DNA from: Candidatus Poribacteria bacterium
GTDB lineage: Bacteria > Poribacteria > WGA-4E > PCPOR2b
Assembly: GCA_965218095.1 (NCBI GenBank)
Contig: OZ244587.1
Span: 224,001 to 288,000, forward strand
Direction: 5' to 3'
DNA: 64,000 nucleotides
A program made the translations under genes and the position numbers. This document shows, piece by piece, positions 1-64,000 of this stretch. Every line of letters begins with the position of its first letter. The first letter of the stretch is position 1. The notes beneath the pieces were generated by a model. It was not told where the DNA came from, did not search any database, and was given only the letters and a program-made list of their open reading frames with translations.

Positions 1-1135
1 TGATCACTTTCCGCTGGTTGTTTGGCAGACCGGCAGCGGCACCCAGACGAACATGAACGTCAACGAAGTAATCTCCAATCGGGCAATCGAGATGCTTGGC
101 AGCGTCCTCGGCAGCAAAGAACCTATCCACCCCAACGACCACGTCAACAAGTCGCAGTCCACCAACGACGCTTTCCCAACGGCTATCCATGTCGCCGTCA
201 TTGACCGTATTCACCGGCGCCTGATTCCTGCGGTGACCGCCCTGCGCGATGCGCTGGCAGATAAAGCTGAAGCTTTTAAGGATATTGTGAAAACTGGGCG
301 CACCCACTTGCAGGATGCGACCCCACTGACATTAGGGCAAGAGTTTTCTGGCTATGTGGCGCAATTGAAAAATTCGCTTCGTGCGATAGATCACTGCTTA
401 CCACACCTGTACGAACTGCCGATTGGTGGGACGGCGGTCGGCACCGGGTTGAATACCCACCCGGAATATGCGACGAAAGCAGCCGCGGCGATTGCGAAGC
501 GAACTGGCTTTCCGTTCGTGACGGCGCCCAACAAGTTTGAAGCCCTTGCCGCCCGAGACGCCATCGTCGAGGCAAGCGGCGCATTCAAAACGCTGGCATG
601 TGCGTTGAACAAAATTGCAAATGACCTCCGCTGGCTTGGCAGCGGTCCACGTTGTGGGATTGGCGAGCTCTCGTTACCGGAGAACGAGCCGGGGAGCTCG
701 ATTATGCCCGGGAAAGTGAATCCGACGCAATGCGAAGCCATGACGATGGTTTGCGCACAGGTCATCGGCAACGACACAACGATTGTGCTGGCCGGCGCAT
801 CGGGCAACTTCGAGTTGAATGTATTTATGCCCGTCATTGCTTTTAATGCCCTTCAATCGATCCGCTTGCTCGGAGACGCCTGCAATTCATTCAACGAAAA
901 CTGTGTCGTCGGTATCAAGCCAAAACGAGAGAAGATTCAGGGTTACCTGAATGACTCGCTGATGCTCGTCACCGCGCTTAATCCGTACATTGGCTACGAC
1001 AATGCAGCGTTGGTCGCCAAAACTGCTCACCAACAGGGAAAAACCTTGCGGCAGGTCACGGTCGAACTGAATTTGCTGACCGAGGAAGAATTTGATAGTG
1101 TAGTTGTGCCAAGCCAGATGATCGGTCCCAAGTAA
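1..1135 (+). CDS. fumC: Class II fumarate hydratase (5' end outside window)
   Basis: Frame open from base 2 ([19 protein letters not shown]); motifs [29 protein letters not shown]. Confidence 0.97.
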
Positions 1136-1169
1136 ATGAAGGTGGTGCATAATTCGCTGGAAATACTGG

Positions 1170-1202
1170 AGAAACCGAGTTTTTTCGAAAATCTCGGTTT
1201 CT
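1170..1202. repeat. Palindromic REP-like hairpin, possible fumC terminator
   Basis: AGAAACCGAGTTTTT-TCG-AAAATCTCGGTTTCT inverted repeat 35 bp after the fumC stop. Confidence 0.6.
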
Positions 1203-1293
1203 GCTGCGAGTCTGACCCCGATTCATTATGTATAGGACTCTGAATTCGGAGGGGAGCCAATGCCGAATGCGACGGTAAAGGTCGCGGGATTCC

Positions 1294-1700
1294 TTGAGCA
1301 CTGGGCTATCGCTGATGATGCAGGCAAGTTCCGATTTGAGAACCTCGCGCCGGTGCTGTCGCCCTGGTTTCAACAGCTTCAACCATATTTCACAAAATGG
1401 GGGTGAAGGCATCGGCATCCAAGACGGTTCCCGATTTATGATTCAGAACAACCACCTGCTTGCTAATAATGATGACGAGATGTTCCACAACGATTCGATG
1501 AGGGACGTGATCGACAACACAATCTCGCAAAACAAAGGGAGTGGTATGCAGTGGAGCCGCACAACGTGAACCATCACCGGAAATACCATAACGGTCAACA
1601 ACGACGGCGACCTGAATCAATCGTTCGATTATGGGGCTGTGATCTCTGATGCAGTTAAACAAGTAACCCTCAAAGATAACACAATCGAAGAAAGTGGAGC
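1294..1700 (+). pseudogene. Fragment of right-handed beta-helix repeat protein
   Basis: NHISQNGGEGI, NTISQNKGSGM and ITGNTITVN repeats; broken by TGA at 1567-1569 and frameshifts. Confidence 0.5.
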
Positions 1701-1800
1701 AGTAAGTGTACTGCTTATCAGGTTTTCGGTTGACAGGGACAAATAGATCGGGTATGATGTAGTAAAATTCGGGCATAAAAATACGAGGAGAGACACACGG

Positions 1801-2265
1801 ATGCACAATAGACCTCATATTTCAATTCTTTTTACACGACTATTGTTGATTGGCATCATTCTCGGCGGGTGTGATGAAACGGGCTTGGGAGGAAGCGAAT
1901 CGGTTAGCCTGCTCAAAGGAGAGCCGGTCATTCTGGACTCTGCCCTCGCAGTTAACGTCAACGATGATCGCCCGGATGGAATTGCTGACACTTTTTTTGA
2001 CACGAGCGATCGGATTTACTTGTGGATCTTTTGGGTGAACGTCAAAGGGCGGCACACGGTTGAAGTCAACTGGTTTTCGCCGGAGGACGAATTGGACGAC
2101 CCACCGTTTCGAGCGGACCAGGAGATCTTCACTTCCTCAACGGGGGATCAGATCACTTGGTTCTTTATAGATGCTCCCTCAGATGGCTTTCCCGATGGCG
2201 AGTGGTTTGTCGAAATCTTTTTGGACGGGCTGTTTGAGCGGAGCCATGTGTTTGATGTCAGGTAA
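1801..2265 (+). CDS. Putative lipoprotein with Ig-like fold
   Basis: GAGGAG SD upstream; hydrophobic signal ending LGGC; beta-rich C-terminus (GEWFVEIFLDG). Confidence 0.75.
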   Translation: MHNRPHISILFTRLLLIGIILGGCDETGLGGSESVSLLKGEPVILDSALAVNVNDDRPDGIADTFFDTSDRIYLWIFWVNVKGRHTVEVNWFSPEDELDDPPFRADQEIFTSSTGDQITWFFIDAPSDGFPDGEWFVEIFLDGLFERSHVFDVR

Positions 2266-2523
2266 CTCAGCACATTTGCCAAAATCTCACTTTTCCTAAC
2301 CACTGATTATCTTTATTGGTGAAATCAGAGTTTTGGAAGAGATTGCAAAAAGCTGATTCTCGGCGGTTTCCACTCATATTCAGATCGTATTGTGCTTTCA
2401 TTGGTTTTGCTTAGGGAGTCCTTCATCTGCTCTACAACCCGAGTTGAATGGAGATATCGGATTCGCCTCTGTTGACCAAGATACTCTTGTTCATGAATAC
2501 TCTTCCATCTTGTCACAGCTTCC

Positions 2524-2853
2524 TTGATAAACTCAAAGCAGGTAAATAATACGTTAATTCAAGACAATCTCAATACCCATTGCCCGGCTTCTTTCTATGC
2601 GGCATTTAGCTTGGCTCAACGATTCGAGATGCACTACACGCCTAAAAAGGCGAGTTGGCTGAATATGGTTGAAATTGAACTGTCGGTATTATCAAAACAG
2701 TGTTTGTCCCGTCGGATAGGGGAGATTGCCCTCATGACCGATGAAGTTGAGGCTTGGGTAGCAGATCGGAATCGCAAGCGAGCCACCATCAACTGGCAGT
2801 TTACGAAGAACCAAGCTCGTGAGAAGTTTTGTAGGTACTATCCTAACCCCTGA
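2524..2853 (+). mobile_element. IS630-family transposase C-terminal remnant
   Basis: QDNLNTH...HYTPKKASWLNMVEIE...INWQFT motif of the IS630 DDE domain. Confidence 0.85.
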
Positions 2854-3069
2854 CAATTGTAACCGGTCACGCGGTTGGAGAATGGGGGAGTTAGATGAAC
2901 CACTTATCACTCACCATTGAGCAACTCGGATAGCCTGTCAGGATTTATTTAACAGAACCTAGAGCTGCTTGTTATGCCATTTGTTACCAGTCAATGTTTC
3001 GCTTTCGCAAATATGGTTTGTGTCAATGCTGTCGCATCATCCTTAAAGGCATCAAATTCTTGAATATTC

Positions 3070-3375
3070 TTATCTCTGATACCAAAACCTAGCTTGCAGC
3101 AATTCTTGATTCCTACTTCCCAAAGAGCTGGTTAGACAATCGAGGTAAGCGCGTAATTCTTCCTGGTTCATATCAAAATCCGGATTTTTCCGCTTCGATT
3201 TCAGGAAAGGGATTATGCCACTGCCAACCCGTTTTGCATTTTGAACGACCTTCAGGATGTGGTGGGTCCAGATGCCGTAACCGAAGATGTTGGTATCAGC
3301 GGCGCAAGCCTGTTCAACAATCCGCTCAATTTTGTTCCTCATGGTTTCAATGGGGAATTGTGGTAGATTTTTCAT
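3070..3375 (-). pseudogene. Chimeric remnant: N-terminus of an HD-domain-like protein joined to unrelated sequence
   Basis: FGYGIWTHHILKVVQNAK resembles an HD-protein N-terminus; no HD core follows. Confidence 0.4.
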
Positions 3376-3546
3376 CGTTCAAACCTCCTGCGCTCTCATA
3401 TTGATTCTTGAACATCTAGTGAGTGCTCGATGTGGCATAAGAAATGAGTTTATCGGATATAAAACCGTAGATTTCCGCCATCAACGGAAACGACGGGGTC
3501 GATGATTTTCCCTATCTTCCCATATCAGGAGTTTATCCTTCAGATG

Positions 3547-4260
3547 CTACTGTTTTTCCCATTCCATGAAAAGAAACAACGGAATCCGACGAAGTTGCTC
3601 TAATCGACGCGAAGCTTGTATCTGCTTATCCGTCGGCACCGGCTCATGGAAGTGTGTCAATCGAAACTCTAGGTGAATAAGCGGATTGATGAAGTCTGTA
3701 AGAGGCATGTGCCTGAAAAGCACAGGGTGTCTAAATTTGTCAGTGATGTGTTCGTCCCAGACCTGCCGCTTGAAATAGGATTGGCGATTTGAGAAGCAAG
3801 GATGAAGAATGCTCATCAGCAGAAGACCGTTCTTTTTGAGGACGCGATGTACTTCAGAAATGCTTCCCTCATAATCTTCTACGTCCATTAGGCTCATTGA
3901 GGCAAGGACAATGTCAAATGAATCTGCCCCAATACCATGAAGATAATTGGCATTCCGGACCAGAAACGTAATCGGTTCATCTGAGCTAGCCTTTGCAATG
4001 TTGATTAACCGTTCACTGCCATCAATCCCAGTGACATCTGCTCTCCGCTTCGTGAATGCACGACAATAACCACCCTCGCCACATCCCAGATCCAGAATCT
4101 TCTTGCCTGACACATCACCAAGTCGCTCAAAAGTAACAGGCATCAGAAACAGATTACGATAGTCGTTGGTATCGGCGTGTCGTGCCCAATCATCCGCAAT
4201 TCTATCCCATGACTGAGTTGAACTATCTTCTTTCATGAGTATTCCTACCTCATTTGCCAT
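3547..4260 (-). CDS. Class I SAM-dependent methyltransferase
   Basis: ILDLGCGEG motif I, VTGIDGSE, FDIVLASMSLMD, VLKKNG. Confidence 0.92.
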   Translation of the reverse strand: MANEVGILMKEDSSTQSWDRIADDWARHADTNDYRNLFLMPVTFERLGDVSGKKILDLGCGEGGYCRAFTKRRADVTGIDGSERLINIAKASSDEPITFLVRNANYLHGIGADSFDIVLASMSLMDVEDYEGSISEVHRVLKKNGLLLMSILHPCFSNRQSYFKRQVWDEHITDKFRHPVLFRHMPLTDFINPLIHLEFRLTHFHEPVPTDKQIQASRRLEQLRRIPLFLFMEWEKQ

Positions 4261-4309
4261 CTAAAGAGTTGTTATTGTGACATTGTAACTCTTATTAAAC
4301 AAACACACC

Positions 4310-4829
4310 TCAACATCCTGTTTCTCGAAACTCAGGCGAATATCTCACTCTGGCGGTCACGCCTACCAATGCGTTCTCCCTCAGTTCTAAGACCCTGAAA
4401 GCTTCCTCCGCATTGTATTCGTTACTAAGACTGTAGTTGCTAGCTCTCCCGAAGCCAAAGCGCGAGTAGTATGCTGGGGGACCTAACACAACCACAGCGT
4501 CGTATCCAGCGGCGCGACATACTTTCAATCCTTCTCGAATTAGGCGTGAACCGATACCTTGCTTCTGATACTCAGGAATGGACACCAATAGGACCTAAAG
4601 CAACGGCGCAGAAGCTAGAGCGAGGCGGATGCAGTGTAACCGGCGAGAACAAAACATGCGCTACCACTTGATTGTTGAGTGTAGCGACGAAAGAAACCAG
4701 CACTTTGTTGGCTGCATGGAGTTGTGCAACGAGTTGTGCCTCGTTGGGATGACCCTTAAATGCTTGCTCATGCACATGGCAAATAAAGCTAAGTTCCTCT
4801 GATTTCGAGTGTCGAATTTTAATCGTCAT
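4310..4829 (-). pseudogene. YhbS-like GNAT N-acetyltransferase, frameshifted near 4575
   Basis: N-half (VVAHVLFSPV...ALGPIGV) and C-half (PEYQKQGIGSRLI...VVVLGPPAYYSRFGF) are in different frames. Confidence 0.85.
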
Positions 4830-4948
4830 GAGTCCTCCATAGTAGCGAAAACACCGCCTACCGACTAAGTTCAGTTGTCCGCTACACGAGACCAGAACCG
4901 CGGGAATTTGCCGAAACACGTTCGGCAAACTAAAGTTGCCGTCAACTA

Positions 4949-5776
4949 GGTTCTGTTGACATTTGAGTATAAGGTTGTGGCATAATAGAAGAATGATGCC
5001 AATAACCTTACCCGATGACCAATGGAAAAAGATATACTCGTTTCTTCTAACTTGTCCCAACATCTATGTTGGCAACGAAGCGACAACACGCCGCTTTATC
5101 GAAACTGTTCTCTGGGCGACCCGTAGCGGTGCTCAATGGCGGATTCTGCCAGACACCTATGGTAAATCGAACACCCTCTATAAGCGTTTTGCTCGGTGGT
5201 GCGACAAAGGGGTCTTCACACAGATCCACCACCACTTCGCCGCCGACCCCGATATCGAGTCGCTTATTGTGGACAGTACAATCATTCGAGCGCACCCGTG
5301 TGCGGCGGGTGCCGAAAAAAAAAGGGTGGCACTGAAAACCAAGCGTTAGGTCGGTCTCGCGGGGGATTCAGTACAAAAATTCACATCACAGTTGACGGCC
5401 TGGGTAATCCACTAAGAATTCATCTGACCCCCGGTCAAAGAAACGACATAGCGGAAGCAGAAGGGTTGATACTTGGATATAAAAGCGAGTATGTGATTGG
5501 AGACATGGAGACAAGGGATATGACTCCGACAATTTTATCGCGGTTATTGAGGCGAATGGAGCGATTGCGGTGATACCGCCAAAAAGTCATCGTGTGGATC
5601 AAAGAGATTACGACAAACATCTGTACAAAGAGAGACATCGGGTTGAATGTTTCATTAACAAGATAAAATGGTATCGCCGCATCTTCTCTCGGTTCGAGAA
5701 GTTATCTATCCGTTATTTTGGATTTCTCAGCTTTGTCGCCACTCTTATATGGCTCCCTTGAAATGTCAACAGAACC
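4949..5776 (+). mobile_element. IS5-family element (two-ORF, -1 frameshift type), copy 1
   Basis: TIRs GGTTCTGTTGACATTT at both ends in CTAG context; orfA (RSGAQWR, DSTIIRAH), A9-GGG slippery site at 5315-5326, orfB (GRSRGGFSTKIH, YKERHRVECF); extra frameshift near 5500. Confidence 0.95.
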
Positions 5777-5812
5777 TAGTACACTGTTAAATAAGTCTTG
5801 ATAGTCTTGTTC

Positions 5813-5932
5813 GCTGTGGATTGCCGTTCGCTGAGACTTCGGCATGAGTTCAGTCGAACGCTAACGACTTCGACGAGCTCAGTCGAGTCGTCGAAGCCAG
5901 TCGAATGCTCACGCTGAAGCCAAATCCACAGC
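5813..5932. repeat. Nested palindromic repeat cluster (CTTCGAC..GCTCAGTCGA family)
   Basis: GCTGTGGATT...AATCCACAGC arms enclose several cttcg(a/g)c..gag(c/t)tcagtcga units. Confidence 0.65.
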
Positions 5933-6026
5933 ACAAGTGTCGCAAATTATAAGGTGCCAAAAATCGGGATTGAACAAGGATTTTGAGAATTCACTTGGTT
6001 TCTGATTAGCTCAAAGTGGTATAATA

Positions 6027-6955
6027 ACCCAAGTTGCTACCTATTGCAAATCCATGGGTTTTCCGTTAAAGTTGAGGTGTTCAACCATAACCTCAATAAC
6101 CTCAAAGGAGAAACCCATGGACATCCAAATTGTAACCGTTTTCTATCTGTGTGACAAGCTCTTAGAAGCATTCAACCCAAAACTCAATCCACAAACTCAG
6201 ATGTCTGACGCCGAAGTTATGACCACCGCTGTCGTTGCTGCTCTCTTTTTCGATGCCAACTTCCAAACGGCTCGCGATTTTCTTCAAACTCATGGCTATA
6301 TACCAAATATGCTCTCAAAGAGTCGATTCAATCGACAACTTCATCGAATGAAACCGATGTTCATTACACTGTTCAAAATCTTGGCACAAAGCTTTGTGCA
6401 ACTCAATCAACAGAAGTTGTATGCGCTGGATACTGTGACAATATTCGCATTCATCGGTCAAAAACCCACACAGATGAGGCATTTCGAGGCTATCAAGCGT
6501 CCAAACATCGGTATTTCTACGGCTTGAAGGTTCATCTGCTGGTGACCGCCGCCCAACACCCCGTTGAATTTTTTGTGACCCCAGCGAGCACAGGAGACGT
6601 CGAAGGCTTACAGTGGTTTGACTTCGACTTGCCACCGGGCAGCCGGGTCTACGGCGACAAAGCGTACAATAACTATGAGATAGAAGATATTGTTGCAGCA
6701 GTTGAAGTGGAATTGAAGCCAATACGCAAGAAGCATTCAAAACGAGCATATCCGCCATGGGAGACCTATTTGGCTAATTACTATCGTAAGTCTGTTGAGA
6801 CGGCTGGAAGTTTGATTGAGAGACTGCTTCCGCGTTGTATCCATGCGGTGACGCGACAGGGATTTGAATTGAAAGTGGTCTTGTTTGTACTGGCTAGTAG
6901 TATCAATCAGCTCTGAGTTCACTCACATATTCGATGAATAGGTGGCAACTTGAGT
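6027..6955 (+). mobile_element. IS982-family element with frameshifted transposase
   Basis: TIRs ACCCAAGTTGCTACCTA / TAGGTGGCAACTTGAGT; 7-bp TSD TATAATA (6020-6026, 6956-6962); motifs MSDAEVMT, SKSRFNR, YGDKAY, IHAVTRQGFELKV. Confidence 0.93.
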
Positions 6956-6962
6956 TATAATA

Positions 6963-7280
6963 ACCTAAAGACTGCAACTGATTGCTATCAGACGAACTTC
7001 CCCTTCTCCATCAAGTTTGGGTTTTCGAGATGGGGTGCTCTGCTTTTGGCGTTCCAAAGCGATGGAAAGCCCTTGTTCGACAAAACGTTTTCGAACATTA
7101 TGTGCCGCCTTGCTATGGCACCCAAAGGCTTCGGCGAGTTGCTCATTCATCCAGTTGGGGTCATCCGCATCCGCTTTTAGCAAGATGTTTGATTTTGTAG
7201 GCCTGGGTTTTTCCTTTTCGTACCCATTCCGTCAAACACTAGCGTTCTTCTTCCGTAAATCTGACAACATATTTAATCAT
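6963..7280 (-). mobile_element. IS630-family N-terminal HTH remnant
   Basis: MIKYVVRFTEEER* ... ILLKADAD...VRKRFVEQGL...KLDGEGEVRLIAISCS. Confidence 0.75.
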
Positions 7281-7524
7281 GTCGGTTTTCCCCTGTTCAG
7301 TTTATTATGGACCGACTTTGTTTGTCAAGTTTTAAGCAAGTTTCAATATAAACTATCAACTTTAAAGTTCGCGCACAATTGGCGTGGGTTTTCAATCTTC
7401 AATGTTGCTTACAAAATTAAAGTGGACAAACCTAGTACGTAATGGGCTAACAAGGTGCCTCCGGATGGCAATTCCGACGCGCTCAATTACCGTAACTGAA
7501 CTTATTCGTTAGGAGGAATATATT

Positions 7525-8637
7525 ATGAAACGTAAGACTGCTATTGTTGTTCTTTTTTGCTTTGTGAGTTTCACTTTTATCAGTATCGTACTGGAGGGAC
7601 ATCCCGAAAACCATGCTGAGCAGCAAGTCACCCCAGAAGCACAACAGGAGGGCAGGAGACGAATTGTATTTGATACAACGCTGTACGGGTTGCTGTTGTA
7701 CGGACCTGGTACAGTCAATCTGTTAGACGTTGAATCAGCTCGCCAGATAGTCGGAATAGAGCTGCTCTTTGGCAGCGGGGCATTTTGGAGCGCGCTAAAG
7801 CTTACCGAAAACCATCGGCTCGGCGCCGGACGTTCCAAACTTATGCGCTGGGGGAGTTACGCGGGTACACTTTTTGGACTCGGTGTCCCTATATTCTTTG
7901 AAATTGAAGCCGAGAACGATAAGGCGTATTGGGCAGCGGCGATGCTTGGTGCTCCTTTGGGTGGGTTAACCGCTAACAGGTTGAGTTCTCACAGATGGTT
8001 TGAGAAGGGTGAAACGGATCTACTGACCAACGGCGGATTGATTGGAGGTTTGTACGGCCTCGCGATTCCGTATCTCATCAACATTGAGAACCTTGAAAAT
8101 TGGAATGAGGCAAAAATCTACACGGCGTCCGCAATGGTCGGCGTCCCGGCTGGCGTCTGGACGACATCACGATTGATTCGGGATAAATCAATTTCACCAG
8201 GTCGGGCGCATCTCATCTCTCTCGGAGGCGTTGTCGGGGCTGCCTATGCCGCCGGACTAGTCCACCTTGCGGGGGTGGAGTTAGACGAAGAACATCTGCG
8301 CCCCTATGTGTTCGCCGCCATGCTCGGCTTACCGCTTGGAACGTATCTCGGCCATCAATTGACTGATAAAGATGAGTACACGATCGGCAGGGCGAGATTG
8401 ATAACCCTGGGTGCATTTGTCGGTGCCTTTTCCGGTACCGGAGCCCTTCTCCTTGCTGATGTCAGCTGGGAGAATACCAAATCATACGTGTTGGCAAACA
8501 TCCTTGGTTCCGCGCTTGGACTTTGGTACACACACCGTTTCACTCGAGACTGGGGCGAAAAACCCGTTTCTGCGAGCAGCGATCAGCCAGCCCTTGATGA
8601 GGGCTTCTCTATGGAATTGATGCGCATCTCGTTCTGA
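7525..8637 (+). CDS. Multi-pass Gly-rich membrane protein of unknown function
   Basis: AGGAGG SD, signal-like N-terminus, repeated hydrophobic helix pairs (AAAMLGAPLGG, ASAMVGVPAG, AAMLGLPLG). Confidence 0.8.
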   Translation: MKRKTAIVVLFCFVSFTFISIVLEGHPENHAEQQVTPEAQQEGRRRIVFDTTLYGLLLYGPGTVNLLDVESARQIVGIELLFGSGAFWSALKLTENHRLGAGRSKLMRWGSYAGTLFGLGVPIFFEIEAENDKAYWAAAMLGAPLGGLTANRLSSHRWFEKGETDLLTNGGLIGGLYGLAIPYLINIENLENWNEAKIYTASAMVGVPAGVWTTSRLIRDKSISPGRAHLISLGGVVGAAYAAGLVHLAGVELDEEHLRPYVFAAMLGLPLGTYLGHQLTDKDEYTIGRARLITLGAFVGAFSGTGALLLADVSWENTKSYVLANILGSALGLWYTHRFTRDWGEKPVSASSDQPALDEGFSMELMRISF

Positions 8638-8702
8638 TCGGAGATTATTACACTGTAACATTGGTTTTGACATGTACAACAATCTGCGTCAGAAGGGGGG
8701 CT

Positions 8703-8905
8703 CGTAAAACATAATGCGTAATACGTAAATAAGCCTGTCCCTTCGGCTGGTTCAGGGCGGGCTCTTGAGCGCAGCGAAGGGAGACTTTTTCTTACGCTTC
8801 ACGTTTTACTCTTTACGACTCGACCGAGCGGTTTGGCTGAACTCACCGAAGCCTCGTCGAGGTCCGAGCTCTGCTGAAGTCTGAGCTCAGTCGAACAGCA
8901 ATCCA
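8703..8905. repeat. Heptamer repeats flanking nested palindromic repeats
   Basis: cgtaaaa/cgtaata heptamers and their inverted copies around cccttcggctggttcagg...agcgaaggg, followed by nested gagctcagtcga units. Confidence 0.6.
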
Positions 8906-8968
8906 AGCCGAACAGGAAATGGTTGCGTTTGACTTCATGACTCAGCCGCCAGACCAAGGAACAATTCC

Positions 8969-9166
8969 ATGTCGAAATCAAAGGCTAACGTGACTGCATT
9001 GTCAATCGGTCCCAAACACCACTTCTTCAGTTACTACGGTATCAATCCGTGGGACCCAATTCACCACCACCTCGCTCTCGAAACTGATTTTCATGAGCGT
9101 TGCCCCGATGTGGGTGACATCGCTCAAGTCGGTCCTATCCATTATGAACCACCCTCATTTATCTGA
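8969..9166 (+). pseudogene. N-terminal remnant of a conserved hypothetical protein
   Basis: KHHFFSYYGINPW-type N-terminal motif, truncated at 65 aa. Confidence 0.4.
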
Positions 9167-9321
9167 CAACGCACAATCCGCGCTCACCGCTCATTCTACA
9201 CAAAAAAATCGCATTCGCATCTGATCATTTGCCCCCGATGTGCATCATGATATAATAGAGGGCAATGACGTTGATGTGATTGCCACCTATAATCCATATA
9301 ATCCACACGACATCGGGAGCG

Positions 9322-12132
9322 ATGAAAATGGCACACAGCGATGCCGAATTGATCAAACGGACGCTGGACGGCGATGAAACTGCGTTCGGGTTTCTGGTTG
9401 ATAAATACAAAGGCGCTGTCCACGCCCTCGCCTACCGCAAAATCGGGAACTTCCAGACCGCCGAAGAGATTACGCAAGACACCTTCCTCAAAGCCTACCA
9501 AAAACTATCCACGCTCAAGGATTGGCGACACTTTCCGGGTTGGCTCTACACGATTGCGTCACGATTCTGCTTGATGTGGCATCGAAAACAGCGACTGCCG
9601 ACGCAACCACTCAATACCGTTGAGATGCGTCACGTCGATGCCCTGGCATCGGCAAAGTACGCCGACGAACAAACCCGTCAAGCGGTACGCGACGCGCTCG
9701 AAGAGCTACCGGAAAGCCAACGCACCGTCTTGACACTTCACTATCTCGGCGGAATGACATGCGAGGAGATTGGGCGGTTCATCGGCACGTCACATGGTGC
9801 GGTTCTCGACCGACTCTATCGTGCCCGAGCGAAACTAAAAGATGAGCTTATACCGATGATGCAGAAAACATTGGGCGCGTTTCAATTGCCGCCCACCTTC
9901 ACACAACAGATGATGGATCGAATCGACCACCTTCCCCCGACGCCCACGCCACAGAGCAAACCGTTCCTGCCGTGGCTTGCTGCGACGGCAACGCTTGTCG
10001 TTGCGCTATTCATCGGATTTGGGCAGCGGGCGATGACGCGATTTCAGCAACCATACAGCCTCGACGCGCCCGAACCGGCGGTGCGGGTTGAGTTAATCGA
10101 TGCACCAGTGATTCATCTGCCGAATACGAAACCGGCACTCGTCAATCGTCCGGGTCAATTGAATGCGCGAGACGATAAGAACGGCACTCGACCCGATGGG
10201 ACCGCTTTCGCGGCAGCGGCAAACGCCGAAGCGGGTAAGGGACTCAACGACACAAATTGGAGACAGACAAACGGCCCTTACGGCGGTAGCATCAACACAC
10301 TGTTCCGGGCGTCAGATGGCACGCTCTACGCAGCCACAGACAGTGCGGGCGTCTTCCGTTCGAGCGATGACGGCGATTCATGGGTTCCGGTCAACAACGG
10401 GTTGGATGTCTATCCTGCCGGTCAGCTACCTCATCCGAGTACCATAACAGAGGCGAACGGTATGCTCTATCTCAGCACAACTTCGGAGTTCTTTTATTCA
10501 AACAATCGGGGCGAAGCGTGGCAGTGGGTGGAATATCCTGACAGAAATCCGGACATGATAGAAATCAGCGCATTCGGTGTCAGCGGAACGCGAATCTACA
10601 TCAGTCGGATTAAAGATGGTATCGCGTACTCGGATGATTATGGCGAATCGTGGATGCCCATCCATGACGATTTGCCTGATGAGCTGACCGAAGAAAAATT
10701 CGTGACAGTTGGCACAACCCTCTTCGCCAAGACGGGCGATGACCTCTTTCAGCTCAAGGTGGGCGAAACGTCGTGGACGAAAATCGCGAATGTTCCAGAA
10801 CTCCGCTTTCTCATCGCTGCAGAGGGGGTATTGATTATTGGCAGCCACACCGATTGGCACCGTTCAACGGACGAAGGCGAGACTTGGACACCGATGACAC
10901 CGGAATTGAAAAATCAATATCTTGTGGTTGAAGGCGTCACGGGGTTCGGCGATACGATTTACGCCCTACTCAGCGACTCACGCCAACTGCTCAATGGCCC
11001 CAAGTTACTTCGCTCCACAGACAACGGGCGGTCGTGGGCAACAACCGAAGCTGGGGGATTGGGCGATAAGACGATTGACAGCATGGTCGCGCTATCGGAG
11101 CATGTGGTGTGTATCGGCACAGGGGCGGGTGTATTTCGGTGGGCCGGTGGTGAAAAATCGTGGCAGCCAATCAACGAGGGGCTAATCGGTACGACGGTGC
11201 ATAGTCTGGTGTTTTTCAAGAACGCCCTCTATGTGACGACGTATAACAACAACGGTATTTTCAAATCTGTCGATGGTGGAAACCGATGGATGCCGATTCA
11301 TCGCGGGTTGCCCACAACAAACGTAGGGGCACTCACCGTTTCGGGCGGTGAACTGTACCTCGGTTTGAACGAAACGAACATGGGCACACAGAATCCACCC
11401 ACCGCCGGAATTTATCGTTTGGCGGCGAACCGGAACTCATGGATTCCGGTGCAAACGGAGATGCGCACGGACAACATAGACCATCCGGACAAGAGGTGTT
11501 ATCGAATGTATCATCAAATGTATAGCGTTGACGAGCTTGTGATTTCCGGCGATACCTTCTACGCCATTGGAGAGATGGGCATGGGTTGCCGGCTATTTCG
11601 ATGGCGGAGAGGGGAGCGGTTTTGGACGGATATCAGTCCTGATAAGACGGATTGGCTATATGATGATTTAAAGGAGCTTGCTGTCGCCGGTAAAACCGTC
11701 TATGTCCATGCCAACGGCGATTTGATGCGCTCACGCAATAAAGGCAAAACATGGTCGGAGCTCGATATTCCCACTTCTCGTTACGGTCGTCAGATTGAAG
11801 GGCTTGTCGTTTTAGGGAAAACCGTCTACATCTCAATTTCTGAATCCGGCGTGTTCCGGTCAACAGACCGCGGTAAGACGTGGGAATCGGTCAACGAAGG
11901 GTTGCCGCGGGCGTATTCCTGGGAACTTCACGCGGTCGAAAACACGCTCTATGCAACACAGGGGGATAAAGGCATCTTTTGGCTCAGGGATGGTCAGGAT
12001 TCATGGGGGCTTGTTGCATCATCTCCTTCGGATATGATAACTGCGCTGGCGGTTGCAGGCACAACGTTATACGCCGGTATAGAAGAACAGGGTATGTATC
12101 GAATTGTGCTGGAGAACCTTGATGGCGATTAA
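9322..12132 (+). CDS. ECF sigma-70 factor fused via a TM helix to a BNR/Asp-box beta-propeller region
   Basis: Sigma2 (AEEITQDTFLKAY, WLYTIA) and sigma4 (LPESQRTVLTLHY...RLYRARAKL); TM FLPWLAATATLVVALFIGFG; about 8 SxDxGxxW-like boxes. Confidence 0.92.
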   Translation: MKMAHSDAELIKRTLDGDETAFGFLVDKYKGAVHALAYRKIGNFQTAEEITQDTFLKAYQKLSTLKDWRHFPGWLYTIASRFCLMWHRKQRLPTQPLNTVEMRHVDALASAKYADEQTRQAVRDALEELPESQRTVLTLHYLGGMTCEEIGRFIGTSHGAVLDRLYRARAKLKDELIPMMQKTLGAFQLPPTFTQQMMDRIDHLPPTPTPQSKPFLPWLAATATLVVALFIGFGQRAMTRFQQPYSLDAPEPAVRVELIDAPVIHLPNTKPALVNRPGQLNARDDKNGTRPDGTAFAAAANAEAGKGLNDTNWRQTNGPYGGSINTLFRASDGTLYAATDSAGVFRSSDDGDSWVPVNNGLDVYPAGQLPHPSTITEANGMLYLSTTSEFFYSNNRGEAWQWVEYPDRNPDMIEISAFGVSGTRIYISRIKDGIAYSDDYGESWMPIHDDLPDELTEEKFVTVGTTLFAKTGDDLFQLKVGETSWTKIANVPELRFLIAAEGVLIIGSHTDWHRSTDEGETWTPMTPELKNQYLVVEGVTGFGDTIYALLSDSRQLLNGPKLLRSTDNGRSWATTEAGGLGDKTIDSMVALSEHVVCIGTGAGVFRWAGGEKSWQPINEGLIGTTVHSLVFFKNALYVTTYNNNGIFKSVDGGNRWMPIHRGLPTTNVGALTVSGGELYLGLNETNMGTQNPPTAGIYRLAANRNSWIPVQTEMRTDNIDHPDKRCYRMYHQMYSVDELVISGDTFYAIGEMGMGCRLFRWRRGERFWTDISPDKTDWLYDDLKELAVAGKTVYVHANGDLMRSRNKGKTWSELDIPTSRYGRQIEGLVVLGKTVYISISESGVFRSTDRGKTWESVNEGLPRAYSWELHAVENTLYATQGDKGIFWLRDGQDSWGLVASSPSDMITALAVAGTTLYAGIEEQGMYRIVLENLDGD

Positions 12133-12233
12133 TTCGTCGAATACAGCGTTGTATAAGCCTCGACTACACTTCCTTTGAAATTCGGATTGAGCACTCCGCC
12201 CGGCACATGAAACTGCTACCAAACGCAAACAGG

Positions 12234-12260
12234 TTAGCATATAGTAGCACTATATGCTAA
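12234..12260. promoter_or_regulatory. Perfect 12-bp inverted repeat, candidate operator
   Basis: TTAGCATATAGT-AGC-ACTATATGCTAA ending 9 bp upstream of the ATG at 12270. Confidence 0.5.
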
Positions 12261-12269
12261 TATAAATGT

Positions 12270-12753
12270 ATGGTAGATAAACAATTTTGGCGCAACCGAA
12301 TCGAAACTGCCTGGGAACACCGTTCGGTCGTATGGCTGTCCGGGGTGCGGCGCGTTGGAAAAACGTGCTTGTGCCAGACACTCCCTGATATTGAATACTT
12401 CGATTGTGAACTGCCTCGCGTCAGACGATTGATGGAAGACCCACAGGCATTTCTCGACAGCGAAGGTGACGATTGATGTGGAGAAAGTCCTTGGCGTTAA
12501 GCGCATCGAATTTTTCTCGCCACCGGATGCCGAACACCCTGAAACGGTTATCGAGTTTTTTGACTATCAATTATCGTCCGGTATCTGGCATCCGCGGAAA
12601 ATTAAGCGAGTCGATTATTGGATGAAAGCAGGTGTTCGGCAAATTTTCGGCACAACGGAGTGGGAGATAAGACAGACGGTGTTTAACGCCGGTTTTCCAG
12701 ACAATTTCTTTCAGGACCCAGCCCCAGGCAGAGTTATTCGCGTGGTACAATGA
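12270..12753 (+). pseudogene. Truncated AAA+ ATPase (AAA_14/DUF4143-type) abutting the 3' remnant of another gene
   Basis: Walker A GVRRVGKT then stop at 68 aa; downstream 95-aa fragment lacks a clear start. Confidence 0.65.
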
Positions 12754-12860
12754 ATCACGCAATTCCCAAACAGCGTGTCACTCCGACGATAATTCAATAC
12801 TCCTAGGGAACTGCAAACCACTGAATATCCAGGTCCGTCAGCTCCAGCAGGCAAATCACG

Positions 12861-15101
12861 TTATTCCTCCGCCGCAGTTGGGACCTCCGGCACGTAATTC
12901 TTCCCATCCCAAACATACACCGTTTGACCGACCAGTAAATCATCCGGTTTGACCCTGCCCGCCAAAAGTGCCTTCGCCAGACGGCTCCGCTCACGATAAT
13001 TTGCAAGTGCCCGTTCCGCCTCACGTTTAACAGCCCCATCTGAATGCAACACCCAATCCGCTAAGAGCTCCGATGCCTCCGGCGTGTCGATTTGGTCGAG
13101 TACCGGAATCGCCGCAAGGCGTGTGTCGACATCCTCGACTTCGGAGATAAGTGTCGTCCACCGATGCAGATGTGGAAAGTAATCCTCCTGTTTTATGGCT
13201 GCGAGCAGCGCGATTCTGTTGCTGTCGCTGGCATTCCATATCCTTTCCAGAAAGGTGTGCATGTGAGGTGTGTCGCAGCGTAGCATCGCTCGAATCAGGT
13301 TGGGTGGAACCGTAATCGGGTCAATCGCGGACTCGGCTTGGTATGCCTCAATCAGAAAGCGGTCTAACGATGGGTTTGGATGGTGTATTAGATTTTGCAC
13401 AACCGCCTTTTGATGGGGCGGCTGACGCCGGACGATGTCCCGGACATAACGGTACGTGCGGGCTGAATTTATACGGGTCAAGAGTCGCAATTTTTCGTCT
13501 TCAGGAAGTAGCCGCGCTTCCCCCAGCCATTCGGCGAGTGAATCGGCCTCCTCTTCGGTGAGTGCGCGCTCCAACCGCGCATGGATGAAATTGCGGAGTA
13601 GGCGCTCGGGGCCTCGCGGGTCGACCTGCGCGTGTTTGAGCACGAAACGACGCAGTTCTGGTTCGAGTGCCGAATTCTGCAACTGCGTCGCAAAGTCCAA
13701 CGCCCTCAGTTGTGGTTGAAACCGAATCCAAGAACTACCGGAGGTTATGAGAGGCTTGTAGTGGCTGACGTCGTCGAGATACTGCCGGACAAGCCGCAAG
13801 GCTTCCTCACGCGAATAGTTGCCAACCATGCTCAGAAACCGTTCCCCGCGTCGGGATTCGTAAACAAGTCGTTTGAACAATGCCGGTGGGGGGCTCTTCA
13901 ACACGGCGTACTCCAACGGCAGAAATTCCGCAGGTTCACCAGCCATCGAATGATTTAACCCAGAAACAAAAATCTGCCATGGCTGAATTGCCCGGGAAAG
14001 CAGTTCGAGGAAACGGGTTTCAATCAATTTCATGTTGTGTTGCATCATCACGTCCATCACCATGGACTCTGGTGATGGCGTGTGAAAGATTCGCCGTTGC
14101 TTTGCTCGTGACATAATCTCGTCCAAGACAGCTTCCCACGCCTGTGCTGACATCCCCTCGTGAATGCCAAACTCCGTCTGAATCGCCATCTCAAGTGCTC
14201 GCATCACCCGTGAATCCCGCTGACCCACCTCATATAAATGTCGGAAAAGTAGACCGGAAAATCTGGCAACGTGCGTCCGCCATTCTACGGAGGGTTGATA
14301 GTTCGACCGCTTCAAGTCGTGTAGCAGATGCTTCAGATACGGCTGGACAGACGAGTACTGTAAATCTGGCACCCACGACTGGGGTCTGCTGAGAGGTTGG
14401 CCATCTTCATAAGAACCCCAAACCATACCTCCACTCGCCGCTAACCCTGCACATCCGTCTTTCTCGAAACGCCACCAGTAACCGGATTTCACGGCATCGT
14501 GATAGCTGGAGAACCCCGGTTCGTGGAAGACGCGGTGTCGGTCGAAATAGTTGTAAGGGATGTAGAACCATCGCAACTCCGTGTTCGCTAATCCATAGCG
14601 GTGCGTTTTGATCTTCTCAATGAACTCCTCTTCAATAACTATCTTCTGACGGGGCGGCGTGTCCCACGGCTTCACCTTCTCGTGAAACTCTGCCTCCGAG
14701 ATTTTAAGCGGCGTTTCACCCAGATACACATCGTTGCAGTACACTTCAATTCCCGGTTCATGTGCGTATATTACAAGCTGACGCGGCCCGGCTCCGCTAC
14801 CTTCTAAGCGGATCCTGCTGAAGGAAACTGTGAGCAAAAAGAAACCAAAGAACACGGTAAGAACCGCTAAACGTAAACGGCCTTTCCAGATTACCAAGAT
14901 GATACTCGCCACATAGAGTGCTATCATCAAGACAACAACTGATAAATGAAGCCAATGTCCGCCCTTAATTAGTGATTGAATGTAACCTAGCTTGATGACC
15001 CGAATCAATTGAGGATACAATAGCACAGGCAAAAAGATAACGAACACCGTCACATTCAGGGCCCACCAATTTGCTTGATTGTCATTTTTCATCATTCTCA
15101 C
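12861..15101 (-). CDS. Membrane-anchored hypothetical protein (PEGA-like segment, HEAT-like C-terminus)
   Basis: GGAGG SD; 3 N-terminal TM helices; IEVYCNDVYLGETPL; helical repeats; last gene of the GntR/ABC operon. Confidence 0.8.
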   Translation of the reverse strand: MRMMKNDNQANWWALNVTVFVIFLPVLLYPQLIRVIKLGYIQSLIKGGHWLHLSVVVLMIALYVASIILVIWKGRLRLAVLTVFFGFFLLTVSFSRIRLEGSGAGPRQLVIYAHEPGIEVYCNDVYLGETPLKISEAEFHEKVKPWDTPPRQKIVIEEEFIEKIKTHRYGLANTELRWFYIPYNYFDRHRVFHEPGFSSYHDAVKSGYWWRFEKDGCAGLAASGGMVWGSYEDGQPLSRPQSWVPDLQYSSVQPYLKHLLHDLKRSNYQPSVEWRTHVARFSGLLFRHLYEVGQRDSRVMRALEMAIQTEFGIHEGMSAQAWEAVLDEIMSRAKQRRIFHTPSPESMVMDVMMQHNMKLIETRFLELLSRAIQPWQIFVSGLNHSMAGEPAEFLPLEYAVLKSPPPALFKRLVYESRRGERFLSMVGNYSREEALRLVRQYLDDVSHYKPLITSGSSWIRFQPQLRALDFATQLQNSALEPELRRFVLKHAQVDPRGPERLLRNFIHARLERALTEEEADSLAEWLGEARLLPEDEKLRLLTRINSARTYRYVRDIVRRQPPHQKAVVQNLIHHPNPSLDRFLIEAYQAESAIDPITVPPNLIRAMLRCDTPHMHTFLERIWNASDSNRIALLAAIKQEDYFPHLHRWTTLISEVEDVDTRLAAIPVLDQIDTPEASELLADWVLHSDGAVKREAERALANYRERSRLAKALLAGRVKPDDLLVGQTVYVWDGKNYVPEVPTAAEE

Positions 15102-15112
15102 CTCCGAATAGC

Positions 15113-15832
15113 TTAAGCCTCAATCTCCAAGTGTTGATAACAGTGGAGCGACGCCAACGTTCCCACTATTGTCACCAGCGCAACGTAGATTAGCTGATAG
15201 TGAATTGGGCCGATGTGTATAAAAGACCCCGTTAACATTGTCACCAGCGCAAAGGAGATCAGCCGATAGCGAATTGGGCCGATGTTTGTAAAAAAACCCA
15301 CTGAAATTGACACCAACATCACGAAGACTAACACAGTTCCGAGGATATCCCGCCACGTTGGTGGACGCACGCTCACAATGCGCCCGCGTAGTTTCAGGAA
15401 CATGATGATCTCGTAGCCCAAAATCGAAAACAGCGCAATCGTCCCAAGAACGGATAGTTCATACCATTTGACCATCGGCTGATAAGGTGAGTTCATCAGC
15501 ACCTGTACCCCACTTCGCAGCCCAGTGGCAATGGTGGCGAATACAGCCATAATCGTCAGCAACTGAAGCGAGATCCCGAAGGACCAGCGTGTCAGGAACA
15601 ACCGCTTACGCGATAATGGGCGCGAAAAGATGAACGCCCCAACACCCCCAGAATCGCTGAACAGCCGCCAAGCGATGACCGAGCCCTGTAGGCAGGCAAT
15701 CAAGTTCACTCTCCAATCACCGCTCGATAACGGCGTTTTCTGAAACAACACGTACCCAACGGTTAGCAGTAGGAAAGGTGCATAGTACGGACAGACTTTC
15801 CGCCCGTCGATTTTCAGTATTTCGATGGACAT
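15113..15832 (-). CDS. ABC-2-type permease
   Basis: FIFSRPLSRKRLFLTRW loop motif, multiple TM helices; internal ~69-bp tandem duplication near the C-terminus. Confidence 0.8.
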   Translation of the reverse strand: MSIEILKIDGRKVCPYYAPFLLLTVGYVLFQKTPLSSGDWRVNLIACLQGSVIAWRLFSDSGGVGAFIFSRPLSRKRLFLTRWSFGISLQLLTIMAVFATIATGLRSGVQVLMNSPYQPMVKWYELSVLGTIALFSILGYEIIMFLKLRGRIVSVRPPTWRDILGTVLVFVMLVSISVGFFTNIGPIRYRLISFALVTMLTGSFIHIGPIHYQLIYVALVTIVGTLASLHCYQHLEIEA

Positions 15833-15864
15833 ATCTCCTCCGTTGATATTGAAGATTAAATATT

Positions 15865-16106
15865 ATACCGCTTCTGAATAATTTTGTCGCACGATTCGGA
15901 CAGAAAGCGCAGAGACAATGAGAAAGTGAGGGAAAAATCGCACGGGTGAAAGGGTGACAATGGGAAAGTGAGACAAAGACAAGACATTGGTTTCTTGCTT
16001 TTGTTTTGGCTCACCTGCTCGTTTTCACACCTGTTCACTTTCTTCTTCTGCTTGCCGGCTCGCTCCCTCGTTTCAACAATGCGTGACTCTTTATCAGAAT
16101 TGGTAT
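15865..16106. mobile_element. MITE-like element with ATACC..TTCT / AGAATTGGTAT termini
   Basis: Imperfect ~27-bp terminal inverted repeats; purine-rich then pyrimidine-rich repeat interior; lies inside an operon. Confidence 0.55.
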
Positions 16107-17047
16107 TAAATCCCTCTGCGTCTCCGCGTTAAATATCTGGTAATCCTTCGCCGCTTTGCAGTGCCCTCGACAAGTTTCACAAAAAGGTCTTCTAGGTTGA
16201 AACCGTGAACTTGAGCGGTCTCGCCCCATCTGTATTGCTGGCAGAGTGCTCGAAAACGCGCTTCGTCGAAGTCACGGACGATGGCGACTGTCTGTCCTTC
16301 GAGCGACTCGTATCGCAGAATCTCGAAGTGTGGGTCAAGCGATTCGCGGGGTATGGCGCCCGGCAAGTGGAGTTGGCGGACCTCTGTTTTGAGGTCATTG
16401 AGTGCCCCCGACAGATGCAATTGACCACGATGGAGAATCGCCAGCCGGTCAATGACCCGCTCCAGGTCACTCAATAGGTGAGACGAAAGGAATACCGTTC
16501 GCCGTCCATCATACACCTGCTCCAGAATGAGATTCAGGAATTTGTGCCGTGCAACCACATCAAGCCCCGCGGCAGGTTCATCGAGGATCAGGACATCAGC
16601 GTTCTGACAAATCGCAAGTAGCAGACAGAGCCGACGTTTCTCGCCTCTTGAGAACGATTGATATTTTTTAAAGCGGCGCAGGTCGAACTCGCCTAGTAGC
16701 TGTTCCGCAAGCCTGTTGTCCCACTTCGGGTACAGCGAAGCGTTGAGTTGTATCGCGTGCGCCGGCGTCATCCAACTCGGCAGGTGCATGTTGTCCGAAA
16801 CATAAGCCACACGACGCCGTTCCGATTCGGTCAGTTTCCACGGATTCGTACCGAGTAGGTTGACCTCGCCTTCGGTGGGATGCAGGTGACCCATAATCAT
16901 CCGAACCGTCGTTGTTTTTCCCGCGCCGTTGACGCCCAAGAACCCGAAAACCGAGCCTTGCGGCACCGTCAAATTGAGTGAATTGACCGCTTTTCTGTAC
17001 TCGAAAACCTTCGTGAGATTTTGTGTTTGAATAACGTTCTCGCTCAT
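16106..17047 (-). CDS. ABC transporter ATP-binding protein (YtrB-like)
   Basis: GVNGAGKTT, FSRGEKRR, LILDEP, SSH switch. Confidence 0.95.
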   Translation of the reverse strand: MSENVIQTQNLTKVFEYRKAVNSLNLTVPQGSVFGFLGVNGAGKTTTVRMIMGHLHPTEGEVNLLGTNPWKLTESERRRVAYVSDNMHLPSWMTPAHAIQLNASLYPKWDNRLAEQLLGEFDLRRFKKYQSFSRGEKRRLCLLLAICQNADVLILDEPAAGLDVVARHKFLNLILEQVYDGRRTVFLSSHLLSDLERVIDRLAILHRGQLHLSGALNDLKTEVRQLHLPGAIPRESLDPHFEILRYESLEGQTVAIVRDFDEARFRALCQQYRWGETAQVHGFNLEDLFVKLVEGTAKRRRITRYLTRRRRGI

Positions 17048-17433
17048 CCCTCACCTTTCTGGATGCTTCGATACGCCGCATCGACAATCAGGTCAATCTC
17101 CTCGCGGGTCAGCCCGAATCGTAGCCCTTCGACCAGCATTTTCCGGGCGTGTTCCGAAACGATTCGGTGAATCTCCTCGCTCGCAAGCGAGACCACTTTC
17201 GGCGCGACGAACGCACCTTGACCCTGACGCAGTATTAGGATGCCCTCGTACGCTAACTCGTTGTAGATTCTCGCCGAGGTGGTCGGATTAATCTTCAGGG
17301 TTTTCGCCAACTCGCGGATAGAGGGCATGCGATCTCCGGGCTTTAGTCCACCGTTGACGACGGAGAGCTTTATCTGCTCAATGACCTGTTGATAGATCGG
17401 TTGGCTGCTGTTGTAGTCAATATGGAAAAGCAT
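17044..17433 (-). CDS. GntR-family regulator, YtrA subfamily
   Basis: PIYQQV...LKPGDRMPSIRELA...INPTTSARIY...QGQGAFV; short C-terminal domain; precedes ABC genes; GAGGT SD. Confidence 0.93.
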   Translation of the reverse strand: MLFHIDYNSSQPIYQQVIEQIKLSVVNGGLKPGDRMPSIRELAKTLKINPTTSARIYNELAYEGILILRQGQGAFVAPKVVSLASEEIHRIVSEHARKMLVEGLRFGLTREEIDLIVDAAYRSIQKGEG

Positions 17434-17451
17434 CAGTACCTCATCTGTATG

Positions 17452-17492
17452 AACTGTATGGTATATTATCATACAGTTTGTCTATATGTCAA
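17452..17492 (-). promoter_or_regulatory. YtrA-type operator overlapping a sigma70 promoter
   Basis: AACTGTATG-N9-CATACAGTT inverted repeat (17452-17478); TTGACA on minus strand at 17487-17492. Confidence 0.7.
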
Positions 17493-17757
17493 GGAAATAA
17501 GTAAAAATACCAATTTCAATTCTATTTGAGCCGATTCTGTGATATACTGAAGCCGATTGATAAATGAAAGAAATTGTGCCTCAATTGACATCTATGGCGG
17601 CGGGAGTCCAATAATCTTAGGTTGCTACTGACTAAGCCAAGTAGCCTTCTAACGTTCTGCTTCTGGCACATACCCGTCGGAATCCAGGCTGAAAGTGGAT
17701 TAGACCGCAAGCAACTTTTGCAATAAGTGGCAACTCGAGTGACAACCGCTAAAGGAG

Positions 17758-18300
17758 GTGCGAGCGGTGTGGGTTGATCGTCTGCTTAATATCTGTTTCC
17801 TCATTTTGTTTCTGTCCCTCCTGGTGACAGTGCCCTGCTATCTGGTCTGGAAGCGGAGAACAATGGGACGGGTCTTGTACCATCTGCCTATACCAAGATC
17901 CAACAAGGTACTTTTGGGCTTTATCATCGTTTTTTGGACCAGTGCCATGCTTGCACAAATCGTGTCGGTGATAAACAGCGGCTGGCAGTCTTCATCGGTT
18001 TTGTGGCCAATGCTAGGGTTAACATTCCCCCTATTTTCTCTGTCCTCCGCCAACCGGTTTGAAATCAGAGAAGCGGGAATCAACTCTCGGGGAAACTTTA
18101 CAAAGTGGAAAGGCCTAAACGCCTTCCAATGGAAAGAGGAAGGGGATTATAAATTCGGTTTGGGCAAAGAGGCGTATATCTTCGGCTTGTATAAGTCAGG
18201 TGACAAGTTCCCATGGTGGCTTGAGTGGGACAAGTTTCAACAAGACCAACGTGAAAACGTTGATAAGCTATTGTCCCGATACCTGCCGAAAGCGACTTGA
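17758..18300 (+). CDS. Hypothetical membrane protein (3 TM plus small soluble domain)
   Basis: AAGGAG SD before GTG; FEIREAGI...KWKGL..FQW pattern. Confidence 0.65.
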   Translation: MRAVWVDRLLNICFLILFLSLLVTVPCYLVWKRRTMGRVLYHLPIPRSNKVLLGFIIVFWTSAMLAQIVSVINSGWQSSSVLWPMLGLTFPLFSLSSANRFEIREAGINSRGNFTKWKGLNAFQWKEEGDYKFGLGKEAYIFGLYKSGDKFPWWLEWDKFQQDQRENVDKLLSRYLPKAT

Positions 18301-18367
18301 GAAAAGCGGTAAACGGCACGCGGTAGGTGTCCGATATTCAGTGGCACCATAGGTGTCAATTTATTCT

Positions 18368-18395
18368 TAGGGGCACCCCTTGTGGGTGCCCCTAC
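18368..18395. repeat. REP element of the GTAG-GGGC family
   Basis: taggggcacccct-tgt-gggtgcccctac, similar to the REPs around the RAYT. Confidence 0.7.
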
Positions 18396-18469
18396 GGAAT
18401 TGCGGATTGGCGCGGATTGTTGGATTTCGCCGGTTTTTTATGGAAATGTTCGATTGACTTTGACATTCA

Positions 18470-18528
18470 TGCTAAATTTTTCGCATTTTGTCTTGACACA
18501 TACTTTCGCACATGCTAAAATATTCGCA
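18470..18528 (+). promoter_or_regulatory. Two candidate BlaI-type operators flanking and overlapping a promoter
   Basis: TGCTAAATTTTTCGCA (18470-18485) and TGCTAAAATATTCGCA (18513-18528); TTGACA (18493) -17 bp- TAAAAT (18516). Confidence 0.75.
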
Positions 18529-18549
18529 TATTACAAAAGAGGTGGCGGA

Positions 18550-18951
18550 ATGGAAGATTATCGTATCGTAAAACTGAGTCGGCGTGAGCGGCAGATTATG
18601 GATGTCGTCTATCAACACGGTCACGCTTCCGTTGCCGATGTCCTCGCAGACCTCCCCGATCCCCCAAGCTACTCTACGGTTCGGGCGTTGTTGCGGATTT
18701 TGGAGGAGAAAGGGCATCTTACCCACGAAAAAGATGGCCCACGCTACATCTATCGCCCCACGCAACCGCGCCATCAGGCGGGGCGTTCTGCGCTCAAACA
18801 GATTGTTCAGACTTTTTTCGATAAATCGATCGAAAAAACGGTCGCGGCGTTGGTTTCCGATGCTGAAGTCTCGGATGACGAACTTGACCGTTTAAGCCGA
18901 CTCATCGAGCAAGCCAAAAAAGGAGACAATTCTCATGATACAATTGATTGA
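18550..18951 (+). CDS. BlaI/MecI/CopY-family repressor
   Basis: LSRRERQIMDVV...SYSTVRALLRILEEKG...YIY...FFDKS; overlaps the downstream M56 gene. Confidence 0.95.
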   Translation: MEDYRIVKLSRRERQIMDVVYQHGHASVADVLADLPDPPSYSTVRALLRILEEKGHLTHEKDGPRYIYRPTQPRHQAGRSALKQIVQTFFDKSIEKTVAALVSDAEVSDDELDRLSRLIEQAKKGDNSHDTID

Positions 18952-21900
18952 CGCACTCAACGCAAACCTGTGGCTGAAATTTCTGGTTGACGCCACGCTG
19001 AAAAGTTTCGTGATTTTCGCCCTTGCGGGTGTATTTGGGTTCATTCTCCGTCGCCAATCGGCGGCGTTGCGCGGTTTGGTTTGGGGCATGGCGATTGTCG
19101 GATGCCTTATTGTCCCGCTGTTTTCTCTCGCGCTCTCCAAGTGGCAGGTCGGTGTCCTACCGGGAACGCTAGGCGGATTTGAGGCGGAAGTGTTGGTAGA
19201 TAACAGTCAGCCACCCGCGACACTTGTTCCGATTGCGCCACACCCGGCGCCGTCAACCGCGGCGCCACCAACCCAAGCCACACCGACACCGCTTAAACCG
19301 CAACCCGCGACCGGCGGGAGTGGCATCCTCGCCTCGCTTCATTGGAGCGATTGGCTGGCAGTGGTCTGGGCAGGGGGCTGCCTTTTTCTACTCGCCCGTT
19401 TGATTGTTGGCATCGGTGCCGTCTGGCACATCTCCGCCCGTAGCAACGACTTCAGCGGTTCGATTCAGGGCTTGCGACTCAATTGGAAGCGAGGGGTCAG
19501 CGTCCGTCGAAGTGACGCTGTCACGGTGCCGATGATGTGGGGTTTCTTTCGTCCTGTGATTTTGTTGCCCGCCGATGCAAACCATTGGCAGGCGGAACGG
19601 CGACGCGCTGTTTTACTCCACGAGTTGGCGCACATCCAACGGCGAGATTGGTTGATGCAGACGATAGCACAGATAACGTGTGCGGTCTACTGGTTTAATC
19701 CACTCGTATGGTTTGCTGTGCGTCGGATGCGAACAGAGGCCGAGCAGGCGTGCGATGACCATGTGTTAAACACGGGGTATCAATCGACCGACTACGCCCA
19801 ACACCTGCTCGATATTGTGGGAAACATGAAGGCGGCTGGCTCGGCGTCGCGGGCGGCAGTAGCGATGGCGCGTCCCTCTAACATCGAAGGGCGGCTTCGA
19901 AAGGTTCTCGCCGAAAATCTGAATCGGCGTCCGGTGACGAAGGTCGCCGTGGTGATAGGACTGCTTGTCCTCACCTGTTTCGCCGTCCCGATGGGCGCGA
20001 TGCAGTTGGCGGAAGCGGTTGACCAAGAGGGGGTGTTGTATCAAGAAATTGAGACGGTTTCCGATTTCCAACCGGAGCCGTTGCCAGAAAACCCGACCGA
20101 AACAGAGAAAGCGGCACGTCAGGAACAGTACCGGCAGAAGTGGGAACGCGGTCTCCAACTCTGCGAGCAGTTTCTCAACGTCTACCCGGAGAGCGAACGA
20201 TACGATGAGATGTTATATAAAAAACTCCGCTACGTCCGTAATCTCGGACGCGATGCCGAGTTTGATGCCGGCGTTGAGAAGTTTTTCTCGGAACGTCCAT
20301 CTTCGGAATATGCCAGCGAAATTCGTAGTCTCCGCGCGTATCATCTAGAGAGCCAGTTTAGATACGACGAAGCCCTTGCGGAATGGGACAAAATTGATGA
20401 CCCGGCGTTTCTACACAGAGTGTACGACCGGAAAGGACAGATTTACGGACGGATGGGCAATTCGGCGAAATGGAGGGAATTTGACCTGCTTCGCGCCGAG
20501 CTTATCTTGGGAAAATCCGCGCCCGAATTTTCGCACACGAGCGTGCATGGCGTCCCCGTCTCGTTGGGTGCCCTGCGCGGCAAAGTGGTCGTGCTCTACC
20601 ACTGGTCAACACGAGATGGAAGAACGGTGCGAGATGACGAAACCGGAGGGGAGATATCGACACTCAAGCGGCTACACGAAACGCACGGCGAAAACCCCAA
20701 TTTCGTCCTGATCACTGTCTGTTCGCAGAGCAGTGAAGCTAAGGTGAAGCAGTTCGTCGAGACATACGCAATGCCGGGCAATCTGCTCCTCGAACTCGAG
20801 GCGGTGCCGTATCAGTTCGGCGTGATGGGTTGGCCCTACTATGTGGTCATTGATAAAGCGGGGATACTCCGCGAGAGTGCGCACGGTTTCGTGCTGAGGG
20901 ATTTGGAGGTTGAACGTTTGGTCACGGCACTGTTGGCGGAGGACACAAACGCCCCCGGCGAGCGTATCATCCCCCGGATTAGTCAACTCCGTGCCGAGGT
21001 TTACATGTTTCAAGACCAGGAGGAAAAAGCTCTCGCCGAATATGAAAAACTCCTCGCTTTTACCCCAAACAATTTCTACGTTATGATGCAGGTTCTCAGC
21101 TACAAACGAGAGCAAACGGGTAAGGTGATGGCATTGATGAATCAAGCATATGACTGGATTGTTGAAGCGAGTCAGTTGTCTCCAGACCTAGAACTCGATA
21201 TCGCAGATCATGCGCTTGAGTTGGCGGGATTCTTCTCTCAACAAGGCAACCGAGAAAAAACATGGGCGCTGTTTCAGATTGCGGTTGCGCACGAGGACGA
21301 TGATAACTATAACTCCGCTATCAATTACGCAAAACAGGAACCGGAACGTTTCGCGGCGATTCAGGATATGCCCGAATTTCAGAAACTTCTCGCCGACACA
21401 CCACAGACTGAGACGGACAAACGATTGGACGAAGCGAACCGGAAACGCGAAATGTATGCAGAAGCCCTGTATACCGCATACAAATCGTTCACGGGGGTGG
21501 AAGCGGACGGTGAGATTTTCACAGGCGTCATCCTGAGCCAAGTCGGTCATATTCTCGTACCGGCGAGCGTCGCGCGAGCCGAAGTCATTCGCACCAAAAT
21601 CGTCGATTACCAGCCCACCAAAGTTGTCGCCATTGACACGGAGAGCGGATTGGCGGTGGTGCAGGTGGACGGACAGAACTACCTTCGACCAGTTGTCCTC
21701 GGAATTGTGGACGATTTGCGGGAATACGTCCCGATTCCGCTACCCAACCCGGCGGACGGTTACACGTACCCGAGCATATCGGTGATCTCCGCACGCGGCT
21801 ATCCCAACCATCCCAATCTACCCCCGGAGATTCATCAGCAGGCTGTTGGACATCCGATCGAGCAGCACGCCAGCATCATGCAACTCGAAATTGGCGATGA

Positions 21901-22633
21901 CGGGAAGGTGACAACGCTGAAAGCGGCAACTGGGCGCCCCGGCGAAATCAGCAGAGGCGACGCACTCGTTTACTACGACGGACGACTGCTCGCACTTTCA
22001 CTTGAAAATGAGGTGCGCTACGGCGTTTGGGGCCCGAGTGCCGACCCGATACCGATCGACCAGATCCGTACCGCGCTTGAACGAATGAACATAATCGACT
22101 TGATGGAAAGTCGCATTCAGAAACCAGCGGAGAGGTTTGAACTGGTGCTCGAGGCGGAGGATTTCACGCAGCTGGATGGGGTAAAACCGAAAGTGCAACC
22201 GTTCCTGACAGTCGATGACGAAACCGCATCCGGCGGCGCGTTCATCGTTGCCAATACAGCATTGGACGACCAATACCGAGAAACTGAAACGTGGCTAACG
22301 TATGAGGTTGAGATTCCGGCGGATGGTGACTACGCGCTCTGGCTCTATGGGCGGGCGCACACCGGCAAGAGCGATTCCTTCTTCGTCGGTACAGACCTTG
22401 AAACGCGACGCGCGTGCGACGTGGGCAGCTACGACGAGTGGGGCGCGGTGCCGGCAATTGACCGGACTTCAGTACAGGCAATACCGGCGTTTAGCTTCAC
22501 ACAAGGGGTGCACGAAATTCGGATCTTCGTCCGGGAGACGGGCACGGAGTTGGATGCCATCGTGATTACGAACGACCTGAGTTTAGGCGCAGAGGAGATT
22601 AACCGAAGATTTGTGTTACAAAACGATCTATGA
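18935..22633 (+). CDS. BlaR1-like M56 metallopeptidase sensor with TPR, redoxin-like, trypsin-like and beta-sandwich domains
   Basis: PMMWGFFRPVILLP, HELAH (19619-19633), YWFNPLVW, EQACDDHV; downstream domains recognised by motif. Confidence 0.9.
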   Translation: MIQLIDALNANLWLKFLVDATLKSFVIFALAGVFGFILRRQSAALRGLVWGMAIVGCLIVPLFSLALSKWQVGVLPGTLGGFEAEVLVDNSQPPATLVPIAPHPAPSTAAPPTQATPTPLKPQPATGGSGILASLHWSDWLAVVWAGGCLFLLARLIVGIGAVWHISARSNDFSGSIQGLRLNWKRGVSVRRSDAVTVPMMWGFFRPVILLPADANHWQAERRRAVLLHELAHIQRRDWLMQTIAQITCAVYWFNPLVWFAVRRMRTEAEQACDDHVLNTGYQSTDYAQHLLDIVGNMKAAGSASRAAVAMARPSNIEGRLRKVLAENLNRRPVTKVAVVIGLLVLTCFAVPMGAMQLAEAVDQEGVLYQEIETVSDFQPEPLPENPTETEKAARQEQYRQKWERGLQLCEQFLNVYPESERYDEMLYKKLRYVRNLGRDAEFDAGVEKFFSERPSSEYASEIRSLRAYHLESQFRYDEALAEWDKIDDPAFLHRVYDRKGQIYGRMGNSAKWREFDLLRAELILGKSAPEFSHTSVHGVPVSLGALRGKVVVLYHWSTRDGRTVRDDETGGEISTLKRLHETHGENPNFVLITVCSQSSEAKVKQFVETYAMPGNLLLELEAVPYQFGVMGWPYYVVIDKAGILRESAHGFVLRDLEVERLVTALLAEDTNAPGERIIPRISQLRAEVYMFQDQEEKALAEYEKLLAFTPNNFYVMMQVLSYKREQTGKVMALMNQAYDWIVEASQLSPDLELDIADHALELAGFFSQQGNREKTWALFQIAVAHEDDDNYNSAINYAKQEPERFAAIQDMPEFQKLLADTPQTETDKRLDEANRKREMYAEALYTAYKSFTGVEADGEIFTGVILSQVGHILVPASVARAEVIRTKIVDYQPTKVVAIDTESGLAVVQVDGQNYLRPVVLGIVDDLREYVPIPLPNPADGYTYPSISVISARGYPNHPNLPPEIHQQAVGHPIEQHASIMQLEIGDDGKVTTLKAATGRPGEISRGDALVYYDGRLLALSLENEVRYGVWGPSADPIPIDQIRTALERMNIIDLMESRIQKPAERFELVLEAEDFTQLDGVKPKVQPFLTVDDETASGGAFIVANTALDDQYRETETWLTYEVEIPADGDYALWLYGRAHTGKSDSFFVGTDLETRRACDVGSYDEWGAVPAIDRTSVQAIPAFSFTQGVHEIRIFVRETGTELDAIVITNDLSLGAEEINRRFVLQNDL

Positions 22634-23157
22634 AATAACACCCTCTCTCAACTTGGTAACCGAATCACACAGACACAGTCAGGTCCTACTCCCAAGGATG
22701 ATTGAGATCGTGGCATCATCAACAACCGCCCGCATGAGCGGGTATGACGCCGTCTTCGCCAAAGATCGGATGTGCTCTATCTGTTCAGGACAGCAGGAGC
22801 AAGGCTTCTTCGCTTCTGATTTATTGGGGCTTCTCCTTTTAAGATTCAGCCAAAGCGTTTGGCGATTTGAAACGTTTGTCTTGAGGCGGCAAAAGTTCAA
22901 CCCCAAGCCGACGACTCACTTTCGGCTGAGCTCAAACGGATAGGGTTGCGGAATAAGGTTGCGAGCTAGTCTAATGTCTCACTATCATAAATTCGCCACA
23001 CCCCATCCACTTTTCGCATCCTAACCAGTTCGTCGTGTGCCCGAACATCCCTAATCTCCATCCCCGGTATCTCCGGCATCTCCGGCGATAGTCCTCCCAA
23101 TTCAAAGTGGAATTCATCACCAACATATTCGCTGTTCAAAGGGAATCTTTCTATTGC

Positions 23158-25371
23158 TCATGCCCAATCCTCACACAACACCTCGGCTTGTTCTAAGACA
23201 GTTTCGGTGGCTTTGGCTTGTTTGTCGGGTGGGTAGCCGTATTTGCGAAGAATGCGCTTCACCATCACCCGCAGCTTAGCGCGAACGCTTTCTTTCATCG
23301 TCCAGTCGATGGTTACGTTACACCGAACAGTTTCAACAAGTTCAACCGCGATGGTTCGCAGGGTTTCATCTCCCAACACTTTCACTGCACTATCGTTGGT
23401 CTCAAGCGCGTCATAGAATGCCAATTCATCGCCTGAAAGCCCTAAATCATCGCCGCGGTTTTGCGCCTGACGCATCTCTTTCGCAATTTCGATCAGTTCC
23501 TCGATTACCTGCGCCGCTTCAACCGTACGGTTCTGATAAGCGCGGATTGAGCCTTCCAACATCTCTGCAAATGAACGCCCTTGCACGACATTCTTCCGTG
23601 AGTGGGTTCTGATCTCATCGTTGAGGAGTTTTTCCAAAAGTTCAACCGCCACGTTTTTATGCGGCAAGTCACGCACTTCGACGAGAAATTCGTCGGAGAG
23701 AATCGAGACATCGGGCTTTTCCAGCCCCGCAGCGGCGAAAATGTCAACCACGCCTTCAGAAACCACCGCTCTGGATATCAACTGCTTTATTGCCTGCTCT
23801 GTCGCTTCAGACTGGGCTTCTTCCGTAGCAGTCGGTTTTGCCAAGACGCTTCTCACCGCTTGAAAAAAGGCGACATCGTCACGAATTTCAATCGTTTTCT
23901 CGTGCGGCACTGCCAGCGCAAACGCTTTGGAGAGCGCGGTAACCGTTTCCAGTAGACGGACTTTGCCATCCTTCTGTCTCAAGATGTGCTCTTGAGCTGG
24001 TGGTAGCAGTTTGAGGCGATCTGTGGCGTTGCCAGCGATCCACGACGACCAATCGAAACTGTAAAACAGTCCACAGCAGATCTCGTGCTTTTCTTGCATC
24101 ACCGCAACGGCTTCTGCTTTGTTAATGGCGGTACTCCCTTTTCCACCGTTTTCGGTGTAGTTTGCCAGTGCCCGTTTCAGGTGGTAAGCGAGCCCGATGT
24201 AGTCCACAACCAAACCGCCCGGCTTGTCGGCGAACACCCGATTGACGCGGGCAATGGCTTGCATCAGTCCATGTCCACGCATCGGCTTGTCCACATACAT
24301 GGTGTGAAGGCTTGGCGCGTCAAACTCTGTTAGCCACATATCACGGACAATTACCACTTTCAACGGGTCTTTGGGGTTTTTGAATCGTACCGCCATCTCT
24401 TCTCGCCGAGCCTTGTTGCGGATATGCGGTTGCCACGACGCATCATCATCAGACGAGCCTGTCATCACAACTTTGATCGTTCCCTGTTTGTCATCGCCGT
24501 TATGCCACTCTGGACAACGTGCGACAAGCGCGTTGTAAAGGTCAACGCAGATACGCCGGCTCATGCAGACAATCATCGCCTTGCCATCCATTGTTTCTAG
24601 CCGTTCTTCAAAGTGTGTGATAATATCATCGGCGATGAGCCCTAACCGCTTTTCCGTTCCCACCAACACCTCTAGTTCTAATTCAGTTGATGGTGCTTCG
24701 TCCTCTCCCTTGATTGTCCTCCACGGCATGAACCATTCGTGATCAGCGGTCAGGGAGCCGATGCGCGCCTCTAATCCGTCAGAAATGACGAGCGTCTCGT
24801 TATAGATGAACAGCGAAGGAATTTCCTGCTTGTAGGTACAGATTTGGCGAAATGCGGTTAGGATGGTGGCTTTTTCGTCGGTCGGGTTTTTGAGTTCAAT
24901 CACGGATAAGGGCAGCCTGTTGATAAACAACACGATGTCCGGGCGGCGTTCGCTGTTCTCTACCACTGTGAACTGGTTGACCGTCAACCAATCATTGCTT
25001 TCAGGCGTATCAAAATCAACCAACTGCACGCGCTTACCGCGTATCGTACCGTCCGGCTGTCGAGCCTCAACCTCTATCCCATCGACCAGCATCAGGTGAA
25101 ATGCGCGGTTGTTCTGGGTCAATGCAGGAGAATCTGGGTGAAGCACTTTTCGGATTGCTTCCTCTTGTGCTTCGGCGGGTATGTTTGGATTCAGGCGGGC
25201 AACTGCATCCCGAAGACGACGCTCTAAAATTACTTTGCTGTAGGTGGGGCGTTCCGCATCGGGGGTATCCGGGGCGATGTCGGGACCATGTAAAACGGTA
25301 TAGCCCAGTTCAGCGAGCCAGTCGAGCGCGGCTTCTTCGATATCGGATTCAGTGATTGTGGTCATAGTCAC
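23158..25371 (-). pseudogene. hsdR: Type I restriction subunit R with an in-frame deletion of most of the helicase core
   Basis: [19 protein letters not shown] nuclease motif and late motifs ([20 protein letters not shown]) present; Walker A and DEAH region missing; junction LEVL|VGTEKR. Confidence 0.88.
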
Positions 25372-26039
25372 TCAGTCTCCGGTCTCTTAGCCAGCGGATT
25401 TTCTTTGTCAAAAGCCCATTGACCCGGATTGTCGAGGATATATTGCTGAAGGTGCCTCAAAGACTCGTCATGTCGCACGATATGCTCATGGTAGTTTCGC
25501 TGCCACAATCGTCCGTAGAACGGTGTCTATTTCATCGTCTTCACACTCCGTACATATTCTACTGTGGTCAAAGATTTGTACGCGCCGATTACGTCACCCA
25601 AAGCGAATTGATTCGCGGTCAGGGCATCCACCCCACTAGCCATGGTTTCTGTAGGGGCAACCCTCGTGGTTGCCCTGTGGTCTGGGCATCTGTTGGTATT
25701 TTGGGCAGGCACAAGGCCTGCCCCTACATTGGTTGATTTCGTAAGGGCAACCCTTGTGGTTGCCCTATTCGGCTTGATTACGATGATTCCGTGCAAATGA
25801 TTTGGCATAACCACGAACATATCAATCTCCGTTACCGGGAACCGTTGGGGCAGCGCCTCCCAGGTTCTACACACCATCTCCCCTGCCTCATTCAATCGCA
25901 TTTCCTTGCCAATAACCTCACCGAATAGGCACGATCTGCCCTGAGTGGCGATGGTTACAAAATAAGCACCCATGTGCGTATAATCGTATCCCTTTAGACG
26001 CAGCGACCGGCGGCGATGGATTTCCGGATTGTATGCCAT
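25372..26039 (-). pseudogene. REP-associated tyrosine transposase (RAYT) with an internal TAG
   Basis: RRSLRLKGYDY, YFVTI, VVMPNHLHGI (HUH), YKS; after TAG at 25527-25529 the frame continues LWQRNYHEHIVR...YILDNP. Confidence 0.92.
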
Positions 26040-26173
26040 TGCCATTATCCTTTACGGTTGGTTCAACCCCTGTGGTCTGTGGCCTGGACGTTTGTCCGTG
26101 TATTGGGCAGGCACAAGGCCTGCCCCTACATTGGTCGATTTCTGTAGGGGCAATCCTTGTGGTTGCTCTATTC
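25651..26173. repeat. Cluster of GTAG-GGGC REP elements within and upstream of the RAYT
   Basis: gtaggggcaaccctcgtggttgccc and gggcaggcacaaggcctgcccctac units; ~70-bp doublet repeated at 25702-25770 and 26104-26173. Confidence 0.88.
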
Positions 26174-26174
26174 T

Positions 26175-26290
26175 ATTCTTGCTTTGATGTGCATTTCGAG
26201 ATCGGAGATATGAATTCCCCCAGACAATAGCTTCAGCAGCAGAACGTCTCCGATTTGGGAGAGTGCAAGATTGTTCAAACGGTTTTAACC
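26175..26290 (-). pseudogene. hsdS: 3' remnant of type I specificity subunit
   Basis: EQSCTL..QIGDVLLLKLLSGEF matches the HsdS terminal motif (RDxLLPKLxSGE). Confidence 0.6.
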
Positions 26291-26305
26291 AATCAGTAAC
26301 TGAGG

Positions 26306-27637
26306 TTACACCCCCTCAAAGAAATTCTGATAGATATCAGAAAGATTCTGGTGAGTTATCGGATTAAATGAGGCTGCATACATCTCCCGTAACTGATTGT
26401 CAGCTAATCGAATCCAAATTTCCCATGAGTTCTCCATTTGCTCACGTGTGACATTTAAGCTGGTCCATAGTTCTATAAGTGCTTCCAGATTACGACGCAA
26501 TAAAAGAGTAGCACGCTGGGTTATATCGTAGTCCTCGGACAGAAAAGTCAATGGAACTGTAAAGTAATATTTGGAACTTGTATTTAAGGTGTCTTGTTGA
26601 CCTGAAGCGATTACCGTCGCTAATTCATAGATGTTCAGTGCCATATAATATGCCACCAGTGAGGTTCGGTATTCCAGTGCATCCCCAAAAATGGGAGTCA
26701 ACCACTCCCATTTTCTTTCATAAGCTTCGATCAAATACTTCCAGCCTTCTAAACTATTTCCACCACGCGTGCCACTAATTGACTGGGAGTACCCCACAAG
26801 TTCACCAATTTCCCATACAGGAAAGTGCCTGGTTCCGTATGCAAGAGGAATTTTAACTCGCGCAAGACTAAGGGCGAGGTCTAGCTGGTTTGTGATTAGG
26901 CTGAGCCCCCCGTGCAGACTGTGGTAGACGTATCCTAGGGCATAAGGAATATGTATCCAAACTTCGTACCCAGCACGGTTCCATCTCGCGATATTGAGCA
27001 GGTCATCAAGGGTGGACTTCTGATCCCTAAATTGTTCGCTACCGGATTCAACCCCCACTAAAGCAACAGAAATTAAGGGTGAAATAATCTCAACCGCTCT
27101 GTCCACAACTTGAGACCGTTTTTTGCTTTCTGGTGGTTTTCCATCCAACTCATTTTGCCGCCATTGTACCAAAGAGTTGAATACACTTGGTTTAATTCGT
27201 TTGATAAGTTGTCGCCAGCCAAACTCATCCCCTGTACGAACAATCTCAACAGCTGCTGAGTAAGCGTCGGACGCAGATCTAACTTGCTCCGGGATCTCAG
27301 GCAGTTGAGCATCGGTTCCTTCAGAAGGTGGTGCTTTTTGTTTGTCAAATGTTGGTTTCTCCCCCAAAGATGGCTTCTGGACAACTGGCACGTCGTAGAG
27401 TTTATGAAGCAACTCATCAAACTGCTCATTAAATTGGCTATCATCTGTAAAGTCAATGTAAACTCGTCCACCTAAAAATGTTGGCATTTTCTCCTGCCCT
27501 GATGCCTGACGAATTATGGGAATAAATTTGTCAATCCCCAAATTTTCAACAAGCTGTGCAGTTACAATCTGCACCTCGTATCCAACACCACCTTCGCAAT
27601 TGTTAGCCTTTCTCACGTAATTGTCCGTGCAAATGAC
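26306..27637 (-). pseudogene. TIR/SEFIR-domain protein, 5'-truncated by IS5
   Basis: ICTDNYVRKAN..EGGVGYE...KFIPIIR...PTFLGGRVYIDF; the frame runs into the IS end. Confidence 0.8.
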
Positions 27638-27639
27638 TA

Positions 27640-28423
27640 GGTTCTGTTGACATTTCATCGTAACCAGATAATCGCAGCAACGAAACTCAGAAACCCCAAA
27701 TAGCGACCCGCCAACTTATCAAAACGACTGAAGATACGCCTATAGTGCTTGATTTTGTTGATGAAGCATTCCACCCGATGTCTCTCTCGGTACAGATGCG
27801 TATCATAGTCTCGTGGCTCATGGCGGTTGATACGGGGACGAATCACTGGCTCTGCACCCATACGGGTTATCAACTGCACCAATGAATCCGCGTCATACGC
27901 TGAGTCGGCTATCACATACTCACTGCTATACCCTTCTGCACAAGTCATGGCGTGGCGTTGTCTAGCCGTCAGCGCAAAACGTAATGGATTGCTTAAGCCA
28001 TCAACCGTGATGTGAATTTTGGTTGAAAATCCACCCGCACTACGTCCGAGTGCCTGTGAGGCTTGACCGCCACTTGTTTTCAAAGCCCCTGCAGCACAGG
28101 GGTGAGCGTGGATGATGGTACTGTCACCATATCTGGGTCGTTGACAAAGTGTTGATGCAGCCGTTGGAAGATGCCTTTATCGCACCAGCAAGCGAATCGT
28201 TTATAGACGCTGTTCCAACTGCCGTACTCTTTTGGTAGGAGTCGCCATTGACTACCACTACGAGTTATCCAAAGCACTGCTTGGACAAAACGTTTTAAGT
28301 TCGCTTGCTGTCCGGTGTAGACATCGGAACAGGTTTGCAGGAATGCTGCTATTTTTGACCATTGATTATCGGATAAGGTAAGTGTTGACATATCGTTATT
28401 ATGCCATAAATGTCAACACGTCC
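27640..28423 (-). mobile_element. IS5-family element, diverged copy
   Basis: TIRs GGTTCTGTTGACATTT / AAATGTCAACACGTCC in CTAG context; orfA 28080-28391 and orfB 27655-28083 with small deletions. Confidence 0.92.
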
Positions 28424-28425
28424 TA

Positions 28426-28695
28426 GAGCATCCAATTTATGAGGGCGTTGATTCGAGCAAGGTGCAACTCTTCTTCGCTTTCTATTTCACCATGACCGGT
28501 ATGCACGCCTTGCACATGATTATCGGGCTCGGTGTTTTGGTCGTGCTTGTTATTCAGGCTTGGGGTGGCAAATTCTCGCCGGAGTACAACGCGCCTGTGG
28601 ATATGACCGGCCTCTACTGGCACTTCGTGGATATCGTCTGGATCTTCCTGTTTCCACTACTCTATTTAATCGGTCGTCATATGGGGCAACACTGA
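28426..28695 (+). pseudogene. ctaE: Cytochrome c oxidase subunit III, C-terminal part only
   Basis: [19 protein letters not shown]...[19 protein letters not shown]; 5' part replaced by the IS. Confidence 0.88.
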
Positions 28696-29036
28696 TGTCA
28701 CAACATATCACTTCAAGAAAAGTCTACCTCCTCATTTTCATTTCGCTAATCGTCCTGACTTTTATGACTGTCAAAGTCGCTTTCATCGATCTGGGGTGGT
28801 TAAATACTTTTATAGCGATCACGATTGCTGTTTGCAAGGCGCTTTTGGTCATCCTCTATTTCATGCACATGCGGTACAGCAGTCGCCTCATTTGGCTCTT
28901 TGTTGCGGTGGGGGTTTTCTGGCTGCTGTTGTTAATCGGGCTAACTATGAGTGATTTCATCAGCCGGGATTGGCTGGAGGCCCGAAATCCGACAGAACAA
29001 ATCTCTGAAATTACTTCTTTTCAAGAGCGCCTCTGA
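28695..29036 (+). CDS. ctaF: Cytochrome c oxidase subunit IV (caa3-type)
   Basis: IAVCKALLVILYFMHM motif; TGATG overlap with subunit III. Confidence 0.85.
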   Translation: MSQHITSRKVYLLIFISLIVLTFMTVKVAFIDLGWLNTFIAITIAVCKALLVILYFMHMRYSSRLIWLFVAVGVFWLLLLIGLTMSDFISRDWLEARNPTEQISEITSFQERL

Positions 29037-29115
29037 CAAAGGAGCCGACGGGTGGATGGGTAAATTAAGGACTGCCTCGATTTTTGACGCGGTGCCTTCG
29101 ATGACTTGCACGGCT

Positions 29116-29829
29116 TTAAGTGAAGAATTCCTCGTTGTGGGGACGAAGATCTAACTCAAATGTCTAGGCACTTTTCTCCTGCTGCACCAAACACCAGTAG
29201 GTTTCTGCGGTGGCATCGGGGTCAAGCAGCGGTTCATCTAGATCTAGTTGGTATCGAGTGCGCACATCAGGTGTGTCAATGACGCCATCGATAATAATGT
29301 GAGCGATATGAATCCCTTTGGGACCGACTTCACGTGCAAGTGCCCACGCCAAACCGCGCACTGCAAACTTGGCGCTGCTAAAGGCAATCGCCCCAGCCCT
29401 ACCGCGGATCGCCGAAGTCGCGCCCGTAAAAAGAATCGTACCGCCGCCATTGAGCATGTCGGGCACAACTGCCCTGGAACAGAGAAACGCGCCGAATGCG
29501 CACACCCGCCAGGACCGTTCAAAGTCTTCAGGCGTCAGGTCAGAAAAGTCCCCCCAGGCCGCATTTCCCGCGTGATTCACTAAAATATCGACCGATCCCA
29601 ACTTCTCACGCACTTGCGCGAAACTGTTAACAACCGCCTCAGGGTCAGTAATATCGGTGGGTAGGGCAAGCGTGGTTGCACCTGTCCCCTGTACCTCAGT
29701 GGCCAGGGTTTGAATGTAGTCGGGAGAGCGTGCAAGCAGCCCTACCTAGCATCCCTCATGTGCAAATTTCCTTACCAGCGAGGCGCCTAATCCTGCGCCA
29801 ACGCCTGCAATAACAGCAGTCTTTTTCAT
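29116..29829 (-). pseudogene. Short-chain dehydrogenase/reductase with two in-frame TAG codons
   Basis: AGVGAGLG, LVNHAG, FTGAT, FSSAKFA, HIIIDG; TAGs at 29746-29748 and 29164-29166 (SA*TFELDLRP). Confidence 0.9.
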
Positions 29830-30843
29830 GTTAAATCTCCCGAATCATCACTCTTTCTGCCTCAAACAGAAGTTGAAATTCTTTCTGCTAATCCCGTCCA
29901 ATCAAAGTGTAATCTATCTCTTTGCCGACGTTGTACATACTTCCTCTTTTACTTGCCCAATAACCTGAAAACCAATATTATCACTTTGATCATTTCCTGT
30001 CAATTTTCTTTTGAAAATTGTATTAATCAGAGGTATGTTGCAGTAGAAAAGCTATACTCAAAATTGCCCTCTTCAGCGGTTCATGGGGATCAAATCGTTC
30101 AAAACACCGTTTTTTGAACTGCAACATTTCGTTGCCTAATACAGATGTGGAAATACTCCAAGGGCGTAGATCAGGTAACCAATGGAGGTACGGGCGCAGG
30201 CGCAGCCTTCTGCATGCTTATCCTTCTTGGTGTAATTGGTATGGCAATCCTCCAAAGCAGCCCAGAGTAGAGTTTACGAATCATTGCGGCTTGACGTCCT
30301 CGCCAATCATCTCGCCAATGTTGATTTCACTAGCTGCAAAAAGAGCCGGCTCCAAGCGACCTCTTCCTTCTATACTTTCACATCTGCCAGAAATTTCCAA
30401 AGCGTTTGACAGATGAGCCAACAAATCGACAATTGATTATCAATTATCGATTATTGAGCCTCACCTCCGTCCATTTGCTTATCTGCTTGATTACAAATTT
30501 CTAACACCTCCTATTCGTATTACGTTCCTCCTGATTCCATGCTAAACTATACGTGTTGATGGGCGGAGTGTGGTCAAATCGACCCACGGATGCGGTTGAT
30601 TGAATACAGGGCAATCTGTGGGGCGGGATACACGTCCACTAACAGCAAGTGGTCTTTGGTGTCAGTCGCTGCTTGTCATTTAACTCACAGCGCCAACTCA
30701 GAACCCCAATTTCACCCTCGCCAGTTGATTGGCACCCAAATTGCCCTTACGGACAGTCAGCCAATTCCGTAATTGCAGAAACTTACAATCTGTACCGCAA
30801 GATACCATTTTGCGCTGCAATGAATGTTAAGGAGGCGACAGCC

Positions 30844-33800
30844 ATGAAACTCAACAGCAAGTTATTACTCACCATCATCGGTATCCTTTCCATCATCATT
30901 ATTGGTGGAGGGATTTACATCGCAACGCAGAACAAAACAACAACCCATTCAGCCACACCATTCAGAGCATCCAAAAGCCAGGCGGTCACACCCGCCAAAG
31001 GTGAAACGCTTAACTTCTCCGTGAAGTCGTTTTCGCCGCGAGGCAGAGTCTCCCAACGGCAAAATTTCACCATTACCTTTTCTCGGCCGATTGCCGATGT
31101 GTCGTTGATTAACACTGAATTGGACAGTTCACCCGTCACATTCACGCCGCAGATTCGCGGCAGATTTCGGTGGATTGGACAAGACCAGATCCGTTTCTTC
31201 CCAGAAGTTCCACTTTCTCCCTCCACAGAATATACCGCTGAAATCCTTCCGGAGATTAGCCCAGACCCACAACATTACAGGCTTACGGGCAAACGTGACC
31301 TTACCTTTTTCACCGAGCGTTTTTACGTCAAAAGCGCAAGACTCTCGTTTGAATTCAACACGCCAAAAAAGAGGCGGGCGAAGATCCTTGGGACGGTTGA
31401 TTTCAACTATGCGGTCAATCCTGCTGACTTGAAGGAATACCTCACCATTGCTTATGAAGGCGGCACGGAGATTCCGTGCCAAATCAAAACCACCGGTTCT
31501 AATTCGATTATCCGGTTGGAAACCGGAGAGGTCGCGCGAGGCGACAACGATCGGCGCATTCGGTTGCAAATCAAAAAAGACCTCAAGGGGGTCAACTGTC
31601 AACTTGGTCTTGAGAAGGATTACACCTCTCCGATTATCTTGAAAGGAAAAGGAAACCTGTACGTTCATAATGCGAACACGAGGCGCGGAGGCAGTGGAAG
31701 CTATATTCGTCTCTACCTCAGCACCCCTGTTGACTCAGAGGCGGCGAAGCCATATCTGACGATTGAGCCGGAAATCGATTATCAACTCACGGCAAACTAT
31801 CGCTACCTCAACATCCACGCTGATTTTAAGCCCGGCAATCGCTACACTGTAACTGTCAAGCAGGGCTTGCGGTCAGAGGATGATGCCGTCTTCAGACAGG
31901 ATTTTCTCGCACGTTTACCATCCCGGACCTTGAGCCGAGTCTCCGCTTTGTTGGCGATGGGTTCTTCCTCCCGAGAGATGGTGCCCTCAACCTCGGTTTG
32001 GGAACAACTAACGTCGACCACGTCAAGCTCGAAATCGAGAGAGTCGCCGCGGATAATCTAGTCTACCTCCTGACAAGTCAGAATTGGGACGAATGGACGG
32101 GGGAAGCGTTCATGGTTCGAGAGGAGCTCCAGATTGACCTAGTGCGAAATGAGGAGATTGCCATCTCGATTCCGCTGAAAGATTATCTCGCTGACGACCA
32201 GGCCGGCATTTTCCGGGGCACGGCTCGTGATGCAAACCATCGGTGGCGTCATGCGAACCTCCACTTGATGATTACTGACCTGGGCATCATGGCAAAAGAG
32301 ACGCGTGATGAACTATGGGTGTGGGTCAATTCGCTTTCGTCGCTCAAGCCGATCGCCAATGCAGAGGTCAAACTGATTACCCAGACCAACCACATCACCC
32401 ACAGTGGCACAACCGACGACGCCGGACTAGGTTCTGTTGACATTTCAACGGGGCCATATAAGAGTGGAGACAAAGCTGAGAAATCCAAAATAACGGACAG
32501 CTAGCTTCTCAAACCGAGAGAAGATACGACGATACCATTTTATCTTGTTGATGAAACATTCAACCCGATGTCTCTCTTTGTATAAGTGTTTGTCATACGT
32601 TCTTTGGTCAACACGATGACTTTTTGGCGGTATCACCGCAATCGCTCCATTCGCCTTGATAACCGCGATAAAAGCGTCCGAATCGTACCCCTTGTCTCCA
32701 ATCACATATTCACTGTTATATCCGATTATCAACCCGTCCGCCTCAGTTATGTCATGTCTCTGACCGGGTGTCAGATGAATTCTTAGGGGATTGCCTAGTC
32801 CGTTAACTGTGATGTGATTTTTTGTACTGAAACCGCCCCGAGACCGACCTAATGCTTGGTTTTCAGTGCCACCCTTTTTTTTAAGGCGCCCGCCGCACAC
32901 GGGAGATGGTACTGTCCACAATAAGCGACTCGATATCGGGGTCAGAGGCGAAGTGGTGGTGCATCTGTGTGAAGAACCTTTGTCGCACCATCGAGCAAAC
33001 CGTTTGTAGCGGGTGTTCCATTTGCCATAGGTGTCTGGTAGAAGTCTCCATTGAGCCCCACTACGAGTCACCCACAGAACCGCTTCGACGAAGCGGCGTG
33101 TAGCAGCTTCGTCGCCAACATAGATGGTGGGACAGCTTAGAAGAAACCGGTATATCTTATTCCATTGTTCATCAGGTAAGGTTATTGGCGTCATTCTTCT
33201 ATTATGCCACAACCTTATACTCAAATGTCAACAGAACCTAGTCAAGTTTGAAACCAAATCCAAGCCATTTCTCATCACCGCGTCAAAGGGGAATGATCTC
33301 GCATTCTTCCAGTTGAACCAGAGCCACATTTCAACGGCCGATTTCAATGTCACCGGCGCGCCGTATCCGGGCGAGGGTTACGATGCCTACATTTACCCTG
33401 ACCGCGGGGTCTATCGCCCCGGTGAGACCGCCAACCTCGTGAGCGTCGTGCGCGGAAAGAACAACGTCACACCGCCATCATTCCCGGTGCTGTTGCAGGT
33501 GCTGGGTCCTGATCAACGCATCATGCGGGAATTTCGCACCCAAATCAACGCGGAAGGCGCCGCCGAATTTAACATCTCGTTCCCGGTCTACGCGAAAACG
33601 GGCGGATACACGGCGAAGTTGCTCGTGGCGAAGGTTGAAATCGGACGGGCGACTTTCAACGTTGAGGAGTTCATGCCCGACCGAATCAAGGTGAAGGTTA
33701 AGACAGACAAACCGAGCTATGACCTCGCTGACGAAGCGACGATAAGCGTGGAAGTAGTGAACCTCTTCGGCCCACCGGCAGCAGGGCGAAAAGTAGTCGC

Positions 33801-36800
33801 TACGTGCGATATTGAGGCGGAAGCATTTTCACCTGAGAAATGGCGTTCGTTTAGTTTCTCCAACGAAGGTCTGATGTTTCAGCGACAGCGGATTGAACTC
33901 GGCGAATCGAAGACAGATGAAAATGGTAGGGCTACCTACACCGTCACTTTGCCGAAAGCCCTGAGACCGCCCTCATCGTTACGCGGTATCCTCACGGTGA
34001 CCGTTAGTGAACCGGGGGGAAGGGCAGTCAACGCGTACAAACGCATCACCGTTCACCCTTATTCGCACTACGTTGGCATCCGCCGAGCGGGTGAAGGCTA
34101 TGCCAATCCCGGCGAGGAGGTCAAGCTAGAGTACATCGCTCTTGATAAGGAAGGGAGCCCTGCGCCCGGACGAAGTTTGGCGCTCACCGCTTACAAGATT
34201 CACTGGAACACCATCCTCCGTCGTGACAATCGAGGCCGTTATCGATACATCTCCGAGCAGCAGGCGGTGAAGCTGAAAACCCATCAGTTGACCTCGTCGG
34301 ATAAGATTGAGACGTTCATCTTCACACCGACCAGCTATGGTGAATATCGCATTGAGGTTCGCGATGTGGCATTGACGGCGTCCGCTTCGACGACATTTCA
34401 TGCCACCGGTTGGGGCTACGCGCCGTGGGCAATGGCAAATCCAGACCACCTGGAAATTGACCTCGACAAAGCATCGTACCAGCCGGGTGATGTTGCGAAG
34501 GCACAGATCAAAGCCCCCTTCCCCGGTAAGTTGCTGTTGACAATTGAACAGGACACTGTGTGTGAGCATCGAGTTGTCACAATGAAGGAGAACACAGCTA
34601 TGATTGACATCCCCATCAAGGCGGAATACAAGCCCAATACCTACATCTCCGGCAGCCTCATCCGCTCGACGAAATCGTTGGAGAAACACGCCCCTGCGCG
34701 AGCCTTCGGTGTTTCACCGTTGAAGATCGACGCAGAAAGCAACCGACTTGCGGTCGAGCTCGACACGCCGGAGACCATCCGTCCAAACCGTGAAGTTGAG
34801 ATTTCCTTCCGTGTGGCCCCCCTTCCTCCCCTCAAAGTTGGGGGGAATAAAGAGGGGTATCACGTCACGGTTGCAGCGGTTGATGAGGGGATTCTGCAAT
34901 TGACTAACTTCCGGATGCCTGACCCGCACAAGCATTTCTTCCGACAACGGCGGCTTGGCGTCGATACCTACGACCTCTATTCTGCGATTCTGCCAGAAGT
35001 CGAAGACACCGCCAGAAGGAAGTCAAGCACCGGCGGTGACGGGGTCGAGGCGGGGCGCAAAAGGCGTTTGAGCACCGTTAGTGTGACACGGGTCAAGCCA
35101 GTTTCGCTCTGGTCTGGGATTGTCCAAACCGATAACGCTGGTCGCGGGGTTGTTCGGTTCAACGTGCCGCAGTTCAATGGTTGACTGCGGGTGATGGCGG
35201 TCGCTTTCGCGGGAGACCACTTCGGCACCGCAGAGAAGTTCGTCACTGTCCGCGATCCGATTGTCCTGACGCCGACCTTCCCTCGCTTCATCTCCGGCGG
35301 TGACCAATTCAAAGTGCCTGTCAGTGTGTTCAACGGCACGGGAAAACCGGGCGACTTTGAGATCGAACTGAGCAAAGTAGGGTTTGTCGAAATCACAGAC
35401 GAAAGCGTGCAGACCGTGAGCCTTGAAGTCGGACAGGAGAAACAGATCTTCTTCGACGTTGCTGCTTATAATGGCATCGGAAAAGTCACGTTTAACCTCG
35501 CTGCATTGGGGAATGACGAGAGCGCCATGATGGCCGCAAACCTTCCGCTTCGGCCCGCTGCGCCGCCTGTGACGAAGACGGGCATCGGCGTCGTGAAGGA
35601 AGGGGAGGCGGCGGATTTTATCTTCCCATCAAACTACATCGAAGGAACAGATGGCTTTAACCTCTCGATTTCGTCGTTCCCGGCGATTAAGTTTGCAGGA
35701 GGGATTTCGTATCTCCTGCGGTATCCATATGGATGAATAGAGCAAACTACATCGGGAGTTTTCCCGTTGCTCGCTTTTGATGACATTACCGAATCCATTG
35801 ACCCCGAATTCTTCCAGAAGGGCAAAGCCGATTACTTCATCAATGAAGGTATCGCCAAGCTGGAGAGCATGCTGCTGCCGTCTAACCATTTCGCTTTTTG
35901 GCCCGGCGGGACGTACTCTCTTACTTGGGGCAGTATCTATGGCGCACACTTCCTCGTCGAAGCGCGAAAGGCAGGCTATCAGGTCTCCGATCGGGTCTAC
36001 AACGCAATGATTGAAGGTCTCAAGGAGACCGCGAGGCAGAGTACAGGCGGTGGACGTGCGCCGCATGAACCGCAGCCGTGGGGCGGAAGTTATGAGACGC
36101 AGCAAATCGCTTACGCCATCTATGTCCTCGCGGCGGCTGGACACCCTGACAAGAGTACGATGCTCTACCTGAAAAACGAGCGTCTGAACGACCTCGCTGA
36201 TTACAGCCGATTCCAACTCGCAGGCGCCTTCGCGCTCTCCGGTGACCTGAACACTGCGCTCTCGCTGCTGCCTTCGACGATTAGCCCACGCATTAACAAT
36301 CGGCGCGAATCCGGCGGTAACTTCAATTCCTCCGCCCGGGCGCAAGCAATCATGCTCGACATGCTGGCGGAGGTGCACGCCGAGCATCCATCGGTTCCGA
36401 CGCTGGTCAAAAATCTCACCAACGCCGCGTCGGGTAGCGGTCGCTGGTACACGACGCAGGAGAACGCCTTCGCGTTTCTCGCACTCGGCAAGATGCTCAA
36501 AAAACAGATCAATACCCAATACACCGGCACAATCATGGTGGACGGGAAAAAGTTCACCGACTTCGATTCGACTGAGCATCAATATTCCAGCGAAGATTGG
36601 AGTGGAAAACGGATACAGTTGAGCATCGAAGGCGCCGGAACCGCTTACTACTACTGGACTGCTTTCGGCATTGAGACCGGTTCGTTCATCCCAACCTGCG
36701 ATAAGGATTTGCAGGTACGACGCCGCTTCCGCACGGAAGATGGTGCTCCGGTCACCAACGGTGAGTTCAAGCACGGTGGCCTGTTTGTCGCAGAGATCGC

Positions 36801-37128
36801 CGTCAAACCGTTGACCGAAGATTTGGAGAACGTCGCTGTTGTTGACATGCTGCCCGCAGGGTTTGAGATTGAGAACCCGCGTCTGGAGTCTCGCGCCGGG
36901 ATTCCGTGGATCGCCGACAGGAGCTTCAAGCCAAACCACATGGACATCCGCGATGACCGGATCATCTTCTTCGGGAAGTTTTAGCGAAATCGTGAGCAGA
37001 AGATCTACTACGCCCTCCGCGCTGTCACGCGAGGTGAGTTTACGCTTCCGCCGGTTTCCGCCGAAGCGATGTATGATCCGGCGAAGTCGTCGGTGGCGTC
37101 AAGTGGGAAGATCAAGGTGGTCGAGTGA
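30844..37128 (+). pseudogene. Bacterial alpha-2-macroglobulin (YfhM-like), disrupted
   Basis: DRGVYRPGE, EEFMPDR, VAAVDEGILQ, YPYG*IEQT, YTTQENAF, DMLPAGFEIEN, DIRDDR, AEAMYDP; frameshift ~31905, IS5 insertion, stops at 35182, 35734, 36982. Confidence 0.93.
32430..33238 (-). mobile_element. IS5-family element inserted in the A2M gene
   Basis: Same TIRs as copy 1; TA duplication (32428-32429, 33239-33240); removal restores GGA CTA GTC AAG (G-L-V-K). Confidence 0.95.
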
Positions 37129-37227
37129 AGCATAAAACGTAAAACGTGAAACATAAAGCAATCACTCTTGAACTAGCAGATAGAATGATGATATAATTGA
37201 ACGCGACAGCGCAACAAATCCAGACTT

Positions 37228-37343
37228 TTATGAATTCTCCATAAGGATAGTGCATTACGTTGTAGTAGCAACTTCAGTCGCTGTCATCAGCGCTTAAAAT
37301 CGCTACTACGGTTTAATGCACAATTTGAAAAGAGAATTGGTAT
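37228..37343. mobile_element. MITE-like element enclosing a GTAG REP doublet
   Basis: AATTCTC..GTGCATTA / TAATGCAC..GAGAATTGGTAT arms around gtagtagcaacttcagtcgct...agcgcttaaaatcgctactac. Confidence 0.55.
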
Positions 37344-37406
37344 TCTATGGACGAATATCTATGCTTCAGCGCCAATAAGGAGACCGGCCCGATAGGCCTC
37401 TTGTTA

Positions 37407-37900
37407 TGAACCCCATTTTCGTCTCGCTTGTTTTTCTACTTGCAAACGTGGTAATCTTGCTGCTGATCCTGGTTCTGAATCGGTTGCCTGGAACCAGACA
37501 CAGTTAGCCAACCCTGCCACCACAGGAAATCTCAGGGCAGAACACCCTAAACGCATCTGATATTCTCGGCTGGGAGTTTGAGTGCGCCCGCACTACGTCC
37601 AGCGAGGGCGCGACCGGCATACCATGATCGACTTCTATCTGTTGGCCATGGGTATCGTCGCGGCAGGGGTTGTCAACGTCCTAAAAACGGATGGTGATGC
37701 CCTGCCGGTCATCGGAACCGTGCTCCTGTGGCTACTGTGTGTCGTCGGGTGGCTCTATTTTTTTGAAGATCATTTATCTACGCCGGGCGTGGTATGACAG
37801 CGCTCAAGCGATGAACCAGATTAAGGAATTCTACATTCAGCATGCAGAAGGATTCGGCGCTGATGTCTTGCGCACGGCCTTCGCTGACCGTTTGGACAAA
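37407..37900 (+). pseudogene. Fragmented hypothetical membrane protein
   Basis: Coding-like fragments (DILGWEFE..., LRRAWYDSAQAMNQIKEFY) in shifting frames. Confidence 0.45.
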
Positions 37901-37999
37901 TGTGGCAGCAACAGCATTCAGGGCGCCAGTGGAATCCGGGGAATTGTTCTGGTGGCTACCGCTAGGTCGAATAGGGATTTTTGCTTTCCGCCTCACCGC

Positions 38000-38762
38000 A
38001 ATTGACCAAGCCAACCATGAGAGCAAAAGTATCGTCACCGTCAATGTTTTGGCTCCTATGAAAAGGAAAGATGGCGGACTCTCCAGTTCATCGGACGGTG
38101 AGGCGTCTCTCTACGTCCCACCCAACAGCCTCCCCCAAGACACGATCATCACCATTAACCCCGTTCCCGAAGACAGAATTCAGCCGCACCCCAACAATTT
38201 GGGAATTGCTTACGATCTTGCGCCGGCAGATCGCCAATTCAACAAAATCAAGCCCGCGACCCTCACCATCTCCTATCGGGGCGGCCATACCAGAAGGGAA
38301 ACAGGTCATGATCTTCAGGTGAGAAACGGATGCATGGAAGGCGCTTGGTGGCGCCGTAGACGGTAAAGCCGAGACGGTTTCCACCGCCGTCGGTCAGTTG
38401 GGGCGTTTCGCCCTGATGGCGGTGGATGCCCCAAGGGCAGACGACGGAGCAAAAATTGCCAAAGGTAGCTTGACCTGTCAGCCCCGTGCGTTTTCCCCAC
38501 GGGGTGGGACTTTCAGCACGCGCGCAACTATCTCGTTTACACTGGACAGTCCCGCTTCCGCCACCGTCACCGTTACGGTCTACACCGTCGCCGGTGGGTG
38601 AAGCTGATTGCCCATGAACGGCTGCTGTCCAACGGAACCAACGCCTTTACGTGGGACGGCAAGGACGACAACGGCGACATCGTGCCGACAGGATTGTACA
38701 TCGTCGTCGTCCAAGTCGGTCAAAGCACCGAGACGAAGGTTGTGAGCGTACATAATCGATAG
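38000..38762 (+). pseudogene. 3' remnant of a secreted protein with FlgD-Ig-like C-terminal domain
   Basis: PRAFSP...ATISFTL...VYTVAG and WDGKDDNGDIVPTGLYIVVV; several frameshifts. Confidence 0.65.
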
Positions 38763-38776
38763 AAAGAGGAACGAAA

Positions 38777-41246
38777 ATGATCTACATCCTCCATTCCAAA
38801 CAGATCCGTTTTTTCCTTTATACCCTTTTAGGAACAGTGCTTCTTCTTGCGCTGCTGTTCATGATTGGCAATTGGCTGTTCCCCCTGCCGGTCGAAAAAC
38901 TCTATCAACCACCATCAACGCTGGTGCTCGATCGGGATGGTGAATGGCTCAGAGCCTTTACCGCACCGGACGATTCTTGGCGCATTCCCGAACCGTCGTT
39001 GAATGAAATCTCGCCGAAGCTGCAAACCGCCGTACTGACGTATGAGGATCAATGGTTCTACCACCACTTGGGGATCAATCCGATCTCAATCATCCAGGCG
39101 GGGTTCGACAACATCAAGGCAAAACGGGTTGTCCGGGGCGGATCGACCATCACGATGCAGGTAGCGCGGATGATGGAGCCGAAAGATCGCTCCGTGCCGA
39201 ACAAACTGATCGAGATGTTCCGTGCCATCCAGCTTGAACTTACCTGCTCCAAAGACGAAATCCTCACGCTCTACTTCAACAAACCGCAGAACCGCCTCAG
39301 CTTAGGTGAGGCCGCCTTGCTCGCTGCCATCCCCAATTCACCGACGCTGCTGCGTCCAGACCTCCACTCCGAAAACGCACGGAGTGCACGTGAGAAGGTC
39401 TTGAGACGCTTGCTCAAACATGGGAAGATCAATGAGCAGGAGTTTCAGGAAGCTGCCAGTGAGCCAATTCCTACAAAGCGGTACCCGATGCCGTTCAAGG
39501 CACCGCACCTCACTCGTTTGCTCAGACAGACGTATCTAGACTTCTCCTTTCGCAATTTAGCTTCTCTCCTCTCTCCTCTCAGGCCTACTCCCTTCTCCTC
39601 GCAGAGCCTGCCCCGATTCATCGGGGGGAGGGGCCGGGGGAGAGATCGGGCGAATTCACTCGACCATCAACGCTGAAATTCAGGAGCTATCGGCGTGCAT
39701 CCTGCGGGAGCATCTCGCCCCGTTGCGACGTGAAGGCGTCTCAACGGGCGCGATTGTGGTGATGGATACCAAGAGCCGCGAGGTCCTGGCGATGGTCGGC
39801 TCTTACGGTTTCTTTGATCGGACCGGCAAAGGGCAGGTCAACGGCGCGACTGCACCGCGCTCGCCGGGGTCAGCGCTCAAGCCTTTTATCTACGCGCTCG
39901 CCTTGGATCGGGGATTCATTACCCCCGAAAGCCCGCTGCACGATGTCCCCGTCGATTACTCAGGATACAGCCCCGTCAATTATGATGGGGAGCATCGTGG
40001 CTATCTCACGGCGCGGGAGGCGTTGGCGCACTTACTCAATGTGCCCGCCGTGAACCTGTATGCCCAATTGGGAAATGATGGCATCTACTCGTTTCTCAAA
40101 CGCGCGGGGGGCTCTACGCTGTCTGAGTCAAGAGCACACTACGGATTAACGCTGATATTGGGTGGATGCGAGGTCACACTGCTGGAACTGACGACGCTTT
40201 ATGCGGGGCTCGCCAATTTTGGAAAATTTGCGCCCTACCGATTGACAAAAAGGCAAGGAGACGGAAGGGAAGAATGGAAGGAAAGGAAGGACGGAAGTAA
40301 GGGAAGGACGGAAGGATCGAACCATAATACGCAATACGCAATACGCAATACACAATTCAAACAACTCCTGAGCAAAGAAGCCTGTTTCATTCTCACCGAA
40401 ATGCTGACGGAAGTCCGACGCCCTGATCTGCCTGCTGCCTTTGAAGCGTCGATTAACCTTCCGAAAGTCGCATGGAAGACGGGGACTTCCTACGGACACA
40501 GAGACGCCTGGAGCGTTGGTTATACCCCTAAGTACACAATCGGGGTTTGGGCAGGCAATTTTGACGGACGTGGCGCCCCATCCCTCGTCGGATCCGAAGT
40601 CGCCGCGCCGATTCTGTGCGCACTATTCAACGCTCTGATGACCCCTACCACAAACCGATGGTTTACACGTCCCTATCAAGTGCAGACGCGCAAAGTGTGT
40701 GCGTTAAGCGGCATGCCGCTATCGGCTCACTGTCCGACCGCCAAAATCGATTCCTACATCCCCAGTGTCTCCCCCAACACGCCCTGTTCGAGACACAAAC
40801 TGATCACCATCGATGATCAAACCGGGACAACCCTCTGCTCACATTGTCGGATCGGACGGACTTATCAACGGGTTATCTTTGAGGAGTGGCCTGCGGAAAT
40901 CGCCACATGGTTGAACAGAAACGGCTTCGCGATTCAACCCATTCCCCCACACAACCCAGATTGCTCTGGCGTTGTTGCTAGACAGGGGCCCATCATTCGC
41001 TCGCTGTCAGGAGATAGCGAATATCATATACGGGCGGGTGTACCGCTTGCATATCAAAAGATCCTTTTAGAAGCATCTGTGTCCAATCGAACGAAGGAGA
41101 TCTTCTGGTTTGTTGATGGGCAGTTGATTTTTAAGGGGGATCCCACCGAGCCGGTGTTTCTCACGCCCATTGCGGGGAAGCACCTGCTGACCTGCGTTGA
41201 TGATGAGGGGCGTTCAACGAGCCGGACGCTTGCTATCAAGGGTTAG
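38777..41246 (+). pseudogene. pbpC: Penicillin-binding protein 1C, frameshifted and internally deleted
   Basis: EDQWFY, GGSTITMQVAR, SPGSALKPF, KTGTSYG, C-terminal PBP1C domain; frame break ~39650-39720; genomic link to A2M. Confidence 0.9.
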
Positions 41247-41328
41247 CCGTACCTCATTCCCTCGCAACAATACCATTATCACGAAGGCCAGTGTGCGCCA
41301 ACACCCAAAATTTGAAGGAGGGCATTTA

Positions 41329-42105
41329 ATACGCAAGGAAGTTTACGGCATTCATCATGTCACTGCGATTGCAGGTGACCCGCAAGCCAATGTTGACTTC
41401 TATGCTGGCAGTTTGGGCTTGCGAATGGTCAAGAAGACAGTCAATTTCGATAATCCGGGGACATATCACTTTTATTACGGCGACGAATACGGCAATCCGG
41501 AGACAATTCTCCCCTTTTTCCCGTCGACTGGGCGGGTGCCTAAAGGTCGCGCTGGCAATGGACAATTGACCATCATTTCGTTCTCAATTCCAGAAAATGC
41601 GATAAGCTACTGGACGGAACGCCTGAAAAAGTTGGATATTGATTTCACGGGACCTTATACCTGTTTCGATGAAGAAGTGATTGGTTTTCATGATCGGGAC
41701 GGGATTGAATTGGAGTTAGTCGGTTCAGCAGCGGATTCGCGGAAGGAGTGGGAGAATGGGGTGATTTCCCCCGAACATGCGATTCGCGGATGTTCAACGT
41801 ACTGCTCTCCGAAGAAGACTACGACCGAACCACCGATTTGATGATGACAACACTCGGTTTTCGTTTGGTAAAAAAGAAGGGCAATCGATTTCGCTACGAA
41901 TCCGGCGAAGGCGGCATCGGCACTTATGTCGATTTACTGTGTCAACCGTCGGGGCATTCTGGGCAGATGGGCGTTGGCGCAGTCCATCATGTCGTCTAGC
42001 GCACAGAGAACAATAACACACAACGTGAGTTGCGACGAGAATTGGCACAGCAGGGCTACAATGTCAGTCTATTCATGGATCGGACCTACTTTCATTCGAT
42101 GGGCT
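41329..42105 (+). pseudogene. Ring-cleaving dioxygenase/glyoxalase (MhqO-like)
   Basis: GIHHVTAI, VKKTVNFDNPGTYHFYYGD, GAVHHVV*R, DRTYFHS; ATA at the start position after AGGAGG; frameshifts and truncation. Confidence 0.85.
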
Positions 42106-42184
42106 AATGTCACCGCCGTGGTTAGAGAAAGAACGTGCATCCCTTGAGCAGATCTCGTCATCAATCACCATGCCAACTTTTTCC

Positions 42185-42237
42185 TTGACGCCTTAACTTG
42201 TGTATAGTATATTAAAGGCATCTATACATTATGTTAG
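42185..42237 (+). promoter_or_regulatory. lexA promoter with candidate operator
   Basis: TTGACG -17 bp- TATATT; TGTATAG-N14-CTATACA inverted repeat straddling the -10 element. Confidence 0.55.
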
Positions 42238-42246
42238 GAGAAAATC

Positions 42247-42855
42247 GTGCGAAAACCATTGACGAAAAAACAGGAACGGATATTTGAATTCGTTCGGAAT
42301 CATTTGCAAGATACAGGCTATCCGCCAACCGTCCGTGAAATCGGGACATCGTTCGGAATTTCTGAGAAGGGCGCCCATGATCACCTGAATGCGATTGAAA
42401 AGAAAGGCTACATACGGCGCAGCCCCAAAAAACCGCGCGCCATCGAAATCTTGGAATTTGTGCCGAAAAAGCTGCCGCAAGCAGCAATTGAGGTGCCAAT
42501 CGTTGGACGAGTTGCCGCCGGTGAACCCCTATTGGCTTCCCAGAATATTGAGGGAACTTTACCCCTTCCGCGGGAGGTCGTCAAGGACGATACCTGTTTT
42601 GCTTTGCGTATCAAAGGGGAAAGTATGATTGAAGCGGGCATCTTTGAGCGCGATCTCGTAATCGTGAGATTACAAAATTACGCGGATGCCGGAGATATTG
42701 TTGTCGCGTTGCTCGGTGAGGAGGCAACGGTGAAGCGATTCTTCCGTGATGGTACGAAGATTCGCCTTCAACCTGAAAACGGCGCTATGTCTCCGATGAT
42801 TGTCGATGATGCGCAGATTTTGGGAAAGGTTGTTGGGCTTTTCCGCAAGATGTAG
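42247..42855 (+). CDS. lexA: SOS repressor LexA
   Basis: GYPPTVREI wHTH, VAAGEP cleavage site, GESM (Ser) and TVKR (Lys) dyad. Confidence 0.97.
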   Translation: MRKPLTKKQERIFEFVRNHLQDTGYPPTVREIGTSFGISEKGAHDHLNAIEKKGYIRRSPKKPRAIEILEFVPKKLPQAAIEVPIVGRVAAGEPLLASQNIEGTLPLPREVVKDDTCFALRIKGESMIEAGIFERDLVIVRLQNYADAGDIVVALLGEEATVKRFFRDGTKIRLQPENGAMSPMIVDDAQILGKVVGLFRKM

Positions 42856-42981
42856 GCACTGGAGCTCACTTCAATTTCTTGCTTATACCCGTTCTAAATT
42901 CAAATCGCGCATTCAAATGTCCCTCTGTGCCCCGCCGATAAATCTATGAGAAATCTGTTTTCAAGCAGCCTTTTGCACTAG

Positions 42982-43420
42982 CGGAGGGAGATCCTTCGGG
43001 CTTTTCGGGAAGTCCAACACACGACGACATCAGCCGTTACGCTTGAGGGGATAGAATCTGGGACAATTCGGATCCGGTTTGACAAGCGATTATCGAAAGC
43101 AGGTCTTGCAACGGATGAGAGAATAATTGTCAATCGAACGATGAATTTAGATGACATTCTTGCAACGATTGTCCATGAAGGGCGTCATCGTTTGGATCTG
43201 GCATCCGGCTTGATTCCACTGGCAAGTCAAGTGACGACTGAACAACGACCATGCTGCTGAATTTGCAAAGCTCAATAGCTTGACAAGGTCTGCTGCATTT
43301 GTTCATTCGCAGATGCATCCCGCCTAGTTGCTGGAGAGTCTCATTCAAACATCTTCTTATGGCTTTGGGCAGATTTCTGATGATGTATTCAGCCGGGTTC
43401 TCAAGGGGGTATGGAAATGA
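42982..43420 (+). pseudogene. Remnant of an HEXXH metallopeptidase-like (toxin-type) domain
   Basis: DDILATIVHEGRHRLD (HEGRH at 43174-43188); no start, frameshifts; final TGA overlaps the next ATG. Confidence 0.45.
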
Positions 43421-44639
43421 GAGCTAAGTATATAAAGGTGGCGAATGTGGCATTCGGTAAGGGGGATTTGGTCGTTCAACAGGAAGATTTTGTTGGAACA
43501 GATGCCTACGAGGATGGAAACGTTCCGGAGCCGGCGTATGAGCGATTCCTTAAATACTGCGACGAAAAAGGAGAAACTTTATGTGCGTTTCTGTGTAACA
43601 AGATGTAATGGGGGTTAGAATCCCCTAACGATAACTTGCAATTGTTAGCCTTACCTTAACTGCTTTGCTTGAAAAGGCAAAGTGGGAAGCAAAGGAAAAC
43701 GGCAAATGCCCGCGAGAGAATGTAGACCCTCAGACGGCATGTCAGGCTAAGAACGTCATGGCTAAAACGAAAGTTGAACTGATGTAAGCCTCGTTACTCC
43801 TGATTAGGTGAATCTACAAGAGGGAAACTGGAGTAGTCCCTTATAAACAGCCTGTAGACAAAATGTCAAAGTGCTTTGGACAACATGTATAAGTTATGTT
43901 GTCAATAGAAGGTATAGTATATTTTTATACCTTCACGCAAGTCATACAGCATCGGGGTAAAGTCAGAGCCTAAAACGTTCACGACGTACATCTTGTGAGA
44001 ACAGGAAAGTCCCTAAGTTTCTCACTGAGAAATATGGGAGAGGAGATTCGTTATACTTTATAAGTAAAGCCGAATCAGAGTCATGGCTTTTGAAGGATTC
44101 TGAAATAGGTTTACCACTACGGAGATAATCAGGGACTGCAAACCTGTCCACCGAGCGGATTAGACATCTCGTCTAAGAATCTATAGGAATCTTGATAAGG
44201 CGGTTGAAAATGATGATAATAACCTGTAAGGAAAGTCAAAAGGCAACTCAGCCTATCGTAACTTTTGAACCCTCAAACCTTTCATAGTTAGTCATCATTT
44301 ATGACTGGGCAAGCCGTGTGCGGTGAAAGTCGCACGCACGGTTTTGATGGGAGGAAAATTCCGCAAGGAATCTACCTATCCATACTAGAGGGACTGAAGA
44401 ACCTCAAGCGATTGGCAGATTACCTGAATTTGGATCTGACAGCGCAAGTTGCCCAACGTCCCGGCGATTATGCTATTCTGTTCTGTTTTCGTCTTATCTG
44501 TGCTCAGACTATGGGATTTGCTTGGAGAACCACACACCTCGCCTTGAGAAGGGTACACTCCGCTGCCTTATTTTTGCTGCTAGCCTTGAAACGGTGCAAC
44601 CACCGCTTTGGGATGTCAGGTGGCAATTGGTTGACATGA
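43411..44639 (+). CDS. Small hypothetical protein interrupted by a group II intron (exons 43411-43582 and 44386-44639; 141 aa spliced)
   Basis: Exon join TTA T|TA GAG gives ...YCDEKGETLLEGLKNLKRLADYLNLDL in frame; the C-terminal tail may not be native. Confidence 0.6.
43583..44385 (+). ncRNA. ORF-less group II intron
   Basis: 5' GTGCG; domain V AAGCCGTGTGCGGTGAAAGTCGCACGCACGGTTT (44311-44344); domain VI with bulged A 8 nt from the 3' AC; no RT ORF inside. Confidence 0.88.
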
Positions 44640-44724
44640 GCTACCATAAAAAAAGAATCCGTCCCCTCCAGAAAAAGTGAAGGGGTTGAAACGGGCGGGG
44701 AAGTTAGGACATAGAAACGCACAA

Positions 44725-47700
44725 ATGGAAACGCCAGAAAAGTTGAGATTTTGCCGTATTATCTTTCTCACCCTTTCTACATTTCTCCGGTCTTCGACCG
44801 AGAGTCCGAAACCTTCCCTCCTTCCATTCTTGCTTTCTTTCCTCCTTTCCTTCTTCATTCCCACTTTGCTTGATGCTTTACCTGAGTTCTGGACGGCGGA
44901 ACACCGCTATCTCTTGGTTCCGCTCAATCAAATGCGCCGGCAATCTGTGCAAGGGGCTCGGAGATTTTCGTTGCCTGGAGCGATAACCGACTGGGCAGGT
45001 GGGAAATCTTCTTTCGATATAGCCCTGATGGTGGGCTGACGTGGCAGCCGGAAGAACGTGTCACAACGACTCGCACGGATTCCGTCCAACCGGCGATTGC
45101 CTGCGATCAGGAGCAGATCCATCTTGTGTGGCAGAGCCTGCCCCGAGCTATCGGGGAACGCAGCGCAACGCAAACGCAAATCGGCTACAGTTCCTGGGAG
45201 GGCGTGGCTTGGAGCCCAACCCAGATTTTATCGCAACGGGGTATCTCCACCCGTCGCCCGAAGATTGCAACGACAAAGATCTTTCCCGGCGGGTTGGTTT
45301 ACGTTGTCTGGGAAGGTCAGCCGGACAATGGGCCGGGAGTAACAGCCTATCTCACACGCAACAGCGATGGCGGCCGAACATGTTCAAACCCACAGCCGAT
45401 TGTGTCGGAGGACTGGGATACGCGCGAACCGGATATCACGGGCGGGGTTCGCGCCGCTTATGTCACATGGCAGGACGGACGAGAGGCGACTTCGCAGATC
45501 TATGTCAAACGTTGGGATGAAGTGACGGTCAGCGCGGATTTTCGCCTTGCAGCAGTCGGGAATTGTCGGCGCCCATCGATTGCTGTTTTAGAGCCACAAG
45601 TATTCATGGCGTGGGAATGCAGCCTGAGTGAAACCGCGCCGGTGAACATCTTCGCGTCGGAAAGCAGGAATCGGGCGGAAACGTGGGGCCCCGCTGAACA
45701 AATTTCGTTTAATACAGCGGAATCAATCGTGCCACAAATCCTTGTGCATCGAGATGATGCGTGGGTACTCTGGCAGGACGGGGAGTCTGGCGTCCGGGAG
45801 GTTCACTTCGCACAACACCTGCAAAGCGCCTGGACACCCATAGCGCAATTCACTGTCGACGGAAGCCGACAATCCCATCCACCTAGTTTGGGTAGAGCTC
45901 ACAGATACAGCGCAATCAACCATATTTTATACCCAACGTGATACAATACCTCCCGGACGTCCCGCTCAATCGGTCCATCTTGACTTTGACTTATCTTCTG
46001 GCTTTGACAACGATTCACGTCTTACCTTCTCCTGGGAAGCCTCTACAATCCTCCCCTCTCCGTTTCAGGGAGTGGCCGGGGGAGAGGTCCGGTACCATGT
46101 TTTTGCGTCGATCGATGGCGGCGCGTTGACCGAAATTGGTTCGACGAATGACACGACCTTTACGTTCAACAGTGAGGATAACAAATCTTATCGCGTCGTG
46201 ATTCAAGCCGCTGATTCAGTCGGCAACCGGAGTGAATTCTCTAAACCGTCGGCGCCCGTATTCGTTGATCGGTCACCGCTAGACCTCGAAATTCATCTTC
46301 CTACCTCAAACATCGTAATCACGCGTCCCATTCCTGTGATCGCGACCTGTCTTGATACCAATCTGGTTGAATGCCGCCTTCAGTTTGGAGCAACGCGCAC
46401 ACTGAGCACTTGGACGTTGCTGGGCGAACCCATCCGTATTCCATTTCAAAGGGAATGTCTAATCGTGTGGAATACTAGCAACCTGGATGGCATTTATACG
46501 CTCGCGCTGACCGCAATTGATGAGGCTGGCAATCGTGTGACAACGCAAACGCCGCTCGTTATCGATAACACGCCGCCATTATCGATTGCGGGTGGGATGC
46601 AGACATCACTTCTGACCGATGAAAACCTGGAGGTTTCTTTCCGCACTCCTGTCTGGTCGCCCGATGGGGGTAAGATCGCTTTTTCCAGTAATGAAGGGGG
46701 CGCTAAAGACATCTGGTTACTAGAGCTTCCGTGACAATACACGCCATCGCCTCACCCACGACGCCGCAATCGACTTGAATCCCGCGTGGCATCCAGATTC
46801 GGATCGGCTTGCCTTTCAATCACAACGAAACGGTCGGTGGGAGATTTGGACTGTCCGATCTGATGGCAGTGATCACCACCCCTTGATTACCGTGGACAAC
46901 ACCGACAATCGTCCATCCGCGAATATCAATTTCGAGACGCCCACATGGTCACCTACAGGAGTGCAACTCGCCTTCGCCGCAGACCTTGATGGAGATTTGG
47001 AGATCTGGGCGGTGCAGAATGCTGATGATGTTTTGTCCGGCACAGTTTCCGATCTCTTCCAATTGACCCGAAACACCGCTCAAGACCTCCACCCAACATG
47101 GGCGCCTGATGGAACACAGTTAGTGTTTCAATCAGTCCGCACGGGAAATTGGGAGCTCTGGCAAATTAACATTGACGGTTCGGATGAAAAACGGGTATAT
47201 CAGAACTTCGCCAACGAAACGCTTCCGCGGTGGTCTCCCAATGGGAAGTTGCTGCTCTTTCTCTCCGATCAGTTGGGGCGCACGCCAGCCGCCTTCATTA
47301 TCAACCTGCGGGATGGAAGCCTCCCAACTCAGATTTCCCCAATCGGCGTTCCGACTGATAGTGTTGATTGGTCCCCCGATGGACGGGAAATCATCTATCA
47401 ATCCGGCGATCGGTTGCATCGGCTGCCGCTCGAATTTCCTGCGCCGCCGATTGAGGCGATGATTACCCATCCTTATACAGGCGAGCAATTGAGCGGCAGA
47501 GTCGATCTCTTTGGACTTGCTCGTGGCACACTGTTTCAGGAATACCGCTTAGAGTATGCGTCAGTTTATGCGGGCGAGGCAAGCATCGCCCCGCCGACGT
47601 AGCATCGGATTGGTGGGCGATAACCACCCCGGTAACGCAGATTGAAAATCCCGATTTTATTGGGAAGGGTTTTCTCGGACGGTGGGATACACAGCAGTTG

Positions 47701-50051
47701 CGTGGAGAATACTTAATACGGCTTGTTGTGGCTTCAGCAAATGGGGATGAAATTGAGGACCGTATCTGCATCTCTATTGAGAACGAACGCCCACGCCTTG
47801 AGATTTTCGATCCGCCTGAAGATCTGTTGACGTTAAACACACAAATAACAGTGCGTGGGGGAACAGAGAAATTGAACACTATCATTCTCAAATCCGAACA
47901 GATTGAAATGCCCTTACCCCTCGACCAGAACAGCGGCTTTGTTGTACAATTGCTTCTGAGCGAAGGTGCAAATCAGATTGAGATCAAGGCAACAAACCCA
48001 ATCGGCCTAGAGACGCGCGTGATCCGAACCGTACAGCGTGACAGCCAACCGCCGCAGATTATGTTGAATTCGCCGCAGGATTTCGCCATTTCTGAAGTGC
48101 CTTACGTCACCGTGTCAGGTCAGGTAGATGACTCCGATGTACAACTCTCGATTAACGAGGTGGTCGTACCGCTCAAAGCGGATGGGCGTTTTGAGCGGAC
48201 GCTGCTGCTAAAGACAGCGGATGCCGTTAATGGCACGGAAGGGGAAGTGACCAACCTCATCCGCGTGGCAGCCGTCGATCAGCTTGGTCGCAGGACAGAA
48301 GTCCAACGCCGTGTCATTTATGAAAAGAAAGGACGTTCCCTCCGGACAGATCTCAATTCGCCGGCAATTGCGGAAGTGTCGCCCCCCGATGGTGCGTCTC
48401 TGGATGGATCGGCGGTAAAAATCACAGCAATCTTAATTGATGATGTGGCAATTGATCCGTTGACAATTCGTTTCAGCTTCGACGATGAAGAATTTGTGTT
48501 TGACAGGACGGAGGAGGCTGCAAGCTTTGATGGAAGAATTTTTGATTTTCGCCCTGAAACGGATCAATTCACGTATACACCGCCAATTCAATTGATCGAT
48601 GGCTCCCATCACTTCACGTTGGAGGTTCAAGATACAGCCGGAAATTCGGCTGCGCCAATCGATTTCACGTTTGTCATCGACACGCAACCATTTCAAGCGT
48701 CAATTTCGGCGGAACGGATTGAAGGGGAGAATAACACCCTCAAAATCACGATGACAACGAATAAGCGGTTGGCGGTGATTCCTGTCGTTGAAGCTCTCCC
48801 ATCTGGCTCAACATTGGGGTATACGCTCAACCTCGATCAGTTCAGCAAGGAACAGATCAACATCGGCGCTGAAATCGAACCTCGGACTGTTACCATCTTT
48901 CGGTATGAAAGCGATTTTCCTGTTTCTCCCTCCCAGAGTAGGTTCACCCTTTCTACCCGCATTTGCCCTCTTAACGCGGATGCGCGCGCTGTACGCGGCT
49001 ATTTCACCGATCAAGATCAGTTTCCGGATGCCCCCCTTGTTCCGTTTCGGCAGGCCATTCGTGGGCAGTCTTCTCCGCTGACGGCGACCCTTCTCGCTAT
49101 CGACGGGGGGGGCAGTGTTATGTTCGTGGGAGGTGGTTCAACGTTTCGTGCGACCTTGCGCAGTCAAGGCGGATTGGATCAAAATACGATTCTCGCACAG
49201 CGACAGAACGCCGAGAATCGAAAGCTCACCACACTCCACCCCGTCTACGTTGTTGAATCTCCTGCGGAAGGACAGGAAATTTCATTTCGGATTGCACTCC
49301 CCCTTCCTCCAGAGCAAAGTAAAAAAGAGGATGGGGTTGCAATGTTCCAGTGGGATAGCCAATTCCAGCGATGGCGACCGCTTGACGCAGGCATGAATCC
49401 GTCCGGCATGCTCGAAGCTATCGCCAACCAGTTTGGGAGTTACGCGCTGCTCGTGGATCGAGTCCCGCCAATCATACGCGCGGTTTTTCCCGAGGATCGA
49501 GCCGAAGTTCCTCTTGACTACTTTCTCATTGTGCATGAGATTACCGACGAAGGTTCTGGTGTTGATGCCATTCAATTGTGGGTGGATGATCAGCCCGTGC
49601 AATTCCTTTATGAGAAAGCAGCGGAACGCTTGACCTACCTGCCGAGCAACCTCGATCCGGGCAGGCATACCCTTGAAATTCGTACGACGGATCGAGCGGA
49701 CAACGAAGCGCGACAAACAATGGTTTTCTTTACGCGCGATATTTTCGACTTTGCCGATAAAGTTGTCGCCTATCCAAATCCGGCTTCACACAATGTCATC
49801 ATTACATTCAAGCTCACCAAATTTGCCGACGTTGAGTTAAAGATTTATGATGTCACCGGGGGTTTGCTCTATACGGATGCGTTGCGCAATGTCGTCGGTC
49901 AACGGTCAGAATCGCTGGACGAAGCCTTCGTCTAGGATGTGAGAATCAGTCGGGTGAGCCCGTCGCAAGCGGCGTTTATATCTACAGCCTGGAAGCAGAA
50001 CGGGAAGGACGAACAGTCCGCCGGTTCGGGAAGGTCGCGGTTGTTCGATAA
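44725..50051 (+). pseudogene. Large secreted protein (BNR-like, FN3/Ig, TolB/PD40 repeats, FlgD-like C-terminus), fragmented
   Basis: PVWSPDGGKIAFSSN-type repeats, DNTPP/DSQPP Ig linkers, AYPNPA..VELKIYDVTG, VASGVYIY; several frameshifts and TAGs at 47600 and 49933. Confidence 0.8.
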
Positions 50052-50289
50052 ATGAGTAAATAGTTCAGGAGTTCATTTACGCATTAGGTATCAGGTGCTC
50101 GCTCATTTCTAAGACCTGAACCTAATACCTGCACATTTTTGCTATTGACAGAAAGCGACCTTATCTTTTATACTAAGACACGATTAACCCTACTGATTGA
50201 ACGATCCAATGACTGATCCATCTATCCTACCCTAAAATTATGGTAGTGTTTTGTGAGATTATTTAATTTGGCTGAAAACAAAGGACAAA

Positions 50290-53200
50290 ATGCAGACAAT
50301 TCCTGAATTTTTTCATGATAAAGTAATACTGATCACCGGTGCCACAGGCTTTCTCGGCCAGGCGCTCGTCGCTAAAATTCTCACCGATCTCCCCGGTGTG
50401 AAAAAGATTTACCTGCTCATCCGCAATCGGACTGAACCCAATGGAAAAATCCACACCGCCGAAGATCGTCTGGACGATGAGTTTTTCACCTCCAGCGTCT
50501 TCGCAAAACTGCGGCAGACGCATCGGGAACAATTTGACGCATGGATTCGTGCAAAAGTCTATGCAGTAGAAGGCGACCTGGCTTACGAGCGGCTTGGTAT
50601 GTCTGATGCTTCCTATAAGAAGTTACAGCGTGAGGTACAAATCTTCATCAACAGCGCAGCCTTCGTCAGATTTGATCCCCCAATTGATGAGGCTGCCCAA
50701 CTCAACACCCTTTCGGCAAAATATGCGGTTGAATTTGCCAGAGGCTGTAACGATCCAGTTTTTCTTCACGTATCGACCGCATACGTTTGTGAGAATCGAC
50801 CGGGGGAGATCGCTGAGGAATTGCATCCACCGTATGAAACTTTCGCCGCGCAGTATTGCAAGGGAGCAGGAGAGCGCATTCCGATGACTCTCGAAGCGGA
50901 AGTCGAAGAGATGTTCCGTATTAGTGAAGAAATAAGGAGAGAAGCAGAACAACCGGAACGAGTCGATCAATTTCGACGGCAAGCCTTACGACAGATCGGG
51001 AATAGGAAAGAGAATCGCCGTCCGCTTGATGAGGAGTTTGAAAATATTCGGGAAAAATGGATTGAGTGGCGTCTCATCAATGAGGGTTTGAAACGCGCGC
51101 ATGCGCGCGGCTGGAACGATACCTATGCTTATACCAAAGCCCTTGGCGAACAGACGATCGCGAAGGTGCGAGGCGATTTGCCGACGGCAATTATTCGCCA
51201 ATCAATTATGGAAAGTAGCCTTGAGGAGCCAGAGCCAGGCTGGCTCGGTGGATCTCTTCGCATGGCAGATCCAATTATCGTTGGCTTCGGAAAAGGACGC
51301 TTGCCCGACTTCCCCGCCGATCCGGATAGTATCCTTGATCTTATTCCTGTTGACTTTGTTGTCAACGCGATGTTAGCCGCTGCCGTGCAGACCTATCACA
51401 ATCGTGGTATTGAAGTCTATCATATTGCGAGTGGATCAGTCAACCCCCTCACTTTTGACGGAATCGTCAAGACAACCCACGAATACTTTGTGAAGTATCC
51501 GATGTTCGACAAAGGGAAGCCGATACCCGTTCCCGTGTGGAAATATCCGAGTGAAAAAAAATTCCGACGTAAGTTGCGCCATAAGCTTTGTGTGCTTAAT
51601 ACAGTAAGCTGGTTACTCAATCGAATTCCAGCGAAATGGGCAAAGCGGAAAAATCGCCGTATTGCGGCGGTACAGACTGCCATTGAGGCATTGCAATATT
51701 ACATTCAGATTTATGGGCCCTACACACGTCTTAGCTTTGAGTTTGAAACAAGCAAAACGCAGCAACTGTATCGTTCACTCTCGCCTTCAGATCAGCAGCG
51801 CTTCAATTTCGATATTTCACGAATTGATTGGGGGTATTACCTCAAAGAGGTCCACATTCCGGGTGTTAAACGGCACGCTCTTAAGCTAGGGGAGGAATCA
51901 GCGAGCCAGCGAATCAGCGAACCAGCGCAAGATTCTCCCCTTTACGAAGGGGACGCTAGAGAGGGTAATGAACCTACGCATCAACAAATTGGCGAATCGT
52001 CCAAATCTCTGGAATATCGAACAATTATAGACCTAGTTGCCCAAAAAGCTGAATCCATCCCGGATAAGACCGCATTGCAGATAAAACGAGCGGACAAATG
52101 GGTACGCTATTCTTACCGTCAAATCCATGATGTCTCGCGAAAGATTGCATTTTCACTGTGGGAACGCGATTACCGAAAAGGCGATCGGGTCATCCTCTTT
52201 GCCGAAAATCAGCCTGAATGGGGCCTCGCTTATTTAGCCGCCGTGCAGATTGGTCTCATTGTGGTTCCAATAGATCGGCAGACTGCTGAAGGGGAGATCT
52301 GTGCACTTGCCAGGTTTACTGAGGCGAAGGCGATCTTGACTTCCGAAACTCTGGTTGACCGTCTACACAACGCTGAATGTCTGCAGAACACCACAGATCA
52401 ACCACCAGAACTTTTGAACATCAATCAGTTCTGCCAGCCTTTTGAAGTCGGACAACCAGAGCAACTGGCAGAAGTATCAGAGAATTTCCCCGACGTCGAA
52501 ATCGACCCGGATACGATCGCTTCGATTATCTTCACAGCCGGTACAACCGTGGATGCAAAAGGCGTGATGTTACCCCACAGGAGTTTCGTCGCCAACGTCT
52601 GTGCTGTTGCAGAAGCGCTGCCTCCCTGCGATACGGATCGATTCCTCTCCGTGCTGCCGCTGTATCACGCCCTGGAGTTTACATGTGGCTTCCTGATGTC
52701 GATTTATGCCGGTGCAACGGTGACCTATCTGAGGACGCTCAAACCGACTGCAATTTTGGAAGCAATGCAGGAAACAAAGACCACGGTTCTCATTGGGGTG
52801 CCGCGTCTGTTCAAGCTGCTCTACGATACAATCGAACGTTATGTGGTCCGATATTCTGAGGCGATGGAGACGCCCATTGATGCAGAAGTCGTCGAAAAGG
52901 TTCAATCCGCGTTGGGGGGGCATATTCGTGTCCTCGTCAGTGGCGGCGCCGCCTTGCCGAATGAAGTATACAATGCATTCCAGCAATTCGGGCTAACAAT
53001 CTACCAGGGCTACGGTATGACAGAGACAGCTCCTGTTCTGAGTGTCAATCCCTACGACAAAAGCAAGTGCGGGTCTGTTGGGCCCGCTGTGCGAGGGGTG
53101 AAACTCCGGATCGTCAACCCTGACAGTGATGGAATTGGTGAAATTGTGACCAACAGCCCAGGTGCCATGAAAGGCTACTATCGGAATCAAAGTGCGACAG

Positions 53201-54729
53201 AGAAGGTGATTCGAGATGGTTTGCTCTATACCGGAGATTTGGGGTATTTCGATGAAGAAGGGTATCTGTACATCACCGGACGCAGCAAAGATGTAATTGT
53301 GTCCGGTGCAGGTAAAAATATTTACCCGGTTGAAATCGAAGAGCTCTATCGGCACAGCCCCGATATCGCAGAGATCTGTGTTGTGGGTATGAGCGGGGAG
53401 AACTCGGTTGGTGAGGAAGTTCACGCGGTCATCGTTCCAACTCATGGTGATGACCAGAATCCCGCCAACATTGAAAAGGCTATCCGCGAACACCTTCAGG
53501 AGCGTTCACGGAATCTGCCGACATATCAGCGCACCCATAAAGTGCACTTTTGGGAGACCGAATTACCCCGGACATCAAACTTTGACATCCATCGACGACG
53601 GGTTAAGGAGCGGCTACAAGAACAATTGTCTGAGCAGCCACAGGGTGCTTTGGATCCCGACTCTATCGACAAGAACAGCGCTGCAATAGCAGGAGAAGCG
53701 CCCCAATCTGCGACGCCTGCTGATGAGGGAACTACAGAAATAGACATGCCTTCGGCCTGGGAGAGCGCAATTGTCTCTGAACTGAGTCGTTTGACGCAGG
53801 CGCCTGCTGATCGGATATGCTTGAACAGTAGGTTAGATTTAGATCTCGGGTTGGACTCGCTTGCACGAGTGGAATTGCTTCTTTTTTTGGAAATCAAACT
53901 CCAACAAACAATCCCTGACGAGATGGTTGCCCAGATTCAGACCGTCAGCAACGTAGTCAAAACAGTCAAAACCTTGCAATCTCAGCCCGCGCCCCACAAC
54001 ACGGATGCAGAAATATCTTACCCCATCCGTGTTGAACAACCCCGCTCTGTTCAATCTGAAACCGGACCTTTATTCATAAAACTTGTGGGCTTACTCCGGT
54101 TCGGTATACGTATCGTCTATCGGCATTATTTCTCAATCAAGTGCGATGGGCTGGAGAATATTCCACGCGCCCAACCGTATATCATCGCTGCTAATCACAC
54201 GAGTCATCTTGACACTCCTGCAATCATAACTGCTTTAGAGGACGAATCCAGACGTCTGAGAGTTCTTGCTGCAAAGGACTACTGGTTTAATACCCGTTTC
54301 AAATCATGGTTTTTTGGGAAATTGCTTAACTTCTTGCCATTTGATCGGACAGCCAACTTCCTAGAAGGTATCCGAATTTCGCAGGAGGTCCTGCAACAGA
54401 ATCAGTCCTTGCTTATCTATCCTGAGGGGACGCGTTCTGTCACAGGTGAGCTTCAACCGTTCAAACCAGGGCTGGGGCTGTTGGCTTATGAAACCGGTGT
54501 TCCGATTGTCCCGGCTTATATTGACGGTACTTACCGCGCCTTGCCTAAAGGCAAAAACCTGCCCCGTAAGAGCCGAATTCAGGTTGTTTTCGGCGAACCC
54601 ATCACGTCGGCTCCTTCTCAAATCGGAGGAAAGGGCACAAAAAGTCACGAGACGTACAGAGAAATCACCCGAGAAATCAGATCCAAGATTGAAGCTCTGC
54701 GATTTGATTGCCTGAACCGTGAAACGTAA
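50290..54729 (+). CDS. Fatty acyl reductase + acyl-CoA synthetase + carrier domain + PlsC-type acyltransferase (ElbD-like)
   Basis: TGATGFLG, HVSTAYV, YAYTK (FAR); GYGMTE, TGDLG, GRSKDVI (adenylation); LGLDSL (Ppant Ser); NHTSHLD, YPEGTRS (acyltransferase). Confidence 0.92.
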   Translation: MQTIPEFFHDKVILITGATGFLGQALVAKILTDLPGVKKIYLLIRNRTEPNGKIHTAEDRLDDEFFTSSVFAKLRQTHREQFDAWIRAKVYAVEGDLAYERLGMSDASYKKLQREVQIFINSAAFVRFDPPIDEAAQLNTLSAKYAVEFARGCNDPVFLHVSTAYVCENRPGEIAEELHPPYETFAAQYCKGAGERIPMTLEAEVEEMFRISEEIRREAEQPERVDQFRRQALRQIGNRKENRRPLDEEFENIREKWIEWRLINEGLKRAHARGWNDTYAYTKALGEQTIAKVRGDLPTAIIRQSIMESSLEEPEPGWLGGSLRMADPIIVGFGKGRLPDFPADPDSILDLIPVDFVVNAMLAAAVQTYHNRGIEVYHIASGSVNPLTFDGIVKTTHEYFVKYPMFDKGKPIPVPVWKYPSEKKFRRKLRHKLCVLNTVSWLLNRIPAKWAKRKNRRIAAVQTAIEALQYYIQIYGPYTRLSFEFETSKTQQLYRSLSPSDQQRFNFDISRIDWGYYLKEVHIPGVKRHALKLGEESASQRISEPAQDSPLYEGDAREGNEPTHQQIGESSKSLEYRTIIDLVAQKAESIPDKTALQIKRADKWVRYSYRQIHDVSRKIAFSLWERDYRKGDRVILFAENQPEWGLAYLAAVQIGLIVVPIDRQTAEGEICALARFTEAKAILTSETLVDRLHNAECLQNTTDQPPELLNINQFCQPFEVGQPEQLAEVSENFPDVEIDPDTIASIIFTAGTTVDAKGVMLPHRSFVANVCAVAEALPPCDTDRFLSVLPLYHALEFTCGFLMSIYAGATVTYLRTLKPTAILEAMQETKTTVLIGVPRLFKLLYDTIERYVVRYSEAMETPIDAEVVEKVQSALGGHIRVLVSGGAALPNEVYNAFQQFGLTIYQGYGMTETAPVLSVNPYDKSKCGSVGPAVRGVKLRIVNPDSDGIGEIVTNSPGAMKGYYRNQSATEKVIRDGLLYTGDLGYFDEEGYLYITGRSKDVIVSGAGKNIYPVEIEELYRHSPDIAEICVVGMSGENSVGEEVHAVIVPTHGDDQNPANIEKAIREHLQERSRNLPTYQRTHKVHFWETELPRTSNFDIHRRRVKERLQEQLSEQPQGALDPDSIDKNSAAIAGEAPQSATPADEGTTEIDMPSAWESAIVSELSRLTQAPADRICLNSRLDLDLGLDSLARVELLLFLEIKLQQTIPDEMVAQIQTVSNVVKTVKTLQSQPAPHNTDAEISYPIRVEQPRSVQSETGPLFIKLVGLLRFGIRIVYRHYFSIKCDGLENIPRAQPYIIAANHTSHLDTPAIITALEDESRRLRVLAAKDYWFNTRFKSWFFGKLLNFLPFDRTANFLEGIRISQEVLQQNQSLLIYPEGTRSVTGELQPFKPGLGLLAYETGVPIVPAYIDGTYRALPKGKNLPRKSRIQVVFGEPITSAPSQIGGKGTKSHETYREITREIRSKIEALRFDCLNRET

Positions 54730-54757
54730 AACGTAATCAACAAAGGGGAAGTACAAT

Positions 54758-55063
54758 ATGCCACGCATACATGACCGCGGCGGATGGCCTGACGCTGGTC
54801 CCATCAATACAACTGAGCATGAACTTTCGATGTGGGAGAAAAATTTGATGGGCGTTCTCGCTGTATGCCCTTCTTATTTTAATGGAGATGAGTTCCGTCG
54901 GGCAATCGAGAACATCGATTCGAACAGATACGAGCGGTTGAGTTACTTCGAGCGATGGGGCGTCGCGCTTGAGACCCTCCTGATCCAGAAAGGTGTACTG
55001 ACGCTTGAGGAAATTGATCAGAAGATGGAGGCGTTAGAAGAATCTAATCTTTCAAAGGTTTAA
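54758..55063 (+). CDS. Nitrile hydratase beta N-terminal / thiocyanate hydrolase beta-like subunit
   Basis: HDRGG, DEFRRAIE, LSYFERW, LLIQKGVLTLEEI. Confidence 0.85.
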   Translation: MPRIHDRGGWPDAGPINTTEHELSMWEKNLMGVLAVCPSYFNGDEFRRAIENIDSNRYERLSYFERWGVALETLLIQKGVLTLEEIDQKMEALEESNLSKV

Positions 55064-55128
55064 ACTTTGCGAAGGTTTCAAACCGATCTTTAATCGGGGT
55101 TGGACGAATGCCGGTCAAGGAGACCACA

Positions 55129-55626
55129 ATGGCTGCAAAATTCAAGATCGGGGACAGCATCCGGGTTCGGATACGCGTTGCCTCCGGACACTGCCGGACG
55201 CCTGCATACATTCAGGGCAAAATTGGCTCAGTTGAGGCGATTCACGGTACGTTCCCGAATCCGGAATTGCGTGCGTACGGCAGCGATGGTTCGCCGGCGC
55301 AGGTGCTTTATCTGGTCAGTTTAGATCAACCCCACACCTGGAAGGAACCGATTGAGCTTGTCACTGAAGCGGTGCATGAACGCACATTACAAGAGGAGGT
55401 GGAAAAAATGCGACAAACAGGTGCGGAATGGTTGATGCAACGCGGCCAAAAACGAGGTGAACTGCAAGCGAAACGAAAGATTTTATTGGATTTGATGACC
55501 ACGAAATTCGGCGCCGTTCCTCCCGCCGTTACCGCAAAATCAGAGCGACTCGCAGCACAGGGGGCGCTTAGGCGCTCTGCTGAAGAAGGGGTATACCGCC
55601 AACACCATCAAGGAAATCGGGATTGA
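55129..55626 (+). pseudogene. NHase beta C-terminal SH3-like subunit truncated and fused to an Rpn/DUF4351-like tail
   Basis: FKIGDSIRV..GHCRTPAYIQGKIG..PELRAYG..LYLV then MRQTGAEWLMQRGQKRGELQAKR..KFG. Confidence 0.7.
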
Positions 55627-55635
55627 AGAGGCGTC

Positions 55636-56358
55636 ATGATGCTAGTAGAGGGCCAAAAAAAAACGGCTGCCTTCTTCGATGTTGATGGCACGATCGTGAG
55701 CACGACCATTGTCCATTACTATGTCCGGTTTCGTTCCCTTCTGCTTCCTTCTCTCTTACATCCCTTCTGGCTAGCCTGGTTCGCGCTGAAAGTTATCTAC
55801 TATTTTTTCCTGGATAAGGTGAGCCGTACACGATTCAACCGGGTTTTCTACCGCAACTATCGAGGGCTGAAGACCGCACGCGTCAAACAGCTTGCGCATG
55901 AGCAATTCAGTGTTTATGTTCGCCCAAAAATTTTTCCTGCCGCATTAGATTGCATCCGTGAATACCAAAATCGGGGAGATCTGATTGTGCTTGTCACCGG
56001 ATCACTCGATTTTATCATCCAACCCCTTGCCGATTATCTCCAGGCTGATCACGCCTTGACCGTGCGCCTTGATGAAGCAAATGGAAAATTTACAGGCGAA
56101 TTGACAACACCGCCGTTGGGTGCACAAGAAAAGGCTCGTGCAATCAAGGATTTTGCTGAACGGCACAGGATTGACCTCACCGCAAGCTACGCCTACGGCG
56201 ATAGCCGCGCAGATTTGCCAATGCTGCAATCCGTTGGCAATCCCGTTGTCGTCAATCCGGCCAAAGCGTTGCGACAGGTTGCTACAGAATCTGGGTGGGA
56301 AATCCAAGAGTGGACGCATCATAAAGGAAGAAAATCAGGAAATCAGGAAATTGGGTAA
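55636..56358 (+). CDS. HAD-IB family hydrolase (SerB1-like phosphatase)
   Basis: FFDVDGT, VTGS, GAQEKA, YAYGDSRADLPML, VVNP. Confidence 0.92.
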   Translation: MMLVEGQKKTAAFFDVDGTIVSTTIVHYYVRFRSLLLPSLLHPFWLAWFALKVIYYFFLDKVSRTRFNRVFYRNYRGLKTARVKQLAHEQFSVYVRPKIFPAALDCIREYQNRGDLIVLVTGSLDFIIQPLADYLQADHALTVRLDEANGKFTGELTTPPLGAQEKARAIKDFAERHRIDLTASYAYGDSRADLPMLQSVGNPVVVNPAKALRQVATESGWEIQEWTHHKGRKSGNQEIG

Positions 56359-56407
56359 ATGGGTTCATTTACCCAATTTCCTGTATCTTTGTGCATTTGG
56401 AGGAACT

Positions 56408-56620
56408 ATGAAAGTCACTCGCTATTTTGAGTCTCACGAGGAACCGAATGACACGATGTTTGTCGAAATCGATAATTGGTACCGTTTTACCGGTCGCGGC
56501 GCCAATTGGGGAAAATTTCGAGAACACCTTATCAAGGTTATCAAGGACACTATCTCTGATGAACTCGCTGACGAATTTGGAAAAGAGACCGAGGATTGGG
56601 TGCTGACTCCTGAAATCTGA
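56408..56620 (+). CDS. Small hypothetical protein (70 aa)
   Basis: GGAGG SD before ATG 56408 (MKVTRYFESHEEP...). Confidence 0.7.
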   Translation: MKVTRYFESHEEPNDTMFVEIDNWYRFTGRGANWGKFREHLIKVIKDTISDELADEFGKETEDWVLTPEI

Positions 56621-56631
56621 AAGGATCGCAA

Positions 56632-57663
56632 GTGGACAAAACTTTCATATTCGACAAAGCCAAGATTCGCGCCCAGTTAGATCAGTTTATCAATTACGCC
56701 CAGGCGATGAAAGAACCAAAAGACCTCGCGAAGGCGATCCAAGCCTGGGATACCGTTGTGTCTGTTGCCTCTACCCCCACTGTACTCGCTCAAGCCAACT
56801 TCCAGCTTGGGCGAATCTACCGGGAGTGGGATGAGTTGTTCACAGCCCAAAGGTTCCTTGGGAAAGCGCATCAATTAGAGCCCGCTGATCAGACAATCCG
56901 GTCGGAATTAGAAGCCCTCAATCGCCATATTGCTGACAATCAAGCGGAGGTCTTTGATGAAAGGGTTCGGAAAAACAGCGACTCAATCGTCTCGCTCTTC
57001 CGAATTGCCACAGGGCTCAAGCTGCTTCAGATGAACAAAGCGGTGCAAGCCTATCCTTTAATGAAAAGCCGCACCAAAATTTATCCGAATGCGGCGGTCG
57101 CCAAGCACCTTCTCACCGACATCATTATCACAGATGATGAAAAGAATTCTGCCATTGAGTTTCTGGAGGCGGGGGGATGGTTGGCAAATACACAGCATGA
57201 GTTGTACGCCATCACCGATAGCGGGTTGTATATGTTTTATACGGAGTTAGCCAAACTGCACGTTGCCAATGAAGCCTATGACGAGGCGGCTGCCTGCTAT
57301 GAGCAAGCGTATTGGCTCGATGATTCGTCAGCAGGTCTGCTGTATCACAAGGTGATTTGCGATGCGAAGTCCCAAGCGTGGGAAGTTGGATTGGCGCTTC
57401 TCGGTTGGCTCTCCGATGAACTGCCAGAAGGCATCGATCCGATGGAATACAACAGCGCTGCTGCAACAATCTGCGGCGTCGCTTATCAATCTACGCGGGA
57501 TAAAACGATCGGACTGCGCGCCGTCACGGCGTGCGAAGTGGTATTAGCGACTGACAAAAGGCATAGAGAAGTTTCAAATCTTCTAAAATCCTTGCGATCC
57601 GAAAAATCCCTCCAGGCAGACCTGCCAGCCGCCAAGACGAAAAGACGATGGTGGCGTCGGTAA
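56632..57663 (+). CDS. TPR-like helical repeat protein
   Basis: ANFQLGRIY..AQRFLGKAHQLEP and YTELAKLH..YDEAAACYEQAY patterns. Confidence 0.75.
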   Translation: MDKTFIFDKAKIRAQLDQFINYAQAMKEPKDLAKAIQAWDTVVSVASTPTVLAQANFQLGRIYREWDELFTAQRFLGKAHQLEPADQTIRSELEALNRHIADNQAEVFDERVRKNSDSIVSLFRIATGLKLLQMNKAVQAYPLMKSRTKIYPNAAVAKHLLTDIIITDDEKNSAIEFLEAGGWLANTQHELYAITDSGLYMFYTELAKLHVANEAYDEAAACYEQAYWLDDSSAGLLYHKVICDAKSQAWEVGLALLGWLSDELPEGIDPMEYNSAAATICGVAYQSTRDKTIGLRAVTACEVVLATDKRHREVSNLLKSLRSEKSLQADLPAAKTKRRWWRR

Positions 57664-57790
57664 AGCGCGGTACTACTGGGATGCTTTTCAGAGTATTCCA
57701 AGCAGATGTATAGAAATCCCCACATTTGAAAAAGTTGTTGAATTTTGGCGCGAAAAGTGTCTACAGTCTCTGGGAAACCAAATAAGCCCT

Positions 57791-58015
57791 GTGGACTTTG
57801 AAGTGATTGTTGTGGACAGTTCCAAAGATGGGACTGCCAGGATCGTGGCACAGCAGTTTCCAAACGTCAAGCTGTACGCATTTTCAGAACGCAAATTCCC
57901 AGGGGATACCCGTAACTTCGGGATTTCACAGGCAAAGGGTGAAATCCTGGCATTTACTGACGCAGATTGTATCATCGATCAGAATTGGGTCAATGAAATC
58001 TTATCGATATTTTAG
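57791..58015 (+). pseudogene. Glycosyltransferase family 2 fragment
   Basis: FEVIVVDSS.DGT, RNFGI..AKGEILAFTDAD; truncated. Confidence 0.75.
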
Positions 58016-58067
58016 TTCCTGAATGTTAAGCGATTCATGCTCCGGCAGACGCCATTTGTTCGTGCGA

Positions 58068-58736
58068 TTAAATCTGCCACTGCTCTCGGTTGTACGACAT
58101 CTCCCAGAAGAGGTATTCGTAGCGACTGCTCGTCAGAAAATAATTTGCCAATCGCTGTTTCTCGGCGTCGGGACTTTCTGCCGTTAGACGATTCAGGAGG
58201 TCTCGCAACCACCCTCCCAATGCGCTAAACTCATCGGAGGAATACATCTCGATCCACTCCTGATAGAGCGGTTCAGGGGACTTCCCCCATTTTGCCAAAT
58301 GGGTGGCGACTTCCCAATATCCCCACTGACACGGCAACACGCCTGCAACGAGATCAGCGAGCGTGCCAACCTGCGCGACATGTAGGAGATGTCGTGTGTA
58401 AGCGTGTGTTGTTGGAGCCATTGGCGTGGCCTCCATCTCGGCCGGAGAGATGCCAAATTTTTGGCTGTACCCGCGATGCAGATCCATTTCGGTGTTCAGC
58501 GTTTCGTTCAAGAGTTGGGCAAACTTCGCCATCGTTGCTTCATCCGGCGACTTAATCGCGCCATAAGCAAAGACTTTGCTGTAATCCAGCAAGAAGAGAT
58601 AGTCCTGGCAGAGATAGTATTTGAACTTATCCTTCGGTAGGCTTCCGTCCGCGATGCCAAGCACAAACGGGTGTTTGAGTTTCGCCTCCCAGATCGAGGC
58701 GGCTTTCGATCTAAGCGCATCGGTGAAATCTTTCAA
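58068..58736 (-). CDS. tenA: Thiaminase II
   Basis: HPFV.GIADGSL, YLCQDYLFL, LPCQWGY (catalytic Cys), YQEWIEMY, YEYLFWEM. Confidence 0.93.
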   Translation of the reverse strand: MKDFTDALRSKAASIWEAKLKHPFVLGIADGSLPKDKFKYYLCQDYLFLLDYSKVFAYGAIKSPDEATMAKFAQLLNETLNTEMDLHRGYSQKFGISPAEMEATPMAPTTHAYTRHLLHVAQVGTLADLVAGVLPCQWGYWEVATHLAKWGKSPEPLYQEWIEMYSSDEFSALGGWLRDLLNRLTAESPDAEKQRLANYFLTSSRYEYLFWEMSYNREQWQI

Positions 58737-58813
58737 ATTTTCTCAACCTCCTAAACATGATGCGTGAAACGTGAAGAATGTTGTGTATAGTAAACAACAA
58801 TATGGAACAGGTG

Positions 58814-59452
58814 ATGAAATTAAAAATACTCAAACTCTTCAAAGGTTCAAAACAGGAGATAGCAACCTCGGCGGTTCATGATGAGACACAACTCATTAAA
58901 CAGCCCGAACCCTTTGATCCAAATTGGCCCCGATACTACCCGAAGCTCCCTTTTCCTCCTTACCGCCATGTGCCGGGGGTAACGCCGCACCCGATCAGAG
59001 ATCCGCAGGGACATAGCTACGGACTAGAGGGAGATGACATGCCGGTTTCCTTGCCGGAAGATTGGCGTCAAACCAAGGACTACTTGTACGGTGTTGATCT
59101 CTACAATTTTGCCTATTGGTGGGAAGCCCACGAAGCGTGGGAGGGACTATGGAATAAAACGGAGGATGATTGTCGAATGTTCCTGCAAGGGTTGATTCAG
59201 ATTTCGGCTTCGATGATCAAATACCATATGCGGATGCTTCGTGCCATCCGAAGCCTTTCAACTGCTGGGCGTGATAAGGTGCACCAGGTACTGCATAACC
59301 TCGATGACCCAACGGGAATGTACATGGGGATAAACCTCAATGAGTTTCTCACCTGTGTTGATATGTTCTTTGAGCGATTCTTTTGCGATACAGTTTCGGA
59401 GCAAACTTATTCTCGCGTGACGATTAAACCTCTCATTCGCCTGCATTTTTAG
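58814..59452 (+). CDS. DUF309-family protein
   Basis: GVDLYNFAYWWEAHEAWEGLW...LQGLIQ. Confidence 0.85.
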   Translation: MKLKILKLFKGSKQEIATSAVHDETQLIKQPEPFDPNWPRYYPKLPFPPYRHVPGVTPHPIRDPQGHSYGLEGDDMPVSLPEDWRQTKDYLYGVDLYNFAYWWEAHEAWEGLWNKTEDDCRMFLQGLIQISASMIKYHMRMLRAIRSLSTAGRDKVHQVLHNLDDPTGMYMGINLNEFLTCVDMFFERFFCDTVSEQTYSRVTIKPLIRLHF

Positions 59453-59483
59453 GACGCGCTATCCTGCCCGATAACCATACAAA

Positions 59484-59774
59484 ATGGAAATTGTACCGTT
59501 CTTGCTCTTCGTTCTATGCTGTTTTGTGATTGTGGGTCTAATCTGCGGGCTCTTCTACATCCTGGTACGTTTCGGGCAAGGTGAATCCGATGGATTGCGC
59601 TCCGTTCGCTGCCCACAGTGCCAAACCCAACGAAAACCCCGAAAAACCGGGGTTATCAGAAATCTTGTCGAAGAGGAGTTGCGATGTCCGGAGTGTGGCT
59701 TTATTTCGTGGGATATTCCGCCCAAAACAGACCTCTCAACTCGCCTAGTGGATAAAACGAGACGTGAAACGTGA
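59484..59774 (+). CDS. Small membrane-anchored zinc-ribbon protein
   Basis: N-terminal TM; CPQC and CPECG. Confidence 0.6.
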   Translation: MEIVPFLLFVLCCFVIVGLICGLFYILVRFGQGESDGLRSVRCPQCQTQRKPRKTGVIRNLVEEELRCPECGFISWDIPPKTDLSTRLVDKTRRET

Positions 59775-59786
59775 TATGTAATAACC

Positions 59787-59819
59787 AACCTTGCGAAGGT
59801 TTGAAACCTTCGCAAGGTT
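59787..59819. repeat. Perfect palindrome between convergent genes (REP-like, possible bidirectional terminator)
   Basis: AACCTTGCGAAGGTTT-G-AAACCTTCGCAAGGTT; degenerate relatives at 55049-55085. Confidence 0.75.
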
Positions 59820-59828
59820 CAGTTCTTT

Positions 59829-60890
59829 CTAAACCTCCCCGTCCCAATAGCTAACATTATCGTCCTTGCGAAAAATACGCTTGGCAACGTAGGGATAAAC
59901 TTTGTTGGCGTCGGGATATTCACTGACATCGTGGGGTATCACGGTTCCAACTGCGAGCAGCGTACACGGTGCATCTCCCATGTTGACAAACTTGTGGGTG
60001 CCCGCCTCCCCCGGTGGAAACGCGATGAAATCTCCCTCCGTAACAGTCAGATCGCCTCGCAGGGTTTTGAGGGTGCATTCCCCTTCCATGACATAGAACA
60101 TCTCTTCCCCAAAATGGTGCAAGTGCATTGGAAAACTCACCTTGTTGGGCTGTAAATAAATCAGCCGATAGCCCAAGCGTTGCGCACCAATGAGCGGGTC
60201 AATGTCCTTGTCTTCAAAATCGTAGGGTTCAGGGGCATTTCGTTTGACCCAATCGATTTCGTCAATGTTGATTCGATTGATGTAAATGTCCGTCCGCCGT
60301 TGCAGGCATTCCACCAACCTTTGGCGAGCATCTTGGAGGATTGAGTGTCCGTCTCCGACAAGAATTGCATCGAATGGCAACGCGAGGATCTTGCGAAGTT
60401 CCAACGCCGCCTTCGGTGGATCTGCCAACTTCTCATCCGCCAGCAGCATCAATAATCCAATTGGTTCGCCAACGACAAGATCTCCTGACAGCACCGCACG
60501 CTTTTCAGGAAAGTGGAGCGCGATTTCTCCCGGGCTTTTTCCGTAACACAGGTGGATTGCCTGCAACCCCGGCACGATTTCCTCCTCGTCGGCGATTCGA
60601 CGGTCTGCCGGAATTTCTAACCCATCCGCATCCGCCTCATGGATGACAATCTTTGCCCCTGTGCGCTTGCGAAAGGATTCAGCCTCCCGTTCATGGTCCC
60701 GATTGGTGATCACGATCAGCGCAGCCCCACCAAGTTTGTCGAATTGATCCAGATCCGAATCGATCATCGGCACAGGGTCTATGAGAATGTTACCTTCAGG
60801 GCGAACCCATAAATGTCCGTTGAAGTCAATCTGACGCATCTCGCTAAAAATCGACCAACTGTAGATGTCATTGAAGATAAGTCGTTTCAT
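59829..60890 (-). CDS. Metallo-beta-lactamase-fold domain fused to a cupin domain
   Basis: ILIDP, ITNRDHER, SGDL, VGDG (degenerate MBL); HLHHFGEEMFYVMEG...GTHKF (cupin). Confidence 0.85.
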   Translation of the reverse strand: MKRLIFNDIYSWSIFSEMRQIDFNGHLWVRPEGNILIDPVPMIDSDLDQFDKLGGAALIVITNRDHEREAESFRKRTGAKIVIHEADADGLEIPADRRIADEEEIVPGLQAIHLCYGKSPGEIALHFPEKRAVLSGDLVVGEPIGLLMLLADEKLADPPKAALELRKILALPFDAILVGDGHSILQDARQRLVECLQRRTDIYINRINIDEIDWVKRNAPEPYDFEDKDIDPLIGAQRLGYRLIYLQPNKVSFPMHLHHFGEEMFYVMEGECTLKTLRGDLTVTEGDFIAFPPGEAGTHKFVNMGDAPCTLLAVGTVIPHDVSEYPDANKVYPYVAKRIFRKDDNVSYWDGEV

Positions 60891-61063
60891 TGTCATACCC
60901 TTTTGCAATTGAAGTGAGAGGCATGAAAAGCAATGCGCAAAACGTGAGTTCAAGAGTCCAAGTACTCAGGCGTTCAATGAACCCATCAACACCTGAACGA
61001 GTGAACTTCTTTGTCCGTTGCTGCTTTTCCTTCGTTTGTCGATTCGCAAATTCGCCCATTCGT

Positions 61064-63235
61064 CTACTGCCCAATTTCCACAATCCATCCTTTCGTCTTG
61101 GCAGGTTTGTACTCCCCGCCGCGCAGATATTCCGAGGTATGCCATAAGCACAGACGTTTTCCATCAGGCAGCCATGTGACGGAGGTCAAATTGATTGTCG
61201 TCCGCGCAATTGACAGGGCGCGATTTGTTTGCAGATCCAGAACCCACACCTTCCATCGCAGTCCCATGCAATCCTCCCGCTCCATGTATGCAAGCCGATT
61301 TCCTTTCGGCGACCACGCGGGTGAGGTATGTTTGAGAATTTGCGCTTGGTTTGGGGCGTCCACAGAGATAACATGGAGTTGTTTATCGAGCGTCTCATCA
61401 GGTCTGGGATTTCCCCGGAGGACATAAGCCAGTTGTGAGCCATCAGCCGACCATATAATCTGCTTTACGCGCTGAGACTGTGTTGGGATTTCCTCTAATT
61501 TTGTGCCATCAATATGATGAATGTGAATGCGGGAATGCCCTGATTTGTAGTGCTGATGGTCCAGGCCGATCGCGATATGCTGCCCATCAGGGGACCATGA
61601 TGGCGGGTCCAGATAACTGAACGATCCAACTCGTCCATTGATAGGAATCCGTGCAATCGGTGTCAGACTCGTTTGGTCAATGTTAATCCGATAAACAATG
61701 TCAACCCCTTCTTCCCAGCGTCTAAACGCAATTTGATTCGCTGTCGGCGACCATGCGGGCGCGTCTCCCTGCACCAGCTTAATCAAACGCAAAGTCTTCC
61801 AATCAATAGCCCACACATAGCTTTCATTTGACTCGTCGTAAGCCTCAAAAGCGATAAAGTTACTATCGAGCGACCACGATAGATGCGGATTATAAAAGAG
61901 CCCCTTGTGAAGTTTCCGAAACTGCTTTGCGCGACCATCCGCCATCCAGAGCTCGTTTGCTCGCCAATACTGTCCAGAAAGGTTGGTTCGCTTCAAAAAC
62001 GCAATCGTTTTGCCGTTGGGGGACCAGTGAGGATATTCCGCTCCTTCAATCAGCGTCAATGTCTGGTTGTTCGCGCAGATTGCAGTGTTGAACTGGATGT
62101 CATCCGTTTTTACGAACACACCAATCCCAAACCCATCGATCCAACCCACCTCACCGTTTGGGAGCTCAACCTGATACCATCCCTCCGTTTGGTTCAGAAT
62201 CGGGAGTTCCACGCCATCGTTGAGTGTCAGTCTGACAGCAGATTCCCGATCTTTACCCGTATAAACGGGAACTTGATCTCGCACGACCGTTCCGATTAGA
62301 TGTTCGTCCTGCTGGGCTTGGGGCGGCTCAGTATCTTGATTGGTAAAGGCGTACACATACCCATCATACGATGTCACGTAAAGCACCCCATCCGAGATAG
62401 CTGGGGCAGAATCGATAAAGCCTTTCGTTTTGTAAGACCAGATCTCCTTTTGGGACTCGATGTCTAAGGCATGGATTTGACTATCCCGTGCACCGATGTA
62501 CACTACGCCGTTGGCGGTTGCGGGGTAACTATAAGTATAGGGTGTATGGCTTCTCCAAAGATCGACCTGATGTTGCGGTTCGATGGGGCGCAACTGCCCT
62601 TGCGAACAACCGTATTCAACCCCGTTGATACGCACCCGTCCCTTTGGCTGCGATTCCAGTTCGCCTGTCATCGCATTGATAACATGGATCTTCTGGGTAT
62701 ACGCTCCGATATAAAGTCTTCCGTTCGATAGAACCGGAGGGGAATCCATCCATGTCCCCGACTCAAAATCCCAGAGCTGCTCACCGGTTGCAGCATCAAG
62801 TGCGTACACACGATTGTCTCGTGCACTGAAATAGACGCGATTATTCCAGACGGTTGGCGCATATTGAATCGCCCCGCCGGCTTTGAAGTTCCATTTGAGT
62901 CCCCACTGCTTTGCGTCGAGGGCGTATAGGACGTGGTCAGTCGATCCAACGTATACCACGCCGTTGGCGACGGCAGGGCTCGCTTGGATCTGTCCTCCTG
63001 TCTTGTATTTCCAAAGCAGCTTGAGCGGCGGTTTAAGGGTCTGATCTGGGCTCTTGCCTGAGAAGTGCAGGTCATACATGAACATGGGCCAATCCTCAGG
63101 GTGGGTGGGAGAAGCGGTAACACGCTGTTGATTTTCGGGCTGGTTTTCAGTTCCGGAAGATTGTGGCGTATCCTGGGATTGGCATCCCCATAGCAGGAAG
63201 GAACTCATGAAAAACAGAACAACCGTTCGATTCAT
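61064..63235 (-). CDS. Lipoprotein with PQQ-like propeller, SH3-like domain and TolB/PD40 propeller
   Basis: LWGC lipobox; SPAVANGVVYVGS..LYALDA repeats; GWYQVELPNGEVGWI; PxWSPxG repeats. Confidence 0.88.
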   Translation of the reverse strand: MNRTVVLFFMSSFLLWGCQSQDTPQSSGTENQPENQQRVTASPTHPEDWPMFMYDLHFSGKSPDQTLKPPLKLLWKYKTGGQIQASPAVANGVVYVGSTDHVLYALDAKQWGLKWNFKAGGAIQYAPTVWNNRVYFSARDNRVYALDAATGEQLWDFESGTWMDSPPVLSNGRLYIGAYTQKIHVINAMTGELESQPKGRVRINGVEYGCSQGQLRPIEPQHQVDLWRSHTPYTYSYPATANGVVYIGARDSQIHALDIESQKEIWSYKTKGFIDSAPAISDGVLYVTSYDGYVYAFTNQDTEPPQAQQDEHLIGTVVRDQVPVYTGKDRESAVRLTLNDGVELPILNQTEGWYQVELPNGEVGWIDGFGIGVFVKTDDIQFNTAICANNQTLTLIEGAEYPHWSPNGKTIAFLKRTNLSGQYWRANELWMADGRAKQFRKLHKGLFYNPHLSWSLDSNFIAFEAYDESNESYVWAIDWKTLRLIKLVQGDAPAWSPTANQIAFRRWEEGVDIVYRINIDQTSLTPIARIPINGRVGSFSYLDPPSWSPDGQHIAIGLDHQHYKSGHSRIHIHHIDGTKLEEIPTQSQRVKQIIWSADGSQLAYVLRGNPRPDETLDKQLHVISVDAPNQAQILKHTSPAWSPKGNRLAYMEREDCMGLRWKVWVLDLQTNRALSIARTTINLTSVTWLPDGKRLCLWHTSEYLRGGEYKPAKTKGWIVEIGQ

Positions 63236-63557
63236 TGACGACCTCTTTCCATTTATCGTAGGAGTTGCGCACTTGGACAAAAAATAGGTTAATAGTGCAG
63301 AGTGGCGAGTGGCTGAGTGTATGTACTACACTGTTAATATCAGCCCTAATACCCTGTGCAGCTATCTTATCTACGTTTACCGCCCCAGAAATTTGTGAAG
63401 TCAGACCGCCAAAAAGGTCTAATATTATTTTATCTTTCAAGGCAAACCTACTCTTTGATTATCGACTCTAACATTTCGGTTTACCCTCGCGCGTTTGCCG
63501 GCGAAGTGCTGTGGTGGCGTCTTTATCTACTGCCCCTGCTTCATGCAATTTCGCCTC

Positions 63558-63660
63558 TCACGTATCGCAAAGCGCAACCAGTTCCATGCCAACAAACTTA
63601 GCACCCTGCGCAAATCCCATTCCGCGTCCGACCCCAACGACGCCAACGTGGATCTTATTT
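63558..63660 (-). pseudogene. Gfo/Idh/MocA oxidoreductase N-terminal remnant
   Basis: KIHVGVVGVGRG...MELVALCDT*. Confidence 0.6.
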
Positions 63661-63705
63661 TCGTTTGTTTTCTTTGTAGTGAGGTTGTCTCTGACTACGA
63701 CTTGG

Positions 63706-64000
63706 TCAATTTTGTGGGACGATTTCAGTCGATAAAACTTCGATGAGTTCATCTAAGTGGACATGTCGGAAAAACTCCGAAAGCCGCTTCTGCTTCGGTT
63801 TCATCGGGAGCAAGATGAAATCTGAGCAACGCCCCTGGATGGATTCAAACACCTTGCGATAGGCTTGGCTTGTGGCATATCCGACAACCAGAGCATAGTG
63901 GTCACCGTGCTTATCAAGATAGGCGTTGAACCGATCAACGGCTAGCTGTATCTGCGCCGTGTTTCTGGGAGACAACTGGAAATCATAGCGCACGACCGGT
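63706..64000 (-). CDS. Hypothetical protein, probably the 3' part of a gene starting beyond the window
   Basis: Open frame to the window edge; no recognised motif. Confidence 0.45.
   Translation of the reverse strand, partial: PVVRYDFQLSPRNTAQIQLAVDRFNAYLDKHGDHYALVVGYATSQAYRKVFESIQGRCSDFILLPMKPKQKRLSEFFRHVHLDELIEVLSTEIVPQN

Follow-up and report, generated by a model that had tools for sequence, protein, structure and literature searches.

The 803-nt stretch at 43583-44385 (+) of the window, the whole 64-kb stretch of DNA that was analysed, is an ORF-less group IIB intron. Its two exons belong to one gene, which carries a frameshift, and the assembly holds no intact maturase ORF. Since the host gene is frameshifted and the genome lacks an intact helper protein, the intron (copy A of a family in this genome) is probably a relic, stranded and immobile inside a pseudogene, rather than a functioning gene switch. 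The coordinates of the features are listed in Table 1.

Identity and fold of the intron

The intron starts with GTGCG at 43583 and ends with AC at 44384-85, as the earlier note had proposed. The low G+C content and the lack of an ORF which it had described were also borne out, with 0.40-0.42 inside the intron against 0.46-0.58 in the flanks and no ORF of at least 80 codons on the intron's own strand. The Rfam domain V/VI model RF00029 was matched over its full length (model positions 1-77 of 77) at 44309-44385 (+) with 65 bits (gathering score 40, E = 1.6e-10), ending exactly at 44385, and this was the sole gathering-level Rfam match within the 64-kb window. The alignment confirmed domain V with its GAAA loop, and domain VI with the bulged A at -8 from the 3' end. 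The Rfam D1-D4 model RF02012 reached 26.8 bits on the intron, which is under its gathering score of 34; since the D1-D4 models gave this sub-threshold match alone, no subclass was named from Rfam.

A consensus fold for domains I-III was built from 20 family members and contained 104 pairs in 18 helices, with 75/104 pairs compensated. In this fold 96.1% of the cells were paired, compared with 34.5-43.2% when the partners were slid, and none of 500 shuffles matched the observed values. Both-sided changes were found in all 17 pairs (7 + 10) of the basal helices of domain I. The region between 43583 and 44290, in which the intron reading calls for a foldable domain I-III, thus holds a strongly covarying fold. 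Copy A kept 116 of the 123 consensus pairs (family range 106-121), and its ribozyme core (domains I-III, V and VI) appears intact by comparative criteria.

A tiny hairpin at 44290-44306 had been taken as the only candidate for domain IV. This was wrong, as a 226-nt domain folds at 44080-44305 and is closed in the minimum-energy fold by pairing of 44080-84 with 44301-05. Among four copies compared, the closing stem reads GTCAT/ATGAC in copy A and GTCAA/TTGAC in copies B and O. Using tblastn with the family protein, no remnant of an intron-encoded protein was detected in domain IV at E<=1, and the sole match seen between domain IV of copy A and copy C was 30 nt with 87% identity. The reading of the element as compact, non-autonomous, ORF-less and of IIB type is supported.

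Table 1. Positions in the window of the intron domains, pairing elements, exons and neighbouring features.
Feature	Position	Strand	Remarks
Lineage-specific ~2-kb insert	42856-44867	+	Between lexA (42247-42855) and conserved downstream gene (44868+); holds host gene and intron
Metallopeptidase-like fragment	42982-43257	+	HExxH-like motif; upstream of host gene; 92-codon stop-to-stop frame
Exon 1	43417-43582	+	55 codons and 1 base; P0005 residues 1-53 match exon 1 residues 3-55, 53% identity
Intron-binding sites	43569-43582	+	IBS2 AGGAG 43569-73, IBS1 within 43575-82; complementary to EBS2 and hairpin 1 loop
Domain I	43583-44009	+	5' GUGCG; basal stems 43586-94/44001-09 and 43598-607/43987-96; 20-member consensus fold
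EBS2 CTCCT	43797-43801	+	Internal loop between stems 43788-93/43953-58 and 43804-09/43850-55
Id3 hairpin 1	43879-43903	+	8-bp stem, 9-nt loop 43887-95; putative EBS1 of copy A
Id3 hairpin 2	43910-43932	+	Loop 43917-25; no match to copy A exon
Coordination-loop bases	43959-43961	+	EBS3 is A43960, pairs with IBS3 T44386
Domain II	44010-44039	+	Consensus helices 16 and 17; distal stem 5/6 pairs compensated
Domain III	44045-44076	+	Consensus helix 18; 5/5 pairs compensated
Domain IV	44080-44305	+	226-nt ORF-less remnant; minimum-energy fold, z -3.25
Domain V	44311-44344	+	AGC 44312-14, GAAA loop 44325-28; RF00029 alignment
Domain VI	44348-44382	+	Bulged branch-point candidate A at 44378; RF00029 alignment
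Exon 2	44386-44680	+	Exon 1 frame to ~44481; true continuation in another frame, stop 44678-80
5-nt tandem duplication	44477-44486	+	Two identical units; host-gene frameshift, 92-101 nt into exon 2

The intron family, its maturase and the exon pairings

BLAST with the 803 nt gave 38 matches in the own genome, which also contains 23 domain V/VI matches; copy A belongs to a set of about 16-20 related copies there, so further copies do exist. The GTGCG/AC ends are common to 10 other copies, while one copy starts with GTGTG and the 3' end of copy R was read differently. Copies A, D, M, N and U form a subfamily, in which the first four share 86-92% identity in domain I and copy U is 75-76% identical to them. 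Insertion sequences lie inside copies D, N and U, and copy M is truncated beside one, leaving A as the only subfamily member not cut or truncated by an insertion sequence. No near-identical pair at different flanks was found in the subfamily of A. Two near-identical pairs lie elsewhere: copies I and J (100%) have their flanks in common and thus represent a segmental duplication, and copies L and P, which are 99% identical, fall in another subfamily. In the relatives, ORF-less copies far outnumber maturase matches, and one genome has 8 domain V matches and 0 GIIM matches. Intact related maturase ORFs of 583-598 codons do occur, for example in genomes G014, G024 and G001. Genome G017 carries 7 copies of an unrelated ORF-less intron with 99.8-100% identity, showing that ORF-less introns do move in this bacterial family; these introns belong to another intron family and were left out of the two-loop comparison below. 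As a separate observation, many copies have an EBS2 complementary to motifs of the AGGAG kind, and an ATG lies at the junction or at most 3 nt away in copies F, B, C and U and in one intron of genome G021.

The own genome gave one GIIM match and three RVT_1 matches. Two of the RVT_1 matches are pieces of one ORF in copy C, which also bears the GIIM match, and the third is a non-intron reverse transcriptase without a GIIM match. As read in the assembly, the maturase ORF of copy C, whose lesions lie within genome positions 598220-600671, contains an in-frame TGA and a frameshift, and its TIGR04416 match falls in two frames, with positions 10-147 in one and 180-353 in the other. The cognate RT/maturase gene is present in copy C, but its ORF is disrupted. 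The proposal that the intron uses a maturase in trans is unsupported, as the assembly contains no intron maturase ORF other than this broken one. It consists of a single contig with a marker completeness of 93.9%, and an intact maturase could lie on a plasmid or an unassembled replicon. The best solved relative of the family protein was PDB 6ME0 chain C (E = 2.5e-57), from the T. elongatus Th.e.I3 structure (PMC8643678). Among solved structures the family protein is closest to the Thermosynechococcus IIB1 intron protein. Against relatives in species-representative genomes the identity was ~41% at best.

Pairings with the exons were scored against exon-swap controls. EBS2 of copy A pairs with AGGAG at 43569-73 over 5 bp, and EBS2/IBS2 scores of at least 5 were obtained with the own exon in 16/21 introns versus 46/420 foreign combinations. 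For EBS3 the pair was formed with the own exon in 19/21 introns versus 200/420 foreign combinations. In the IIB type, EBS1 is expected to pair with IBS1 over ~6 bp ending at the 5' splice site. In copy A, the candidate EBS1 bases ATAAG (43889-93) of the hairpin 1 loop can pair with TTTAT (43578-82) in 5 contiguous bp including one G-U, giving a score of 4.5, which was reached by 2.8% of 674 foreign loop-exon combinations; a score of at least 5.5 was found in 14/21 family members versus 1.5% of the controls. The earlier note had placed EBS1 at GTAAAGT near 43956. This assignment was mistaken, as the motif is conserved in 20 members regardless of their exons and is paired in the consensus fold. 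It consists of a conserved stem plus EBS3, and its sole variable base (A2 column 392) acts as EBS3, with the first base of exon 2 as pairing partner.

Genome G022 has a related intron whose target is almost the same and whose hairpin 1 loop has 7 anchored bp (GTAAAGT). Compared with these 7 bp, the 5-bp EBS1-IBS1 pairing of copy A appears degraded, although splicing may need no more than a 5-bp helix, or 7 bp with a single bulged U. The G022 intron lies in an unrelated 318-codon ORF, which points to insertion by base pairing. A homologous host gene at both sites was considered and rejected, because tblastn of P0005 (the host-protein homolog described below) and the exons against the G022 locus yielded no match with an E-value under 0.3.

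Of the 20 members aligned, 12 (including copy A) have two tandem hairpins in Id3 rather than one, with loops mostly of 9 nt. The helix of hairpin 2 covaries, with both-sided changes in 6/6 pairs. The partner of IBS1 is loop 1 in copies C, J, D and P and in the G022 relative, and weakly so in copy A; it is loop 2 in copies B, F, T, U and L and in a second G022 copy. Copies L and P, whose loops are identical, sit at two unrelated sites, one complementary to loop 2 and the other to loop 1, respectively. From these complementarities, it is an evenly balanced question whether the family carries two alternative EBS1 elements, either of which would be able to specify the 5' exon. Word searches of the open-access literature found no description of tandem EBS1 hairpins; the "EBS1a/b" in PMC3753933 was rejected as a precedent, since these are names of mutants. 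Another idea was that the family targets ribosome-binding sites and that splicing restores the spacing between Shine-Dalgarno sequence and start codon. It is not claimed here, as the downstream open frames have just 17-72 codons.

The host gene and its frameshift

For exon 1, a phmmer search against 1.84 billion representatives gave two matches at E<=0.001, the query itself and P0005, an uninterrupted 169-aa metagenome protein which is colinear across 43582|44386. The junction is bridged by exactly 5 residues in both proteins. The exons might have belonged to different genes, but this one homolog covers both, and its colinearity supports the claim that exact excision rejoins one gene.

The continuous 141-aa ORF of the earlier note stood in part. 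An open frame does result when 43582 is joined to 44386. It has 141 codons if read from the ATG at 43411, or 139 if read from 43417, the likelier start, and runs to 44639 (the spliced frame as it stands stops at codon 140), but its tail past ~44481 is out of frame owing to the 5-nt tandem duplication. In the first frame, exon 2 matched P0005 residues 59-89 (E = 5e-11), while residues 84-163 were matched in the other frame (E = 5e-22), with the true frame switching at ~44480. Removal of the intron and one 5-nt unit gave a single 151-codon frame matching P0005 residues 1-163 with 48.5% identity (E = 1e-54), and this single frame appears solely when one unit is left out. What we take as the true frame is strongly supported, yet it rests on one comparison with the sole homolog. 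Two of the three forward frames are open over 44386-44640 and the homolog switches frame at ~44480, so the continuous ORF is weaker evidence than it had seemed. Since the host gene is frameshifted, its need for splicing is unlikely. A perfectly spliced mRNA would still encode ~54 out-of-frame residues, and the view that the host gene is splicing-dependent is unsupported; ~85 residues of the 139-aa product are native despite the frameshift, and it could have retained function.

Six-frame searches for exon homologs in 60 relatives and 175 other genomes of the phylum gave none, with matches in the own genome only, and there is consequently no sign of selection on the host gene. A word-index search of longer proteins with exon 1 found no homolog, and a search with exon 2 returned solely the own genome's 112-aa ORF call. 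Pfam gave no match for exon 1, exon 2 or P0005, and a scan of metagenome contigs found no P0005 locus. The distance from lexA to the homolog of the gene at 44868+ is 373 nt in genome G005 and 268 nt in genome G001, compared with 2013 nt here. The metallopeptidase-like fragment within this insert matched Pfam DUF6782 with E = 1.2e-4 and 21.9 bits, under the cut-off of 27.

Public data on 42200-45200 comprised contigs of three sponge-metatranscriptome runs and one DNA run. The duplication was present in contigs 44357-45200, 44365-44570 and 44358-44663 (DNA and RNA) with 0 differences and 0 gaps. No contig in the three RNA runs joined 43582 to 44386, a result from which absence of splicing cannot be concluded. 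Listed contig joints such as 43794 to 43939 had short sides of 20-30 nt and were read as paralogous intron copies. In the RNA contigs, exon 1 was uncovered at 43412-43512, and contig depth was 7-14 over the intron and 2-5 over the flanks, although such depths are no basis for ranking the parts.

Probable fate of the intron and its significance

We infer the mode of insertion, the present inactivity and the order of events as follows. By RNA-guided reverse splicing, the intron would have inserted in sense orientation into a small lineage-specific gene. Three putative pairings mark the site: EBS2 pairs with AGGAG, the hairpin 1 loop of Id3 with the end of exon 1, and the EBS3 A with the first base of exon 2. 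Exact splicing would rejoin the host gene colinearly with its intron-less homolog. The sole cognate reverse transcriptase/maturase gene was apparently disrupted and the EBS1-IBS1 pairing weakened, and the host gene would later have gained the frame-shifting duplication; the cutting or truncation of every other subfamily member by an insertion sequence also speaks for a relic. Splicing may nevertheless persist: by every comparative measure the core is as well kept as those of its relatives, and some IIB introns self-splice.

It is conceivable, if rather unlikely, that the intron is still active as RNA within a dead host gene, by self-splicing or with a host factor, and is possibly mobilised by a maturase that is encoded on an unassembled replicon or made when the damaged gene is read through. 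The well-kept pairs and the 65-bit domains V/VI of copy A agree with such activity, as do the excess of ORF-less copies over maturase matches in the relatives, the near-identical G017 copies and C.te.I1, which is described in PMC4424553 as self-splicing robustly without a maturase gene in the genome. Against it, the subfamily copies differ by 8-14% (A, D, M and N) or ~24% (U) in domain I, near-identical pairs (I/J and L/P) lie outside this subfamily, and EBS1 of copy A has 2 bp fewer than that of the G022 relative; the exons are also unjoined in the RNA contigs, though this is not evidence of absence.

Still less probable is a functional compact intron, self- or trans-spliced, on whose splicing an intact 141-aa host protein depends. 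Such an intron would agree with the intact core and exact boundaries, with the in-frame junction colinear with P0005 and with the open frame reaching 44639. However, P0005 matches another frame past ~44481, the last ~54 residues of the 141-aa ORF have no match at all, and a second forward frame is equally open past the junction. The genome, moreover, has no intact maturase ORF, and exon homologs are missing from the relatives and the other phylum genomes that were searched. That there is no intron, and that a chance domain-V-like hairpin and an AT-rich spacer separate two unrelated ORFs, draws its only support from the stretch without an ORF and is already refuted by the Rfam match, the family of copies with both ends exactly in common, the 18 covarying helices and the single-frame homology of both exons to one protein.

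The stranded relic that we favour has parallels among known introns. It resembles the TeI3-type IIB1 introns of Thermosynechococcus elongatus, as these are described in PMC2882425, in the many related and mostly ORF-less copies per genome, in IIB-type recognition via EBS1, EBS2 and EBS3, in families differing in EBS sequences and in insertion mostly outside conserved genes, and the solved structure closest to the family protein is also from that species. According to the same account (Mohr et al. 2010), 8/25 intact introns in T. elongatus keep their ORF, and those without one are served by "driver" proteins in both splicing and mobility. Unlike T. elongatus with its intact drivers, the sole such ORF here is broken, and unlike the TeI3-type introns as described there, the family here has two EBS1-type Id3 hairpins.

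C.te.I1 of Clostridium tetani, as reported in PMC4424553, PMC3919590 and PMC4024640, is likewise ORF-less, lies inside a protein-coding gene and occurs in a genome without a usable intron-encoded protein. It was reported to self-splice and to yield alternative functional fusion proteins, whereas the host gene here is frameshifted; also unlike C.te.I1, copy A still has about 20 siblings in its genome, together with a cognate maturase gene that is damaged. [quoted passage not shown] Those introns occupy housekeeping genes, where selection maintains them together with dedicated host factors (PMC4424553). The gene that holds copy A, by contrast, is an orphan with a frameshift, and it lies in an accessory island with many insertion sequences.

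Bacterial introns without an ORF have been described before, and copy A adds to a known kind; the 2015 review knew of a single one that lacked a cognate protein gene (PMC4424553). Copy A is a clean natural case, as its exons are colinear with a homolog that has no intron and both splice sites are thereby fixed to the exact base. With 23 domain V/VI matches and 0 intact maturase ORFs in the genome, whether any such RNA splices would be informative. If the family does carry two alternative EBS1 elements, one ribozyme would have two target specificities and could spread without prior EBS1 mutation, and it would offer a natural template for dual-target gene-targeting introns. Should both hairpins be functional, they would represent a novel means of target diversification in a retroelement.

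Fold and domains of copy A

Copy A, the ORF-less group IIB intron at 43583-44385 (+), starts with GTGCG, ends with AC, has a G+C content of 0.40-0.42 against 0.46-0.58 in the flanks, and contains no ORF of at least 80 codons on its strand; both ends, the AT-richness and the lack of a long ORF had been described earlier from the sequence alone. The Rfam group II model RF00029 matched 44309-44385 over its full length with 65 bits and E = 1.6e-10, well above the gathering score of 40, the sole gathering-level Rfam hit within the 64-kb window. Since its alignment places domains V and VI and the bulged A (Table), the 3' half of the intron proposed in the earlier note is correct to the base. A permissive Rfam scan added one sub-threshold match, the D1-D4 model RF02012 at 43627-43769 (26.8 bits versus 34).

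Domains I-III were folded using an alignment of the first ~500 nt of 20 family members; 11 belong to the genome of copy A and the other 9 to six related ones. The consensus structure contained 18 helices and 104 pairs, and changes on both sides were found in 75 of these. By direct count, 96.1% of the cells formed a standard pair versus 34.5-43.2% after the 3' partners were slid by 1-3 columns, and none of 500 shuffles reached any of five measures. Of the 123 pairs in a second consensus, computed independently, copy A retains 116 (family range 106-121). The earlier note had made its case depend on a foldable DI-DIII; on this covariation and the pairs kept in copy A, all three domains are present.

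The small hairpin at 44290-44306 that had been suggested does not represent domain IV, which minimum-energy folding placed as a far longer domain (Table). In four copies compared, its closing stem is GTCAT/ATGAC in A and GTCAA/TTGAC in the sibling copies B and O. No remnant of protein-coding sequence was found in domain IV of copy A. Positions 44193 and 44251 are G and A in all three RNA runs and T and G in the window and the DNA run, which was interpreted as variation between strains within domain IV and not as editing.

Coordinates of copy A, its surroundings and the RT/maturase-bearing copy C (window positions unless stated)
Feature	Position	Strand	Basis or remark
Extra ~2 kb	42856-44867		between lexA and conserved gene; holds DUF6782-like fragment, host gene and intron
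Domain I	43583-44009	+	consensus fold
Tandem hairpin region, copy A	43879-43932	+	Id3, part of domain I; counterparts in L137-L148, L127, L128, L132, L150
Domain II	44010-44039	+	consensus fold
Domain III	44045-44076	+	consensus fold
Domain IV	44080-44305	+	226 nt; closing stem 44080-84/44301-05; minimum-energy fold of 44040-44385, z -3.25
Domain V	44311-44344	+	RF00029 alignment
Domain VI	44348-44382	+	RF00029 alignment
Bulged A	44378	+	RF00029 alignment; 8 bases from 3' end
5-nt unit, tandem x2	44477-44486	+	point of frame change in exon 2
Copy C (L141)	genome 598220-600671		only intron copy with RT/maturase ORF; outside window

Exon recognition and tandem EBS1-type hairpins

Exon pairing was tested in 21 introns, with the loops of each intron against the exons of every other intron as control. 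EBS2 lies in the internal loop 43794-43803, where CTCCT is complementary to AGGAG at 43569-73, and scores of at least 5 were obtained with the own exon in 16 of 21 introns versus 46 of 420 swapped combinations. EBS3, a hallmark of IIB introns, is the sole variable base of a conserved motif (43953-43966) and pairs with the first 3'-exon base in 19 of 21 own versus 200 of 420 swapped combinations (A43960 with T44386 in copy A). GTAAAGT, formerly proposed as a possible EBS1, sits at this EBS3 motif and has to be rejected because it stays constant among introns with different exons and is partly base-paired in domain Id. The probable EBS1 of copy A is in the 9-nt loop of the hairpin 43879-43903, where ATAAG forms five contiguous pairs with TTTAT, one of them G-U. 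This gives a score of 4.5, which 2.8% of the 674 control combinations also reached; at least 5.5 was scored by 14 of 21 family members, versus 1.5% of controls. In a relative from genome G022, the homologous loop has a 7-bp anchored match (GTAAAGT) to a target which differs from that of copy A at few positions and lies in an unrelated 318-codon ORF. Set against this match, the weak EBS1 of copy A looks like the decayed form of a formerly perfect one.

The G022 relative (L158:1542-2287) is a 746-nt ORF-less intron, in-frame within an otherwise open frame of 191 codons upstream and 126 downstream, and 3 maturase hits were found in its genome. In many copies, EBS2 is the complement of AGGAG-like motifs that resemble a Shine-Dalgarno sequence. 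The splice junctions of F, B, C and U in the genome of copy A and of L126 in genome G021 coincide with an ATG, cut through one or have one within 3 nt, and the open frames 3' of the junction near F, B, C and U are short (17-72 codons).

Among the 20 aligned introns, 8 have one EBS1 hairpin and 12, copy A included, have two in tandem. Both stems have comparative support: all six pairs of hairpin 2 are compensated, and hairpin 1 has a 7-9 bp stem of differing sequence under a 9-nt loop in 9 of the 12. Loop 1 pairs with the last 6-7 exon bases in C, J, D, P and the G022 intron (scores 5.5-7), and loop 2 does so in B, F, T, U and L (6-6.5) and in another copy from G022 (5.5), the control frequency being that 1.5% for scores of at least 5.5. 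L and P share 99% identity in domain I and have identical loops; the L site matches loop 2 and the unrelated site of P matches loop 1. Likewise, in the closely related C/J/T group, with clearly homologous hairpins, the pairing loop is loop 1 in C and J and loop 2 in T. This complementarity is most simply read as a sign that either loop may act as EBS1. Phrase searches of the open literature, as far as its searchable text extends, returned no description of tandem EBS1 hairpins, which is a weak sign of novelty.

The host gene and its locus

Exon 1 (43417-43582) matched no Pfam family and had no relative among 60 related genomes. When 1.84 billion representatives were scanned in full with HMMER, two proteins had E <= 0.001: the ORF called in the genome itself, and P0005, a 169-aa 'hypothetical protein' that is uninterrupted on its 2.4-kb metagenome contig. 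Residues 1-53 of P0005 are 53% identical to exon 1, residues 59-89 match exon 2 (44386-44680) in the frame continuing exon 1 (E = 5e-11), and for residues 84-163 the match lies in another frame of that exon (46% identity, E = 5e-22). The five P0005 residues between the first two blocks have exactly five counterparts across 43582|44386, and this colinearity confirms the proposed intron boundaries and the assignment of both exons to one gene.

The continuous 141-aa ORF claimed for the spliced product held only in part. The frame is open across the junction, but as the DNA stands it stops after 139 residues with the final ~54 out of frame by comparison with P0005, the frame changing at a 5-nt duplication (Table). 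The ORF had appeared continuous because two of the three forward frames are open over 44386-44640. After removal of the intron and one 5-nt unit, a single 151-codon frame aligned with P0005 as one block (48.5% identity, E = 1e-54). The duplication was read without any difference in contigs of a separate RNA study, which deviate from the window sequence at two positions of the intron; therefore, it is not an isolated assembly error. The host is a real gene, though a broken one.

From lexA to the gene starting near 44868 there are 268-373 nt in two relatives and 2013 nt here. A stop-bounded fragment in the extra sequence weakly resembles the DUF6782 putative metallopeptidase family (E = 1.2e-4, below cut-off), and the extra 2 kb is an accessory, decaying patch.

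The intron family, its maturase and the probable fate of copy A

A search for further copies and an RT-encoding parent had been proposed. The 803-nt query gave 38 matching pieces in its own genome (6.35 Mb, single contig), and copy C (2452 nt) carries an RT/maturase ORF, which is broken in the assembly sequence. The genome has 23 domain V/VI hits above the Rfam cut-off and ~16 recognisable 5' ends; the 5' end is common to all copies and the 3' end motif to all but one. A, B, J, O and R are uninterrupted ORF-less copies of 715-803 nt, and only remnants of the RT/maturase ORF are left in F. D and U are each interrupted by the same ~935-bp element (>30 copies in the genome), N by a ~840-bp IS4/5-family element (at least 100 matches), and T and I by a ~1.25-kb element. 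Among 28 other genomes from the same bacterial family, 25 contain relatives of these introns.

The window holds copies of two high-copy insertion sequences, at 32427-33247 (-) and 6020-6959; one is the ~840-bp element (DUF4096 + DDE_Tnp_1), the other a relative of the ~935-bp element, and the same elements interrupt N, D, U and M. L147 (genome 3601485-3602927) and L148 (4514987-4516393) are ~1.4-kb intron copies with a short non-RT sequence in domain IV, in which inspection by eye showed motifs resembling ribosome-binding sites, as well as small open frames in both orientations. In genome G017, seven ORF-less copies of a different family (L159-L165) are 99.8-100% identical over ~830 nt with conserved short flanks, a pattern suggesting that an ORF-less intron has moved recently in a relative.

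One GIIM (maturase) and three RVT_1 matches were found in the genome. Two RVT_1 matches are pieces of the copy C ORF, one containing TGA; the copy C protein is split over two frames in the assembly sequence, with an in-frame stop near genome 599411, and the NCBIfam group II RT/maturase model matches it as 10-147 and 180-353. The sole GIIM match is copy C, and no second one was found in the genome. The closest solved relative of the copy C protein is PDB 6ME0 chain C (E = 2.5e-57), identified elsewhere as the T. elongatus IIB1 intron particle (PMC8643678). The third RVT_1 match is a 526-codon non-intron RT (genome 1094679-1096259) without a maturase domain, with a YIDD-type motif, and may be defence-type. 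Domain V hits far exceed maturase hits across the bacterial family (23/1 here; 16/2, 11/1, 9/0, 22/4, 27/3, 8/0 and 3/1 in other genomes).

In domain I, A, D, M and N are 8-14% apart and U ~24% from these; every copy of this subfamily except A is damaged, and the compared copies gave no sign of recent movement. I and J, the genome's only 100% pair, share their flanks, so they represent a segmental duplication. The intron would have entered a small accessory gene through reverse splicing guided by EBS1, EBS2 and EBS3 and would later have lost its means of moving. Nothing in the genome would now depend on its splicing, and copy A is probably a 'stranded relic'. Its core is as well kept as those of relatives, so it may splice given a maturase, perhaps alone; residual activity of its RNA is unlikely. 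A functional host gene dependent on splicing, as favoured in the earlier note, agrees with the open junction, but with the downstream frame broken it is very unlikely.

ORF-less bacterial group II introns alongside related ORF-containing copies have been described, and copy A belongs with them. In the best case, T. elongatus, 'driver' proteins splice and mobilise the ORF-less introns, which make up 17 of the 25 intact ones (PMC2882425). A 2015 review calls ORF-less introns rare in bacteria and names C.te.I1 as the sole case with no intron protein gene anywhere in its genome (PMC4424553). What is unusual about copy A is the damage that the assembly sequence shows in the one maturase gene of its genome. 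The tandem EBS1 hairpins of the family are potentially of more interest than copy A itself.
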